This document shows positions 1 to 64,000 of a stretch of DNA of 64,000 bases, one piece after another. Location of the stretch: positions 26,204 through 90,203 of the forward strand of contig JAPLWQ010000003.1 in NCBI GenBank assembly GCA_026396515.1, in the 5' to 3' direction. The stretch comes from Candidatus Magasanikiibacteriota bacterium (GTDB lineage Bacteria; Patescibacteriota; Patescibacteriia; Magasanikbacterales; GWA2-37-8). The translations under genes and the position numbers were made by a program. Under the pieces are notes generated by a model. It was not told where the DNA came from. It saw only the letters and a list, made by a program, of their open reading frames with translations, and did no database searches. Positions within the stretch are counted from its first letter, which is position 1, and every line of letters begins with the position of its first letter.

Positions 1-1
1 A

Positions 2-3000
2 CAGGTTGATGAATATTTGCGGTTGATTCAGGATAAAAAGCTTAATGAGTTGGCGGGCCAGATGCAATCCCTGGATCGTTTATCTCAGGAAATGCGCCTG
101 ATCGGAGATGCTGACATTGCGACACAGGGCTTCCAAGACAGAATAGGTGAATGGAAGGCGCAAATGCGCGGGGTGTCGGAAAGTTTTAATCGGATCAAGG
201 AAGAAGTTAAAAAGGCGCTTGAGGAAGCGCCGGTTATACCTGAAGCGAAAGATACGGGAAAGAAAAATGAAGTGCTGGAAATATCCAAAGGAGATCTGCA
301 AAGCATAGTTGATTATTACTCGCAGGACTTGCTATCCGACAGACAGGAAGCTATTGGAGACGCTGATCTGGGCGTGCTGTCGCGGATTCTTAGCGGTGAA
401 AAATTATCAAGCGAAGAAAGAGAGCAGAAGGCGGTAAAAGATGTCTTGTTTAAACTTAGGCAGCATTTTCAAGTTGCCGAGTTATTATGGGACAGATCAG
501 ATAAAAAAAAGATATGGGGGCCGCGGCATGAGAAGCTAAAAAAATTGGAGCACATATTTTCGACGCGAGCTGAAAAAGTAAAAATTGTTGAGTTGCCGGA
601 GCCATCTGCGACAAGAGAGCCTTCACTTCCTGATGTTGTGCCAGAAAAAGACAGGGCAGAGAAGGGCGAATTAAAAACGATGCGCCCGCTAAAGACGGGT
701 GATGTTTTGGTAGAAAAAAACGGCAAAATTACCCATGAAGTAATGGAAGTGTACAACGCTGATGTGGGCGGGAAAAATTTTAAACAATATAAGGTGTTAA
801 CCAGAGCCAATAGTAAAGCCGCTGAGCAGGTGCTGTCAGAAAAAGATTTAGCCGGACTTAAAATAATACGGACTCCACGGCGGAAGGCGGATGCAGAACC
901 GTCGGCGAAATTGATCGTTGAACCGGTAGATGATAAAGCGGAAGCGGCCGGGGAGATGGAAATTAAAGTGGGGCAAAAGCTTAGGGTAAAAAGAACTTCA
1001 GGTGAAATGGAAGATGGGTGGGAGGTAGTTGTTATAACCGGCAATACAGCCAATGTCAGGAAAAAACTCGAAGGTACTAAGAAGGAAAAATTTATAATAA
1101 AAACAAATATCCCATTTGAATCACTTAGGGAGTGGAATGCGTCTGATGAAAAAATAAAAACGAAGAAGGACAAAAAAGGAAAGGAGAAGGCCGAGGGCGA
1201 AGAAAGTGAAGAAGGCGAAAAGAAGGAAAACAAAGAAGAGGTGGAAACAAATGAGAATATAAAGAAGGAGTTTGCTGAAAAGGCGGAGCTCATGATTGCT
1301 GAATATACTAAAAAAATTGAGTTAGTAAAGGATAAATATCCAAAGTTTTATGCCGAGTTTTTTCCGAATGTGAAGCGAATGGAAGAAACTTTGGTAAAAG
1401 AACTTCAGGAAGTTGAAGCTAAGATGCAGGGTGCGACCGGAGGAAAGAAAAAATCTTCCGGTAACAAGATGAGTATTAAAGGTTTTCTGTCGGAATCCGA
1501 GGGAATATTTGAATATCAAAAATTTGTAATGGAGACAGCGCTTCAGTGGCTTTTAACTGATCCGGAAGCTACACGCTGGATTGTAAAAGAAAGAGCGAGG
1601 GTGGCTCCGGAAGAACCGGTAACGCCGGGCGTTGAGCCGGCTGAGGTGCAACTGCCCACGGAATCTTTGCCGATGGCCGTAGAATCACCCGCGGCGCCCG
1701 CAGAAGAACCGGTAAAAAAATCGTGGTGGCAAAGGGCTAAAGAAAAAATTGGTTTTGTGGCCAACAAAGAAACCGGCAAAGTGGCGGCTGATGTGGCGTA
1801 TAAAACAGTGACTTCTGTATTCGGCGTGAAAACCGCCACTGACTTGGTTGGCGCGTTAGCGGGTGTATTTAAAAGTGAACTAGGTTTTGGCGACATTCAC
1901 AAGCATCGCGTTAGCGCCAGTGAGATGAAGGGAGAAAAAGCACTGATGAAAGAGTACCTGAAAGATGTTTTTGAGGGAGGAGAAAAAATTGAGGAAAAAA
2001 TGAATGCCTTGCGTGCGAATATTGAAAGTGCGACGCATATCGCAAAAAAAGACAGAGAGGCGCTGTTAAATAATTTGCAGCGTATTGCTTCAGAATATAC
2101 TTCGGCCACTGAAGAGGCCGCGAAAGAACGGGATAAAAAAGTGGAGTCGCTCCTTAAGATTTACATGAAAAACAAAGTTTCCGGCATGACTTTGGCTAAG
2201 GACTTGTTAAATACCGCGCTAACCGCCACTGGAATGTCCATGGTTCGCGGTGCGGTCTACGCGTCTATGTCTGTCGGTGAGCGCTTGTTGAAATCGGAAA
2301 GAGAATTTGAAATGAAAAAAGCCGGGCGCACCGGTGAAGAAGAGAAAGCGGCTGAATCAAAAGCCGGGTTTGTCTTAAAAGATTTGACAGTCAACGCGGC
2401 TGTGGAAACAGCCCGCAGTTTGGTGTTCATGGGCGCGAAAAAAGAAACCAAAGGGGCGGGCAGAGTTATTGATTTTATGCGGGCCGCAGGTACTGTAGCC
2501 CGAGGTTTTGGTATATATGGCTTGGCGCTCACCGACTCAATGTCGCCGGCTGAAACGCTTGAGGCGTTTATGAGCAAGGTTGGGGAGCAAGGAATAACCT
2601 GCACCATAAAAGATGATTTTATTGTAAATGCTGAACGGGCAATCCAGTTATACGCGCATCCGATTGACACGATTTCAAGCCGTTTTGGAGATAAGGCGCC
2701 AGCGGGTGAACACGCGGCCCTACCGTCCGAGACAGCAGGGCATGGAATGTCTCCGGAAATGGCTATTTTGCAAAAATATCATTTGGAATCAGTTGAAATG
2801 GATCCTGACCAATTGAATCAGGCGGTGATTAAACTTGGACAGCTTGAAAAATCCGGTGTTAGTTTAATGGCCTTGCAACAGTTGGCTGAAGGCGGCATTA
2901 CGCCGGAAGAAATGTCAGCTATGGATAATGTTTTGGCTCTGGCAAACGGACGACCGGAAGTAATGGCGGAATTTTCTCAGGCCATCATGGCCGGCCATTC

Positions 3001-4447
3001 GCCGCAGGAAATATTTGAATCAACGCAAGTCCATAAAGGAGATGGCCTTGAGAGAGTATTACAAAGACAATTAAAAATGAATCCGGAGGCTCTCGGCTTC
3101 AAAGGTGATCTGAATGACCAGCAAGCGATTCAGCGCTGGGCCGGCCACGAGGCAAGCGTGATCGCCCAAAAGCAGGGCTTGGCAGACAAATATTTTGTGT
3201 TTCATGAAGATCGTCCGCAATTTCTTGTGTTGCACAAAGATGGCAGTGTTGACGTGGGAGGCAGATTGTATCAGGAGATTCCCAAACCGCCTGCGGAATT
3301 GGCCGGGGAAACAACTGTTGAAACCGGAGACAAGGTTAATCCTGTGCAGGAGCTGATAGACGCGAAAACGGGACAGCCGGTTTATATGACCGACGCTGAA
3401 CGGTCGGAATATGACAGGTTGGTGCGCAATGAGGATTATGACAATGCCATGGCATACATGTTGCATGCCAAGGAGCATGGGCCGGTCTATGAATTGTCTG
3501 ATGGCCGTGAAATTCACCGTTCTGGTGTGACGGAATGGGTTGGCGGGAAGCCGGAGATAGTGGTTACCGGAGATGTTAGGATCGGGTTTACGGAGGATGA
3601 GACGGGGTTAAGGTCGAATACATTGAATGTAACTGAAAATACAAACCGGCTATATGAAAACTTTAGTGTTAATCTGGCGCATAATGGTATGGTACAGGAA
3701 GGTTTTACCCCGGCTTATGTTGATGAAGGTTGGGGTACAAGAGCGGATGAATGGGTTATGAAAAACGAATTGATCCGAGCGACACAATTTTATGAAGCGC
3801 TTAATCAGACCAGCGATCCCGCCGAACGCCAGGCTCTTTTAGATAGCTTACATAGATCGATTCTTGACGCCAGCGCTTCTGCCGGAGTACACCCGGACCA
3901 GATGTTTAATAAAGAATTTTTGGATAAGGTTCATTATGGCGAAGAGGCGCCTGTTAGGGGTTCAGACGCGTCAATCACGGAAACAGGGGAATCGCGCAGG
4001 GCCGCAACTTATGAAGAAATAGTTCGAAGAGCGCAAGAAGAAGTGGCGAGCACAGAGGAAACAGCGCCAAGCGGCCGTACAACCGCCGATGTTGAACAGT
4101 CGTCCGATGAAATGTTTGATGATTTAGACCGCACCACTACCGGTTTTAATAGATTTTTTGACAAGGGTGCTAATTTTCACGAGCGGATGACAGTTTTACG
4201 TGAAACGCTTAAGCCGGGTGAGCGCACATATTTCAATAATGTCGAATATCTTTATGATGGCGGTAAAGTTCATTACAAAATGGGCAGTATTGTCGGAATT
4301 TTGGATACTCCGCAGGAAGCCAACGCACTGGCTGATATGGATTATTTGTACAGGATGAAATCGATGGAAATGCAGAATAGCGACAGCGAGGCGGCTAAGG
4401 ATTTTACGCGGGCGATGGATGTATTGAGAGGCGGTTCGGACAGTTGA
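2..4447 (+). CDS. Giant hypothetical protein (>1480 aa, 5'-truncated by the window edge); charged coiled-coil segments, SH3-like modules, hydrophobic helices and a LysM-like motif
   Basis: Frame is open from position 2 (cag gtt gat gaa tat ttg), so it begins upstream. Contains KVGQKLRVKRTSGEMEDGWEVV (SH3-like), VHKGDGLERVLQRQL (LysM-like) and Glu/Lys-rich linkers. Confidence 0.75.
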   Translation, partial: QVDEYLRLIQDKKLNELAGQMQSLDRLSQEMRLIGDADIATQGFQDRIGEWKAQMRGVSESFNRIKEEVKKALEEAPVIPEAKDTGKKNEVLEISKGDLQSIVDYYSQDLLSDRQEAIGDADLGVLSRILSGEKLSSEEREQKAVKDVLFKLRQHFQVAELLWDRSDKKKIWGPRHEKLKKLEHIFSTRAEKVKIVELPEPSATREPSLPDVVPEKDRAEKGELKTMRPLKTGDVLVEKNGKITHEVMEVYNADVGGKNFKQYKVLTRANSKAAEQVLSEKDLAGLKIIRTPRRKADAEPSAKLIVEPVDDKAEAAGEMEIKVGQKLRVKRTSGEMEDGWEVVVITGNTANVRKKLEGTKKEKFIIKTNIPFESLREWNASDEKIKTKKDKKGKEKAEGEESEEGEKKENKEEVETNENIKKEFAEKAELMIAEYTKKIELVKDKYPKFYAEFFPNVKRMEETLVKELQEVEAKMQGATGGKKKSSGNKMSIKGFLSESEGIFEYQKFVMETALQWLLTDPEATRWIVKERARVAPEEPVTPGVEPAEVQLPTESLPMAVESPAAPAEEPVKKSWWQRAKEKIGFVANKETGKVAADVAYKTVTSVFGVKTATDLVGALAGVFKSELGFGDIHKHRVSASEMKGEKALMKEYLKDVFEGGEKIEEKMNALRANIESATHIAKKDREALLNNLQRIASEYTSATEEAAKERDKKVESLLKIYMKNKVSGMTLAKDLLNTALTATGMSMVRGAVYASMSVGERLLKSEREFEMKKAGRTGEEEKAAESKAGFVLKDLTVNAAVETARSLVFMGAKKETKGAGRVIDFMRAAGTVARGFGIYGLALTDSMSPAETLEAFMSKVGEQGITCTIKDDFIVNAERAIQLYAHPIDTISSRFGDKAPAGEHAALPSETAGHGMSPEMAILQKYHLESVEMDPDQLNQAVIKLGQLEKSGVSLMALQQLAEGGITPEEMSAMDNVLALANGRPEVMAEFSQAIMAGHSPQEIFESTQVHKGDGLERVLQRQLKMNPEALGFKGDLNDQQAIQRWAGHEASVIAQKQGLADKYFVFHEDRPQFLVLHKDGSVDVGGRLYQEIPKPPAELAGETTVETGDKVNPVQELIDAKTGQPVYMTDAERSEYDRLVRNEDYDNAMAYMLHAKEHGPVYELSDGREIHRSGVTEWVGGKPEIVVTGDVRIGFTEDETGLRSNTLNVTENTNRLYENFSVNLAHNGMVQEGFTPAYVDEGWGTRADEWVMKNELIRATQFYEALNQTSDPAERQALLDSLHRSILDASASAGVHPDQMFNKEFLDKVHYGEEAPVRGSDASITETGESRRAATYEEIVRRAQEEVASTEETAPSGRTTADVEQSSDEMFDDLDRTTTGFNRFFDKGANFHERMTVLRETLKPGERTYFNNVEYLYDGGKVHYKMGSIVGILDTPQEANALADMDYLYRMKSMEMQNSDSEAAKDFTRAMDVLRGGSDS

Positions 4448-4527
4448 AATTCCTAGCGTGCGGAAGACGGTTGTAACATTTTACCGGCGTTAAGCATTAT
4501 ATTAATATATTCACTAATTAATCGCAT

Positions 4528-6588
4528 ATGCTTCAAAGAGAAGTCGGGACGAAAATCGGTTTCGCCATTTTAGCTGTGATTTTTGTTATTTGCGGCGGAA
4601 TTCTCGTTTTTGCCGCCACGCGCGGCGATCTTAAAGTAGTGCTGGAAAATTCCATTATTGGAAAAAAAATCGGCGCGGAAAAATTATCAGGCGTTGTAGC
4701 TGAAGTTAAGAAGTTCGCTTCAGCCGATGAATTTAAGAAATATCTTGCTGAGCACGCGCAACAATCCAATAATTACGGTTTTGGCATAGGCGGCGGTGAA
4801 ATGCGCACGATGGTGGCGCAAGATAGCGCCATGGGACTGGCTCAACCGGTAGGTATTGGTATGGCGGAGAAAGGTTCAGAAACGGCGACGGCGCCATCGG
4901 CCGGACGAGTTTCTGAAACCAATGTGCAGGTGGCCGGCATTGATGAGCCGGATATCGTAAAAACCGACGGCAAAGAAATTTATTTTTCACGGTTCGGCGG
5001 ATATTATCCGTATATGCGCGCCGTGCCGATGAATGGCGCAGCGGAAAAAATGATTGCCCCGCCATACTACAACCAGGGAGAAACAAAGTTGATCGCCGCT
5101 TTTCCGCCTGAATCAATGAAGGAAGATTCAAAGCTGGATAAGAGTGGCGACCTGTTGCTCGACGGCAATATTATGATGGTTTTCGCGAGTGACAATAAAA
5201 TATATGCTTATGATGTGAAGGACAAGGCCAACCCAAAAGAATTGTGGACCGCTAAACTTGGCGACCGCGAAAATTTAGTTGGCGCCCGCTTGATGAACAG
5301 TAAAATATATCTGACAACACAAAGCGGAGTTGATTACGGTAAGCCGTGCCCGATAGTGCCTTTAACCGTCGGCAAAGATGAGGTGAGCATCTCTTGTACT
5401 GATATTTATTATCCAACTTCAGCATCCGGCGCCGATGTTACCTATGATTTCGTAGTGATGGACACTTTGACCGGTGCGGTGGAGAAAAAAACGGCTTTTG
5501 TCGGTTCATCCGGACAAACCGTTTTTTATATGTCTGAAAATGCCATCTATTTGACCTTCCAAACGGAAGTTGATTCGGTAAAAGTAGCTTATGATTTCTT
5601 TTCCGAAAATAAGGATCTGGTGCCGGATTGGGTAATAGAACGCCTGAATAAAGTGAAAGGGTATGACTTAAGCATGAACGCGAAACAGACGGAATTGCAA
5701 TCCATATTACAGCAATATACCAACTCGTTGAATAATGACGACATGCTTAAAATGCAAAATGAAATGTCCAACCGGATGGACAAATTTTATCTGAATCATC
5801 GGCGTGATTTGGATATTACCGGCATAGTAAAAATTTCTTTGAACGACTTTAAAGCGATTGCCGGAGCGGTGCCGGGCCACCCTCTTAATCAATTCTCGCT
5901 TGATGAATACGACAAACATTTGCGCGTCGCCATGACTGTGGGTGATCGCTGGTGGGGAATGGGCGGATTCGGCGGTACGGGTAAAACAGTAAGCGATGTA
6001 TATGTGCTCGATAATGATTTGAATATCGTCGGGTCGGTTAAAGATCTTGGTGAAACCGAGCGTATATATTCCGTGCGCTTTTTAGCAGACCGCGGATATG
6101 TGGTTACTTTCAGGGAAACTGATCCGTTTTACGTATTAGATCTGGCAAATCCGAAAAATCCTTTATTGAGAGGCGAGCTAAAAATTCCGGGGTTTTCTTC
6201 CTACCTGCATCCGCTTGGGGCTCATAAAGTTTTGGGTATTGGCCGTGAAGACGGAAAGGTAAAGCTGTCAATTTTTGACGCCACTTCTCCGGAAAATCCG
6301 AAAGAGCTCTCAAAATATATCCTGAGTGAATACTGGTCCGAGGCCATTAATAACCACCATGCCTTTCTCTTGGATGAAAAACATAAAGTATTTTTCATTC
6401 CCGGCGGACAGGGCGGGTATGTGTTCGGGTATGACAAAGATGAGTTGACGCTTAAAAAAGCTGTTAGCGAATCACAGGTGCAAAGAGCGATATATCTGGA
6501 CGACTACATGTATCTGATTGGCAATGACAAGATTACGGTTTTGGACGAAAAGAGCTGGGAAAAAGTCAAAGAATTTGAGCTGAAGTAA
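4528..6588 (+). CDS. Membrane-anchored/secreted beta-propeller domain protein (Beta_propel-like)
   Basis: N-terminal TM helix; SETNVQVAGIDEPDIVKTDG, NQFSLDE, ERIYSVRF, VVTFRETDPFYVLDL and GELKIPGFSSYLHP are characteristic of this family. Confidence 0.85.
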   Translation: MLQREVGTKIGFAILAVIFVICGGILVFAATRGDLKVVLENSIIGKKIGAEKLSGVVAEVKKFASADEFKKYLAEHAQQSNNYGFGIGGGEMRTMVAQDSAMGLAQPVGIGMAEKGSETATAPSAGRVSETNVQVAGIDEPDIVKTDGKEIYFSRFGGYYPYMRAVPMNGAAEKMIAPPYYNQGETKLIAAFPPESMKEDSKLDKSGDLLLDGNIMMVFASDNKIYAYDVKDKANPKELWTAKLGDRENLVGARLMNSKIYLTTQSGVDYGKPCPIVPLTVGKDEVSISCTDIYYPTSASGADVTYDFVVMDTLTGAVEKKTAFVGSSGQTVFYMSENAIYLTFQTEVDSVKVAYDFFSENKDLVPDWVIERLNKVKGYDLSMNAKQTELQSILQQYTNSLNNDDMLKMQNEMSNRMDKFYLNHRRDLDITGIVKISLNDFKAIAGAVPGHPLNQFSLDEYDKHLRVAMTVGDRWWGMGGFGGTGKTVSDVYVLDNDLNIVGSVKDLGETERIYSVRFLADRGYVVTFRETDPFYVLDLANPKNPLLRGELKIPGFSSYLHPLGAHKVLGIGREDGKVKLSIFDATSPENPKELSKYILSEYWSEAINNHHAFLLDEKHKVFFIPGGQGGYVFGYDKDELTLKKAVSESQVQRAIYLDDYMYLIGNDKITVLDEKSWEKVKEFELK

Positions 6589-6669
6589 GCGTTGGTGTAA
6601 AAGAATGCTATAATATAAAGGAGCGCTCGCAGGCGTTCCTTTATCAGTTCAAGATCCTGATAGAGGTGC

Positions 6670-6698
6670 TTGACAAAATTTCAATAATTATATAGTAT
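6670..6698 (+). promoter_or_regulatory. sigma70-type promoter for the Zn-finger/rplY unit
   Basis: TTGACA (6670-6675), 17 bp, TAGTAT (6693-6698); 10 nt separate the -10 from the ATG. Confidence 0.65.
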
Positions 6699-6708
6699 AT
6701 CGGCACTT

Positions 6709-7047
6709 ATGTTTCCGGCAAAAAATGGTCGGCTATCCTGGCAGGAGGCCTTAAAATTCATCAATAAATGCCCGGTTTGCGGCGTTGAATACGTACCAGA
6801 GAAGGCAAGATTGTTCGCTCAAAACGAAAAAGCCAATCTGGTGCACATCTCGTGCAAATCATGCCACGGTAATTTTATCGCCATGGTTTTGGTCATGCAA
6901 GGCGGAATCAGTACTATTGGCATGGTGAGCGACCTGAATTTTGAAGATGCCAAGCGTTTACACGTTCTGCCGCCGGTTAATATCGACGAGCTAATTGAAG
7001 GAAGAAAGTATATCAATAACAATGATTTAATATTAAAGATTGTGTGA
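6709..7047 (+). CDS. Small hypothetical Zn-ribbon protein
   Basis: CPVC...HISCKSC; stop codon lies 1 nt before the rplY ATG. Confidence 0.75.
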   Translation: MFPAKNGRLSWQEALKFINKCPVCGVEYVPEKARLFAQNEKANLVHISCKSCHGNFIAMVLVMQGGISTIGMVSDLNFEDAKRLHVLPPVNIDELIEGRKYINNNDLILKIV

Positions 7048-7048
7048 T

Positions 7049-7735
7049 ATGTATAAATTGTCTGCTACAAAACGGGAAATAAAAGGTGAAAAAGTCAGAC
7101 GAGAAGGACTTTTGCCCGCTGTTATTTACGGAGCCGGTGGAGAGACCGTATCGCTTACGCTTGCCTATTCCGAATTTGTAAAATTATATGATGAAGCCGG
7201 CGAGTCAAGTTTGATTGATTTGGCTGTGGAAAATAAAGATGCCGGCAAGGTGTTGATTCATGAAGTGCAATTTGATCCGGTGAAGGGTCAGCCGATACAT
7301 GTGGATTTACGCCGAATTGATATGAGTAAACCGATTACCGCGAACGTGGCATTGGTTTTTGTCGGTGAAGCCCCGGCCATTAAAGAGTTGGGCGGCACGT
7401 TAGTTAAAAATTTCGAGGAAGTGGAAGTGGAATGCTTGCCGAAAGATTTGGTAAATCATATTGATGTTGACTTGTCCGTGCTGGCCACATTTGATCTCTC
7501 AATCAAAGTGTCTGACTTGAAGATACCGTCAGGAATGACGATTATTGAACCGTCGACAGATGTTGTGGTGGTAAAAGCCCAGCCGGCCCTGACTGAAGAA
7601 CAGATTAAAGCAATGGAAGAAGAATCAAGCGCTGCTGTTGATGTTACCAAAATTGAATCGGCTGTTTCCAAGAAGGAAAAGGAAGGGGAAGAGGGGGAAG
7701 CTGCCGCTGCTCCGGCTGTTGAAGAAAAAAAATAA
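7049..7735 (+). CDS. rplY: 50S ribosomal protein L25/Ctc
   Basis: RREGLLPAVIYG, EVQFDPVKGQPIHVDL, VEVECLPKDL; ATG at 7049 preferred over the upstream TTG. Confidence 0.95.
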   Translation: MYKLSATKREIKGEKVRREGLLPAVIYGAGGETVSLTLAYSEFVKLYDEAGESSLIDLAVENKDAGKVLIHEVQFDPVKGQPIHVDLRRIDMSKPITANVALVFVGEAPAIKELGGTLVKNFEEVEVECLPKDLVNHIDVDLSVLATFDLSIKVSDLKIPSGMTIIEPSTDVVVVKAQPALTEEQIKAMEEESSAAVDVTKIESAVSKKEKEGEEGEAAAAPAVEEKK

Positions 7736-7744
7736 TATAAGCCA

Positions 7745-7780
7745 AAAAACACGGGAATGTTGCTTTCCGTGTTTTTGTTT
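7745..7780 (+). terminator. Intrinsic terminator after rplY
   Basis: AAAAACACGG...CCGTGTTTTT inverted repeat followed by a T run. Confidence 0.75.
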
Positions 7781-7802
7781 TATATGATATGATTATACAC
7801 AT

Positions 7803-8849
7803 ATGAAAAATCGCGATTTAATCCTGATGATTGCCGCCATTATCCTGTTTGCGGCGGTTATTTGTTTTGTTGTTTATATTATTTTTTTCAATGACCGCGG
7901 AGACAGCGGAAATTTTTCCGGCCAGGCCACATCAACCGCGAAAGAAAGCCCCTATAAAAGCCGTCTGACCGGACTGTCCGTGGAAAAAGAGGAATACGTA
8001 TCGCCTAAAATTATCGGTATAATGATTGATAATAATCCGGAGGCATATCCGCAATCCGGCCTAAACGAGGCTGCAGTTGTCTATGAGGCGCCGGTAGAAG
8101 GCGGTATCAGCCGTTTTTTGGCAATCTATCCTGAATATGCCAATGTGGAAAAGGTAGGACCGGTGCGCAGCGCTCGTCCCTATTATATTGATTGGATTCA
8201 AGAGTATGGCACCGCGTTATATATGCATTGCGGCGGGTCGCAAGAAGGATTAACCGAAATAAAAGTGAGGGGAATTTTCGACGCTAATGAATTTTTCCGC
8301 GGTTCATATTATTGGCGTGAAAATTTACGAAGCGCGCCATACAACCTTTATACAAGCAGTGAAAAATGGCAGAAATATTTTATTGACTACGGCGAAGCGC
8401 AAGAATATCCTGACTGGCAAATGTGGAATTTTGGAGAAATTTCAACAGCAACCGATACGGAAAATATTTCCTCTTTCGACATTGAATATATCAAAAGATT
8501 TGCTGTCGGTTGGCAATATATTTCTGCGTCAGGAACGTATCAGAGAAAATTAAATGGCGAGACATTTTTAGATGATAAAAATGTTCCTATTTCCGCCTCA
8601 AATATTATAGTGCAATTTGCTTCAGTTAGGGTGATCGATGAAATTGGCCGAAGAAAAATCACCTCCGTTGGTGAAGGTGAAGCCAGATTATTTCGCGATG
8701 GTTTGATGTTTAGGGGTGTTTGGAAAAAGGAAACCGAGTCGGGCAGAACAAGATTTTATACCAGAGAAGGCAAAGAAATGGTATTAACTCCCGGGCGCAC
8801 TTGGATAATGGTCGTGCCGGAAAAATCCGTGCTTAACGTTTCAAATTAA
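7803..8849 (+). CDS. DUF3048 (YerB-like) membrane-anchored protein
   Basis: IMIDN.PEAYPQSGL..A.VVYE..VEGGISRF, GPVRSARPY, HCGGS, APYNLY. Confidence 0.85.
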   Translation: MKNRDLILMIAAIILFAAVICFVVYIIFFNDRGDSGNFSGQATSTAKESPYKSRLTGLSVEKEEYVSPKIIGIMIDNNPEAYPQSGLNEAAVVYEAPVEGGISRFLAIYPEYANVEKVGPVRSARPYYIDWIQEYGTALYMHCGGSQEGLTEIKVRGIFDANEFFRGSYYWRENLRSAPYNLYTSSEKWQKYFIDYGEAQEYPDWQMWNFGEISTATDTENISSFDIEYIKRFAVGWQYISASGTYQRKLNGETFLDDKNVPISASNIIVQFASVRVIDEIGRRKITSVGEGEARLFRDGLMFRGVWKKETESGRTRFYTREGKEMVLTPGRTWIMVVPEKSVLNVSN

Positions 8850-9703
8850 TTATTGACTTCGATATTAATTATACGGTCGCGTCCGGCCAAGTCCTTTTTT
8901 ATTTCAACGCTGGCTTGCGGAAAATATCCTTTTGCCAAGTCTGAAAAAGCAGTTGACTGGCGCGGGTCTATCTCGCAGAGTAATATCAATTTAACGTCAT
9001 TATTCGGTAAAGCAGCTATTTGCGTAAATAATTTTTCATAAAGCGTTAAGCCGTTTTTGGTGTCGGCGACCAGGGCGGTCTTTGGCTCGTGTTGGATACT
9101 CGGCTCACCGGCAAATTGTTCATTTGTAAGGTAGGGGAGATTAGCGGTGATGATAATTGATTCTATACCTTCGGTAATGTTTTTCCAACGCCTGATTAAT
9201 GGCGATAATAATGAGCCGCGCAGAAATTTTATATTTACGTCGCGAAGTTTGGAATTCTTTTTAGCGACGCGTAAAGCAGCGCGGGAAATGTCTATGGCGA
9301 ATGTTTCAGTGCCTTCACGTTTTAGTGTTTTTATAGCCGCAATCGGAACGCAACCGGAGCCTGCGCCGATATCAATCAATATAATAGTTCGACTTTTCTC
9401 TATTTTTTTTATAGTTTCTTCAACCAATAATTCTGTTTCCGGTCTGGGAATCAGAACATGCCGGTTAACAATAAAATTGAGACCAAAAAATTCTTTCTGT
9501 CCGGTTATATAGGCCAATGGCAGCCCTTCGCGTAATTGGCGTATTGCTTTTGATATTTTACAATATTGCCAAAATGTCAGTTTGTATTCAGGGTGAGCAA
9601 GTACAAATGCGCGATCTCGTCCGGTGGCGCATCCGATAATTATTTCAATTTCAGCGATTCTATCCGGCGGACTGGATTTTTTAATGTCGTCAATTCTTTT
9701 CAT
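8846..9703 (-). CDS. prmC: Release factor glutamine methyltransferase
   Basis: PLAYITGQKEFFG, VLIPRPETE, DIGAGSG, ANLPY, EPKTAL; downstream of prfA. Confidence 0.93.
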   Translation of the reverse strand: MKRIDDIKKSSPPDRIAEIEIIIGCATGRDRAFVLAHPEYKLTFWQYCKISKAIRQLREGLPLAYITGQKEFFGLNFIVNRHVLIPRPETELLVEETIKKIEKSRTIILIDIGAGSGCVPIAAIKTLKREGTETFAIDISRAALRVAKKNSKLRDVNIKFLRGSLLSPLIRRWKNITEGIESIIITANLPYLTNEQFAGEPSIQHEPKTALVADTKNGLTLYEKLFTQIAALPNNDVKLILLCEIDPRQSTAFSDLAKGYFPQASVEIKKDLAGRDRIINIEVNN

Positions 9704-11156
9704 AAAAATACAAATTGTAGTATCCGCTTAGCCGCGCTCTCTCCGGGCCGTCAGTTTTTTTCCAGCCATTATCTTCCAGTGTTGTAGTAAGCCGGTTCAT
9801 ATAATTATACTCACCCTGCAAAAGAATAATTTTTTCAAAATTATCTAGGTTATGCTCTGCATACCAATCGTCAATTTTTTCTTTACTCAGTTGGATGAAT
9901 AGATAGTTCTTCTTTACCACCATGTCATCCCAACCCATATTTTCATAAAGCAACAGCGGCAGCGCCGGTGCGGAAATATTATTCGGCAAATAACGGTCAA
10001 TTTGTGATTTTAAAATATAATTATTGTATACAAGAGCAGTTTTATCTTTGGCGTGGTTCACATAAAATAATTCTATGTTTTTCCAGTCGGTGAGCGGTAA
10101 AGTAATCCATAACCGGTATAGGCCGATTGAGCAAACCACGGCGATAATCATCAGTGACGAAACTAATTTTTTGAAGGCGATTGATAGTGATTCGGCGAGC
10201 GCCAATACAACGAGCGGCAGGGCGCTTAGAAAAAATTTGATATGCCAGACATCGCAAGCGAATGAGAGCGCGATTGGCGTAAGCGCAATGATAAGCAGGA
10301 AAATAAAACGGTTGTCTTTTGCCTGAATTTTTTTAATAGTTGCGCCGGAAAGTAATATCACCGACGCGCCAACAAGTATTATGCCGGCATAAATCGGATA
10401 TTGACCGGCGATAATATTTATTAGTGGATTGACTGCACTTGTAAAAGAGTGAGCCATATTCAAAAACCACGCGCTGCCGAGGTCGTTACCGGATTTAACC
10501 GCAAGCGACGCCAATATCCAGATTAAACCGATTATACCCGGCAAAAGATTTAATTTTATCCAATCTATTGCCGCCGTTTTTCCTTTTAATATGATGAGCG
10601 AGACAAATTGTCCGGCCAGTAAAAAAACAGAGCTTAAATGAGCAAAAATAAGAAACAGGTTTGCAACAGCGTGGCAGCGCCGATTATGACGGTTATTGTC
10701 GATAAAATAGGTACGGAAAAAAAACCAGACCGAGCAAATAGCCAATAGCATAAAGATCGCATAAATTCTTGCCGTAGCCGACCAAAAGATATGGTATGGA
10801 TGAATTGCCAAATATAACGCCGCAATGTAGGCGGTTTTTTTACTGAATATTTCTTCTCCAAACTTATAAATAACATATACGGTAGCAACGCCGGCAATAA
10901 CGCTCGGCAGGCGGGCAAAAAATTCAATTGCCGGAAAGAAGTAAAGCCAAATTTTTAATACCAAGAGATGAAGCGGGGGATTCGTTTCCCAAAGCCAATA
11001 AACAAGGCCTTGGGGCCAGGATTTTTGGCTGTAAATAAAATTAAACATTTCATCGTCCCAAAAATCGCCGTATTTAAATACGGCGATAAGGCGAAGCAAG
11101 GCGGCCAGGGTGAGTATTGAGAGAAGGGGAATGTGAGGTTTTATTTTTTGCCACAT
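9690..11156 (-). CDS. GT-C glycosyltransferase (family 39/PMT_2-like)
   Basis: Multiple TM helices; WDDE, NPPLH, ARLPS, ARIYA motifs; ATG at 11156 (MWQKIK) avoids overlap with prfA. Confidence 0.8.
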   Translation of the reverse strand: MWQKIKPHIPLLSILTLAALLRLIAVFKYGDFWDDEMFNFIYSQKSWPQGLVYWLWETNPPLHLLVLKIWLYFFPAIEFFARLPSVIAGVATVYVIYKFGEEIFSKKTAYIAALYLAIHPYHIFWSATARIYAIFMLLAICSVWFFFRTYFIDNNRHNRRCHAVANLFLIFAHLSSVFLLAGQFVSLIILKGKTAAIDWIKLNLLPGIIGLIWILASLAVKSGNDLGSAWFLNMAHSFTSAVNPLINIIAGQYPIYAGIILVGASVILLSGATIKKIQAKDNRFIFLLIIALTPIALSFACDVWHIKFFLSALPLVVLALAESLSIAFKKLVSSLMIIAVVCSIGLYRLWITLPLTDWKNIELFYVNHAKDKTALVYNNYILKSQIDRYLPNNISAPALPLLLYENMGWDDMVVKKNYLFIQLSKEKIDDWYAEHNLDNFEKIILLQGEYNYMNRLTTTLEDNGWKKTDGPERARLSGYYNLYFYEKN

Positions 11157-11166
11157 AGAATCAGTA

Positions 11167-12231
11167 TTACTGATTCCTATATTCCGCTTCGCGCAAGGCG
11201 ACAATTAAGGGTTCCAAGTTTCCCTCAAGAACAACCTTAATATTATTCCAATTTTGATTGATGCGGTGGTCGGTGATCCGGTCCTGCGGAAAATTGTAAG
11301 TGCGGATTTTTTCGCTCCTATCGCCTGATCCTATTTGCGATTTTCGCTGGTCGGACAGTTCTTTTTCCCGCTTTTGGCGTTCCACTTCAAAAATTCTGGA
11401 ACGAAGAACGCGCATTGCCTTGTCTTTATTTGCCGCTTGAGATCGTTCATCCTGACATTGCACCATGGTGCCCGTGGGTACATGCACGATGCGCACTGCC
11501 GAATAAGTGGTGTTTACGCTTTGTCCGCCATGACCGCCGGCGCAGAAAGTATCAATGCGCAAATCTTTCGGCTCAATTTTCATTTCAGCTTCTTCAATTT
11601 CCGGTAACACCGCCACAGTCACGGTGGAAGTGTGAATGCGTCCGGATTTTTCCGTTTCCGGCACGCGCTGAACCCGGTGTACGCCCATTTCATATTTAAG
11701 ATCGCGATAGACCCCGCCGGATGATGGGTTGCCCTTTATAGAAAATAATACCTCTTTAAATCCGCCTATACCGATCATGCTGGTGTCGATTAGCGCGGTT
11801 TTCCATTTATGAGCTTCAGCATATTTTATATACATCCTGTACAGTTCTGCGGCAAAAAGAGCGGATTCGTCTCCGCCGGCAGCAGCCCTTATTTCTACGA
11901 TTACATCTTTTTTATCCATTGGGTCTGTTGGTCTGGTTATCTCATCCAGCTCAGTGTTCATCGCGGCAATCCGTGATTTCAATTCGTCAATCTCGGTAAA
12001 TGCCAGGCCTCTTAGCTCCTCATCAGTTTCCTTGGCGATTATAAGTTCGGCCTCGGCCAAGTTTTTTTCCAGACCCTGTAAAATATAAATTTTTTCGGCT
12101 GTTGCTTTCATCTCTGAGTATTCTTGAGACGCCTTTTTAAATTTTTCCTGGTTCTCAAGCACCGCCTTGTTTTGCAAGCCGTTTTCCAATTCCTCAAATT
12201 TATTGATTATGTCCTGGTACTTCTGCATCAT
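11167..12231 (-). CDS. prfA: Peptide chain release factor 1
   Basis: GGQ ([12 protein letters not shown]), PxT (VPETE), [14 protein letters not shown]. Confidence 0.97.
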
Positions 12232-12234
12232 AGA

Positions 12235-13683
12235 TTACTTCATTTTTAAAAAATCTCTGATTTCATTGCGCGCCCGCCTGGTGACCGCGATTTTAAGCCA
12301 TGATTTTTTTGCCGTTGATTTTTCACTTTTAAAAACTTCCACAACGTCGTTTGATTTTAGCGGGTGAGTTATTGGCTCTATCTTGCCATTAACCTTCGCT
12401 TTTAGAAAATAATTCCCCAATTGGGCGTGAATGGCATAGGCAAAGTCAATCGGCGTGGCGTCTTCCGGCAAATCAATAACGTCGCCCTTGGGAGTGACAG
12501 CAAAAATTCTGTTGCGAAATAAGTCTATTTTAACCGTGCGAATCGTCTGCGGAACGGAAAAATTATTTTTTAATTCTTTTTGAATTTCCGCCAGCTCCTT
12601 CAGCCAGGCAGTACGGCGCCTGATATTTTCCGTGATGTTTTTTTCTTTTTCTTTATAAACCCAGTGAGCGGCGATACCGAACTCGGCTTCCTCGTGCATT
12701 TCCGGCGTGCGGACTTGAAATTCCACTACTTTTCGCTCGCAAAATACATTGGTGTGCAAAGAGCGGTAGCCGTTTGGTTTTGGCTGGGAAATATAATCTT
12801 TGAAACGGCCGGGCAGCGGCTTCCAATAGCGGTGAATAAGCCCGAGCATGGCGTAGCAGTCGCTTATTGTCGGCACAATTATTCTGCAGGCCGCGATATC
12901 GTAGACGCTTTTAGCATCGCGGTTTCGTGTTTTATATTTTTCATGCAAGCTGTATAAGCTTTTTATCCGGTTATCAATATTTAATATTTTTATCCCCGCG
13001 CTTTTAGCGCTTTCGCGCATCGCGCTCTCAATTGTTTTCATGCATTTGCCGTCGTCCTTATAATAGTTGGCCACCACCTCGGAAATTTTTTCATATTCCT
13101 TCGGTTCAAGATAAAAAAATGATAAGTCCTCCAGGTCGCGTTTAATTTTATCCATGCCTAAGCGGTTGGCGATAGCGGCATAAATATGCATACTCTCCAT
13201 TGCCAGGCGCTGTTGTTTTTCCGGCGGTAGATAACTGAGTGTTTTTAAATTATCAATGCGATCGGCAAATTTTATGAAAATTATCTGTACGTCTTCGGCC
13301 ATAGCCATAAACATCCTGCGCAAATTTTCCGCATATCGTTCTTTGCCCCAATATTTTAAACTGTCCAATCGATTCTCGCCGACAATTAGACGGGCAATTT
13401 TTTGGCCAAATTTTTGTCTGATATCGTCTTCGGAATAAACCGAATATTCCAAAATATCATGAAGCAATCCGGCTATAACAATATCCGGAGACAATTTCCA
13501 CTCCGCGAGAAGTGTCGCCACGTCGGCCGCGTGCTCAATTTGTTTGTTTCCGGAAGCCCGGCGGCGGTCGCCGTAGGCTGTTTCAGCAAATTCGTATGCT
13601 CTTTTTATGTCGGTCAAATCTTCAGACGGGCAGTTCTTTTTAAGAGTACGAAGAATGTTTTGCAGATCGTTTGTTTGTGGCAT
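12235..13683 (-). CDS. RelA/SpoT homolog, short form (HD + synthetase + TGS; no ZFD/ACT)
   Basis: LLHD, KFADRIDN, RIKSLYS, DIAACR, NGYRSLHT, EFQVRT, GIAAHW, TPKGDVIDLP..ATPIDFAYAIH. Confidence 0.92.
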   Translation of the reverse strand: MPQTNDLQNILRTLKKNCPSEDLTDIKRAYEFAETAYGDRRRASGNKQIEHAADVATLLAEWKLSPDIVIAGLLHDILEYSVYSEDDIRQKFGQKIARLIVGENRLDSLKYWGKERYAENLRRMFMAMAEDVQIIFIKFADRIDNLKTLSYLPPEKQQRLAMESMHIYAAIANRLGMDKIKRDLEDLSFFYLEPKEYEKISEVVANYYKDDGKCMKTIESAMRESAKSAGIKILNIDNRIKSLYSLHEKYKTRNRDAKSVYDIAACRIIVPTISDCYAMLGLIHRYWKPLPGRFKDYISQPKPNGYRSLHTNVFCERKVVEFQVRTPEMHEEAEFGIAAHWVYKEKEKNITENIRRRTAWLKELAEIQKELKNNFSVPQTIRTVKIDLFRNRIFAVTPKGDVIDLPEDATPIDFAYAIHAQLGNYFLKAKVNGKIEPITHPLKSNDVVEVFKSEKSTAKKSWLKIAVTRRARNEIRDFLKMK

Positions 13684-13690
13684 ATAAAAG

Positions 13691-13735
13691 AAAAAGCCCT
13701 GCTGTCAGTATACAACTGCTGACAGCAGGGCGCAA
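13691..13735 (-). terminator. 13-bp-stem terminator of the upstream orphan gene, with an overlapping putative rel promoter
   Basis: GCCCTGCTGTCAG...CTGACAGCAGGGC followed by TTTTTCTTTT on the minus strand; TTGCGC-17-TATACT embedded. Confidence 0.7.
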
Positions 13736-13746
13736 GGAGAGAACGG

Positions 13747-15003
13747 TTATGTCTGGTCGCGTTCGATCTTCCGATAAGTTTGTTCTTTGATGTGTGTTTC
13801 CATCTCTTTTCGGATATCCAAATCGCTCCAGTCAATGCCGTATATTTCCGGCGGAAATAGATGATAGAACAGACCGGGACGTTCAGGATCTGTGAACCAG
13901 CGCAAGTTGTAGAGGTCGTGATTTTCAGGGCCGGTTGAATATTCAATGCTGTACAGATTTCTTGCCGGCATGTGCTGAACTTCGCGCCGGCAACCGTCCA
14001 GGTAGAGGTACTGGCTCTTGATGCAGAGCTTTTTATGAGAATGCCTGTTTTTAATAGGTACTCTTTTCACCGCGCCGTCGCTTTGGATAAGGGATGCGCG
14101 GGAAGTAAGATACGCTACGCCGTTATTTAACATCGCTTTTTCCAAATAGGCGAAGCGTATACCGTACATATCAGGAACACTCTCAAACAGTTCTGCTTGC
14201 GGCTCGCGGAATCTCCTGGCAAATGCCGATAGGTAGTCCTTCTGCCTTGCCTGCATGATCGCCTGGATTTTTCCTTTAAAAAGCGCATCCATTGTCAGCA
14301 GGTAAACAGTTTGGACAAGGCGTTTAAGATGGGGTCCGCGGGGCTCGGGACTTCCTTCAAGCGAGATGCCGCTGCACCGGTATTCGTTGCGTCTATCAAG
14401 AAAGATAAATACCTTCTTCGGTTCAAGAACCGCTTTAGGATTAAGCCATGCAACAAAGTCGGTGACTCGTCTTTCGCCCTCAGCGACAGGTAGCTTGTGA
14501 TTCCACCTATTGTTTAATTGCGTGGTCAGGAAGAAGTAATCACCGCTAAGCTCAAGCGCGCGCATTGCTTCAAAGGTTCTCCGATCGATCAGTGCATCTT
14601 CGTCCTTCACTTTATCACCGGGCATAAGTTTAAGCAGTTCGATCGGATCACTCGGTAGTTCGCTTGAGTTAAGCGGCTGAAGCTGTTCTCTGAGCCAGTA
14701 GGGCATGAGCCTCTCCATGAGAGAGACAATGTCTTCTCTGGAAGAATCTGTCTCAGACGCGAAGGTGTTTGCCACCCTCTCAAGGTCGGTGCGGAGCTTT
14801 GGCTGAAGAATCGCGCCGATGATGTCGGCGAAACGGTTCCTCGGAGTGGCGAAGCGTTCATTTTCCGCGCTGTCTTCCACAGTCATGATGCTGTTGTTGA
14901 GCAGCATCCACTTGTTAGACTCGCGCGCAAAATGATTCTTTTTTGACCTCAATTTCCGCAGTGACACATCACCGCGGGACAGAGATCCTGTTCGCGATGA
15001 CAT
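13747..15003 (-). CDS. Hypothetical protein with a divergent C-terminal RelA/SpoT-like nucleotidyltransferase domain
   Basis: RQKDYLS (RxKxxxS), DMYGIR (DxxGxR), REVQ, HDLY; has its own SD (AAGGAG) and promoter. Confidence 0.6.
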   Translation of the reverse strand: MSSRTGSLSRGDVSLRKLRSKKNHFARESNKWMLLNNSIMTVEDSAENERFATPRNRFADIIGAILQPKLRTDLERVANTFASETDSSREDIVSLMERLMPYWLREQLQPLNSSELPSDPIELLKLMPGDKVKDEDALIDRRTFEAMRALELSGDYFFLTTQLNNRWNHKLPVAEGERRVTDFVAWLNPKAVLEPKKVFIFLDRRNEYRCSGISLEGSPEPRGPHLKRLVQTVYLLTMDALFKGKIQAIMQARQKDYLSAFARRFREPQAELFESVPDMYGIRFAYLEKAMLNNGVAYLTSRASLIQSDGAVKRVPIKNRHSHKKLCIKSQYLYLDGCRREVQHMPARNLYSIEYSTGPENHDLYNLRWFTDPERPGLFYHLFPPEIYGIDWSDLDIRKEMETHIKEQTYRKIERDQT

Positions 15004-15045
15004 GTTAATTCTCCTTTGTCAATGAGCGATTATAGATAGTAATTT

Positions 15046-15074
15046 AAAGTAGCATAAATGCGAGCCTTTGTCAA
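15046..15074 (-). promoter_or_regulatory. sigma70-type promoter of the RelA/SpoT-like orphan
   Basis: Minus strand TTGACA-17-TACTTT with TG before the -10. Confidence 0.55.
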
Positions 15075-15080
15075 TAATAT

Positions 15081-15106
15081 AAAACAGGCCAAATTTGGCC
15101 TGTTTT
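15081..15106 (-). terminator. Palindromic terminator after rpmE
   Basis: Perfect palindrome AAAACAGGCCAAATTTGGCCTGTTTT. Confidence 0.7.
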
Positions 15107-15112
15107 TATTGA

Positions 15113-15397
15113 TTATTCGCTCTTTTTTTCCTTCTTTTTGGCTGCCGAAGTGGCCTTTTTTACCTTTTTGCCTTTTCTGGCTGCTGAAGCCACAGTTTGC
15201 TTGCCGGCTCTCTCCTGGAATTTTTCGACACGGCGGGCTGTGTCAACGAATTTTTGTTTGCCGGTATAGAAGGGGTGGCACTTGCTGCACAGCTCTACGC
15301 GTATTTCCTTCAATATTGAGCCGGTTTTAAAGGTGTTTCCGCAGGCGCAGGTGACCGCGCAATCATTGTGAAACTCGGGATGGATATCTTTTTTCAT
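15113..15397 (-). CDS. rpmE: 50S ribosomal protein L31 (Zn-binding type)
   Basis: [24 protein letters not shown]. Confidence 0.97.
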
Positions 15398-15423
15398 ACT
15401 TTGTTCAGTTTTTTAGCGAAATA

Positions 15424-15452
15424 TTGACTTTTTGGTCAAAATATGCTATATT
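15424..15452 (+). promoter_or_regulatory. sigma70-type promoter for the PP2C gene (divergent rpmE region)
   Basis: TTGACT-17-TATATT; an opposite-strand TTGACA-16-TATGAT for rpmE lies at about 15474-15501. Confidence 0.5.
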
Positions 15453-15507
15453 TAGTTGTTAAAAAGTGCTATAATCATAGCATAAAAAATATTATTGTCA
15501 ACCCCAT

Positions 15508-16677
15508 ATGTTTAAAGAAGGATTAGCTAAACTATTTGGTGGAAAACCAAAAGAATCAACAGGAAAGGAAAACGTCGGACCGATAATGGTTGAAGGCGCT
15601 GAAGTTTTGTTCGAAAAACCTTCTGTCGAGGAAGAGACTACGCGCAAAATTGACGCAGAAAAAAAGGAAAATCCTTTCAGTTTTGAGACTGCCGAAGTTT
15701 CAGTCGAAAAAACCAAAGGAAAAGGGGAAGACAGAACGATTGTTTTTAATGACGGGAAGAAATCCATTTATGCTGTTTTAGATGGTATGGGAGGCCAAGA
15801 GGGCGGAGGCGGTGATGTGGCTGCGCAGATTGTGAAGGAATCCTTTTTGAGGGATGTTTCTAAAATAGATAAATTCCCGGAAGATGAAAGCGAATTACGC
15901 TCCATGCTTAATGAGATTGTCCAGAAAGCAAACAAGGAGTTGCAGAACAGTCCGACATCTGCTATTTATGAAAAAATGGGCACTACGCTTACTGCCGTAA
16001 TTTGTCATGATAAGAAAGCGACAATTGTCAGCGTTGGTGACAGCAAAGCTTATCGCATGCGCGAAGGGAAATTGGAACAGATTTCTGATGAAGATTCCGT
16101 AATTTATGTACTAAAAAAGAACGGCTACGATATTAATATGGGTATCCTGTCTACTGTGATGCCGGACGGCTCAAGACATGAGATAACTTTAAATGAGGCG
16201 ATGAGAAGTGCGAAGCATACGGCGTCGGAATTTGCCACTGAAGAAAGTAAGATGGCGAGTGAAAAAATCGTAAAACAATTATTAACAGGGTTCGGCGAAA
16301 TGTCGTTAAAAAGTTTGCGTAACGTGAATACCGGTGGAATTGCCGCCGGAGAAAAAAATCCGCCGTATATTCATGTGCGCACTTATGATGTTCAAGACGG
16401 TGACGAATATTTTGTTACGAGTGATGGTTTAACCGATAATTGTCTGGACCAAAATATTGAACAGGGTTTGAATAAGCTTGAGGGCAAATCTTCGGATGTA
16501 AAAGCTCAGGAGCTGGCGAAATTCGGTAAAAAAATGCAGGATAGAACCGTTCATCCGGACGCCAATAAGCCGGATGATATTTCCATTGTATATTTCAAAG
16601 CGCAGGAAAAAAATAAGAGCAAAATAGCGGAAGACATTGAAGAATTGAACATTGAAGATATCCAGGAAGTCGGTTGA
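15508..16677 (+). CDS. PP2C/PPM-family Ser/Thr protein phosphatase with an internal insertion
   Basis: GED, AVLDGMGG, MGTT, VGDSKAY, SDGL, DDISI. Confidence 0.88.
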   Translation: MFKEGLAKLFGGKPKESTGKENVGPIMVEGAEVLFEKPSVEEETTRKIDAEKKENPFSFETAEVSVEKTKGKGEDRTIVFNDGKKSIYAVLDGMGGQEGGGGDVAAQIVKESFLRDVSKIDKFPEDESELRSMLNEIVQKANKELQNSPTSAIYEKMGTTLTAVICHDKKATIVSVGDSKAYRMREGKLEQISDEDSVIYVLKKNGYDINMGILSTVMPDGSRHEITLNEAMRSAKHTASEFATEESKMASEKIVKQLLTGFGEMSLKSLRNVNTGGIAAGEKNPPYIHVRTYDVQDGDEYFVTSDGLTDNCLDQNIEQGLNKLEGKSSDVKAQELAKFGKKMQDRTVHPDANKPDDISIVYFKAQEKNKSKIAEDIEELNIEDIQEVG

Positions 16678-16686
16678 TAGAGACTC

Positions 16687-16715
16687 TTGACGAAATTCAA
16701 AAAACAGGTTATACT
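16687..16715 (+). promoter_or_regulatory. rpsB-tsf promoter
   Basis: TTGACG-17-TATACT. Confidence 0.7.
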
Positions 16716-16749
16716 CGCGATAACCTGTTTATATTTAACGGGGTTAATT

Positions 16750-16822
16750 ATCTCTCACCAACTCACTTTTTTCCTCTTCGGGGCCATTCCTCGGGGTCGG
16801 GTTGGGAGGTTAAAGGAAAAAC
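16750..16822 (+). promoter_or_regulatory. Putative rpsB 5' leader (t44/S2-autoregulatory-like element)
   Basis: ~100-nt UTR with CGGGGCC...CGGGGTCGG...TGGGAGG-TTAA, resembling the conserved rpsB leader as I recall it; not checked against a model. Confidence 0.4.
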
Positions 16823-16825
16823 ACT

Positions 16826-17605
16826 ATGTCAAAGTTACCAACTTTGCTGGAGTTGCTGAAAGCCGGAATCCATTTCGGCCATCAGAAATCCCGCTGGCAC
16901 CCCAAGATGAAGCCATATATTTATGGCGCTCGCGGGGGAATCCATATTATTGATCTGGATAAAACTCTCGAAATGCTCGAGACGGCTCTGGATTATGCGA
17001 AAAACCTCGCCGCAGAAGGCAAGGTTATTTTATTTGTCGGCACCAAGCGCCAGACCCGCGATCTGATTAAAGCCGCGGCCGAGGCCTGTGGTATGCCATA
17101 TTTGGTGGAACGCTGGATTGGCGGGTTGCTCACCAACTTTGATGAAATGAAACGACGTCTGCGAAAATATCAGAATATGCATGAGCAGGTGAAGACCGGA
17201 GAGGTGGAAAAATACACTAAAAAGGAACAGATTAAATTTAAGAAAGATTTGGAAAAAATGGACAGATACTTGGTGGGTTTAACCAATCTGGAAAAAATGC
17301 CGGATGCGATATATATCGCCGATATGCGAACGGAAAAAACCGCGTTAGCGGAAACATCCCGCAAGCATGTTCCGGTTATCGGCATCTGCGATACCAATGT
17401 GGATCCGGAGGACGCCGACTATCCGATCCCGGCCAATGACGATGCGGTGAATTCAATTAAGATTATGGCCGATCTTTTGGCCGAAGCAATAAATGAAGGC
17501 AAGAAGGAATTTGAGAAGAAAAAAGCCGAAGCGCCGAAAGACGAAAAAAAGCCGGAAGTCGTGAGGGCACAACAGCGGGTCATCCGCAAGGAAGGCTCTG
17601 ACTAA
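16826..17605 (+). CDS. rpsB: 30S ribosomal protein S2
   Basis: AGIHFGHQKSRWHPKM, LFVGTK, RWIGGLLTN, IPANDDA. Confidence 0.98.
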   Translation: MSKLPTLLELLKAGIHFGHQKSRWHPKMKPYIYGARGGIHIIDLDKTLEMLETALDYAKNLAAEGKVILFVGTKRQTRDLIKAAAEACGMPYLVERWIGGLLTNFDEMKRRLRKYQNMHEQVKTGEVEKYTKKEQIKFKKDLEKMDRYLVGLTNLEKMPDAIYIADMRTEKTALAETSRKHVPVIGICDTNVDPEDADYPIPANDDAVNSIKIMADLLAEAINEGKKEFEKKKAEAPKDEKKPEVVRAQQRVIRKEGSD

Positions 17606-17662
17606 AAAAATTTTTGAAGGGGGGTGCTGGAATATTATTTCAGCAACACTATAAATAAATAT

Positions 17663-18517
17663 ATGACAACTCAAGATATCACAAAATTGCGCGAGATGAC
17701 CGGTGCCGGAATGATGGATTGTAAAAAGGCACTGGATGAATCGGCGGGGGATATGGAAAAGGCGGTTGAGATTCTGCGGAAAAAAGGCATTATCAAAGCT
17801 GCAAAAAGAGGCGATAAGATTGCGGCCGAGGGTTTGACCGCGGTCAAAATAGAGGGAAATGTCGCTGCGATTGTTGAGGTGAACGCAGAAACAGATTTTG
17901 TGGCAGAAAGTGATGCTTTTCAGGATCTGGTTAATTTAATTGTAGGCACGGCTATTGCAGAAAAACCGGCAACGGTTGAAGAAGCTATGGCCAAACCGGG
18001 CCTTCAGGATAAATTCAATGAAGCTGTAGCCAAAATTGGTGAAAAGCTCAATTTACGACGCCTTCAGGTGATTACCGCAGAGGCCGGAGAAACAATCGGC
18101 AGCTATCTTCATTTGGGCGGAAAAATCTCCGTGTTGGTGAAAATGATCGGAGGCAATGATGGTTTGGCAAAAGATATTGCTATGCATATTGCCGGCGCCA
18201 GTCCGAAATATTTGAACCGCGAGTCAGTTGATGCGGCAGAGATAAATAAAGAAATTGAAATCGCCTCTGAACAATTGCGCGCGCAGGGCAAGCCGGAAAA
18301 TATTATTGAAAATATTGTTAAAGGCAAAATGGATAAATTTTATAGCGAGGTTTGCCTTTTGGAACAACCGTTTGTCAAAGACGAAGAAAAAACCGTCGGT
18401 AAATTGGCCGAAGAATCAGGCGCCACGATAAAAGGGTTTTGGCGCTATGAGTTGGGTGAGGGGATAGAAAAGAAACAATGCGATTTTGCCGCTGAAGTGG
18501 CAGAACAATTGAAATAA
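17663..18517 (+). CDS. tsf: Elongation factor Ts
   Basis: KLREMTGAGMMDCKKAL, EVNAETDFVA, LLEQPFVKD; ATG at 17663. Confidence 0.97.
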   Translation: MTTQDITKLREMTGAGMMDCKKALDESAGDMEKAVEILRKKGIIKAAKRGDKIAAEGLTAVKIEGNVAAIVEVNAETDFVAESDAFQDLVNLIVGTAIAEKPATVEEAMAKPGLQDKFNEAVAKIGEKLNLRRLQVITAEAGETIGSYLHLGGKISVLVKMIGGNDGLAKDIAMHIAGASPKYLNRESVDAAEINKEIEIASEQLRAQGKPENIIENIVKGKMDKFYSEVCLLEQPFVKDEEKTVGKLAEESGATIKGFWRYELGEGIEKKQCDFAAEVAEQLK

Positions 18518-18527
18518 TCAATGCGAT

Positions 18528-18557
18528 AAAAACCCCGCTGAAAAAGCGGGGTTTTTT
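18528..18557 (+). terminator. Intrinsic terminator after tsf
   Basis: AAAAACCCCGCT-GAAAA-AGCGGGGTTTTTT. Confidence 0.85.
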
Positions 18558-18650
18558 GTACACAGGGGGTTAAAGAAAGCAGGGGTTCTTGTTTTGTGGT
18601 ATAATACCGTTGATGAAAAACTCATCAAATTTATTGTATTATTATATTAT

Positions 18651-21600
18651 ATGAAGCAAAAATTAAAGCTTCTGGTTTTGGCGTTTTCAGTTGTGGGTTT
18701 TATAGTGGCGGGCATTTTTTCTTCAATTGATAGAACTCGCGCGGCGGGTTATGGCCCGGGAAATTTGATCATAAATGAGTTCACTGCTTCCGGCACAACG
18801 TGGATTGAACTTATGAATACCACGGCCAGCGATATTGATTTGAGTGCTTCAACTTGGGAATTTGTCTTCTCACCGCATGGTGCCCCGGGTCCAAGTACCA
18901 CTACTTTATCCGGTCTAGTGCCGGCCAACGGTATGCTTACAATTTCAGCCTCATTACTTGGTGGTCCGGTCCTAACAGATTTATTAATATATTGGAATGG
19001 TTCAAACATTTATCATGTAAGCTACGGTCCGGGGGGCGATGTGGCGGCGCCTAGCGTCGGGGAATCAGCTATCTTGATAAGCACTTCAACATGGAGTACG
19101 ACTTCATCCATCAGCAAGGGCTGGTTCAATGAAACAACCAGTACTTTAAATTGTAGTACTCCGCCTGCACCAGGCCCGGGCGTTACTCCACCCTCTCTTG
19201 ATGCCATTGTTTCTTGTTTGCCGAGCGGCGTAACGACCAACATGAACAACACCGGTTCCATTTCCGATCCGACCCGAGCGAGTAATCTTTGGTTTGAAAA
19301 AACGGGAAGCGGAAAAATTAATTATAGTTCGGCCTTGAATTTAACTGACCAGAATACCCGGACTCTGCTTCAAAATCTCGGGACCAAAATGGAGCTTGAA
19401 GATGGCAGAGTTCGTCTTGACGCGAGTACAGCTTTGATAATGAAAAACGCCGGAGCGACGCTGTATTTTTATGGTTTGAACGATCTCGGCTATAACAATA
19501 TCGGCACCGGTTCCATCCTGGTTAAAGATGACGCGGGCGCGGTTATCCCGACTTCTTCAGTTGATTATCCTGATATGACAGGCGCTTCTTGGAGTAGTAC
19601 CAATTCCGGTACGCTGCAATTTGATGCTGAACATTTTTCCGAATATGATGTGAATCCGGTTATCACGGAAATTACGCCGGTCGCGAGCCCGTCATATACG
19701 GCCACACCAACCTATGTTTTTTCGGCCAATGTTACTGGCACGGTGATTTATGGCGGCGACTGCGTTATGGCCGCGGCTTCCACGACCAACGGTAACAATT
19801 CCGTGGTTTTTGGTCCGCTTTCCGATGGCACTCACAGTAATTGCACGGTGAAAGTAATTGACGGCGCCGGCGCATCCACCACCTTGGCGGTTACTTCATT
19901 TGCGACCATTACAAACCCTCCATCAACACCCGTCGGTCTTTCCGCGGCTCCTGTATCCGCGAGCGAGATTGATCTGACTTGGACTGCAACTACCGGCACA
20001 AATTATTATAATATTTATAGAGGTACGGTAAGCACCTCTCTCTCGGTTGTGGCTTCCACCACCAACAACTATAAGAATAACACCGGTTTGGCCAATAATA
20101 CTTTATTCTACTACAAGGTTTCCGCTGTTAATGGTATCGGCGAGGGAGCTTCGTCTTCGCTGGTTAGTACAACTACCTTGCCTTTGGCAGCCCCCAACGT
20201 CCCGATCGGACTTTCTGCAGTGGGAACTTCCACTAGTATGGTTCAAGTGAGTTGGACCGCCTCCACGGATACACCGGATTATTATAATGTTTATCACGGC
20301 ACTGATGGAGTTGCTTACAGTTTTGTGGCAAGTACCACCGATCCAATTTATTATCACGACAGTTTGGGCGTCAACACCATTCATTATTATAAAGTGTCGG
20401 CCGTCAATAATGCCGGCGAAACTACCTCCACGGCCGACAATGCTTATACCTTTGCCGCTGTTCCATCCGGCTTAACAACCACTGCCTCAACAACGGTTGC
20501 TACTACCTTGCAATGGAGCGCGAATGGCAATCCGGCAGGCACGGTTTATCAGATTTCCGGCACTGGTTTTGCCACAGCCACAACTACGGCCACGTCGACC
20601 GCGATTTCAAGTTTGAACCCCGATACCAGTTATACATTTGATCTGCTCGCAAAAAATGGCGACAATATACTAACTGCGGCAGTGAGCGCATCGGATTGGA
20701 CAAAAGCCGTAAACCCATCTTCGTTCGTTTCCACCGCTTCCTCCACAGTCTCCATTTCCCTGAGCTGGAGCGGAGGCTTGAATCCCGGTACAACCATATA
20801 TCAGCTGTTTGGCATTGGGTTCGCGACGACATCCGTAACAGCGACTTCTGATATTGTTTCCGGATTAAATCCGAACGCTCACTATACTTTTAATGTGCGG
20901 TCGCAAAATCATGATGGTACATATAATGCGCCGCAGAGTGTTTCAGATGACACCACGGTCGCTGTCCCGGGTACACCTACCGCAACCCCAACTTCTTCCA
21001 CGCAAATTATTTTATCTTGGGACCCGAGCAGTAACCCCGGCACCACCGTTTATCAGGTCTACAATGTTACGACCGCGGCTGTAAGCGGTACGACCACTGC
21101 GACGTCATTGACCGTGGGAGGTTTAACCACAAATACCGCGTATGAATTTAAGGTACGCGCTCAGAATTTGAACGATGGGAGTTGGTCCGCCTATTCGGGT
21201 ATCAGCACGGCTGCCACGACTTTTGCTCTGCCAACCGTGACTTCGGGAGATGTATCTTCTGTCGCCTCCACAACAGCAACTTTTAACGGAAACATTACAT
21301 TCATCGGCGGCACAAACGCAACCGAGCGCGGCTTTACATATGGCACGACCACCGGTTATGGGACGACCAGTACTGCGAGCGGCTCATTCGGCACCGGCGC
21401 GTTCACTGCTCCGATATCCGCTCTCTCGGCCGGGACGAATTATCACTATAAGGCCTATACGAAAAATAGTGTTGGCACAAGTTTCGGATCCGATATATTG
21501 TTTACGACCGTGTTCGCCCCCACTGCCGGCAATCCCACCACCACAATCGGCGTGAGTAATACCGCTACTAACACAATTATCGCAGGAACTGATGTGGTTA

Positions 21601-23162
21601 ATCCTGTTATTAATATGTCAAGCGTTACAACAGGAGGCGCGGGTACGGTGCCGGGAGAAATTGATGCCACTGTAGGTACTAGCATTGGTGATATAATAGT
21701 GACTATACCGGACGGCACCACAATATCCGGCGCGTCATGGAACGGGGTTATTCACTTGCCGACCATCAAATCTAACAGCAGCGTATCGGTAACCGCCGAT
21801 TCAGGATATACGGCAACAGTAGATAGTGTGATAGAGATCGGCTTTGACAACACTGCTTTGACATTTGATAGGGGCGTTAGGATATTAATTCCGGGCAAAG
21901 CAAGTAAATATGCCGGATACTACCGCAATTCAACCTTTACGAAGATTACCGCGACTTGTTCGGCCGACAATCAGGCGGCTGGTGATGCTTTACTGGCTGG
22001 CACTGATTGCAGAACCACTTCAGGTAGTGACCTGGTGATCTGGACGAAACACTTTACCAGCTTCCTAACTTATACCCAGCAAGTCCAGCAGAGCGGTGGT
22101 TCTTCCGGCGGTGGTATTAACAACAACAATCAAACGGCACCGACGAACGCGTCCGTCGTAATTAATAGCGGGTCGGCTTCCACAGCATCGGCCAATGTGA
22201 CGTTGGCGCTCTCAGCAAGCGATGCAACTCAAATGGCAATATCTAATACCTCGGACTTTAACGGAATAAGCTGGGAAGATTATGCGGCCAGCAAATCATG
22301 GGTTCTGCCAGCCGGCGCCGGGTTAAAGACAATATATGTAAAGTTCCGCAATGCCGATGGTAATATATCCAATATTGTGTCCGATTCAATAGACCTTACA
22401 GTATCGGCCGGTGGCGCCACCCCTGAAGAAGCGGCGACCGGTGAAATCGGTGTTGCAGAGAGTCCTGATTCCGCGGTGGCCATTAGTAATATCGTTGCGG
22501 CGGAATATCAGCCCGGAAACAGCGTCGGCTTCAGCTATGAATATAAAAATGAGACGGAAAAAACTTTATACGTAAAAATAATGCGTGAACTGGTGAACAG
22601 CAAAGGAAAGGTGATTAAGAAACTGACGGCCTACAGAACGATTAAAGCAGGTTCCGTATTTAAGGCGGATATTAAAGAACTGTTAAGCTCCAACTTGGCA
22701 TCTGGCTTGTACACAATGCGGGTCAAGATATATAACTCGCGCACCAACAAGTTGCTGGCACAGAACAGTTTCAAGATAATGGTTAAAAACAAAAATTTTG
22801 TTTTTTCCTCTCTGCCTGAAGCTAATGCTATTGCTTTTAATACCTCCACGTTTAATAAGATGAAAAAGGTGGTATTATTGCCCGCCACGGTTACCCTGCG
22901 TTATAGCTACACAAATTTAACCGAGACCAAGCAGACCATAAAAATGGTGCGGGAGTTGATTGACCCAAGCGGAAAAACGCTGGCAATGCGGACGGGCAAG
23001 TGGGTGATGGTGCCGGGAGAAAAAGACAGCGTTTCCCTGGTTCAGAGTTTAGCAAAGAAATTGTCCGTCGGAGATTACAAGCTCCGCGTAAGAGCGCTTG
23101 ACTATAAGACCGGAGAAATATTGGCCGAGAACGCCGTTGACTTCAAGATTGAGCTGAGATAA
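18651..23162 (+). CDS. Large Ser/Thr-rich secreted surface protein (lamin-tail-like N-terminus, multiple fibronectin type III repeats, duplicated basic C-terminal Ig-like domains)
   Basis: Signal/TM segment; LIINEF...WIELMN....IDLS (LTD-like); repeated W...Y.IY...GL..NT.Y.YKVSAVN FN3 pattern; ATG at 18651. Confidence 0.8.
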   Translation: MKQKLKLLVLAFSVVGFIVAGIFSSIDRTRAAGYGPGNLIINEFTASGTTWIELMNTTASDIDLSASTWEFVFSPHGAPGPSTTTLSGLVPANGMLTISASLLGGPVLTDLLIYWNGSNIYHVSYGPGGDVAAPSVGESAILISTSTWSTTSSISKGWFNETTSTLNCSTPPAPGPGVTPPSLDAIVSCLPSGVTTNMNNTGSISDPTRASNLWFEKTGSGKINYSSALNLTDQNTRTLLQNLGTKMELEDGRVRLDASTALIMKNAGATLYFYGLNDLGYNNIGTGSILVKDDAGAVIPTSSVDYPDMTGASWSSTNSGTLQFDAEHFSEYDVNPVITEITPVASPSYTATPTYVFSANVTGTVIYGGDCVMAAASTTNGNNSVVFGPLSDGTHSNCTVKVIDGAGASTTLAVTSFATITNPPSTPVGLSAAPVSASEIDLTWTATTGTNYYNIYRGTVSTSLSVVASTTNNYKNNTGLANNTLFYYKVSAVNGIGEGASSSLVSTTTLPLAAPNVPIGLSAVGTSTSMVQVSWTASTDTPDYYNVYHGTDGVAYSFVASTTDPIYYHDSLGVNTIHYYKVSAVNNAGETTSTADNAYTFAAVPSGLTTTASTTVATTLQWSANGNPAGTVYQISGTGFATATTTATSTAISSLNPDTSYTFDLLAKNGDNILTAAVSASDWTKAVNPSSFVSTASSTVSISLSWSGGLNPGTTIYQLFGIGFATTSVTATSDIVSGLNPNAHYTFNVRSQNHDGTYNAPQSVSDDTTVAVPGTPTATPTSSTQIILSWDPSSNPGTTVYQVYNVTTAAVSGTTTATSLTVGGLTTNTAYEFKVRAQNLNDGSWSAYSGISTAATTFALPTVTSGDVSSVASTTATFNGNITFIGGTNATERGFTYGTTTGYGTTSTASGSFGTGAFTAPISALSAGTNYHYKAYTKNSVGTSFGSDILFTTVFAPTAGNPTTTIGVSNTATNTIIAGTDVVNPVINMSSVTTGGAGTVPGEIDATVGTSIGDIIVTIPDGTTISGASWNGVIHLPTIKSNSSVSVTADSGYTATVDSVIEIGFDNTALTFDRGVRILIPGKASKYAGYYRNSTFTKITATCSADNQAAGDALLAGTDCRTTSGSDLVIWTKHFTSFLTYTQQVQQSGGSSGGGINNNNQTAPTNASVVINSGSASTASANVTLALSASDATQMAISNTSDFNGISWEDYAASKSWVLPAGAGLKTIYVKFRNADGNISNIVSDSIDLTVSAGGATPEEAATGEIGVAESPDSAVAISNIVAAEYQPGNSVGFSYEYKNETEKTLYVKIMRELVNSKGKVIKKLTAYRTIKAGSVFKADIKELLSSNLASGLYTMRVKIYNSRTNKLLAQNSFKIMVKNKNFVFSSLPEANAIAFNTSTFNKMKKVVLLPATVTLRYSYTNLTETKQTIKMVRELIDPSGKTLAMRTGKWVMVPGEKDSVSLVQSLAKKLSVGDYKLRVRALDYKTGEILAENAVDFKIELR

Positions 23163-23171
23163 TACCGTATA

Positions 23172-23211
23172 AAACAGAGCCCCGATGCAAATGTCGGGGT
23201 TCTTGTTTTTT
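23172..23211 (+). terminator. Intrinsic terminator
   Basis: GAGCCCCGAT...GTCGGGGTTC followed by TTGTTTTTT. Confidence 0.7.
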
Positions 23212-23240
23212 AAACGATAATCAGATAGAATTTTAACATT

Positions 23241-24437
23241 ATGATAAATCTCAAAATTAACAAAAATCGAGTTGGTCCCATTCTTGGTCGTCATCCTTGG
23301 GTGTTTCAGGGCGCGATAAAACAAACGCCGGAAGGACTGACGAGCGGTATGACCGTGGCGCTTTTTGATGAGACCGGCCGTTTTTTGGCGCAGGGGTATT
23401 TCAATTCATATTCGCAGATGGCCGTGCGTCTTTGGAGCTGGGATGAAGAAGAGAAAATTGATTTGGATTTTTTTATCCGTCGAGTGCGTTCGGCTTATGA
23501 ACTGCGAAAAAAATATGTTGAATCTAAGCAGACTGATTCGTATCGCCTTATAAACAGTGAAAATGATTTGTTGCCCGGGCTAATTGTCGATAAATATGGT
23601 GATTATTTGTGTGCTCAGTTTCATAATCGAGGAATTGAGTTTTGGAAACTGATGGTTATTGATGCCTTGGAAAAAGTGCTGGAGCCAAAAGGAATTTACG
23701 AGCGGTCTGATGTCGGCGGGCGAAAAGACGAGGAAGCGGGCGCAAAGACAGGTGTTATTTCCGGCGATGTCCCGGATAGGATTAAAATCACGGAAAACGG
23801 TTTTAAATTTTGGGTGGATGTTGCGCGCGGGCAAAAAACCGGTTTCTTTTTGGATCAACGCGACAAACGCGCAGCGCTTCAAAAATATGTTGATGGTAAA
23901 AATGTTTTGAATTGTTTCAGCTACACCGGCGGGTTCAGCGTTTACGCGCTCTCTGCCGGGGCGAAAAAAGTGGTGAGTGTGGACTCTGCAGAAGAAGCCT
24001 TGGAACTGGCAGAGGAAAATATTAAGCTTAATGGTTTGAATCCAAAAAAATGCGAATTTATCTGTGCGGATGTAAAAGATTATTTGAGCGGATTAGGACA
24101 AAAAGATCCCGATATCCGCGAAGATTTTGAGGTAATAATTTTGGATCCGCCGGCTTTTGTTAAAGACCGCCGGAAGATAGCCGAAGGTTTGCAGGGCTAT
24201 CGCAAAATAAATGAAATGGCTTTTCGCCTTTTGTCGTCTGAGGGCATCCTCGTCACAGCTTCCTGTTCAATGCACGTATCGCTTCAGGATTTCCGCTATG
24301 CGGTTTCTGAAGCCGCCGCCCGGGCGCGTAAAAATGTGCAGATTTTAGAGACATTCACCCATGGTATTGATCATCCAGAACTTGTCTCGTTTGGAGAGGG
24401 AGAATACCTCAAATGCCTATTTGCGCGGGTTATTTAA
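23241..24437 (+). CDS. rlmI: RlmI/RlmK-family SAM-dependent rRNA methyltransferase
   Basis: RHPWVF, GQKTGFFLDQR, VLNCFSYTGGF, ILDPPAF, SCS, YLKC. Confidence 0.88.
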   Translation: MINLKINKNRVGPILGRHPWVFQGAIKQTPEGLTSGMTVALFDETGRFLAQGYFNSYSQMAVRLWSWDEEEKIDLDFFIRRVRSAYELRKKYVESKQTDSYRLINSENDLLPGLIVDKYGDYLCAQFHNRGIEFWKLMVIDALEKVLEPKGIYERSDVGGRKDEEAGAKTGVISGDVPDRIKITENGFKFWVDVARGQKTGFFLDQRDKRAALQKYVDGKNVLNCFSYTGGFSVYALSAGAKKVVSVDSAEEALELAEENIKLNGLNPKKCEFICADVKDYLSGLGQKDPDIREDFEVIILDPPAFVKDRRKIAEGLQGYRKINEMAFRLLSSEGILVTASCSMHVSLQDFRYAVSEAAARARKNVQILETFTHGIDHPELVSFGEGEYLKCLFARVI

Positions 24438-24509
24438 AAAAGGTATAATAATCGCGTGGCATGTTGTTTTAAAACATGTAAATTTTTATTAATAATTAAT
24501 ATTTGAAAT

Positions 24510-25508
24510 ATGAATTTAGCAATAAATGGGTTCGGACGCATCGGCAGACAGGCCTTTAAAATTGCCTGCGAACACAAGGGGATTGATGTTGTTGCCATTA
24601 ATGACTTAACCGACCCGAAGACGCTGGCGCATTTATTGAAACATGACACTTCTTACCGTACATGGGACCATGATGTTTCGTTTGATGAGAAAAATATTAT
24701 TGTAGACGGCAAAAAAGTTCCGGTTTCGGCGGAAAAAGATCCGGCCGCGTTGCCGTGGAAAAAATTGTCGGTTGATGTGGTTTTGGAATGCACCGGCCGG
24801 TTTACAAAAAAAGAAGACGCTGAACTTCATATTAAAGCCGGTGCGCGCAAAGTCGTGCTTTCGGCTCCGGGCAAGGGCGGCGATATTCCAACCTATGTAC
24901 GCGGTGTGAACTGTGCTAAGGTCGGCAAGGAAACTGCCGAGATTATCAACAACGCTTCCTGTACCACCAACTGCATTGCGCCGGTGATGGCCGTGCTTGA
25001 AGAAACGTTTGGTATCAAAAAAGCAATGATGACCACCGTACACGGTTATACTGCTGACCAGAATCTGCAGGACGGCCCGCATAAGGATTTGCGCCGGGCA
25101 CGCGCGGCTGCGGAAAATATCGTGCCAACTACCACGGGCGCGGCTAAAGCCGTGGGTGAGGTGATTCCGGCTGTAAAAGGAATTTTTGATGGCTTGGCTA
25201 TCCGCGTACCGGTCCTAACTTGTTCGCTCGCAGATATTACAGCTGTGCTCAATAAGAAAGTAACAAAAGAAGAAGTGAATCAGGCGTTGATTGATGCGTC
25301 CAAAACCGCGCGATTTGAAAATGTTTTGCTTACCACCGAAGAAGAACTTGTTTCCTCTGATTTTGTCGCCAATCCATATTCTTCCATCGTTGATTTGAAA
25401 CTGACCAACGTGGTCGGTGATGATTTGGTTAAAGTGATCGCCTGGTACGACAATGAAATGGGTTACTCATACCGCTTGGTGGAAATTGCCGAGATGTTTG
25501 GAAAATAA
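24510..25508 (+). CDS. gap: Glyceraldehyde-3-phosphate dehydrogenase (type I)
   Basis: INGFGRIGR, ASCTTNC, WYDNE. Confidence 0.98.
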   Translation: MNLAINGFGRIGRQAFKIACEHKGIDVVAINDLTDPKTLAHLLKHDTSYRTWDHDVSFDEKNIIVDGKKVPVSAEKDPAALPWKKLSVDVVLECTGRFTKKEDAELHIKAGARKVVLSAPGKGGDIPTYVRGVNCAKVGKETAEIINNASCTTNCIAPVMAVLEETFGIKKAMMTTVHGYTADQNLQDGPHKDLRRARAAAENIVPTTTGAAKAVGEVIPAVKGIFDGLAIRVPVLTCSLADITAVLNKKVTKEEVNQALIDASKTARFENVLLTTEEELVSSDFVANPYSSIVDLKLTNVVGDDLVKVIAWYDNEMGYSYRLVEIAEMFGK

Positions 25509-25518
25509 TATTGTTATT

Positions 25519-25806
25519 ATGTCAAATATTATTGAAAAGGAAGTCATCTCTCTGTTGAAGTATTTGAAACAGGAAAAATTGCCGGTTGAAATAGAGCTAC
25601 TCGCTTTGCACGAGGCGACGAGTGCATTGTGGGCAGCGCACCGCGAGAAGAGGGGAGCCGCGCAAATCAAAAATCGGTTGGCGAATTGTTATGTTATGCT
25701 TTTTAATATTGCGAATAAAATGAAAATCCGTGATGTCGATTCGCTTATTTTGCAGCGAATTGAACAAATCAGAAATAATCCGAAAAATAAAAAAAGACGG
25801 AAATAA
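25519..25806 (+). CDS. Small all-helical hypothetical protein, possibly a degenerate MazG-like fold
   Basis: Fits between gap and aspS; LLALHEATSAL...IKNRLANCYVMLFNIANKMKI has MazG-like spacing without the acidic residues. Confidence 0.6.
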   Translation: MSNIIEKEVISLLKYLKQEKLPVEIELLALHEATSALWAAHREKRGAAQIKNRLANCYVMLFNIANKMKIRDVDSLILQRIEQIRNNPKNKKRRK

Positions 25807-25818
25807 ACCAATCAACTA

Positions 25819-27225
25819 ATGAATAAGTTTATGAATCGTATTTACACCGTTGACACCGTCGGAAAGGTGGGGGAGGAAGTGCTGCTCAAGGGCTGGGTGA
25901 ATGCCCGGCGCGATATGGGTAAGATTGCGTTTTTTGATTTGCGCGACCGTGAAGGAATCATCCAAGTGGTCGGCGTACCGGCGGAATTAGATGAAAAATC
26001 TTTGGCCGCCATGCGCGATGCCCGTTTGGAATATTTACTTGAGATCCGTGGCGTCGTTCAAGCGCGCGGTGCCAAACAAGTTAATCCGGTTATGCCTACC
26101 GGCACGGTTGAACTTTTGGCCAAAGAAATTTCCATTATCACCGCGTCCGAACCGATGCCTTTTGCGGTGGATAGTGATACCAAGGTAATTAGTGAAGAAT
26201 TGCGCCTGAAATACCGTTATTTGGATCTGCGTTCCGAGCGGATGTTGAAAAACTTGGTTTTGCGCGATAAGGTTATTTCCTTCATGCGTGACTTCCTACA
26301 TCAGGATGGATTTATTGAAGTGGAAACGCCTTACATTACCAAAGGCACACCCGAGGGCGCGCGTGAATTTTTAATTCCGTCGCGCATTTATCCGGGTCAG
26401 TTTTACGCTTTGCCGCAATCACCGCAACAGTTTAAACAACTGCTGATGGTCGGCGGAATTGAAAAATATTTTCAAATTGCCAGATGTTTCCGCGACGAAG
26501 ACCAGCGTGGCGACCGTCAGCCGGAATTTACACAGCTGGATTTGGAAATGTCATTTGTGGAGCGTGAAGATATTTTGGCTTTGACGGAAAAAATGATGAT
26601 TGACATGGTGAAAAAAGTAACGCCGGGAAAAAGAATCCAGACCGTGCCGTTTCCGCGTTTGAGTTACAAAGAAGTGATGGATAAATACGGCACTGACAAG
26701 CCGGATTTACGCGAAGATAAAGACGATCCCAACCTCCTCGCCTTCGCCTGGATAATTGATTTTCCGTTTTTTGAGAAAACCGATGAGGGCGGCTGGACTT
26801 TCAGCCACAATCCATTCTCACGGCCAAATCCGGAACACATGGAATGGTTGATGAAGAAAAAGAACATCGGCGAGATTCTTACCACGCAATATGACATTGT
26901 ACTTAACGGTTACGAAGCCGGCGGCGGCAGTATCCGCAATCATGAGCCGGAAGCGTTGCATAAAGTATTTGAGGTAATGGGTTTTGACGAGGAGGGGATT
27001 CAGAAGCAATTCGGCCATATGCTTGAGGCCTTCAAATTCGGCGCACCACCGCACGGCGGCATTGCCCCGGGTATTGATCGTATAATAATGATTTTGGCGA
27101 ATGAACCGAACATCCGCGAAGTGATTGCTTTTCCGAAAACCGGTGACGCGCGTGATTTGATGATGGGCGCGCCGAGTGAAATACCGCAGAAAGCGATTGA
27201 TGAAGTTCATATAAAATTGAAATAG
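25819..27225 (+). CDS. aspS: Aspartyl-tRNA synthetase, short form lacking the GAD insertion
   Basis: RLKYRYLDLR, ALPQSPQQFKQ, FRDED.RGDRQPEFTQLD, YGTDKPDLR directly followed by FAWIIDFP, GAPPHGG. Confidence 0.96.
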   Translation: MNKFMNRIYTVDTVGKVGEEVLLKGWVNARRDMGKIAFFDLRDREGIIQVVGVPAELDEKSLAAMRDARLEYLLEIRGVVQARGAKQVNPVMPTGTVELLAKEISIITASEPMPFAVDSDTKVISEELRLKYRYLDLRSERMLKNLVLRDKVISFMRDFLHQDGFIEVETPYITKGTPEGAREFLIPSRIYPGQFYALPQSPQQFKQLLMVGGIEKYFQIARCFRDEDQRGDRQPEFTQLDLEMSFVEREDILALTEKMMIDMVKKVTPGKRIQTVPFPRLSYKEVMDKYGTDKPDLREDKDDPNLLAFAWIIDFPFFEKTDEGGWTFSHNPFSRPNPEHMEWLMKKKNIGEILTTQYDIVLNGYEAGGGSIRNHEPEALHKVFEVMGFDEEGIQKQFGHMLEAFKFGAPPHGGIAPGIDRIIMILANEPNIREVIAFPKTGDARDLMMGAPSEIPQKAIDEVHIKLK

Positions 27226-27230
27226 TGCGT

Positions 27231-27371
27231 ATTGGAGACCGAATATTATCGGCGCCGTTCACTCGCCCAGCGAGCTCATTCACTACGCAGTTCGCGGCCT
27301 CTTTTTCGCTCTGCGAAAAAACCATGCCCGGCCGCTTCACTGATGTGCGCCGACAATAATCGGTCGCCAAT
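27231..27371. other. 141-nt structured intergenic element (ncRNA or MITE-like)
   Basis: 25-nt terminal inverted repeat (22/25 matches) with nested stems CAGT/ACTG, GCGGCC/GGCCGC, TTTTTCGC/GCGAAAAA and a CTCGC/GCGAG side hairpin. Confidence 0.65.
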
Positions 27372-27387
27372 TCAACCGTGTGTTACA

Positions 27388-28077
27388 ATGAAAGAGATTA
27401 AACTCGAACAATTTAGCGGACCGCTTGATCTTCTGATTGCGCTTATTGATCAGGAGAAGTTGAATATCAACGACATCGCTCTTTCCAAAGTTACCGGGCA
27501 ATATTTTGATTATCTAAATAAGCTGGAAGAAAGGCGGCCGGAGGAGTTGGCGGATTTTTTGGTCATTGCCACGAAACTCGTGTACATGAAGTCAAAAAAT
27601 CTTCTGCCGCAAATATCGCCTGATGAAGATTATGGACCGTCTTTAGCCGAACAGCTCAAAATGTATAAGCGCTACATTGAAGCCAGCCGCGATGTGAACC
27701 GGATGTGGAACAAGAGTATTCTTGGTTATGGCCGAGTGGAGCCGCCGGTTAAACCTGAAGGTTTTGTTTTACCGTTGAATGCGAAAAACAGCGATCTCAA
27801 AGATTCTTTCATCAGTTTGCTTAAGCGCCTCAAGCCGATTAATCCGCTGCCAAAGGTGAGTATTGACCGGGCGATCAGCGTGAAACAAAAAATTGATTTA
27901 ATTTATAATTTACTGAAGCGGTACAAGAAAATCAGTTTTGCCACGATTTTAGCGGAGGCCGAAAATAAGACAGAAGTCATTGTTTCATTTTTGGCCATTC
28001 TTGAACTTATCAAATTCGGCAACGCCGCTGTTCGCCAAACAAAAACATTTGCCGATTTGGAAATCTCAAAAATTTAA
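27388..28077 (+). CDS. scpA: Segregation and condensation protein A
   Basis: FSGPLDLLI.LI, ADFLVIATKLVYMKSKNLLP, IVSFLAILEL; ATG at 27388. Confidence 0.93.
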   Translation: MKEIKLEQFSGPLDLLIALIDQEKLNINDIALSKVTGQYFDYLNKLEERRPEELADFLVIATKLVYMKSKNLLPQISPDEDYGPSLAEQLKMYKRYIEASRDVNRMWNKSILGYGRVEPPVKPEGFVLPLNAKNSDLKDSFISLLKRLKPINPLPKVSIDRAISVKQKIDLIYNLLKRYKKISFATILAEAENKTEVIVSFLAILELIKFGNAAVRQTKTFADLEISKI

Positions 28078-28079
28078 TT

Positions 28080-28640
28080 ATGTCATTAATTTCACAGATA
28101 GAGACAATATTATTCGTCGCCTCAAAACCGTTGTCACTGAAAAAAATTGCTAAATCACTTGATGTCGCCGAGGCCGCGGTAGGGGAGGCGCTTTTGTCTA
28201 TCGCCGGCAAATACAATACCGGCGATTCCGGCGTGATGCTTCTGCAGAATAACGATGAATGGCAGATGATTTCCAACCCTGACAACCGCACGGCGGCGGA
28301 AAAATTTTTAAAAGCGGAAGTTAGCGGCGAGCTTACACGTCCGCAGCTTGAGACCCTTACAGTTATTTCATATTGCGGGCCGATCACCAAGCCTGAACTG
28401 GAACAAATTCGGGGCGTAAATTGCGCTTTGATTATAAGAAATCTTTTAATGAGGGGTTTGGTAAAAGAAAATGAAGATGCGGCAAACCTTTTACCGACCT
28501 TCGAGGTGACCATGGATTATTTGCGCCATCTTGGTTTGAGCACATTGGCTGAACTGCCGGATTATGAAACCTTGCATAATCATGAATATGTGATGAAAAT
28601 TTTGGGTACAAATCCGGAAGAACTGCCGCAGACGCAATAA
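28080..28640 (+). CDS. scpB: Segregation and condensation protein B
   Basis: IETILFVAS.P, LETLTVISY..PITK.ELEQIRGVN, L.ELP. Confidence 0.94.
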   Translation: MSLISQIETILFVASKPLSLKKIAKSLDVAEAAVGEALLSIAGKYNTGDSGVMLLQNNDEWQMISNPDNRTAAEKFLKAEVSGELTRPQLETLTVISYCGPITKPELEQIRGVNCALIIRNLLMRGLVKENEDAANLLPTFEVTMDYLRHLGLSTLAELPDYETLHNHEYVMKILGTNPEELPQTQ

Positions 28641-28643
28641 ACT

Positions 28644-29657
28644 ATGACAAAAAAAGTTTTTGATTTTATTTCTTCTTTTGGCCTGATGATACTCGGTGTG
28701 GGCCTTCTTTTCGCCTTCACTGTTTCATTTGCTCCGGCACAAAAACAATGCCAATACCGTTTTCCGAAATCACATCCGCGCGAACAGTTTGGTGGTGATT
28801 TGGAAAGGCAAAATTTGCCCCCCAGCCGACCGACCGTGCCTTTAGCCAAAAATGATTCAAATTTTTCCGCCACGCTCACCGCCTTTTCCGCTTACATTAT
28901 TGACGATAAGACGGATACGGTTTTATTTGAAAAAAATGCCGAAGCTATCCGTCCTTTAGCTTCTATTACCAAAATAATGTCGGCGATAGTACTTCTTGAT
29001 TTGCCGATTAAGTGGAATGCTACCACCACTGTAACTGAGGCGGATTGTGACGACAGCAGTCACATTTTGAATTCAGGAGAAATTTTTAAGTTGCAGGATT
29101 TGTGGGCCGCCGGTCTGATCGGCTCGTCAAACAGCGGCATTAGATCGTTGGTAAGGGTGAGCGGCCTAACCATCGAAGAATTTGTCCAAAAAATGAATAA
29201 TAAAGCAAAAGTACTTAATCTGTTGTCGCTAAAATTCACGGATCCTACCGGCTTGGAAGCGGATAATGTCGGCAGTGCCAAGGACATCGCCGCACTATTA
29301 AAAGAGGCCCTGAAGAATGAAAAAATTTCTAAAACAATGAGTATCGGCGAATATTATATCAAACCACTCAATAAACCAAAGTCACGGCGTGTCTGGAGCA
29401 CGAATTGGCTTTTAACCAAGTGGATACCGAGCGATTTTGACACAAAGAATATTTGCGGTAAGACAGGATACATTGGTGATGCTAAATATAATTTTGCCGT
29501 GAGAATCGCCGATAAGGAGAATAATCCGATTATCGTAGTGGTCCTTGGGTCGGCAACTAATGAATCGCGTTTTAGCGAGGCCAGGGATTTGGCTGACTGG
29601 TCATATAGTAAGTTTCTATGGCCGAACGAAGATGGTTATAACGATTTGGTTGAGTAA
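28644..29657 (+). CDS. D-alanyl-D-alanine carboxypeptidase/endopeptidase (peptidase S11)
   Basis: SITK (SxxK), SSN (SxN), KTG; N-terminal TM helix. Confidence 0.9.
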   Translation: MTKKVFDFISSFGLMILGVGLLFAFTVSFAPAQKQCQYRFPKSHPREQFGGDLERQNLPPSRPTVPLAKNDSNFSATLTAFSAYIIDDKTDTVLFEKNAEAIRPLASITKIMSAIVLLDLPIKWNATTTVTEADCDDSSHILNSGEIFKLQDLWAAGLIGSSNSGIRSLVRVSGLTIEEFVQKMNNKAKVLNLLSLKFTDPTGLEADNVGSAKDIAALLKEALKNEKISKTMSIGEYYIKPLNKPKSRRVWSTNWLLTKWIPSDFDTKNICGKTGYIGDAKYNFAVRIADKENNPIIVVVLGSATNESRFSEARDLADWSYSKFLWPNEDGYNDLVE

Positions 29658-29694
29658 ATATGCAGGCAGTTGTTTTTTGTGCTATAATAATGGT

Positions 29695-30900
29695 ATGAAA
29701 ATAAGCACTTTGGCCGAAAAAAAGAACCTGAAAGGCAGGCGCGTATTGGTTCGTGTTGATTTTAATGTACCGCTCAAAAACGGAAAAATAAAAGAAGCGT
29801 ATAAAATTGAAAAAAGTTTGTCGACTGTAGAATTCTTGTGCAAAGCCGGAGCGAAAATTATTTTAATAAGCCATTTAGGACGGCCAACAGGAGTAGACAA
29901 AAAATTAAGCCTGAAACCTGTCGCTGTGGCGCTCGGAAAAATGCTGGAAAAAAAAATAGATTTTTTTGCGGTCAGCGATAAAATTTTAGGCGATAAAAAA
30001 CAACTGGAAAATTTGCAGAAAAAAATCATGGCGCTGAAAAATGGTGATGTTGCGCTTCTGGAAAATATCAGATTTATAAAAGGTGAAGAAAAAAATGACC
30101 CAAAGATTGCCCGCGCCCTCTCTTCTCTCGGCGAGCTGTTTGTCCTGGATGGATTTGCCGTGGCGCATCGCGATGCCGCTTCTGTATCGGGAGTGGCTAA
30201 ATATTTACCTGCTTGCGCCGGATTGTTATTGGAAGAAGAAATAAAAGGTCTGGCTAAGCTCATTGAAAGGCCGAAAAAGCCTTTTGTTGTGGTGCTGGGC
30301 GGTGCAAAAATGGAAACTAAGGTTCCTTTGATAAAGAAATTTATCCCTAAAGCATCGCAGATTTTAATCGGCGGCGGAATATTTAACACCTGTCTCTGGG
30401 CTAAAGGCGTAAAAGTTGGACGCTCGATTGTTGATAAAAATTATAAAAAAATTGCCCTGTCTTTCTGGAAAAATAAAAAAATTATAATGCCCGTGGATTT
30501 GGTGGTTGGAGGTGAGCAAGGCGAGCAGGCAAAGGTTGTCGCTTTAGATTCAAAATTTAAGATTCAAAATTTAAAAAACGGCATCTACGATATAGGCCCA
30601 AAAACCGTGTCGCTTTTTGCAAAATACATCAAGAAAGCCAATACACTGGTGTGGAATGGATCCATGGGAATGTTTGAAGTGCCGCCCTACCATTGGGGCA
30701 GCAACGCGGTAGCGCGCCTGTTTGCCAGCCGGGCAAGGGGAAAGGCATTCGGCGTTACCGGCGGCGGGGAAACCGTGGAAGTGGTGAAAAAATTAAAATT
30801 AATGAATGATATTGATCTGGTTTCCACCGGCGGGGGCGCAATGCTTGAATATTTATCGGGAAATAAACTGCCCGGAATAATGGTGGTATTAAAAAAATAA
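29695..30900 (+). CDS. pgk: Phosphoglycerate kinase
   Basis: RVDFNVP, SHLGRP, LLENIRF, GGAK, STGGGAMLEYL; ATG at 29695. Confidence 0.96.
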   Translation: MKISTLAEKKNLKGRRVLVRVDFNVPLKNGKIKEAYKIEKSLSTVEFLCKAGAKIILISHLGRPTGVDKKLSLKPVAVALGKMLEKKIDFFAVSDKILGDKKQLENLQKKIMALKNGDVALLENIRFIKGEEKNDPKIARALSSLGELFVLDGFAVAHRDAASVSGVAKYLPACAGLLLEEEIKGLAKLIERPKKPFVVVLGGAKMETKVPLIKKFIPKASQILIGGGIFNTCLWAKGVKVGRSIVDKNYKKIALSFWKNKKIIMPVDLVVGGEQGEQAKVVALDSKFKIQNLKNGIYDIGPKTVSLFAKYIKKANTLVWNGSMGMFEVPPYHWGSNAVARLFASRARGKAFGVTGGGETVEVVKKLKLMNDIDLVSTGGGAMLEYLSGNKLPGIMVVLKK

Positions 30901-30960
30901 TTTATTATATATTATTTAAATACCTTTCAAACGGAAGGTGTTTAATAAGGGAGGTAATTT

Positions 30961-31821
30961 ATGCCCATAACAAGCGGCATTAGACGGGATCTGCCGCCGA
31001 AAAACGGCCATGGTTCCTGCGGTTGTGCGTCATCTTGCGCGTCGTGCGGTTGCCACAGTACTTTCGGCAAGAAAATGCTATTTACCCTGCTTGGGGTATT
31101 AATGGTATATGGTATTTTTTATTTTGGCACACTTATCAATAACAACCTGAAGAAGAATCAATTTATTGGCAGGATGGATAAAAGCGAAAGAATGGTCACA
31201 GTGAACGGTTTGGGGAAAGTAACCGGCAACAATAACATTGCTGTCACAACCATCGGTTATTCCAACACCGATAAAGAAGTGTCAAAAGCGCAATTAGATA
31301 ACAAGAAAATAATGGATCAGGTGATGGCCGATTTGAAGAAGCTCGGTATTGAAGATAAAGATCTGCAGACAGATTACACTATTTATCCGGACTATAATTA
31401 TACCCAAGAGCGTGGTCAGGAGCTCAAGGGGTATCGCGTAAATAATTCCGTTACGGTTAAAATTCGCGATTTGTCAAAAATTAATGATATTCTAGGATTG
31501 GCCGGAAAATATGGCGCCACCGAAGTCGGCGGTTTGAGTTTTACCATCGACGATCCGAGCAACCTTAAAGATCAGGCTCGAGGCAAGGCCTTGGATGACG
31601 CCAAGAAAAAAGCCGCAGAATTGGCGGCATCACTCGGCGTAAGATTGGGTGGAGTGGTCAGCTACAATGAATATGACGCTTCAAACGACACATACTATCC
31701 GAAATATAATACGATCAGCGCCGAAGGCGGAGGAATGGGCAGCGGTGCGCCGGAAGCGGTTTCCGGAGGCAGTAAAGATGTCCTTATGAACGTTAATATC
31801 ACCTACGAAATATTGCCGTAA
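30961..31821 (+). CDS. SIMPL (DUF541) domain protein with a Cys-rich N-terminus
   Basis: VTVNGLGKV, GYRVNNSVTVKIRDL, GGLSFTIDD, ALDDAKKKA..LA; AGGGAGG SD. Confidence 0.88.
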   Translation: MPITSGIRRDLPPKNGHGSCGCASSCASCGCHSTFGKKMLFTLLGVLMVYGIFYFGTLINNNLKKNQFIGRMDKSERMVTVNGLGKVTGNNNIAVTTIGYSNTDKEVSKAQLDNKKIMDQVMADLKKLGIEDKDLQTDYTIYPDYNYTQERGQELKGYRVNNSVTVKIRDLSKINDILGLAGKYGATEVGGLSFTIDDPSNLKDQARGKALDDAKKKAAELAASLGVRLGGVVSYNEYDASNDTYYPKYNTISAEGGGMGSGAPEAVSGGSKDVLMNVNITYEILP

Positions 31822-31840
31822 ATTATCTGAAAATGTTAAA

Positions 31841-31869
31841 AGAGTCCGCCGTTGGCGGGCTCTTTTTTT
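31841..31869 (+). terminator. Intrinsic terminator
   Basis: AGAGTCCGCC-GTT-GGCGGGCTCT followed by TTTTTT. Confidence 0.8.
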
Positions 31870-31929
31870 ATTCTGTTCCGCGTGCTATAATATTTTTATA
31901 AAACAATACGAGTTTTAAGTATTTTTGCT

Positions 31930-33177
31930 ATGAAAATCAAAAAAATTCAAGCCAGAGAGATCCTTGATTCGCGTGGTAATCCCACGGTGGAAACACGCGT
32001 TTCGCTTGCGAGTGGCATGGTAGTGTCGGCAAAAGTTCCCTCCGGCGCTTCTACCGGAGCGCACGAGGCCTGGGAATTGCGCGATGGCGGCAAGCGGTAT
32101 GGAGGAAAAGGCGTGCTGAAGGCGGTGAAAAATGTAAATACAATAATTGCCAAAGCGATAGTTGGAATGGATGTGCGCGATTTAGAAAAAATTGACCAGA
32201 AAATGATTGCTTTGGACGGTACGAAAAATAAGTCAAAGCTTGGTGCTAATGCTATTTTATCGGTTTCTCTCGCCGTGGCCAGAGCCGGCGCTGTTGCCGC
32301 GCGAATTCCACTATATCGCCATCTGCGAAAAGCATATGGCATAAAGGAAAAAGGCTGGCGTTTGCCTATTCCGACTATGAACGTGTTAAACGGCGGAGCG
32401 CACGCGGACAGCGGCCTTTCAATTCAGGAATTCATGATTATTCCAGCCCACAGGCTGCTTCGCGAGAGAGTGAGGATGGGTGCTGAAATATTTCATGCTT
32501 TGGCCGGCCTTCTTAGGAAAAAAGGATACACTACCGCTGTGGGTGATGAGGGCGGTTTCGCCCCCCGTTTGCCGGGAAATGAAGCGGCGCTAAAAATGCT
32601 AATGCAGGCAATTGAACTTGCCGGATATAAAGCCGGTGAAAATATATTTCTCGGCCTTGATGTAGCCGCGTCGGAATTTTTTTCCGATGGCAAGTATTTT
32701 TTTGAAAAAGAAAAGGGCGGCCGGACTTCGGAAAAAATGATTGCCACTTTTGAAAGTTGGATAAAAAAATATCCGTTGGTACTGGTTGAAGACGGGCTTA
32801 GCGAAAATGATTGGGTGGGTTGGAAAGATATGACTGTACGGTTGGGCAAAAAGACAATTTTAGTGGGCGATGATATTTTTGTCACCAATCCCGAAATATT
32901 CTCCCGTGGCATAAAGGAAAAAGTCGGCAATGCCATTCTTATTAAAGTAAATCAGATCGGCACGGTCAGTGAAACCATGAAGGCGATTAAATTAGCCAAG
33001 GCGAACGGTTATAAAACTGTAATATCGCACCGCAGCGGAGAAACCGGCGATACATTTATTGCCGATTTGGCCGTAGCGGTCAACTCCGATTATATTAAAA
33101 CCGGTTCGCTGTCGCGTTCTGAAAGAGTGGAAAAATATAATCGTTTGATGGAAATTGAAATGGAGCTGGGCATCTAA
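31930..33177 (+). CDS. eno: Enolase
   Basis: [47 protein letters not shown]. Confidence 0.98.
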
Positions 33178-33179
33178 AT

Positions 33180-34739
33180 ATGAAAACAAAACCAACAGTA
33201 CTCGCGATCATGGATGGTTGGGGAATAGCGCCGATAGAAAACAAAGGTAATCCGATTACGCCAAAAAATGCGCCTAATTTTTTTTCTTGGCTGAAAAAAT
33301 ACCCGAATACTGAAATTGCCGCCAGCGGAGAATCAGTTGGGCTTTTTAAGGGCGAAGATGGCAATAGTGAAGCCGGACATATGAATTTGGGAGCCGGCCG
33401 GGTGGTACAACAAGACGCCATATATATATCTGATGCGATTGAAGATGGTACATTTTTTAAAAATCCCGCCTTTCATCAGGCCTTGCATCATTTGCACAAA
33501 TATAAGACAGCCGCCCATGTGATGGGTCTGCTATCCAATCATAACAGCGCTCATTCCTGTCCGGAGCATCTTTACGCGCTTTTGGATTTTTTACGGAGTG
33601 AGGGCGTAAAAAAGATATTCTTGCATTTGTTTACCGATGGCCGCGATTCCGGCCAGCACGACGCGCCTAAACATCTAAAAAAATTGCGCGAGCACATGAA
33701 AAATGGCGAAAAGATAGCCACTATTACCGGCCGATTTTACGCCATGGATCGCGGGAAAAACTGGGATCGCCTAAAAGGAGCTTATGAAGCAATTGTTATG
33801 GGTCGAGGTGTGCGTTGTACCGCGCACAGCGCTGAGGAAGCGATTGCCCAGGCATACAATAGCGGTGAAACGGACGAGTACATTTGCCCCACTGTGATCA
33901 TGGATGACGGTCATCCGGTTACTTCAATAAAAGATAATGATGTAATTTTTTTCTTTAATCTGCGCAGTGACCGCGCGCGTGAACTGACTAAAGCGTTTGT
34001 TCAGCCGGATTTTGAGCAAATAAATGACGGCGCTTTCCATCGTGCGTTTGTGCCGAAAAATACGCGCTTTGTTGCTATGACTGATTTTGGACCGGACCTG
34101 CCGCATGTCTTAACCGCCTATCCCAGCCGGGATGTGGTTAACAGTTTGCCGCGGGTTTTGTGTCCCCACCAACAGCTATACATCGCTGAAACAGAAAAAT
34201 TCGCCCATGTGACATATTTTTTCAACGGAGGTTATGGCCGGCATTTTTGCGACGAACGCTGGATAAAAATCGCTTCGGTTGAAGTGAAAAATTATAAAGA
34301 TCGTCCGGAAATGAGCGCTAAATTAATTACTGATGTTTTAACAAAGGCAATTGAAAAAGACGGATATGAATTTGTCTGTGTTAATTTCGCCAATCCGGAC
34401 ATGGTGGCGCATAGCGGCGATATGGAAGCAACCGCTAAAGCAATTCGCACGGTTGATACCGAGATGGCGCGTCTGATAAAAGTTGTGGAAAGACTCGACG
34501 GACAAATGATAATTACTGCTGACCACGGTAATGCCGAAGAGCTGGTTAATCTGAAAACCGGCGAAGTTGATACAGAGCATTCCACCAATCCGGTTCCGTT
34601 TATTGTTGTGGGAAAAAAATATTCAAAAAGTAAATTAAAACTGCGTAAAAACGGCAAGCTCGGCGATGTGGCGCCCACGATCCTAAAAATGATGGATATT
34701 CCAAAACCAAAGGAGATGACAGGTAAAAGTATATTTTAA
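33180..34739 (+). CDS. gpmI: 2,3-BPG-independent phosphoglycerate mutase, copy 1
   Basis: IMDGWG, GNSEAGH, FTDGRD, GRFYAMDR, AETEKFAHVT, NPDMVAH, TADHGNAE, TEHSTNPVP. Confidence 0.93.
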   Translation: MKTKPTVLAIMDGWGIAPIENKGNPITPKNAPNFFSWLKKYPNTEIAASGESVGLFKGEDGNSEAGHMNLGAGRVVQQDAIYISDAIEDGTFFKNPAFHQALHHLHKYKTAAHVMGLLSNHNSAHSCPEHLYALLDFLRSEGVKKIFLHLFTDGRDSGQHDAPKHLKKLREHMKNGEKIATITGRFYAMDRGKNWDRLKGAYEAIVMGRGVRCTAHSAEEAIAQAYNSGETDEYICPTVIMDDGHPVTSIKDNDVIFFFNLRSDRARELTKAFVQPDFEQINDGAFHRAFVPKNTRFVAMTDFGPDLPHVLTAYPSRDVVNSLPRVLCPHQQLYIAETEKFAHVTYFFNGGYGRHFCDERWIKIASVEVKNYKDRPEMSAKLITDVLTKAIEKDGYEFVCVNFANPDMVAHSGDMEATAKAIRTVDTEMARLIKVVERLDGQMIITADHGNAEELVNLKTGEVDTEHSTNPVPFIVVGKKYSKSKLKLRKNGKLGDVAPTILKMMDIPKPKEMTGKSIF

Positions 34740-34741
34740 TT

Positions 34742-36334
34742 ATGCCTCACAAACATAAACCGGTTGTCTTAATCATCCTCGACGGCTGGGGAATTGCTCC
34801 GGACGGAGAAGGCAACGCCATCGCAAAAGCCAAAACACCCAATCTGGATGATTACAAAAAAAATTATCCGGTGACGACTATTACCGCGAGCGGTACCGAG
34901 GTTGGGTTGTCATTTGGCGAAGTGGGCAATTCCGAAGTCGGCCATTTAAATATTGGCGCCGGCAGGGTGTATTATCAAACACTGCCGCGTATTGACCAGG
35001 AAATATTAAATGGAAATTTTTTTGGCAATCAGGCATTTTTATCGGCTTTTGAACACGTGAAAAAAAACAAGTCAAATCTTCATCTGATGGGGCTCGTTTC
35101 CGCCGGAAAAGTGCATTCCAGCGATGAGCACCTCCATCGGCTGCTTGAGATGGCAAAGAAAAACGGCTGTTCAAAAAATGTTTATGTTCACGCCTTTCTT
35201 GACGGCAGAGATACTTTGTATAATTCAGGCAAATATTTTATCGGGCAGTTAATAAATAAAATGCAGGAGTTAAAAACCGGCAAGCTGGCGACACTGGCCG
35301 GCCGCTATTGGGCGATGGACAGAGATAACCATTGGGACAGGATTGAAAAAGTTTTTCGGGCATTAACAGTAGGCGAAGCCGATCGGATGGCACCCGACCC
35401 GTTGCAGGCGATAGATGGCGCATACGCCAACAAAAACTATGACGAAGAATTTTTACCAACGGTTATTACCGATAAAAACGGAAAGCCCACAATTACCATT
35501 AAAGATAACGACGCCGTGATATTTTTTAATTTTCGTCCGGACCGGGCGCGTGAGATGACCAAAGCGTTCGTTTTGCCGGAGTTTGATAAGTTTCCTCATC
35601 AGGCGCTTAATAATCTGTATTTTGCGACCATGGGTGAGTATGAAAAAGATTTGCCGGTATCGGCTGTGGCTTTTCCGCCGGTTGTAATTATTAATGGTTT
35701 AGCCGAAACCGTCAGCCGGGCCGGTCTGCAACAATTTCATATTGCCGAAACTGAAAAATATGCCCACATTACATTTTTTATAAATGGCACCAGAGAGGAT
35801 CCGTTTCCCGGAGAAGACAGAAAAATTATTCCTTCGCCAAAGGTATCTTCATATGATCAGCAGCCGGAGATGTCGGCTGTTCCGGTGGCAAAAGAAACGG
35901 TCAAGGCCGTGGAAAGCGGAAAGTATGATTTTATTGCCGTAAACTTCGCCAACGCAGATATGGTCGGCCACACCGGCTTGCTTGAGCCCACAATTACGGC
36001 CTGTGAAACAATTGATGAGTGTGTCGGCAGCATCGTTGACCATGTTTTGGCCCATGAGGGCGCGGTTGTCATTACGGCCGATCACGGTAATGCCGAAGAG
36101 GTCGTAAATTTGCAGACAGGGGATATAGACAAAGAACATTCAACAAATCCCGTGCCGCTGTATATTGTCAGCCGGGATTTAATGGGGCAGGCCGGCCCGA
36201 GCGGAGACCCGCCCGAGGGGGACTTGAGTTTATTGCAGCCGGTGGGTATGCTTTCCGATGTTGCTCCGACAATTTTAAAATTAATGGGTTTGGAACAACC
36301 GCCGGAGATGACCGGCTCCAGTTTAATTCAATAG
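34742..36334 (+). CDS. gpmI: 2,3-BPG-independent phosphoglycerate mutase, copy 2
   Basis: ILDGWG, GNSEVGH, FLDGRD, GRYWAMDR, FNFRPDRARE, NADMVGH, TADHGNAE. Confidence 0.94.
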   Translation: MPHKHKPVVLIILDGWGIAPDGEGNAIAKAKTPNLDDYKKNYPVTTITASGTEVGLSFGEVGNSEVGHLNIGAGRVYYQTLPRIDQEILNGNFFGNQAFLSAFEHVKKNKSNLHLMGLVSAGKVHSSDEHLHRLLEMAKKNGCSKNVYVHAFLDGRDTLYNSGKYFIGQLINKMQELKTGKLATLAGRYWAMDRDNHWDRIEKVFRALTVGEADRMAPDPLQAIDGAYANKNYDEEFLPTVITDKNGKPTITIKDNDAVIFFNFRPDRAREMTKAFVLPEFDKFPHQALNNLYFATMGEYEKDLPVSAVAFPPVVIINGLAETVSRAGLQQFHIAETEKYAHITFFINGTREDPFPGEDRKIIPSPKVSSYDQQPEMSAVPVAKETVKAVESGKYDFIAVNFANADMVGHTGLLEPTITACETIDECVGSIVDHVLAHEGAVVITADHGNAEEVVNLQTGDIDKEHSTNPVPLYIVSRDLMGQAGPSGDPPEGDLSLLQPVGMLSDVAPTILKLMGLEQPPEMTGSSLIQ

Positions 36335-37477
36335 CGCGGCGGTTTCAGACGTCCGCTGTTTTATTTCTGCGATTACCGTTTCCTCGGCCGCCTTAAGAGA
36401 AGATCCGTTTATTTCGATTTCCGCATTGCGTTTGTTTCCGCGCGGAGAAAAAGTTTTCAGTATTTCCATCGCGTCAAAATGTTTTTCCACGGTCAGCCGG
36501 CCGTGGATTTTGTTTTCCTCATTTTCGTCTTCAAACAACACTAAAATTAATGAAGCCTCGGGCGAATTGCCGATTAATTCATTTATCAACTCCTGAATGT
36601 CGTTCATTCCGGCGCCGGAGCGTTTGAAATCATCTCTGGTGAGGAGCGTCCATGCCAGGGCGATACTGCGTTCTGTCTGAAGTCCGGTAAGGGCCTGTCC
36701 CCACAGTTTTAATGTAGCGATGGATTTTGTCCGGTAAAGATGCTTGATAATTTTTTCGCGGTCAGCGCCCAGGTTCATCAGCTGTCCGGCGAGATTAAGC
36801 GTTGCCGGCGTCACATTCGGAGTTTTAAAGCTTCTGGTCCCGGCAATCATGCCGGTGAGTATTGCCGTGGCAGTCGCTTCATTTGTAGAAAATCCTAATT
36901 GTTCAAAAGTGTGATAGACAATTTCCGATGTTGAAGTGGCGGTTAATTCCACTAAATTCAAACTGCCAAAATGTTCGTTTGCCGCTTTGTGGTCAATATT
37001 GACAATTGGTGTGCGGTAAAACAGATCCGTATTATTGAAGAATACGTCGCCCAGTGAATCCAGGTCGGTGGCGCCCAGCACGAAAATTAAATCGTATTTA
37101 AACGTGGTTTGTAAGGTCCTTAAATCGTTTTTTGTGATTGCGCCACTTAGCGGAGTCAGATGTATGGAAAGCCAGTTGTCCTTAATGTCATAGCTCAATG
37201 TCTCAATTTTTGCTTTGGAGACATCAACTTTGATGGTGAATTTATGCAAATGAAATAATTCCGGTTTAATATTGTCCACGCCTTCGAGAAATGAAAGATG
37301 GCCGGACGCGCTAAAACCGCCACAAACTACGTCAGCCTGTTTGCGCCGGGTGGAAAGATATCTTTTGAGTGCCAGTGCGGCAGCCACTGCGTCGTCGTTT
37401 TTTCCCTCCGGTAAAGCGATTAACGGGTGTCCACTCTGGTCAATCAGTTTATTCAATTGTGCCTTGGTGTCAAACAT
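36323..37477 (-). CDS. DHH/NrnA-like phosphoesterase, degenerate motifs
   Basis: DDAVAAALAL, VNIDHKAANEHFG, STSEIV, ATAILTGMIAGTRSF; the DHH motif reads DHK. Confidence 0.75.
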   Translation of the reverse strand: MFDTKAQLNKLIDQSGHPLIALPEGKNDDAVAAALALKRYLSTRRKQADVVCGGFSASGHLSFLEGVDNIKPELFHLHKFTIKVDVSKAKIETLSYDIKDNWLSIHLTPLSGAITKNDLRTLQTTFKYDLIFVLGATDLDSLGDVFFNNTDLFYRTPIVNIDHKAANEHFGSLNLVELTATSTSEIVYHTFEQLGFSTNEATATAILTGMIAGTRSFKTPNVTPATLNLAGQLMNLGADREKIIKHLYRTKSIATLKLWGQALTGLQTERSIALAWTLLTRDDFKRSGAGMNDIQELINELIGNSPEASLILVLFEDENEENKIHGRLTVEKHFDAMEILKTFSPRGNKRNAEIEINGSSLKAAEETVIAEIKQRTSETAALLN

Positions 37478-37664
37478 AGAACAGGTGATTATATCTCACC
37501 CAGGGTATCTTGTCAATAATGAAATATTGGCTAAATATAGCGGAATTTTTGCCTGTGTGAACACTATTTTGGCGAAATTTAGCAGAATATCGAGTCTTCC
37601 AGGTTGCTTTTTCCGTCTATTTTCATTAAAATATATGTTAATTGTACATAAAATAGCAGTGAAC

Positions 37665-40316
37665 ATGAAAGAGCTGGAAAAGGCCTACGAGGCGAAGAAA
37701 TACGAAGATGGTATCTACGAAAAATGGGAAGAGTCCGGGTTGTTTAATCCGGATGTTTGCGTTGAAAAAAGCACTGCAAAAAAGGACGCGCCTATTTTTT
37801 CCATGGTTTTGCCCCCGCCGAATGTAACCGGCGTTCTGCATATGGGCCACGCCGCCATGCTTGCCATTGAAGACGCCATGATCCGCTACCACAGAATGAA
37901 GGGCGACAGGACTTTATGGCTGCCGGGCACCGACCATGCCGCCATTGCCACTCAAACCAAGGTGGAAAAGTTGCTTATGGAAAAGGGTGTGAAAGACCCG
38001 CGAGTTGAGCTTGGCCGTGAAAAATTTTTGGAAGAAGTGGATAAATTCGCCAAGGCCTCGCACGATACGATAATCAATCAGTGCAAGAAAATGGGTTCGA
38101 GTCTGGACTGGAGCAGGGAGGCGTTTACGCTGGACGAAAAAAGAAATCTGGCGGTGAGAACCGTTTTCAAAAAAATGTATGACGACGGACTGATAGAGCG
38201 CGGGTACAGAATTGTCAATTGGTGCCCTCGTTGTCACTCGACTTTGGCTGACGATGAAGTGGAATACAAGGAGCAATCGGCGAAGATTTACATCTTTAAA
38301 TATTCGGCGGACTTTCCGTTTGCTATTGCGACCACTCGGCCGGAGACAAAACTTGGCGATACAGCCGTGGCGGTAAACCCTAAAGATAAGCGATACAAAA
38401 AGTTCATTGGTAAAACTTTTAAAGTAAAGAGTTTCGCCGGTGGCGCTGATTTAAATATTGAAGTAATCGGCGACGAAGCCGTGGATATGAATTTTGGAAC
38501 TGGCGCGCTCGGTGTTACTCCGGCGCACAGCCACGTGGATTATGAAATGGCGCAAAAAAATAATTTACCGGTAATAAAAGTTATTGACGAAGACGGAAAC
38601 ATGGCGGCGGACGCCGGTACCGTTTATGCCGGGCTGTCGGTCAAAGATGCCAGAAAAAAAGTCGTGGAGAATTTACGTGTCAGCAATTTATTGGAAAAAG
38701 AAGAAGACGCGCCGAATAATTTGTCAGTTTGTTACCGCTGTGAAACGCCGATCGAACCATTACCGTCCAAGCAGTGGTTTATCAAAGTGAACAAAGAATT
38801 TCAAATGGGGCCGAGTAAAATTATGGGAATAAAAGAAGGGCAGAAAACCACCTTAAAGAAATTGATGCAGGCGGCGGTGCGTGAAGGACAGATAAAAATT
38901 ATTCCCGATCGTTTTGATAAAACATATTTTCACTGGATAGACAATCTGCATGACTGGTGTATCAGCCGTCAGATTTGGTATGGGCACCGCATTCCGGTGT
39001 GGTACAAAGGCGACCAAACTTATGTAGGCTTTGAAGCGCCAAAAGACAGCGGCTGGCAGCAGGATTCCGATACGCTGGACACTTGGTTCAGTTCCGGTCT
39101 TTGGACTTTTTCAACGCTCGGCTGGCCGGATAAGACCGATGACTTCAATAATTATCATCCGACATCTGTACTTGAAACCGGCTATGATATATTGCCGTTC
39201 TGGGTGGCGCGCATGATTCTTATGACCACCTACACGCTCGGCGACATTCCTTTTGAAACGGTTTATCTGCACGGCCTGGTGCGCGACGAACAGGGCAGAA
39301 AGATGAGCAAGTCTTTGGGCAATGTAATTGATCCGCTCGCTATGGTGGAAAAATTCGGCGCGGATGCCACGCGTTTGTCACTAATGCTCGGCAATACTCC
39401 GGGCAATGATTCCAGATTGTCCGAGGAAAAGATCGCCGGTTTCCGTAATTTTACCAACAAGCTCTGGAACATTTGCCGGTATATGATGATGCAGATTGAT
39501 TTTGAAAAAAGCGAACCGGCGAAACCGGTGACCTTGGCTGATTTTTGGATTTTAGAGCGTTTGCATGAGATTGCGTCCGATACCTCAAAACATATTGAAC
39601 AGTTCAATTTTTCTTTTGCCGGTGAGAAGCTTCGCGATTTTACCTGGAATGAGTTGGCCGATTGGTATTTGGAGATTTCCAAAATTGAAGGAAATAAATC
39701 CGGCATTCTGCAATATATTCTGGAAACGATACTTAAGCTCTGGCACCCGTTTATGCCTTTTGTCACGGAAGCGATATGGTCGGAAATACCCGGCAAGAAG
39801 TTACTTATGGCTGAAAAGTGGCCGCAGCTAAAAAAGGAAAAAATTTCAGGCAGGGTCAAGGACTTTGAGATCATAAAAAATATTATTACCAATATACGGT
39901 CTTTGCGGGCAGAATATAAAGTGGAGCCGGCAAAAAAAATTAGTGTCAGCATTGGCGCCGGAAAATTTGCGGGCCTGTTAAAGGATAATGTTGAAATTCT
40001 TCAGGGACTGGCAAGAATTGAAAAAATACAAATAGACAAGTCAATGAAAAAACCGGGTAATTCGGTCGGCTTTTTGGAAAGCGGGGTGGAAGTGTTTATT
40101 GATCTCTCCGGTCTGGTTGATTTTGCCAAAGAAAAAATTCGTCTGCAGAAAGAAATCGGCGAGGTGGAGCCGTATATCGCCGTGTTGAAAAAGAAGCTAT
40201 CAAACAAGGAATTTGTAAAAAATGCGCCAAAAGAAATTGTGGCAAATGAGAATGCAAAACTGGCCGAGGCTGAAGAGATGCTCGCCAAGTTAAATGACCA
40301 ACTAAAATCAATTTAA
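37665..40316 (+). CDS. valS: Valyl-tRNA synthetase
   Basis: PPPNVTG.LHMGHA, WCISRQIWYGHRIP, KMSKS, C-terminal coiled coil; ATG at 37665. Confidence 0.97.
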   Translation: MKELEKAYEAKKYEDGIYEKWEESGLFNPDVCVEKSTAKKDAPIFSMVLPPPNVTGVLHMGHAAMLAIEDAMIRYHRMKGDRTLWLPGTDHAAIATQTKVEKLLMEKGVKDPRVELGREKFLEEVDKFAKASHDTIINQCKKMGSSLDWSREAFTLDEKRNLAVRTVFKKMYDDGLIERGYRIVNWCPRCHSTLADDEVEYKEQSAKIYIFKYSADFPFAIATTRPETKLGDTAVAVNPKDKRYKKFIGKTFKVKSFAGGADLNIEVIGDEAVDMNFGTGALGVTPAHSHVDYEMAQKNNLPVIKVIDEDGNMAADAGTVYAGLSVKDARKKVVENLRVSNLLEKEEDAPNNLSVCYRCETPIEPLPSKQWFIKVNKEFQMGPSKIMGIKEGQKTTLKKLMQAAVREGQIKIIPDRFDKTYFHWIDNLHDWCISRQIWYGHRIPVWYKGDQTYVGFEAPKDSGWQQDSDTLDTWFSSGLWTFSTLGWPDKTDDFNNYHPTSVLETGYDILPFWVARMILMTTYTLGDIPFETVYLHGLVRDEQGRKMSKSLGNVIDPLAMVEKFGADATRLSLMLGNTPGNDSRLSEEKIAGFRNFTNKLWNICRYMMMQIDFEKSEPAKPVTLADFWILERLHEIASDTSKHIEQFNFSFAGEKLRDFTWNELADWYLEISKIEGNKSGILQYILETILKLWHPFMPFVTEAIWSEIPGKKLLMAEKWPQLKKEKISGRVKDFEIIKNIITNIRSLRAEYKVEPAKKISVSIGAGKFAGLLKDNVEILQGLARIEKIQIDKSMKKPGNSVGFLESGVEVFIDLSGLVDFAKEKIRLQKEIGEVEPYIAVLKKKLSNKEFVKNAPKEIVANENAKLAEAEEMLAKLNDQLKSI

Positions 40317-40317
40317 T

Positions 40318-41298
40318 ATGTCCGAATTCGCCAAAGTAAATCCTGGTGATATATCCCCTAAACAAGAAAAAGAGCCCGAAACAGTATTGTCTCCCAAAGA
40401 TAATGCCCGCCTTATTAATATCCTTAAAAGAGCCAAAGCGGCTGAAGCAGATGAAGACACTATGCTCGCCATCCGGCTGTATGAAGAGTATCTTGAAGAG
40501 TTTGAAAAGATCAAAAGAGACGGACCATCACCTGAAACTCCTTCAGATCCTAACATTATCATTGCTACCAATCCTGAAGGAAAAGAAGTATCTATTAATT
40601 TAGAATCCACCCTTCTTAATTCAAAGTATCTGTACGCCATTAACAATTTGACGAAATTCTCCGATGCCCTTCCCGAAACCATTACTCTATCTGAATCATC
40701 TCTGGCCCGTTGCCGTGAAGCCCTGGAACAGGGTTTTGATAAAGCCATCTTTTTCCCCAACCTGGAAGTACAGCTTGAAAAAGTTGGCATAACCAAATTA
40801 AAACAAGAGCTGGCTGACAAACCCTTGCCTAAGGGTACTTTTCCAGATGAAAAAGATAACTATTCTAGGGAATCTTATCTGCAAAACCCTATTGCTGAAA
40901 ATCATTCTCTCACTGAATCAGCCCAAGCTAAAAGAAAGAATGGCTATCTTCTTTTCTACTCGTCCAATCCAGTACCCAAAGAAACTAAAAACCTCACCTT
41001 CCCTGAAGCCGTACAATACCTTAAAGACAAAAACCTGGATGGTCTCACCTTGCCCGAATATTACATCCTCCAAAGAAAAGAAGCTGAAATTAACGAAGAC
41101 CACTCTTTTGATGCCTACAATGATGACGCGGATCAATCCAATTCGACTTGGCTAATTGACTCTCGCGCGCCCGGGGGCTGCGTGCGCGCGGTCTGGAATC
41201 CGGACGATCGGCGGGTGGTTGTGTACTGGAGCGGTGCCGGGAATCAGTACTCGGATTTGGGGGCGCGCCCCGCGATCGTTGTGCCCTTAGAACTTTAG
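40318..41298 (+). CDS. Hypothetical protein with a C-terminal DGR variable-region-like (CLec-type) end
   Basis: Ends STWL...VWNPDDRRVVVYWSGAGNQYSDLGARP; abrupt compositional switch at about 41161 (70% GC, 10% A over 120 nt). Confidence 0.72.
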   Translation: MSEFAKVNPGDISPKQEKEPETVLSPKDNARLINILKRAKAAEADEDTMLAIRLYEEYLEEFEKIKRDGPSPETPSDPNIIIATNPEGKEVSINLESTLLNSKYLYAINNLTKFSDALPETITLSESSLARCREALEQGFDKAIFFPNLEVQLEKVGITKLKQELADKPLPKGTFPDEKDNYSRESYLQNPIAENHSLTESAQAKRKNGYLLFYSSNPVPKETKNLTFPEAVQYLKDKNLDGLTLPEYYILQRKEAEINEDHSFDAYNDDADQSNSTWLIDSRAPGGCVRAVWNPDDRRVVVYWSGAGNQYSDLGARPAIVVPLEL

Positions 41299-41323
41299 TC
41301 TTTAAGCTCTAACCTCTCATTTT

Positions 41324-41364
41324 GTCATTGCGAGGACCCGCCTTTGGCGGGGACGAAGCAATCT
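41324..41364. repeat. REP-like palindromic element GTCATTGCGAG...GAAGCAATCT with an inner CCCGCC-TTT-GGCGGG hairpin
   Basis: ATTGC/GCAAT outer stem and 6-bp GC inner stem, 25 nt after the stop of the DGR-like gene. Confidence 0.6.
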
Positions 41365-41408
41365 TTATTCCTTAATCTTTTCCGAAATTTGTAAACATAA
41401 CGCCATTT

Positions 41409-42590
41409 ATGAAAATAAACACTGACCCCAAAAAAATTGAAGAAGTGCTGTCGCGCGGCGTGGAACAGGTCGTCGACAAAAATCACCTTGCGGAGAAATT
41501 AAAGTCCGGAAAACAATTACGCGTAAAATTAGGCGTTGACCCGACAAGTCCGAATATTCATTTGGGCCGTTCAATTCCGCTTCTTAAACTGCGCGACTTT
41601 CAGGAGTTGGGGCATCAAATCGTGTTAATCGTCGGTGATTTTACCGGAGTGATCGGAGATACTTCAGACAAGGACAGCGAACGGCCGATGCTTACACACG
41701 AACAGGTTAAAGCGAATATGGAAGGATATTTTGAACAGGCGGCCCGGGTAATTGATATCCGCAAGTGCGAAAAATATTACAACAGCGAATGGCTGGGAAA
41801 ACTTAATTATCATGAAATCGGCGAGCAGGCCGACCAATTTTCAGTGGCGGAGTTTATCGCCCGCGAAAATATAAAAAAGCGCTTAGAGGGCGGTACGCGC
41901 GTTTCTCTGCGCGAAGTGCTTTATCCTCTGATGCAGGGTTATGATAGCGTGGCCATGAAAGCCGATGTGGAACTGGGCGGCACGGATCAGTGGTTTAATT
42001 TATTGGCCGGAAGAAAATTGCAGGAACATTACAAGCAGGAGCCGCAGGATATTTTAGTCGGTCCGTTGCTTGAAGGCACTGACGGCCGCAAGATGAGCAG
42101 CAGCTGGGGTAATACCATTAATCTCCTGGCCGAACCAAACGACATGTTTGGAAAAATAATGTCAATTCCGGACGGGTTGATTATTAAATATTTTACTCTG
42201 GCGACCCGCGCGCCGATGGCGGACATCGCGTTGTATGAAAAAGAAATAAAATCAGGCGGTAATCCGCGCGATTATAAAATAAAATTGGCTGAATACTTAA
42301 CAAGCGTGTATCACGGTGATAAAGAAGCCAAGAAAGCGCTGGAATATTTTGTCAGCACGTTCAGTAAAAAGGAGATTCCTGATGAAATGCCGGAAGTGTC
42401 GGCGCGAGATATTGCAAGCGCGCTGGTGGAATCAAAAATTTGCAAAAGCAAATCAGAAGCGCGCCAGGTGATTGACCAGGGCGGAGTGAAAATTAATGAA
42501 ATTAAAGTTGAAGCGGGTGATTATGCCGCCGCTGTTAAGGCCGGCGATATTGTTCAAAAAGGCAGCCGGTGGTTTGTAAGAATAAAATAG
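41409..42590 (+). CDS. tyrS: Tyrosyl-tRNA synthetase
   Basis: KLGVDPTSPNIHLG, YPLMQGYDS, GGTDQ.FN, KMSSS, S4-like C-terminus. Confidence 0.97.
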   Translation: MKINTDPKKIEEVLSRGVEQVVDKNHLAEKLKSGKQLRVKLGVDPTSPNIHLGRSIPLLKLRDFQELGHQIVLIVGDFTGVIGDTSDKDSERPMLTHEQVKANMEGYFEQAARVIDIRKCEKYYNSEWLGKLNYHEIGEQADQFSVAEFIARENIKKRLEGGTRVSLREVLYPLMQGYDSVAMKADVELGGTDQWFNLLAGRKLQEHYKQEPQDILVGPLLEGTDGRKMSSSWGNTINLLAEPNDMFGKIMSIPDGLIIKYFTLATRAPMADIALYEKEIKSGGNPRDYKIKLAEYLTSVYHGDKEAKKALEYFVSTFSKKEIPDEMPEVSARDIASALVESKICKSKSEARQVIDQGGVKINEIKVEAGDYAAAVKAGDIVQKGSRWFVRIK

Positions 42591-42597
42591 CAAATTT

Positions 42598-43554
42598 GTG
42601 GACAATAAATTGGTTATCTGTATTTTCCTTTTTTCCGCCATGCTGCTGGGCGGTTTTGGTTGTGAAAAGAAAGAAACGCCGGTAATAGCGAGAAGCGAAA
42701 AAATTCCTCAAAGCGCGGTAAAAATTTCGCCACAAGCCGATTTATCGCCGCCAATATTGCATTCAAAAGAATTTGACATGCCGGTACCTGTGTCCGGGCC
42801 GATTAATACTGCCGGAGCGGAAGATTCGCCGTTCATTACGCCCGATGGCAACACACTATATTTTTTCTTTACGCCTGACCCGAACATTCCGGCTGAAAAA
42901 CAGTTGAATGACGGTGTTACAGGCATTTATGTGTCAGAGAATGTGAATGGCAAGTGGAGCGAACCAAAAAGAGTGATTTTGGAAAGGCCCGGGGAATCCG
43001 CGCTTGACGGTTGTGAGTTCGTGAAAGGCGATGTAATGTGGTTTTGCTCGGCCAGAGAAGGATACACCGGAATAAATTTATTTACTGCTAAAAAGATTAA
43101 TAACGGGTGGGGCGGCGTAAAGTATGCGGGCGATGTGCTGATGAAAGATTATCAGGTCGGTGAGATGCATATTACGGCTGACGGGAATGAAATGTATTTT
43201 CATTCTCCGCAAGCGGGAGGAAAAGGCCAATTAGATATTTGGGTGATGAAAAAAGTTAATGATGAATGGCAGGCGCCTGAAAATGTGACAGCAGTCAATA
43301 CAGCGGAAAATGACGGCTGGCCGTTTATTTCAGAAGACGGCAATGAACTGTGGTTTCTGCGGACATATCGAGGGTCGCCGGCGATTTTCAGATCAAAGAA
43401 AGCGGACGGTGTTTGGCAGAAGCCGGAGCTGATCGTATCGCAGTTTGCCGGCGAGCCGACTTTGGACAGGGCCGGAAATATGTATTTTGTCCATCATTAT
43501 TATAAAAACGGAAAAATGCTGGAGGCCGATATTTATATGGCCAGGAAAAAATAA
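42598..43554 (+). CDS. Putative lipoprotein with PD40/TolB-like beta-propeller repeats
   Basis: LGGFGC lipobox-like; repeated INT..AEDSPFITPDGNTLYF and NT.ENDGWPFISEDGNELWF. Confidence 0.8.
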   Translation: MDNKLVICIFLFSAMLLGGFGCEKKETPVIARSEKIPQSAVKISPQADLSPPILHSKEFDMPVPVSGPINTAGAEDSPFITPDGNTLYFFFTPDPNIPAEKQLNDGVTGIYVSENVNGKWSEPKRVILERPGESALDGCEFVKGDVMWFCSAREGYTGINLFTAKKINNGWGGVKYAGDVLMKDYQVGEMHITADGNEMYFHSPQAGGKGQLDIWVMKKVNDEWQAPENVTAVNTAENDGWPFISEDGNELWFLRTYRGSPAIFRSKKADGVWQKPELIVSQFAGEPTLDRAGNMYFVHHYYKNGKMLEADIYMARKK

Positions 43555-43558
43555 CAAT

Positions 43559-45229
43559 ATGGATTTCATTAAAGATGAACTTATTAAATTGTTGAAAACT
43601 GCCGGTGTGGCCGGCGAAATTGATTTATCTGCTCCGCCAAAATCGGAAATGGGCGATTTGGCGTATGCCTGTTTTGAGACGGCGAAAAAACAGGGGATAA
43701 ACCCGGCTGAAGCGGCCAAAGTATTGGCGCAAAAAATTACGCCAACTACGCTGGTGGAAAAAATTGAAGCCATCGGGCCGTATGTTAATTTTCATTTAAA
43801 CACCGCGCAGGCGGCAAAATTGATATTGCTTAAAAAAGAAAAAAAACAGAAAACCGGAAAGAAAATAATGGTGGAGTATTCCCAGCCCAATACGCATAAG
43901 GAGTTCCATGTCGGCCATTTGCGCAATGCCTGTATTGGCGCCGCAGTGGTTAAGATGCTTAAAGAAACCGGCAACAAAGTAATCGCCGCCAATTATATCG
44001 GCGATATCGGAGCGCATGTGGCCAAATGCCTCTGGTATGTTAAGAGACATAAAATGAACGACTGGCCGAAAGAAAATTTGGGTAGCTGGATCGGAAAAAT
44101 GTACACCGAAAGCGTGGCGGAACTGGAGAAAAATCCTGACGCGAAAAGCGAAATCGACGGGGTGCAGAGAAAGTTGGAAAGCCGCGACCGCGAGTGGTCT
44201 AAGCTTTGGGAAAAAACCAGGAAGGCGAGTCTGGATGAATTTAAAAGAATATATAAATTGCTCGGAAATGAATTTGACGTCTGGTTTTTTGAAAGCGAGG
44301 AAGAAAATCGCGGCAAAGAGATGGTCCAGGAGCTTTTAAAAAAAGGCATTGCAAAAATAGGGGAGGGAGGAGCCGTAATCGTAGATTTATCGCAATACGG
44401 CTTGGACATATTCTTATTATTAAAATCCGACGGTTCGACCCTGTACGCCACTAAAGATCTGGCGCTGGCGGAGAAAAAGTTTAAGAAATATAAAATTGAT
44501 GAAAGCGTGGTGATTATTGACACCCGCCAGGTTTTCTATTTTAAGCAATTATTTAAAACATTGGAACTTGCCGGCTGGAAGAAAAAGTTTATCTGCCTTG
44601 CCTATGAATTTGTGCGCTTGCCCGAAGGGGCGATGTCCAGCCGCCGCGGAAATGTTGTTTTGTTTGAAGACATATACAATGAAGTTTTCAGCGCCCTGCA
44701 AAGCGAAGTGGCTTCGCGCCATAACGATTGGAAGCCGGCAAAACGGGATGAAACGGCGCGCGCCTTAGCGCTCTCGGCAATAAAGTTCGGCATGCTGAAG
44801 CATCCGATAGACAAGGTGATAGAATTTGAAGTTAAAGAAGCGATGTCGTTCGACGGATATACCGGGCCGTATGTTTTGTATACAATCGCGCGCATTAACA
44901 GCATTATGAAAAAATTCGGAAAAAAAGTGCCGGTTGCTGAAAAATATCTGTCCGGCCTGGTGAAAGGCGAAGAAAAAAATTTGATAATGAAAATCGGCCA
45001 GTTTAATCAGGTTATAAAATCAGCCGCCGACGGATTTGATCCGTCCGCATTGGCGCGTTATTCGTTCGACCTGGCCAAAATTTTTAATGATTTTTACGGC
45101 AAGTGCGGAATTCTGAACGCCGATGATGCCGGTCAAAAAACCGCCCGCCTGATACTTTGCGACCGCGTCAGGGAAACATTGGGGAAAGCCGCGGAATTGC
45201 TGAATATCGGGACAGTGGAGGAGATGTAA
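43559..45229 (+). CDS. argS: Arginyl-tRNA synthetase
   Basis: VEYSQPNTHKEFHVGHLRN, MSSRRG, GPYVLYT.ARI; ATG at 43559. Confidence 0.96.
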   Translation: MDFIKDELIKLLKTAGVAGEIDLSAPPKSEMGDLAYACFETAKKQGINPAEAAKVLAQKITPTTLVEKIEAIGPYVNFHLNTAQAAKLILLKKEKKQKTGKKIMVEYSQPNTHKEFHVGHLRNACIGAAVVKMLKETGNKVIAANYIGDIGAHVAKCLWYVKRHKMNDWPKENLGSWIGKMYTESVAELEKNPDAKSEIDGVQRKLESRDREWSKLWEKTRKASLDEFKRIYKLLGNEFDVWFFESEEENRGKEMVQELLKKGIAKIGEGGAVIVDLSQYGLDIFLLLKSDGSTLYATKDLALAEKKFKKYKIDESVVIIDTRQVFYFKQLFKTLELAGWKKKFICLAYEFVRLPEGAMSSRRGNVVLFEDIYNEVFSALQSEVASRHNDWKPAKRDETARALALSAIKFGMLKHPIDKVIEFEVKEAMSFDGYTGPYVLYTIARINSIMKKFGKKVPVAEKYLSGLVKGEEKNLIMKIGQFNQVIKSAADGFDPSALARYSFDLAKIFNDFYGKCGILNADDAGQKTARLILCDRVRETLGKAAELLNIGTVEEM

Positions 45230-45327
45230 CTTTTTGCTTATCCACCTGTTTTTACCGATCCGCCACTTCTAATAAATGGCAAAAAGGTGTATCATATTAA
45301 TAACTATAATATTTAAATATACTAAAT

Positions 45328-45804
45328 ATGATTTTTAAAAGACAAAATACTCCGGTTGAAGAAGTTGACGAGGCAGTGGAAGAAGTTTATGAGGACGCGG
45401 GTCATTCGGAAGACAATGTTGATACCGTAGTTGGTCCATCGGTGAATGTGGAGGGTGATTTTGCTTCCGAGGGAAATATAGTGGTTAAAGGCACGGTTAC
45501 GGGAAGCGTGCATACCAGTAAAAATCTTTTGGTTGAACCGGGCGCGAGAATTATTGCCAATGTGAAAGCAGGCAGTGCTACCATTGCCGGCGAAGTGCGC
45601 GGTAATATGAAAATTAAAGACTATCTGGAATTAACCGCTACGGCGCGCGTGGTTGGCGATATTGAAGCAAAAACGATTGCCATGGAAGCCGGTTCTCTGC
45701 TTTGCGGCAAAGTAATGATGCCCGGGCTTGAGGCAAACGAACCGCGGCGCTCCGGCCGTTCCAGAAAGTCAGAAGATTCTTCCATGGAAATGGGTGGAGA
45801 ATAA
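45328..45804 (+). CDS. Bactofilin (polymer-forming cytoskeletal protein)
   Basis: TVVGPSVNVEGDF...GNIVVKGTVTG...IAGEVRGN...LEL..TARVVGDI. Confidence 0.92.
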   Translation: MIFKRQNTPVEEVDEAVEEVYEDAGHSEDNVDTVVGPSVNVEGDFASEGNIVVKGTVTGSVHTSKNLLVEPGARIIANVKAGSATIAGEVRGNMKIKDYLELTATARVVGDIEAKTIAMEAGSLLCGKVMMPGLEANEPRRSGRSRKSEDSSMEMGGE

Positions 45805-45826
45805 AAAGAGGTAAAATATCGTTGTT

Positions 45827-46591
45827 ATGTATGTCTACCTCTACGACAATTATTTAAACAGCAAAAAGTTTCAGTCGATATTAAAGCAAATTGAGATTCG
45901 TTTGGTGGACTATGGAATTGCCGGCAAGATTCTGCGCCTCAACAATTATGTTGACGTGAAACCGATTATCGAAGACGAAATAAAACGCGGCGCTAAAAAT
46001 ATCGTGATTGTGGGAAACGACCGGACCTTCGGTCATGTGCTTTCGCGCGGCGCTACTTGCGACTGCGTTTTTGGTTTCTTGCCGATCGGTCCGGACAATA
46101 CCATTGCCGAAGTGCTCGGCATTCCCGAAGGAGTGGAGTCGTCCGACATACTGGCCCGCCGTCGCAAGCAGAAATTAGATGTGGGCTGGTTTAATAACCG
46201 TTATTTTGTTTCCCAGCTTCATGTTATGCCGGCCAAAGTAAGGGTAATTTACGATGAGCGTTTTCAGGTCTCAACGCCGTTTAAAATGGAAGTAGTGGTA
46301 TGCAATTTTCAGCCGTTTTATTGGAAGCGGCACAAAAAAGACGCCGAAGAGTTTGTGGTTCATCCGCAGGACAGAAAGCTGGAGGCATTCCTTCGGCCGT
46401 TGACAAAGACCGGCTGGTTCGGGTATAAATATGAAGACCCGAGCATATTTCCCTTTGAAGAAATGGAAATAATCGGGGATAGCCCCTTTGTGGTTGAGGC
46501 CGACGGTAAAGCCACGAAAGAGGTAAAGGTAAAAATAAAATTGGCAAAAAATAAGATAGACATGATCGTCGGACGGGATCGAAAATTTTAA
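45827..46591 (+). CDS. Diacylglycerol-kinase-like protein (divergent)
   Basis: IVIVGNDRTF, GFLPIG..NTIAEVLGI, KLDVG, DRKLE, VEADG. Confidence 0.7.
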   Translation: MYVYLYDNYLNSKKFQSILKQIEIRLVDYGIAGKILRLNNYVDVKPIIEDEIKRGAKNIVIVGNDRTFGHVLSRGATCDCVFGFLPIGPDNTIAEVLGIPEGVESSDILARRRKQKLDVGWFNNRYFVSQLHVMPAKVRVIYDERFQVSTPFKMEVVVCNFQPFYWKRHKKDAEEFVVHPQDRKLEAFLRPLTKTGWFGYKYEDPSIFPFEEMEIIGDSPFVVEADGKATKEVKVKIKLAKNKIDMIVGRDRKF

Positions 46592-46596
46592 TTTAC

Positions 46597-46659
46597 GGGC
46601 GGGTGGCCCCGAAGCAGATGCTTCACATCGCTACGGGGCAAGCGAAACTTGATTGGACG
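46597..46659 (+). pseudogene. Possible decayed tRNA-Leu 5' half interrupted by a 32-bp CCCCG...CGGGG palindromic element
   Basis: GGGCGGGTGG [insert 46607-46638] GCGAAA...GACG parallels GCGCGGGTGGCGAAATGGTAGACG of the adjacent tRNA. Confidence 0.4.
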
Positions 46660-46691
46660 GAGTTAAAAATTAAGTTTAAAAAAATAAAATT

Positions 46692-46772
46692 GCGCGGGTG
46701 GCGAAATGGTAGACGCACTACTTTGAGGTGGTAGCGCCGCAAGGCATGGAGGTTCGAATCCTCTCCCGCGCA
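46692..46772 (+). tRNA. tRNA-Leu (anticodon GAG), CCA not encoded
   Basis: Acceptor GCGCGGG/CCCGCGC+A, D-loop TGGTAGAC, anticodon arm CTACT-TTGAGGT-GGTAG, long variable arm GCC-GCAA-GGC, T-loop GGTTCGAATCC. Confidence 0.96.
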
Positions 46773-46810
46773 CAGCGAGCAATTTATTTAATTGCGAGTG
46801 AAAAACATAT

Positions 46811-47056
46811 ATGTTTCACATCATTATCGGTTTGTTGCTTGTGGCGGCCGGTACGGTACTCATCTTTAAAACTGAATGGTTTGTCCAGAATTTCGGCACT
46901 ATCGCCTGGGCTGAGAACAACCTGGGTACCAGCGGCGGCAGCAGGCTGTTTTATAAGCTGATTGGTTTGGTTTTGATTTTTGTCGGCATGCTGGCGGCCA
47001 CGAATTTAATGACCAGTTTTCTAATGGGAACGGTGGGAAAATTGCTAATCAGATAA
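46811..47056 (+). CDS. Small two-TM membrane protein
   Basis: Two hydrophobic helices flanking FG.IAWAE.NLG..GGSRLFYKLIG. Confidence 0.8.
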   Translation: MFHIIIGLLLVAAGTVLIFKTEWFVQNFGTIAWAENNLGTSGGSRLFYKLIGLVLIFVGMLAATNLMTSFLMGTVGKLLIR

Positions 47057-47060
47057 TTTT

Positions 47061-47618
47061 ATGCCTACTTCAGGCACAGCATTAATCGATCCGGCAATAG
47101 TATTTAAAAAGATCGGCTTAAGCGCCGGAATGCGCGTGGCCGATTTTGGCTGCGGGCGCACCGGACATTTTGTATTTCCAATGTCGCCGATTATCGGGGA
47201 CAAGGGCGTGATATATGCCGTTGACATAATGAAGGATATTTTGGAAAGCATAAAAAGCCGTTCAAGGTCAGAGGGCTTCAGTAATATTCAGGCGGTTTGG
47301 TCTGATCTTGAAAGTGTCGGCGCTGCGCCGATACCAGAGGGAAGTTTGGATGCGGGTTTTTTTGTCAATGTGATGTTTCTGTTGAAAAATCGTTTGGGAG
47401 CGATAAAGGAATCGTTGAGATTAATCAGAGAAGACGGATATCTAATTGTTATTGATTGGGCGAAAAAAGTCGGCCCGATCGGCCCTACACCAGAGCAAAT
47501 GGTTAACCAGGAAGCGCTCGTTGGTATGGGTTTAAAAGAAAACCTGCAGCTGGTCGGCCGTATGCCGATGGGGGATTATCATTTTTGCGTAATATTTAAA
47601 AAGAAAAAAGAGATATGA
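47061..47618 (+). CDS. Class I SAM-dependent methyltransferase
   Basis: VADFGCGRTG, IYAVDI, LIVIDW. Confidence 0.88.
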   Translation: MPTSGTALIDPAIVFKKIGLSAGMRVADFGCGRTGHFVFPMSPIIGDKGVIYAVDIMKDILESIKSRSRSEGFSNIQAVWSDLESVGAAPIPEGSLDAGFFVNVMFLLKNRLGAIKESLRLIREDGYLIVIDWAKKVGPIGPTPEQMVNQEALVGMGLKENLQLVGRMPMGDYHFCVIFKKKKEI

Positions 47619-48013
47619 ATATCATGAACATTCTTGGCTGGTCATATTGGTTTCAGCAGCCATATATAGCGCGAGGGACAACTATGTGGATTTGGGTGAT
47701 TATTTTTTTGGCGGCGATTTTCGGCGGTTTAATTTTGAAATTTGTCCAACAACAATTGTCTGAAAAATATAAAAAGAAAATGGCGAACAGCTTCTCCAAT
47801 GTCGGGCTGACTTCCGGCCTGCTTGGCTTACTCTGGCTTTTTCTCCGCCAGGAGCAGGTGCCGTTTCTGGCCTGGCGTTTCTGGCTGTTGTTTTTAGTGG
47901 CTTATGCCCTCTATGTAGTTATTAAGAATTTAAAGTTTATTATTACCCGTTTACCGGAGATTCGCGCTGAACATGCCGATAAAGCCTTGAAGGAGAAATA
48001 TTTGCCCAAATAG
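47615..48013 (+). CDS. Hypothetical membrane protein
   Basis: Three TM helices; FLRQEQVPFL..RFW, ends EKYLPK; ATGA overlap with the upstream gene. Confidence 0.75.
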   Translation: MNIMNILGWSYWFQQPYIARGTTMWIWVIIFLAAIFGGLILKFVQQQLSEKYKKKMANSFSNVGLTSGLLGLLWLFLRQEQVPFLAWRFWLLFLVAYALYVVIKNLKFIITRLPEIRAEHADKALKEKYLPK

Positions 48014-48014
48014 C

Positions 48015-48380
48015 GTGACGCGACACAATAAAAATATTGGTGATTGGGGAGAGGATCTGGCTGTGGGTTTTTTGCGGCGCCGCGGATTTGCAATCATTGA
48101 ACGCAATTTTCATACAACTCAAGGTGAAATTGACATCGTCGCCCAAAAAGGCGGCGATTATTATTTTGTGGAAGTAAAAACACGGCTGAATTTGGCTTTG
48201 GCCACGGATCTGGCGATTCACCCTCTCAAGCAGTACCGCCTGGCCAAAGCGGTAAAAGAATATTGCTATCGCCGGAATATCGGCGGCGTTGGCATAATAT
48301 ATGTAGGCATAATTGTTTTACCGGATAGGGCAAAAAAAACGGTAAAAATCAGATATGTTGTTTTGCGGAATTTATCCTGA
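48015..48380 (+). CDS. YraN (UPF0102) family nuclease-like protein
   Basis: GDWGEDLA..FL, ERNF....GEIDIVA, FVEVKTR. Confidence 0.88.
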   Translation: MTRHNKNIGDWGEDLAVGFLRRRGFAIIERNFHTTQGEIDIVAQKGGDYYFVEVKTRLNLALATDLAIHPLKQYRLAKAVKEYCYRRNIGGVGIIYVGIIVLPDRAKKTVKIRYVVLRNLS

Positions 48381-48465
48381 AATTTAATGAAATGCGGATT
48401 CTTTTGACACTATTGAATAATAATAAGAAATCCTATATAATGCCATCAAATAACTAACTAATTAT

Positions 48466-49065
48466 ATGACAAATAAAAATGAAAGAACGTTCGTAATTGT
48501 TAAGCCGGATGGCGTACAAAGATCGCTCGTCGGTGAAATTATCCGCCGGATTGAGCGCGTTGGCCTTAAACTTATTGGAATTAAATTTATTGTGCCGACA
48601 GAGGATCAGTGTTGGGCGCATTATAATAAAGATGATGTTTGGTTTGAAACCAAGGGCGCTAAAATGATTGAAAGTCGTAAGACCAATGGATTGCCGGTTG
48701 ACAAACCGGCCGTGGAATACGGCAAGGACATTGTCCGGGCTCTGGTAAAATTTATGACCTGCGGTCCGGTAGTGGCCATGGTCTGGCAGGGGAATGAATC
48801 AGCGGGAATTGTGAAAAAAATTGTCGGCGGCACTGAACCGCTTACCTCTGATGTTGGTACAATCCGCGGAGATTTGACATTGGATTCGTACGATTTGTCA
48901 GGCATGGATGACCGGGCCGTCAGAAATCTGGTGCATTGTTCTGATAAACCGGAAGAGGCGGAAAGAGAAATCAAAATTTGGTTTAAAGAAGATGAGATAA
49001 TAAAGTACCGTCTGGTCACGGAAGAAATATTGTACGATGTGAACCTTGACGGGATACTTGAATAG
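48466..49065 (+). CDS. ndk: Nucleoside diphosphate kinase
   Basis: ERTFVIVKPDGVQRSLVGEII, GTIRGD, RNLVHCSD. Confidence 0.95.
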   Translation: MTNKNERTFVIVKPDGVQRSLVGEIIRRIERVGLKLIGIKFIVPTEDQCWAHYNKDDVWFETKGAKMIESRKTNGLPVDKPAVEYGKDIVRALVKFMTCGPVVAMVWQGNESAGIVKKIVGGTEPLTSDVGTIRGDLTLDSYDLSGMDDRAVRNLVHCSDKPEEAEREIKIWFKEDEIIKYRLVTEEILYDVNLDGILE

Positions 49066-49072
49066 CAAACAG

Positions 49073-49130
49073 AAAATGCGCCTCAATCCGGGGCGCTTTT
49101 TTAAACGAAAACGACAGCCGGGCGGCTGTC
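49073..49130. terminator. Paired hairpins between the convergent ndk and orphan genes
   Basis: GCGCCTC...GGGGCGC followed by TTTTTT, and GACAGCCG-GG-CGGCTGTC (49113-49130). Confidence 0.65.
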
Positions 49131-49158
49131 TTGGAAATGAGCGGGTAGGTTTTGGTGG

Positions 49159-49698
49159 TTAGAATAGACTGCGGAAATAGATAGCGCTGGTCTCTACCTG
49201 GTTGACTACGCGCGAGCCCTTCACTTGCCAGTCATCATAGATGACGGCGTTGAGTTCGGCGAGTTTTGTCTGACGTTTGGCAATGACCTTTTCGATCCCG
49301 CCGTGACATTCCAGCTCTCCGCCTGGTTTCAGGTCGCACACGGCGGCCACGTCGTTGAATTCCTTTTTTATTGGCGCCAGTTCGTAAGATATCGCCACTT
49401 GGTTGTGGCATATTGAAATTGCGAACACGATTACGAGGAGACGCAGTCCGAAGCGGATTACCTTTGGAAGGTACTTAAAGCGCCCGATGAGAAAGAGCAG
49501 TCCGATGCCGAGAATGATGTAGAGCACTATCGCATAGAACTCCTTCATCAGATCCGGCGGTGTCATGCCAAAGTCTGCTGCCCACCTGCTGGCGGTCATG
49601 TTCACGGTACTGGACAGCGCGACCATCCCAAATAAAGCGTAAATCCATTTGGTCCAGGACCCGTTGACCTGCCTTTCTTCACCTTCACGCTCTATCAT
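49159..49698 (-). CDS. Orphan membrane protein
   Basis: Three TM segments; AAGGAGG SD; consensus promoter upstream. Confidence 0.75.
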   Translation of the reverse strand: MIEREGEERQVNGSWTKWIYALFGMVALSSTVNMTASRWAADFGMTPPDLMKEFYAIVLYIILGIGLLFLIGRFKYLPKVIRFGLRLLVIVFAISICHNQVAISYELAPIKKEFNDVAAVCDLKPGGELECHGGIEKVIAKRQTKLAELNAVIYDDWQVKGSRVVNQVETSAIYFRSLF

Positions 49699-49733
49699 TT
49701 TTCCTCCTTGTGGTTTTTGTATGATAACGCCGA

Positions 49734-49762
49734 ATTATAGCATATAAATGCGATATTGTCAA
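49734..49762 (-). promoter_or_regulatory. Consensus sigma70 promoter
   Basis: Minus strand TTGACA-17-TATAAT with extended TG. Confidence 0.8.
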
Positions 49763-49847
49763 GGTTGATTGCTCGTATTTCTTATGCACAAACAAACTTT
49801 GCTACAAAGGTCAAAATTTGCTAAAATTAAGGCACAAAACATATCAT

Positions 49848-50834
49848 ATGAATATTATCGATAAAATTAAAGTTGCCGGTTTGACTGGCAGGGGAGGTGC
49901 TGAGTTTCCGACTGCCCAAAAGTGGCAGTCCGTATTAAACGCAAAAAAAGCCAACCCAAAAAAACCGGTCTATGTCGTATGCAACTTAAGCGAGGGCGAG
50001 CCGGGTGTGGACAAAGACATGCATATTGTCGAATATTTTCCCGAAGATGTGATTATTGGCATGCGGGCGGCGATTGAAACGTTTCATGCCGATAAGGCCT
50101 ATATTTTTGTTCAGAGCCATAATTTAAAAAAGGTAAAATCTCGGCTCGGCCCGTTTATCAAGCGGCTGCCCATTGTTTTCTTTCCTGAAGACCGCGGGTA
50201 CCTTGCCGGAGAAGAAACCGCCTTAATTGAAACAATTGAAGGCAATAGAACCGAACCAAGATTAAAACCTCCTTATCCGACCGAAAAAGGATTGTTTGGC
50301 TGTCCGACGCTGGTTAATAATTTAGAAACATTTTATTGTGTTTCCAGAATTTTAAGAGGTGAATATAATAGCACCAGATTTATATCTATCCGCGGAGATG
50401 CGCGGAATCCCGGAGTTTTTGAGATGCCCTGTACGGCCACCATAGAACATATTTTGAAAAAAACAAAGAATGTTCCGCGCTTCGGATATTTTGTCCAAGT
50501 GGGAGGCGGCGCGTCCGGCAACATTCTTTTGCCTGAAGAATTGGAAACAACTATTAAAGGCGCCGGTTCAATAATGATTTACGGAACCAAAAAAACAGAC
50601 GGCCGCAAACTGATGAAGAGATGGGTTGAGTTTTTTTACCGTTCAAACTGCGGAAAGTGCGCTCCCTGCCGCGAAGGAGTGTACCGTCTGCGCGAAGAGC
50701 TTGGAAAAGCGAAGCCAAACTGGTTAATATTGCGGGCAGTGTTGGAAACGATGCGCGATTCAAGTTTTTGCCCGCTGGGTAAAAGCGTTCATGAACCGAT
50801 GATGAGCTTTATGGAAAAAATCGGTGTTAAATAA
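49848..50834 (+). CDS. Minimal NuoF/HydB-like NADH-binding flavoprotein subunit
   Basis: GLTGRGGAEFPT..KW, CNLSEGEPG, YLAGEETAL, PRLKPPYP, NNLET, CGKCAPCREG...SFCPLG; ATG at 49848. Confidence 0.88.
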   Translation: MNIIDKIKVAGLTGRGGAEFPTAQKWQSVLNAKKANPKKPVYVVCNLSEGEPGVDKDMHIVEYFPEDVIIGMRAAIETFHADKAYIFVQSHNLKKVKSRLGPFIKRLPIVFFPEDRGYLAGEETALIETIEGNRTEPRLKPPYPTEKGLFGCPTLVNNLETFYCVSRILRGEYNSTRFISIRGDARNPGVFEMPCTATIEHILKKTKNVPRFGYFVQVGGGASGNILLPEELETTIKGAGSIMIYGTKKTDGRKLMKRWVEFFYRSNCGKCAPCREGVYRLREELGKAKPNWLILRAVLETMRDSSFCPLGKSVHEPMMSFMEKIGVK

Positions 50835-50841
50835 TTTTATT

Positions 50842-51360
50842 ATGCCAATGAGTGAACAAGTGGAAGCGGTGCCAAAGGAAAAGACAATTTACGTAGTGGG
50901 AGTATTTTTGTTTTTGCTCGGTGGTGTAATGCTCGCTCCTCTGTTTCCTAATCAATTTATTTCCGGTCCGATTGTAAACGCCATTTTGCTGATCGTTACC
51001 GTCATATTGGGTTTGCGCAGCGGAATACTTATGTCTTTTTTGCCGAGTGTAATGGCATTGGTCGGCGGCCTTTTGCCGGCAATATTTATCCCTTTCATTC
51101 CATTTATCATGGCCGGAAATATTATTTTTGTCACTATATTTCATTACTTGCGCCAGAAAAATTTTTGGCTCGGCGCCGGAGCGGGTAGCGTGGTAAAATT
51201 TATTTTTCTTTATATATCCAGCAAAATAATGTTTGATTATTTTACTGGTCAGACGCTTGCCGGGGCGTTTGCACTGATGATGTCTTGGAATCAACTGTAT
51301 TCTGCGGCAGTCGGCAGTTTGATCGCCTTTTTATTTCTAAAAACAATTAAACGTATTTAG
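50842..51360 (+). CDS. Membrane protein, ECF S-component-like
   Basis: About 5 TM helices; NQFISGPIVNAILL, PFIMAGN, SVVKFIFL. Confidence 0.65.
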   Translation: MPMSEQVEAVPKEKTIYVVGVFLFLLGGVMLAPLFPNQFISGPIVNAILLIVTVILGLRSGILMSFLPSVMALVGGLLPAIFIPFIPFIMAGNIIFVTIFHYLRQKNFWLGAGAGSVVKFIFLYISSKIMFDYFTGQTLAGAFALMMSWNQLYSAAVGSLIAFLFLKTIKRI

Positions 51361-51364
51361 TGTT

Positions 51365-53164
51365 ATGCCGAAAAAATTTCAAATAAAGATTGACGGGAAA
51401 AATATCGACGCCATGGAAGGTGAAACAATTTTGCAGGCGGCTTTGAGGTCTAATATTGATATTCCGCATCTCTGCCAGCACCCCGACCTGTCTGTACGCG
51501 CCAATTGCCGGATGTGTATGGTGAGCGTGAAGGGAATACGCTCGCTTGTCACCGCTTGTTCCACTAATGTGGCGCCGGGAATGGAAATAATTTCGAAATC
51601 GCCGGCAATAAAACGATCGCGCAAATTTAATTTGGAAATGATTTTCGGCGAGCATGTGGAAGATTGCCCTGTTTGCGTTTGGAATTCACGCTGTGATTTG
51701 CTTAAATACCGCAAAGAGCTTAATTCAAAAATGCTACGGTTTGAAGACCGAAAAGTTAGGCGTCCGATCTACGAGTTCGGTCCGATTGTTTTTGATCAGA
51801 CGAAATGTATTGATTGCCGAAATTGTGTGGAAGTTTGCCCTGTGGAATATTTGGAAGTGAGCGGTAAAGGTTCAGAAATTGGCATTGAGCCGTCGGCGAA
51901 TAGAAAGAAGGATTGTATTGCCTGCGGCCAGTGTATAGTACATTGCCCGGCTGGAGCGATAAAATCCGTCGGCGAATATTCGGCGATTGATAAGTTGGAA
52001 AAATTATTTAAACAAAAAGATAAGATTGTAGTAGTGCAGTTCGCCCCCTCGATCAGAGTCTCGATCGGTGAAGAGCTTGGCCTGCCTTATGGCGCCGCTG
52101 CCACCAATCAGCTCTCTGCCGGTTTGCGCGCGCTGGGATTCAATTATGTTTTTGACACTTCTGCTGCTGCTGATTTTACCACTATTGAAGAGGCGTCCGA
52201 AGCGGTCGAGAGAATAAAAAAAGGAGAGAATCTGCCGATATTTACATCCTGTTGTCCTTCCTGGGTGATGTTTATGGAATTTAATCGTCCGGATTATGTG
52301 AAACATTTAAGCACGGCGCGTTCGCCCGAGATTATGCTTGGCGGACTGATTAAAACCTATTGGGCGGAAAAAGAAAAAATTGATCCGAAACAGATAATTT
52401 CCGTTTCAGTAATGCCTTGCACCTCCAAAAAGTTTGAAATTGAAAGGCCGGAATTTAAGATTAATGGCTTGAAGCCGGTGGATATTGTAATAACCACACG
52501 CGAGCTGTCCCGCTGGCTCTTAAATAAAAAAATTGATCTGAAAAAAATAAAGCCGTCCATGGCTGACAATCCGTTTGGCGATCCGTCCGGCGCCGGTGTC
52601 ATCTACGGCGCCTCCGGCGGTGTCATGGAATCGGCTTTGAGAACCGCTTATTGGATCTTAACCGGAGAGAATTTGAAAGACTACAACTTGTTTAAAAATG
52701 TGCGCGGTTTGGACGGAATTAAAAGAGCGGTGATTAAACTGCCGCGTCCGCTTAAAACCGCAAAAGGCGTGCGCACTGAACTTCGGGTAGTTGTGACCAA
52801 TATGATAAAAAACGCGAGGTTAATTCTTGATGAGTTGAAGAAAGATCCTTCGGCCTATGATTTTGTGGAAGTGATGACTTGCCCGGGCGGATGTATTGGC
52901 GGGGGAGGCCAATCAATGCCGGTAGATAATTCCATACGCGAACGTAGGGCTTCCTCCCTTTACGTGATTGATGGTGAGAAAAAAATTCGGTTGGCGCACG
53001 AGAATCCGGCTGTGCTTAAGGCTTATGACGATTATTTCAAGGATGTTAATAAGAAGCACCTGGTTTTCCATACAAAATTTTATCCGAAAAATAGGACTAA
53101 AATAATTACCCGGCGCCGGGTAAAAGCTGATGGGGCCCTACAGAGCGATAAATATAAAAAATAA
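51365..53164 (+). CDS. hydA: [FeFe]-hydrogenase catalytic subunit (group A, with 2Fe-2S, His-ligated 4Fe-4S and two further 4Fe-4S sites)
   Basis: H-cluster motifs FTSCCPSW, MPCTSKKFE, EVMTCPGGCIGGGGQ; F-clusters HLC...NCRMC...TAC, HVEDCPVC.....C, CIDCRNCVEVCP, CIACGQCIVHCP. Confidence 0.93.
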   Translation: MPKKFQIKIDGKNIDAMEGETILQAALRSNIDIPHLCQHPDLSVRANCRMCMVSVKGIRSLVTACSTNVAPGMEIISKSPAIKRSRKFNLEMIFGEHVEDCPVCVWNSRCDLLKYRKELNSKMLRFEDRKVRRPIYEFGPIVFDQTKCIDCRNCVEVCPVEYLEVSGKGSEIGIEPSANRKKDCIACGQCIVHCPAGAIKSVGEYSAIDKLEKLFKQKDKIVVVQFAPSIRVSIGEELGLPYGAAATNQLSAGLRALGFNYVFDTSAAADFTTIEEASEAVERIKKGENLPIFTSCCPSWVMFMEFNRPDYVKHLSTARSPEIMLGGLIKTYWAEKEKIDPKQIISVSVMPCTSKKFEIERPEFKINGLKPVDIVITTRELSRWLLNKKIDLKKIKPSMADNPFGDPSGAGVIYGASGGVMESALRTAYWILTGENLKDYNLFKNVRGLDGIKRAVIKLPRPLKTAKGVRTELRVVVTNMIKNARLILDELKKDPSAYDFVEVMTCPGGCIGGGGQSMPVDNSIRERRASSLYVIDGEKKIRLAHENPAVLKAYDDYFKDVNKKHLVFHTKFYPKNRTKIITRRRVKADGALQSDKYKK

Positions 53165-53174
53165 TAGATACTTT

Positions 53175-54863
53175 ATGCCCATGGAAAAGAAATCACCAAT
53201 TTATACCATATTGGTCGGCGGCGCAGCCGGAGACGGCGCTAAAGAGGCGGCTATAAATTTCGGCCGGCTGGCGGCTAAACACGGTTATGAATTTTTTTTG
53301 TCAGTGGAATATCCGTCGCTTATCCGGGGCGGGCATAATTATGCGCGTGTAAGCATATCCTCCAAAAAAGTTTTTTGTGATTCAGCCGAGCTCGATGCGG
53401 TGGTGGCTCTTAATGATGAAACAGTTGAAAAACATCGGTCTGAAATAAAAAAAGGCGGAATGATTTTTTTAGACAGTGCTGAGGATGCCGGGAAGAAAGG
53501 GTTGATAAATATTCCGGCGAGCGCCTGGGTTAAAGAAGAAAATTTGCCGCGTCTTTTTAGGGCCAGCGCACTGCTTGGCGCCGTCTGCCGATATTATAAT
53601 TTTGATATTGTTGAGCTGAACAATATTTTTAAAGAAATTTTCGGTGAAAAAGCCGGGCCGAATATCTTGCTGGCCAAAAAGGGCTATGAGTTTTTGCAGA
53701 GTAAAAATGTTCAGCAAGTATTTCTGCCGCGCCGTAAGTGCGCCGGGAAAATGGTGCTTGACGGGAACGAAGCTTTTTCGGAAGGATTAGTTAAAGCAGG
53801 CCTGAAGAATTACTTTGGCTACCCCATGACGCCCTCTTCTTCCATATTGCATTATCTGGCAAAGAAGGCGAAAGAATATAAATTGAAAGTGGTTCAGCCG
53901 GAAAATGAAATTAGCGTTATAAACATGGCACTTGGCGCTTCATATGCCGGCAGTCGGACTGCGATAGCATCCACCGGCGGCGGTTTCGCTCTTATGCTTG
54001 AGGCGATGGCTTTTGCCGGAGTAGCCGAGATTCCAATCGTCGTGGTCGATGCCCAGCGCGCTTCAACCTCAACCGGCGTACCGACACGGACCGGACAGGG
54101 CGATCTTGATTTCGTCCGTCATTTACCGGGAGAGTATCCGAGAATTGTGCTGGCGCCCGGAGATGCCGACGAGGCGTATCTTATAGCCGGCGCAGCCATG
54201 AATCTGGCGTGGAAATTTCAATCGCCGGCCGTTGTGTTGCTTGACAAGCATTTATCCGAAAGTGTTTCCACTGTTGACTTGCAGACAAATAAAGTTAAAA
54301 TTGAAAACCCAAAGATAGCCGGCAACGGTGCCGCTTACCGCCGCTACGCATTTTCGCCGGATGGCGTGTCGGCGCTGGCGTTTCCCGGTGAGAAAGGCAA
54401 AGTAGTAAAAATATCCAGTTATGAGCACGACGAAGATGGATATATTTGTGATGGCGTGGAAAACGCCAAAAAAATGTGCGAAAAGCGTTTTGCCAAGACA
54501 AAAGGCATTGTCGTGGAAAGAAAAAAATATGATTCAATAAAAATTTACGGTGATAAGAAAGCGAAGAATGCCGTAATTTTTTGGGGTTCGGTAAAAGGCC
54601 CGATGCTTGAGGCGATGCGCGCGGTCAAGCGGCCATATAAAGCGGTCCAAATTGTCTGGTTGGAACCGTTTGATACTGATCGTTTTTTGAAAGAAATAAA
54701 AGGTGTAAAAAAATTGGTGATAGCGGAAAATAATTTTACCGGACAGCTGGCTAAGCTAATACGGGAGAAAACCGGTGTAGAAATAAAAAATAAGATATTG
54801 AAATATGATTCTTTGCCTTTTGACGTTCGGGAATTGGCAAAAAAATTAGATAAGATATTTTAA
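53175..54863 (+). CDS. 2-oxoacid:ferredoxin oxidoreductase alpha subunit (gamma-alpha fusion)
   Basis: GGAAGDGA, EYPSLIRGGHN, GYPMTPSS, ENEI, STGVPTR..QGD. Confidence 0.92.
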   Translation: MPMEKKSPIYTILVGGAAGDGAKEAAINFGRLAAKHGYEFFLSVEYPSLIRGGHNYARVSISSKKVFCDSAELDAVVALNDETVEKHRSEIKKGGMIFLDSAEDAGKKGLINIPASAWVKEENLPRLFRASALLGAVCRYYNFDIVELNNIFKEIFGEKAGPNILLAKKGYEFLQSKNVQQVFLPRRKCAGKMVLDGNEAFSEGLVKAGLKNYFGYPMTPSSSILHYLAKKAKEYKLKVVQPENEISVINMALGASYAGSRTAIASTGGGFALMLEAMAFAGVAEIPIVVVDAQRASTSTGVPTRTGQGDLDFVRHLPGEYPRIVLAPGDADEAYLIAGAAMNLAWKFQSPAVVLLDKHLSESVSTVDLQTNKVKIENPKIAGNGAAYRRYAFSPDGVSALAFPGEKGKVVKISSYEHDEDGYICDGVENAKKMCEKRFAKTKGIVVERKKYDSIKIYGDKKAKNAVIFWGSVKGPMLEAMRAVKRPYKAVQIVWLEPFDTDRFLKEIKGVKKLVIAENNFTGQLAKLIREKTGVEIKNKILKYDSLPFDVRELAKKLDKIF

Positions 54864-54867
54864 ATAT

Positions 54868-55638
54868 ATGATTGACTTTTCCACAAAAGCAAAAAATACA
54901 TGGTGTCCCGGTTGCACTAATTTTTCAATTTTAGCCGCTTTTAAAAATGCGCTCAATGATCTGGCGGGGGAGGGTTACTCAAAGGATAATTTTGTCATGG
55001 TTGCCGGCATCGGTTGCCATGGAAAAATACCGGATTATGTGGATATTAACAGTTTTATGTCTTTGCATGGCCGTGATGTTGCTTCGGCCGAGGGCATTAA
55101 AGCTGGTAACCCCAATCTGACAGTGGTTTCTTTTGCCGGAGATGGCGACGCCTATGCCGAAGGCATGGAGCATTTGGTGCATGCGGCTAAGCGTAATGCC
55201 AATATCACTTTGTTCGTGCATAATAATCAGGTTTTTGGTCTAACTACCGGACAGGTGACCCCAACCAGCCCTAAGGGCTATCGCGGCCGTTCTACGCCAT
55301 TTGGCAGCCCTGAGGAGCCGCTTAACCCTCTCGCAGTACTGCTCGCGTCCGGCGCCACCTTTATCGCCCGTGCTTGGGCGTTGGACCCGGATAAGCTGAA
55401 AGAAATAATGAAACGCGCGGTAAAGCATAAGGGGTTTTCCATTGTGGATATAATCCAGCCATGTATCACTTTCAGCGATACCAGGGCGCATTTTAAGGAT
55501 AAAGTTTTTTATCTTGACCAAAATTGGCCGACAAATGATTGGAGCAAGGCGATGCAAAAAATTCGTGAGAATTCCGACAAAGTTCCGCTGGGAGTTATCT
55601 ATGAAATTAATAAACCGGTATTTGAAGAACAGCTATGA
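54868..55638 (+). CDS. 2-oxoacid:ferredoxin oxidoreductase beta subunit (TPP-binding)
   Basis: TWCPGC, GIGC, HGR, GDGD, NNQVFGLTTGQ.TPT, QPCITF. Confidence 0.93.
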   Translation: MIDFSTKAKNTWCPGCTNFSILAAFKNALNDLAGEGYSKDNFVMVAGIGCHGKIPDYVDINSFMSLHGRDVASAEGIKAGNPNLTVVSFAGDGDAYAEGMEHLVHAAKRNANITLFVHNNQVFGLTTGQVTPTSPKGYRGRSTPFGSPEEPLNPLAVLLASGATFIARAWALDPDKLKEIMKRAVKHKGFSIVDIIQPCITFSDTRAHFKDKVFYLDQNWPTNDWSKAMQKIRENSDKVPLGVIYEINKPVFEEQL

Positions 55639-55778
55639 CCCCGTAGAGAAATTTTGAATGATTATTATTAAATTTTTCAGTAAAAATATGAAAAAGGAAA
55701 TATCGTCTCAACTGACTTTTTTTATGAAACAAAAACATAATAATCGAATAAAAATTTATTCAAAATTCTTCTACGGGG
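55639..55778. mobile_element. 140-bp MITE-like insertion with 21-bp terminal inverted repeats and a TATGA target duplication
   Basis: Left CCCCGTAGAGAAATTTTGAAT and right ATTCAAAATTCTTCTACGGGG (19/21); TATGA at 55634-55638 and 55779-55783; AT-rich core. Confidence 0.8.
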
Positions 55779-55779
55779 T

Positions 55780-57822
55780 ATGAACTTGAAAACTCTTTTC
55801 AATCCGCGGACAGTGGCCGTAATCGGTGCGGCTGATGATCCGAAGAAGCTCGGATACGCGCTGGTATACAATTTGTTGCAGAACAAAAAAAGAAAAGTTA
55901 TACCGGTCAATCCTTCTTTTAAGAAAGTCCTCGGTCTTCGTTGTTTTTCTTCGCTTTCAAAAGTTAAAGACAAAATTGACCTGGTTATTATTGCGGTAAA
56001 GCCGGAAATAGTGCCCTTGGTTTTAAAAGATTGTGGTGAAAAAAAAATTCCTCACGCCATAATTATTACGGCCGGTTTTAAAGAAATTGGCGGAGCGGGT
56101 GCAGAGCGGGAAAAGGAACTCAAAGCGATAGCCAAAAAATATAAAATTAATATTGTCGGTCCGAATTGTCTGGGCGTATTGGACACGGAGAGCAATTTAA
56201 ATGGCACTTTTGGCAGTGAAACAATGCCGAAAAAAGGACCGGTAGCTTTTATTTCGCAATCGGGCGCGGTTGGTACGGCTATGCTTGATTGGGCAATGAA
56301 AAATAATGTCGGGTTTTCCAAATTTGTTTCCATTGGCAATGAGGCCGGTGCGACAGAAAATGATTTTTTGGAATATCTTGGCAAGGACCGCTGTACTTCG
56401 GCAATTTTAATGTATCTTGAAGGTATAACTGATGGAAAAAGATTCATGCGCCAGGTGAAAAAAATATCCGCAAAAAAACCGGTGGTTATTTTAAAAGCCG
56501 GATTGTCCGAGCGCGGCTTAAAAGCAGTGGCGTCTCATACCGGTTCGCTGGCGCCGTCTCGTGAGATATTTCGTACTGCCTGTCGTCAAAGCGGCGCCAT
56601 TCTGGTTGATTCGCTTGGCGCCATGTTTAACCTGGCGAAATTATTGAATGGTGGTTTGTATAGTGCCCCGAATGAATGGGTAATACTGACAAACGGAGGT
56701 GGTCCGTCGATTGTTACCGCCGACTTAATTGAATCCACTCCAAATTTGAACTTATTCGCGCCTGATGAAGCTTTAAAAAATAAATTGAGTAAAGTATTGC
56801 CGGCCACGGCGGCGCTGAACAATCCGGTGGATATTATCGGTGACGCCTTAAGTGATCGCTATGAAGCTGCGTTAAAAATTCTTACTGCAGATAAGAAGGT
56901 GAAGGGGATAATGGTAATTCTTACGCCTCAAAAAATGACGCGGATTAAGGAAACCGCTGTCATTGTGGCAAAGTACGCTTCAAAAATACCAATTATTCCG
57001 CTTTTTATCGGCGGAGCGGCAGCAACCGAGGCGGAGAAGGTTTTTACTAAGCATAATCTAGTCAACTTTATCGATCCGTACGCTGCGGTTGAAGCAGTGT
57101 CCTCTTTGGCTTCGCCAATAAAAAAGAAAGAAGATGCTGATAATCGGATACCGTCAGAAGACGCAGGGCCGATGATGCGCCAAATGCGTTTTAATGAGTG
57201 TGTGGCCATGTTGTACCAGCAGGGTTTAAAAATATCAGGCGATTTTATTGCAAAAAAAGAAAATTTGCGAAGATTTTCGGAAAAGAACAAATTTCCTTGG
57301 GCCATGAAAGTGATGTCAGAGCAGATTGTGCATAAAACAGATGTGGGCGGTGTAAGAGTTAATATAAATAGCTTGGCTGAGGCGGAAAAGGCTTGGAAAG
57401 AAATTTATACGGCAGTGACAAAAAAAATGCCCGGAGTAAAAATTGAGGGTTTTATTGTACAGCCAATGTCATCAGGCAGGGAAGTTATTATTGGTATGAA
57501 GCGCGACCCGTCATTTGGTCCGGTAATTGTTTTTGGCTTGGGTGGCGTTTTTGTGGAAACGCTTAAGGACGCGTCTATGCGCATTTCACCGATAAATGAT
57601 GCTGATGCAATGGCCATGATTTATGAAATTAAAGCGGCGGCAATTTTACGGGGCGTGCGGGGCGAGCCGTCGGTTGATATATCCGCTTTGGCCAAGATTA
57701 TTGTGGCTGTTTCAAAAATGGCGGAGAAACACAAAAATATTAAGGAAATTGATTTTAACCCGGTGATGGCAAGACCGGACGGAGCCGATATTGTAGATGT
57801 GCGAATTATGGTTGAACGCTGA
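55780..57822 (+). CDS. ADP-forming acetate/acyl-CoA synthetase (alpha-beta fusion, ACD)
   Basis: LFNPRTVAVIGA, GPNCLG, SQSGA, ASHTGSL, TNGGG, NPVDI.GDA, HKTDVGGV, DPSFGPVI.FGLGG, EIDFNP. Confidence 0.9.
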   Translation: MNLKTLFNPRTVAVIGAADDPKKLGYALVYNLLQNKKRKVIPVNPSFKKVLGLRCFSSLSKVKDKIDLVIIAVKPEIVPLVLKDCGEKKIPHAIIITAGFKEIGGAGAEREKELKAIAKKYKINIVGPNCLGVLDTESNLNGTFGSETMPKKGPVAFISQSGAVGTAMLDWAMKNNVGFSKFVSIGNEAGATENDFLEYLGKDRCTSAILMYLEGITDGKRFMRQVKKISAKKPVVILKAGLSERGLKAVASHTGSLAPSREIFRTACRQSGAILVDSLGAMFNLAKLLNGGLYSAPNEWVILTNGGGPSIVTADLIESTPNLNLFAPDEALKNKLSKVLPATAALNNPVDIIGDALSDRYEAALKILTADKKVKGIMVILTPQKMTRIKETAVIVAKYASKIPIIPLFIGGAAATEAEKVFTKHNLVNFIDPYAAVEAVSSLASPIKKKEDADNRIPSEDAGPMMRQMRFNECVAMLYQQGLKISGDFIAKKENLRRFSEKNKFPWAMKVMSEQIVHKTDVGGVRVNINSLAEAEKAWKEIYTAVTKKMPGVKIEGFIVQPMSSGREVIIGMKRDPSFGPVIVFGLGGVFVETLKDASMRISPINDADAMAMIYEIKAAAILRGVRGEPSVDISALAKIIVAVSKMAEKHKNIKEIDFNPVMARPDGADIVDVRIMVER

Positions 57823-57825
57823 TTC

Positions 57826-57879
57826 TTGCCATTTATTTTCGCTTATGTTAGAATAATTAAGCCCTTTTTGGGCTTAATT
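57826..57879 (+). promoter_or_regulatory. secA promoter with an adjacent palindrome
   Basis: TTGCCA-17-TAGAAT, then AATTAAGCCC-TTTTT-GGGCTTAATT (57855-57879). Confidence 0.6.
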
Positions 57880-57895
57880 TTCATATTCAAATTAC

Positions 57896-60661
57896 ATGTC
57901 ATTTATTACGAAAATTTTTGGTGATCCGAACGCTAAGGTGCTTAAGGGCATTGAACCGATTATTGCCCAAATAAATGCAAAAGAACCGGAAATTCAGAAG
58001 TTGTCAGCACTAGGTTTAAAAAATAAGACGACCGATCTTAAGGAGCGCCTGGCAAAAGGCGAGACACTCGAGGATATTCTTCCCGAGGCTTTTGCTGTCG
58101 TGCGCGAAATGTCCAAGCGCCTGACTGGAATGCGTCATTTTGACGTACAGCTTGTTGGCGGCGTAGTGCTTCATCGCGGGCAGATTGCGGAGATGAGAAC
58201 CGGTGAAGGTAAAACTTTGGTAGCCACATTGCCGATATATTTAAACGCGTTGGCCGGGAAAGGCGTACATTTGGTCACTGTTAATGATTACCTGGCAAAA
58301 CGCGACGCGGTTTGGATGGGTCAAATTTATGACGCGCTTGGCCTTTCAATCGGTATCATTCAACAACTCGGAGTGTCATACAAATATAATTCGCAAGCGC
58401 GTGCCGCAGTGCCTGACGATGATCTAAGTGAAGGAGGCGCGATTGATAAAGAGCGCGACGCCAAGGGTATGTATAAAATTGAATATGATTATCTGGAGCC
58501 GTGTTCACGCGCCGAAGCGTATCAGTGTGATATCACCTATGGCACGAACAACGAATACGGTTTTGATTATCTGAGGGACAACATGGTTCAGTCGCTTGAA
58601 GACATGTCTCAGCGCAAATTGAGTTATGCGATTGTTGATGAAGTTGACTCAATTTTAATTGATGAAGCGCGAACCCCGCTTATTATTTCCGCTCCGGCTG
58701 AAGAAGCGGCGGATATGTATTATAAATTCGCCGAATTGGTAGAAAAGCTGGAAGAAAATGTTGATTACAATATCGATGAAAAAATGCGTGCTTCCACTTT
58801 GACCGAAGCGGGCATACAAAAAATGGAGAAATGGCTGGGAGTGGGCAATATTTACGCCGAAGGCGATGTAAGTATTGTGCATCACGTGGAACAGTCTTTG
58901 CGTGCCATGGCGTTATTTAAACGTGATCGTGATTATGTGGTGGAAGAAGGTGAAGTGATTATTGTTGATGAATTTACCGGGCGCAAAATGCCCGGCCGCC
59001 GGTATAGCGAAGGTTTGCATCAGGCGATTGAGGCTAAAGAGCGTGTTAAAATTCAGCGTGAAAGCCGGACTATGGCCACCGTAACATTTCAGAACTACTT
59101 TCGCATGTACGAGAAGTTGGCCGGTATGACCGGTACGGCCGTGACTGAAGCTGAAGAGTTTGGAAAAATTTATAAATTGGAAGTGGTGGTAATCCCCACG
59201 AACAAAGTAAATCTTCGCAAAGACCATCCTGATAGAATTTACCGGACCGAGGAATTGAAATATTTAGCTATTGCCAATAAATGCAAGGAATTGCAGGCAA
59301 AAGGCCAGCCGGCGCTGATTGGTACTATTTCAGTTGAAAAAAATGAACAGTTATCAATATACTTGGAGCGGGAGGGCGTTAAACATGAAATTTTGAATGC
59401 AAAGAATCATGAACGTGAAGGTGAAATTATTGCTCAAGCCGGCCGTCCCGGCGCGGTAACGCTGGCTACAAATATGGCCGGCCGCGGCGTAGACATTATT
59501 ATGGGCGGAAATCCGCCGGATAAGGAAATGGGCTCGCGCGCGCGTGAAGCCGGCGGTTTGTTTGTGATCGGCTCCGAACGGCATGAATCCCGCCGCATTG
59601 ACAATCAACTGCGTGGCCGCGCCGCCCGCCAGGGTGATTCCGGTGAATCACAATTTTATCTTTCCACCGAGGATGATTTGATGCGTATTTTTGCCGGTGA
59701 TAGAATCCGGGCGGTAATGCAAACACTGCGAGTGCCGGACGATATGCCGATAGAGCAAAAATCAATTACCCGAATTATTGAATCGGCGCAGAGAAAAGTT
59801 GAAGGATTTCATTTTGACATGCGCAAGCACTTAATTGAGTATGACGATGTTTTGAATAAACACCGCGAGGTAGTTTATGGCAAGCGCCGGAAGATACTGG
59901 ATAATTTTGAAAAAGAAAAGAATCACGTGCCGGTTGAGGGTGAACAAACATTGCGGCAGATGATTTTAGAAATGGTGGAGGAGGAAATAGAGGCGGTTGT
60001 ATCATTTCATACCAATGCCGAAGAAATGGATAATTGGAATTTAAAAGAAATCACCGAGACCATGCAGACGGTGTTTCCTCTTTCCGATACGGAAAAAAAG
60101 GAATTGTCCGGATTGGGCGGAGAGGGCAGACAAAAATTGGAGGCGGTTGAAACGCGCACGAGAATTATTGAATATTTAACAGAACTCTCGAAAAAGAGAT
60201 ACGATGAAATGCTGGTTAAGCAGGCGAGCGATCCGGTTCTGCTTTTGGAAATTGAAAAACAGATGCTGCTACGGTCAATTGATAATCTCTGGATTGATCA
60301 CCTTGTAGCGATTGATTATTTGCGCACCGGTATCGGTCTGCGCGGTTACGGTCAGCGTGACCCGCTTGTTGAATACAAAAAAGAAACTTATCACATGTTT
60401 AATGAGCTTCTGTCACTCATTCAGAAAGAAGTTGTATATTCGATTTATAAGATGGGTATCGGTATGAAGTTTGCTCCGAGCATTATGCAAAAAGGTAATT
60501 TAATACTTCAGGGCGCGGCTAAAGAAGCCGGTGACGCCGTCTCCAGTGGTAAGCCGCGCGATAAAGAGGGGAATGATGTGGGGCGAAACGATCCTTGCCC
60601 ATGCGGAGCAAAACACCCGGACGGGCGACCGATTAAGTTCAAGAATTGCCACGGAAAATAA
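57896..60661 (+). CDS. secA: Preprotein translocase ATPase SecA
   Basis: EMRTGEGKTL, DEVDSILIDEARTPLIIS, ATNMAGRG, RIDNQLRGR, SEC-C GRNDPCPCG...CHG. Confidence 0.98.
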   Translation: MSFITKIFGDPNAKVLKGIEPIIAQINAKEPEIQKLSALGLKNKTTDLKERLAKGETLEDILPEAFAVVREMSKRLTGMRHFDVQLVGGVVLHRGQIAEMRTGEGKTLVATLPIYLNALAGKGVHLVTVNDYLAKRDAVWMGQIYDALGLSIGIIQQLGVSYKYNSQARAAVPDDDLSEGGAIDKERDAKGMYKIEYDYLEPCSRAEAYQCDITYGTNNEYGFDYLRDNMVQSLEDMSQRKLSYAIVDEVDSILIDEARTPLIISAPAEEAADMYYKFAELVEKLEENVDYNIDEKMRASTLTEAGIQKMEKWLGVGNIYAEGDVSIVHHVEQSLRAMALFKRDRDYVVEEGEVIIVDEFTGRKMPGRRYSEGLHQAIEAKERVKIQRESRTMATVTFQNYFRMYEKLAGMTGTAVTEAEEFGKIYKLEVVVIPTNKVNLRKDHPDRIYRTEELKYLAIANKCKELQAKGQPALIGTISVEKNEQLSIYLEREGVKHEILNAKNHEREGEIIAQAGRPGAVTLATNMAGRGVDIIMGGNPPDKEMGSRAREAGGLFVIGSERHESRRIDNQLRGRAARQGDSGESQFYLSTEDDLMRIFAGDRIRAVMQTLRVPDDMPIEQKSITRIIESAQRKVEGFHFDMRKHLIEYDDVLNKHREVVYGKRRKILDNFEKEKNHVPVEGEQTLRQMILEMVEEEIEAVVSFHTNAEEMDNWNLKEITETMQTVFPLSDTEKKELSGLGGEGRQKLEAVETRTRIIEYLTELSKKRYDEMLVKQASDPVLLLEIEKQMLLRSIDNLWIDHLVAIDYLRTGIGLRGYGQRDPLVEYKKETYHMFNELLSLIQKEVVYSIYKMGIGMKFAPSIMQKGNLILQGAAKEAGDAVSSGKPRDKEGNDVGRNDPCPCGAKHPDGRPIKFKNCHGK

Positions 60662-60739
60662 GCACAATCTGTCCACTTGCCTTTTTTGCTCATATTTAGT
60701 AATATTTGCGCACAAAACAATCTATTTTATATCTAAAAT

Positions 60740-62827
60740 ATGGCTAAAACAAAGAATGTTGTTAAGACCGCAACCCGCTCACAGATTAAGTGGAGGATGG
60801 TTGGTGTAACCGCCTTGTTTATTGTATGTTTAGTTGTTGTTGTACCCGGATACTGCAATAAGGGGATTAATTGGGTGAATTCAAAAATTAGCCTAGGCAT
60901 CCCGACTCTTCCGGACAAGGGTTTTAATTTGGGTCTTGATCTTCAAGGCGGCGCCCATCTGCAGTATGTTGCAAAAACCGACAGTATCCCGCCTACAGAA
61001 AGAGCAGCGGCCGTAGAGGGTGTGCGAGACGTCATTGAACGCCGTGTCCGAGGCGGATTGGGCGTGGCTGAACCCCTTGTTCAAACCACAAGAGTAGGCG
61101 AGGAGTACCGTGTAATTGTGGAGCTTCCCGGTGTAGCAAATGTTACCGACGCGATCAAAATGATCGGTGAAACTCCGGTATTGGAATTTAAAGAAGAAAA
61201 TAATGAACCTCCGCGCGAGCTTACGGCCGCAGAAACAAAAGAAATGAATGATTTTAACGCCATAGCCGATAAAAAAATTAAAGAGGTTCAAAAGGAAATA
61301 AATAACAAGGCGGATTTTTCCGCCACCGCTCTTAAGTACAGCGAGGACGAAAAAAGCAAGCGTAACGGCGGAAATCTCGGGTTCATTAACAATAGTATTT
61401 ATCCGGAGATTTATGATTGGGCCGCCAAACAAAATAATGGCGATATTTCCAAAGAGATCATTAAAACTTCGGACGGCTTGAACATAGTAAAGAGATTAAA
61501 TGTGAGAGACGGCGAAAAACAAGTAACCGCCTCCCATATATTGATTTGTTATAAAGGTGCCGAACTTTGCGGCGGTACATTAAGCAAGGAAGACGCAAAA
61601 GCTAAAATTGATGCATTAAAACAAACCGTTAACGTTGAAAATTTTGCGGAAATGGCAAAACAAAATTCCACTGAACCAGGAGTGGCAGAGAGCGGTGGAG
61701 ACCTTGGCACTTTCGGGAAAGGTAAGGTAGTGCCTGAATTTGAAAGTGCGGTTTATGATGCGCCGGTTAATCAGATTATCGGTCCGGTGGAAACCAAATT
61801 CGGTTATCATTTGATACTTAAAAGGGGAGAGGAAACGCCGAAAGAATATGAGGTGGCAAGAATATATGTCCGCACAAAAAGTCAGACAGATATTCTGCCT
61901 CCGAACGATCAGTGGAAATTTACCGGTTTAACCGGTAAACAGCTGAAAAAAGCGGAAGTTACACAGGATAGCCGCAATGGCGAAGTGCAGGTTAATCTGC
62001 AGTTCAATGATGACGGCGCCAAATTATTTGCCGATATTACCACAAGAAATGCCGGGAAATTGGTGGCCATATTTTTGGACGGTGAGCCAATCAGCATTCC
62101 GCGCGTCAACGAGCCGATCATTGAAGGCAGTGCGGTAATTTCCGGCAATTTCAAGTGGGATGAAGCAAAATTGCTCGCTCAGCGCCTTAATTCCGGTGCC
62201 TTGCCGGTTCCGGTTGAATTGGTAAGCCAGCAAAAGGTTGACGCCACGCTCGGTTTTGACTCACTTACAATGAGCTTTAAAGCCGGTGTTATCGGCCTTA
62301 TAATTGTTATATTATTCATGATTTTGTACTATCGGCTGCCGGGTGCCGTCTCTTCACTCGCCTTGCTGATTTACACAGTACTTGTTCTGGCAATATTTAA
62401 AATTATCGGTTTCACTTTGACACTTTCCGGTATCGCCGGTTTTATTCTTTCAATCGGCATGGCCGTTGACGCCAATGTTCTTGTGTTTGAGCGCCTTAAA
62501 GAAGAACTGCGCGCCGGCAAGAATTTGAGAAGCGCCATGGAAGAATCGTTTTTGCGCGCATGGACTTCCATACGCGACAGCAATGTGACGACAATGATTT
62601 CCTGCGTCTTTCTGGTTTGGATGGGAACGGGCTTTGTAAAGGGTTTCGCAGTTATCCTACTTCTTGGTGTAATTGCTTCCATGTTTACTGCCATTACTAT
62701 CACCAGAACACTGATGCGGTTTTTCTTCTATTGGTTCGGGGACAATGCTAATTGGATGTTTTTGGGACATAAAAAGATTGAACCGGTACAGGCGGCCGAC
62801 ACCCGGTCAAATAGCATACTTCAATAA
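60740..62827 (+). CDS. secD: SecD with inserted parvulin-type PPIase domains
   Basis: LGLDLQGG, IVELPG, LNSGALPVP, GMAVDANVLVFER; insert contains ASHILI...GGDLG.F....VPEFE...GPVETKFGYHLI. Confidence 0.93.
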   Translation: MAKTKNVVKTATRSQIKWRMVGVTALFIVCLVVVVPGYCNKGINWVNSKISLGIPTLPDKGFNLGLDLQGGAHLQYVAKTDSIPPTERAAAVEGVRDVIERRVRGGLGVAEPLVQTTRVGEEYRVIVELPGVANVTDAIKMIGETPVLEFKEENNEPPRELTAAETKEMNDFNAIADKKIKEVQKEINNKADFSATALKYSEDEKSKRNGGNLGFINNSIYPEIYDWAAKQNNGDISKEIIKTSDGLNIVKRLNVRDGEKQVTASHILICYKGAELCGGTLSKEDAKAKIDALKQTVNVENFAEMAKQNSTEPGVAESGGDLGTFGKGKVVPEFESAVYDAPVNQIIGPVETKFGYHLILKRGEETPKEYEVARIYVRTKSQTDILPPNDQWKFTGLTGKQLKKAEVTQDSRNGEVQVNLQFNDDGAKLFADITTRNAGKLVAIFLDGEPISIPRVNEPIIEGSAVISGNFKWDEAKLLAQRLNSGALPVPVELVSQQKVDATLGFDSLTMSFKAGVIGLIIVILFMILYYRLPGAVSSLALLIYTVLVLAIFKIIGFTLTLSGIAGFILSIGMAVDANVLVFERLKEELRAGKNLRSAMEESFLRAWTSIRDSNVTTMISCVFLVWMGTGFVKGFAVILLLGVIASMFTAITITRTLMRFFFYWFGDNANWMFLGHKKIEPVQAADTRSNSILQ

Positions 62828-62838
62828 CACAAATCATT

Positions 62839-63750
62839 ATGAATATACCTTTCATTAAGTATTCAAAAATTTGGTTAATTATCAGCATCGCGATAGCGGT
62901 GGTGAGTGTTTGGGCGATTGCCACATGGGGGCTTAAATTTGGTATTGACTTTACCGGTGGATCGCTTATGGAAGCATCTTTTTCAAAGAGTATCCCGACC
63001 GCCGATGAAGTAAAGATGGCACTCGGCACAAATGGAATTGAAAATGCTCTGATTCAAAAAACCAGTGACGGGACGCTGATTATTCGCACGTCATTGCTTT
63101 CAGAGGAAGGGCATCAAAAAGCGCTGAAAACCCTGCAAGATGCTTTTCAAAAAGACGGTAATGTTTTGACTGAGAATCGTTTTGAAATGGTCGGACCATC
63201 CGTTTCAAGTCAGTTGCGCCAGCGTTCCATTTGGGCAATAATTCTTGTTTGTATCGGAATTTTGGCCTACATCGCTTACGCTTTTCGCGTTGTTTCCCGG
63301 CCGGTTGCCAGCTGGAAATTCGGTGCTTTGGCCATACTCGCCATGTTGCACGATGTCCTTCTTGTTATCGGCGTGTTCGCTTTTCTTGGCCATTATTTCG
63401 GAGTGGAAATTGACACCGCTTTTGTGGTGGCCGTGCTAACCATTCTTGGCTTTTCCGTGCATGACACGATCGTTGTCTACGACCGTATCAGAGAAAAATT
63501 GCTGCACAGAACATCCCAGACCCTTGAGGAGATTGTTAACGCCGGTCTGAATCAAACGCTTGGCCGTTCCATTAATACTACTGTAACCGTTTTGATTACG
63601 CTTTTCGCCATGTATTTCTTCGGCGGTGTGAGTATCCACAATTTCGTCTTAGCGCTGATTATAGGCTTTGTTACAGGCGCTTATTCATCAATCTTCATTG
63701 CCTCTCCGCTTTTAGTATACGTGGAGCGCTGGCAGAAAAAGAAGGCATAA
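62839..63750 (+). CDS. secF: Protein translocase subunit SecF
   Basis: GIDFTGG, LHDV, GFSVHDTIVVYDRIRE, QTLGRSINT, YSSIFIASP. Confidence 0.96.
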   Translation: MNIPFIKYSKIWLIISIAIAVVSVWAIATWGLKFGIDFTGGSLMEASFSKSIPTADEVKMALGTNGIENALIQKTSDGTLIIRTSLLSEEGHQKALKTLQDAFQKDGNVLTENRFEMVGPSVSSQLRQRSIWAIILVCIGILAYIAYAFRVVSRPVASWKFGALAILAMLHDVLLVIGVFAFLGHYFGVEIDTAFVVAVLTILGFSVHDTIVVYDRIREKLLHRTSQTLEEIVNAGLNQTLGRSINTTVTVLITLFAMYFFGGVSIHNFVLALIIGFVTGAYSSIFIASPLLVYVERWQKKKA

Positions 63751-63761
63751 TTTTACTTAAG

Positions 63762-63787
63762 AAACCGCCCATTTGGGCGGTTTTTTT
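63762..63787 (+). terminator. Intrinsic terminator after secF
   Basis: AAACCGCCC-ATTT-GGGCGGTTTTTTT. Confidence 0.85.
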
Positions 63788-63831
63788 GTTTTTAAAGTTG
63801 TGGTATACTAATATTGTTAAAATATTGAACT

Positions 63832-63990
63832 ATGAGCGATAATTCTACTCGTCATTTTGTGGCATTCATCATCACTTTGATTGCCCTGTTGGCTTATCTT
63901 GGCGGATATTTTTCCGCCGGATTCGGTTGGTGGTGGGCCGGTTTTGCCGTCCTGATTGTTTATGGCGGCATTTTCAACGCCTTAAAATAA
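63832..63990 (+). CDS. 52-aa two-TM small protein (below the ORF-track cutoff)
   Basis: MSDNSTRHFVAFIITLIALLAYLGGYFSAGFGWWWAGFAVLIVYGGIFNALK*; preceded by a TG-G-TATACT extended -10 and followed by another ATG at 63998. Confidence 0.65.
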   Translation: MSDNSTRHFVAFIITLIALLAYLGGYFSAGFGWWWAGFAVLIVYGGIFNALK

Positions 63991-64000
63991 TATTGTTATG

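Follow-up and report, generated by a model that had tools for sequence, protein, structure and literature searches.

By its sequence signature and its predicted fold, the gene that separates valS from tyrS in the 64,000-nt stretch of DNA analysed here (the window) is a target of a diversity-generating retroelement (DGR), an enzyme system that hypermutates the tips of binding proteins, but it is not part of a complete one: template (TR), RT and Avd were not found in the assembly. Its final 40 or so codons are likely to have been written by a DGR. We consider it probable that this gene is a recently orphaned, laterally acquired DGR target that is now fixed on one binding variant and whose body is under purifying selection. 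The initial annotation of this DNA had proposed a DGR-type variable gene, and this part of the proposal is supported: the homologues sit in complete DGRs and carry adenine-specific changes. The features discussed below are collected in Table 1.

Table 1. Features of the variable-protein gene, its surroundings and the two genes that share its leader (window positions unless a contig is given).
Feature	Position	Strand	Remarks
Lineage-specific insert, 1092 nt	40317..41408	+	valS stop 40316, tyrS ATG 41409; TATG at each junction
DGR-type variable-protein gene	40318..41298	+	326 aa; 14 homologues; 301 profile matches at E<=0.001
67-codon leader	40318..40518	+	disordered start, then predicted helical hairpin (residues 26-44, 48-68)
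Predicted C-type-lectin (FGE-type) domain	40705..41289	+	about residues 130-324, AlphaFold2
Variable region (VR)	41161..41283	+	adenine-poor 3' end; family template-adenine sites mapped
Family template-adenine sites	41186, 41191-2, 41197-8, 41206-7, 41213, 41218-9, 41224-5, 41230-1, 41234, 41242-3, 41248-9, 41254-5	+	21 sites
Pyrimidine tract past the stop	41299..41323	+	weakened form of the clade's T-rich tract
REP-like palindromic repeat arm, TGTC tag	41324..41363	+	40 nt, GTCATTGCGAG...GAAGCAATC
Full-length paralog (L003)	C2:75674-76651	-	78% aa identity to the window protein
Leader-sharing gene (L005)	C5:237931-238960	+	first 67 codons shared, then a different DGR head family

The VR lies at the 3' end of the gene, as in DGR target genes, and the encoded protein ends in ...VWNPDDRRVVVYWSGAGNQYSDLGARPAIVVPLEL. 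Positions 41161-41280 contain 12 A at a GC content of 0.70 as compared to 39 A and 0.425 in the preceding segment (41041-41160), and the hand counts made earlier were exact on recount. Among all 120-nt segments on both strands of the genome, which contain 33.4 A on average, only 0.22% have twelve or fewer. Moreover, when 767 ORFs (at least 120 aa, from a greedy ORF set made for this analysis) were ranked by their 3' loss of adenine, the window ORF came first (-0.243 vs a mean of -0.029, sd 0.058), followed at ranks two and three by the two other genes that start with the same leader. The third codon positions of the VR differ from those of the gene body: GC3 is 0.80 vs 0.37, and none of the 31 eligible VR codons ends in A vs 39% in the body. 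At the 21 family template-adenine sites, i. e. those with A in at least 80% of the family templates, the window has 12 changes (8 to G, 4 to T) and keeps A at nine, while 44 of the 51 conserved non-A template sites are matched (41-51 in the linked VRs). At the seven positions where an AAY codon is near-invariant, the window VR always has a pyrimidine as the third base. The eight codons that had been listed as putatively variable are all of the NNY form that was claimed for them; however, the template codon to which GGT at 41233 aligns is of the GAN type rather than AAY in most relatives, and one more variable codon, CGC at 41185, was missing from the list.

The relatives of the gene are hypervariable at the same columns as the window VR. 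We fetched 44 loci (L007-L050), 14 from genomes and 30 from metagenomes, many of which hold complete cassettes, usually made up of the target, the TR, an antisense avd, an RT with a YNDD motif and a vWA protein; an AAA_5 ATPase is often encoded upstream of the target or fused to it. In L007, L009, L011, L013-L015, L017 and L018, the RT carries the YNDD motif. These loci have an antisense avd between TR and RT, and 3' of the RT they encode a large protein, with a transglutaminase plus a vWA domain in the two that were scanned. The VR/TR counts cover 15 distinct TRs and 41 distinct VRs, the window and its full-length paralog on contig C2 included; L029, L033, L038 and L040 (which repeat the sequences of other loci) and L043, L044, L047, L049 and L050 (no fit to the VR/TR motif) were left out. 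In 18 same-locus VR/TR pairs, there are 264 changes at template adenines (192 of them to G) and eight elsewhere. VRs that share a locus differ at no or one third position (four pairs/loci), and real TRs have 0-3 third-position adenines. The complete cassette closest to the window is L024 (70% identity over residues 186-326), but it is not the cognate one: its TR shows 16 non-A differences from the window VR and nine from the VR of the C2 paralog. No cognate TR was recovered, as even the best of the 15 TRs has 16 non-A mismatches to the window VR, and the window was compared with the family map of adenine sites. The proteins P0003 and P0008, encoded on 89-kb JGI contig(s), have the GGCVRA start of the VR in common with the window gene, P0008 also the QY motif, and may be linked to the cognate template lineage.

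The GC-rich tail might also have nothing to do with a DGR. As the genome has dispersed REP-like repeats, it might instead be a palindromic repeat that is read in frame, or a patch of unusual composition that arose by chance. We regard this as extremely improbable: the tail aligns codon for codon with the 15 templates and with 39 other VRs, it contains no REP tag and makes up the strands predicted at the C-terminus of the domain, and the cognate VR/TR pairs in homologues refute the idea.

The window protein has no Pfam match above the cut-off. Its AlphaFold2 model (mean pLDDT 82.5) contains a domain of the C-type-lectin (CLec) type, and the VR corresponds to the C-terminal strands predicted for this domain. 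The top match in VIA-align is EgtB (6o6l, Z 8.3), and the variable proteins Mtd of the Bordetella phage (1yu0, Z 8.2, rmsd 3.1, 116 aligned), TvpA of Treponema denticola (2y3c, Z 8.0, rmsd 3.5, 137 aligned) and TaqVP of Thermus aquaticus (5vf4, Z 6.1, rmsd 3.8, 140 aligned) are among the matches; going by their titles, we take all top 14 to be of the CLec/FGE type. In Foldseek, there was no match at E<=0.001, C-type lectins nevertheless headed the list. Since Z values near 8 are middling by themselves, the fold call relies on the agreement among the top matches. Thus, the CLec fold that had been anticipated for the C-terminal region agrees with the prediction. With Mtd, TvpA and TaqVP the window protein shares the predicted CLec/FGE-type fold and the C-terminal position of the variable segment, whereas the identity to these proteins is 10-15% and the Z values are 6-8 only.

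The insertion between valS and tyrS, which had been suggested from the window alone, is evident from the comparison with five congeneric genomes (G001-G005): the two genes are direct neighbours in all five, and the valS stop and the tyrS start overlap in G005, G001 and G003. The ATG of the variable gene is located one base past the valS stop, and translational coupling to valS is therefore likely. The valS junction is supported by a 141-nt contig that spans positions 40228-40368 with zero differences; it comes from public-run data (contigs from four runs of a single study; share of words 0.10-0.19; no RNA run among those that matched) and may originate from the source campaign of this genome. 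None of these contigs covers positions 41076-41297. The window protein was not found in the 36 family genomes sampled, and it is present in nine of 400 other genomes of the class (E<=1e-8), a distribution that fits a lateral gain. As two copies start one base past the stop of a core gene, we considered a DGR-specific "start-codon capture"; this is not special, however, and an ATG lies 1-7 nt past the upstream stop in five of 15 other gaps that, through gain or loss, are specific to the host genome (G000) relative to G005. In the same part of the window, a PD40 beta-propeller gene (42598-43554) between tyrS and argS is present in G005 but not in G001-G004. Two tandem genes at 33180-36334, which from their sequence we take to resemble cofactor-independent phosphoglycerate mutases, are kept in the congeners examined.

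The pyrimidine tract and the GC hairpin that had been described past the stop codon are both present. The heptamer tract (41299-41319) reads TCTTTAA-GCTCTAA-CCTCTCA. In the 30 nt past the stop or repeat, there are 14 T in the window, 18.75 on average in 40 VRs and 9.2 in 14 TRs; the mean after 820 genes of the genome is 9.3, and 10% of them reach 14. Thus, the conserved downstream feature of the targets of this clade is a T-rich tract, which is weak in the window, and our guess is that this tract plays a part in retrohoming. For the hairpin CCCGCC-TTT-GGCGGG (41337-41351), on the other hand, a cis function in the DGR is not supported. This hairpin occupies the variable centre of a 40-nt REP-like repeat that is dispersed over the genome and whose tag GTCATTGCGAG has 16 copies, with differing centres and several as inverted pairs, and only four of 18 template-linked targets have a perfect stem of at least five G-C pairs no more than 130 nt from the stop. 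When folded as DNA, the stability of 41290-41410 was not above that of shuffled sequences (z -0.48), and there was no Rfam match within 40200-41500. The same repeat is located 3' of the target stop in L021 and L022; since L022 has another centre and yet the same 3' flank, the repeat has probably travelled with the gene. As a short tagged palindromic arm that is dispersed and often forms head-to-head dimers, it resembles the CGTC/TGTC-tagged REPs, which include the Rickettsia elements RPE-4 and RPE-6 (Di Nocera et al. 2013, PMC3733652). The GC-rich inverted repeat that follows the IMH in Bordetella, as described by Wu et al. (2018, PMC5758913), is not conserved in the clade of the window.

Our analysis has identified two further genes in G000 that share the leader of the window gene at about 89-90% DNA identity. 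The leader has a dN/dS of 0.07-0.10 across the three pairings; a search with residues 1-75 (in proteins of 179-571 aa only) returned just the two full-length G000 proteins, and among the fetched proteins there were weak matches to P0052, P0102 and P0013. The bodies of the window gene and the C2 paralog are separated by a dS of 0.62 at a dN/dS of 0.20; for comparison, dS is 1.06 between tyrS and its counterpart in G005. The VR of the C2 paralog is nearer to the L024 template; at a single AAY site its third base is not a pyrimidine, and only six T follow in 30 nt, i. e. the T-tract is lost. The C5 copy is inserted between rpoD and a murG-like gene, which are adjacent in all five congeners, and its ATG is also one base past the upstream stop. 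Its VR contains what appears to be a short duplication, and there is a frameshift near codon 137-144, which may be real or due to misassembly. The VRs of the window gene and the C2 paralog differ at 37 of 87 nt, with 14 of these differences at third positions; compared to the no or one third-position difference in same-locus pairs, this argues that one hidden template cannot serve both. To judge from these sequences, the two VRs come from different templates or have drifted after the loss. Of the three VR genes, no more than one could thus be served by a hidden cassette. Non-adenine mutagenesis was considered for the third-position differences and rejected: the cognate pairs are adenine-specific, and different templates or drift suffice.

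A fourth head of the window type is fused to an AAA_5 ATPase (C5:107922-110177) and has a tail without VR signature. The AAA_5, vWA-type and small-gene module to which this region belongs (C5:107922-112662) is inserted past a mreB-like gene and is absent from G005; an obligate link of the variable genes to such a module found no support, as the G000 ATPase query matched just one of five genomes tested. In the surroundings of the C2 paralog (C2:75100-83900, minus strand), there are six same-strand terminator-like hairpins (ACGGCA-GAGA-TGCCGT plus a T run), several of which precede a TGATAAT promoter-like motif and a small ORF, so that the paralog is contained in a cassette-like array. Outside G000, P0009 (L023), which has a window-type head, and L141 (G121), which has a head of the C5 type, have a leader in common (37% identity, E 4e-23); this appears to be an independent case of one coiled-coil-like leader that carries either head family. 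In a wider interpretation, the RT-free genome would maintain a library of pre-diversified binding heads from at least three absent templates on one conserved docking leader, and diversity would be provided by the import and swapping of finished heads and by passing DGR islands that rewrite them, not by a retroelement of its own. We regard this as clearly unlikely.

No DGR machinery was detected in the host assembly (966 kb in five contigs, C1-C5; completeness given as 100%). There was no RT by PF00078 profile search, the clade RTs of nine relatives gave a best E of 0.079 against the assembly, and the RT of L024, which has matches in 44 of the 99 family genomes and in three of the five congeners, has none in G000. 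Likewise, no Avd was found in the assembly with the PF22296 profile and six Avd queries from related cassettes; as a positive control, the Pfam models pick up the RT and Avd of the clade above cut-off. Finally, the assembly contains no template according to an adenine-tolerant scan with the VRs of all three genes and to a search with the template pattern with two mismatches allowed. The absence of TR and RT from the window, as first noted, thus extends to all five contigs, and the search of the whole genome that had been proposed for a repeat that differs only at adenines and lies beside an RT or Avd found none in them. G000 has 622 reciprocal best hits with its closest congener G005 (mean identity 78%), and the synteny places all five contigs in a single order, so that little seems to be missing. 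Where G005 carries its own DGR, which is unrelated, the corresponding site of G000 is empty. The joins in this order are located at the 16S rRNA, at a DT-repeat gene, in a repetitive surface-protein region, at fusA and, between the end of C1 and the start of C3, in a recombinase island next to tRNA-Asn. The overlaps of the contig ends are imperfect (C1/C3 recombinase 91.7%, C2/C3 fusA 82% and C1/C4 16S 84% identity), which suggests noisy or chimeric ends.

Could the VR still be rewritten in trans? A DGR cassette in an unassembled part of the chromosome, most plausibly in the C1/C3 recombinase island, would be sufficient. The main evidence for this idea is the absence of synonymous drift in the VR together with a finding in a single metagenome, where the TR of L024 is matched without any non-A difference by two VRs from other contigs, those of L021 and L025. 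These matches make remote targeting plausible in the closest subfamily. A cross-contig VR/TR match was also found in G146; both cases may, however, reflect broken assemblies. Part of the T-tract is retained in the window, the imperfect contig overlaps include one at an island, and the DGRs in L014, L017 and L018 adjoin ORFs that look recombinase-like from their sequence. The five assembly joins, with one in a recombinase island, together with this neighbourhood of the clade's DGRs thus speak against orphaning. Moreover, remote targets are described in PMC5758913 and PMC7517822. On the other side, distances above 100 kb between target and DGR were found in PMC5758913 for Lineage 4 and neighbouring lineages only. 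We judge active diversification from such a cassette to be unlikely, given that the synteny with G005 and the stated completeness leave little room for it and that a single hidden TR could serve just one of the three VR genes. The initial annotation had left the choice between diversification in trans and orphaning; orphaning is to be preferred, since the genome has no RT and the paralogous VRs need different templates.

Retrohoming requires close identity between VR and TR. This bears on another possibility, i. e. that the gene remains competent and is rewritten intermittently, only during the passage of an integrative element with the cognate DGR through the lineage, or only in those members of the population that have such an element. 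The patchy occurrence of the DGR RT in the family (the 44 of 99 genomes mentioned above), the unrelated targets and differing sites of the DGRs in the congeners, and a VR that is fresh despite the absence of the machinery are in agreement with this idea. However, the visitor would have to carry the very template lineage of the window gene, because of the identity that retrohoming requires, and no cognate template is present in the assembly, in G005 (zero tblastn matches) or in viral contigs (no relative by protein and no match by the VR/TR pattern). Intermittent rewriting is therefore very unlikely in our opinion.

Thus, recent orphaning remains the preferred reading, and a line of five steps can be envisaged. 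First, cassettes of the order target-TR-antisense avd-RT (YNDD) rewrite the same region at template adenines in the relatives. Second, the window copy would have been rewritten likewise; its template, which was not recovered, would belong to this clade as well. Third, the gene, the T-tract and the REP arm together form an insert at the valS-tyrS junction that is not found in the congeners; the gene has presumably arrived laterally and may be read from the host operon through translational coupling. Fourth, the separation from the template would be recent on the synonymous clock, as the VR has not drifted to the codon bias of the gene: with none of 31 eligible codons ending in A, at most about 23% of the VR third positions would have re-equilibrated (95% bound), and the loss of the template is thus recent or incomplete. 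Fifth, the gene body has diverged from that of its paralog under purifying selection, and the protein probably still binds a ligand through its head. The shared helical leader would serve for attachment or assembly and would thus stand in for the AAA_5 ATPase to which this head is joined in other genes. The paralogs show decay, as judged from the lost T-tract on C2 and the frameshift and VR duplication in the C5 copy. A likely route to orphaning can be seen in L008 (8092-8212), where the VR of a second target is joined straight to the end of avd: the template is gone whereas avd and RT remain, and this looks like a deletion by recombination between VR and TR.

How does this gene compare to known systems? 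A CPR clade of DGRs (clade 2) and modular targets are described by Roux et al. (2021, PMC8144416), and a "CPR set", P-loop NTPase targets and remote targets at more than 100 kb by Wu et al. (2018, PMC5758913); the fusion of CLec to an AAA ATPase is given as the commonest CPR architecture in PMC10907252, which cites Paul et al. 2017. In terms of these descriptions, the window gene resembles the DGR variable proteins of CPR/Patescibacteria in its 3' VR, the adenine-specific signature as judged from the family map, the predicted CLec fold, the lack of a recognisable Pfam domain, and in the fusion of the same head to AAA_5 in relatives. In contrast to CPR DGR systems, its assembly has no RT, Avd or TR, and the gene stands alone with a short helical leader and is inserted in a core tRNA-synthetase operon. 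For cyanobacteria, Vallota-Eastman et al. (2020, PMC7517822) report remote variable proteins, their paralogs, and all3226, which retains a remnant of TR-VR homology but has no RT in its vicinity; they also suggest that the machinery disappears after a variant has been selected. As in this case, the paralogs in G000 are dispersed, have VR signatures and consist of grafted N- and C-terminal modules. Two differences from the cyanobacterial proteins of that description are that those genomes were chosen for having a DGR, whereas the whole assembly is without one here, and that the part common to the G000 genes is the N-terminal leader while the heads differ. Thus, remote and remnant DGR targets are already known; what is added here is a set of three genes with one leader and several templates in a genome without detectable RT. 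In the literature, we found no account of the loss of DGR target genes or machinery in Magasanikbacteria; supplementary files may list such orphans.

Live variation among the reads would be truly surprising if it were seen in an RT-free genome that has been closed, and nothing here shows such variation. As surveys start from the RT, and an RT-centred approach would not detect remote targets according to PMC8144416, genes of this kind are missed and the DGR-derived proteins of the CPR are undercounted. Moreover, the three genes with one leader and different heads suggest that the place of action of the heads can be read from the leader. The window gene provides a clean example of what a DGR leaves behind when the retroelement goes: a predicted binding gene that stays in a core operon and bears a record of purifying selection.
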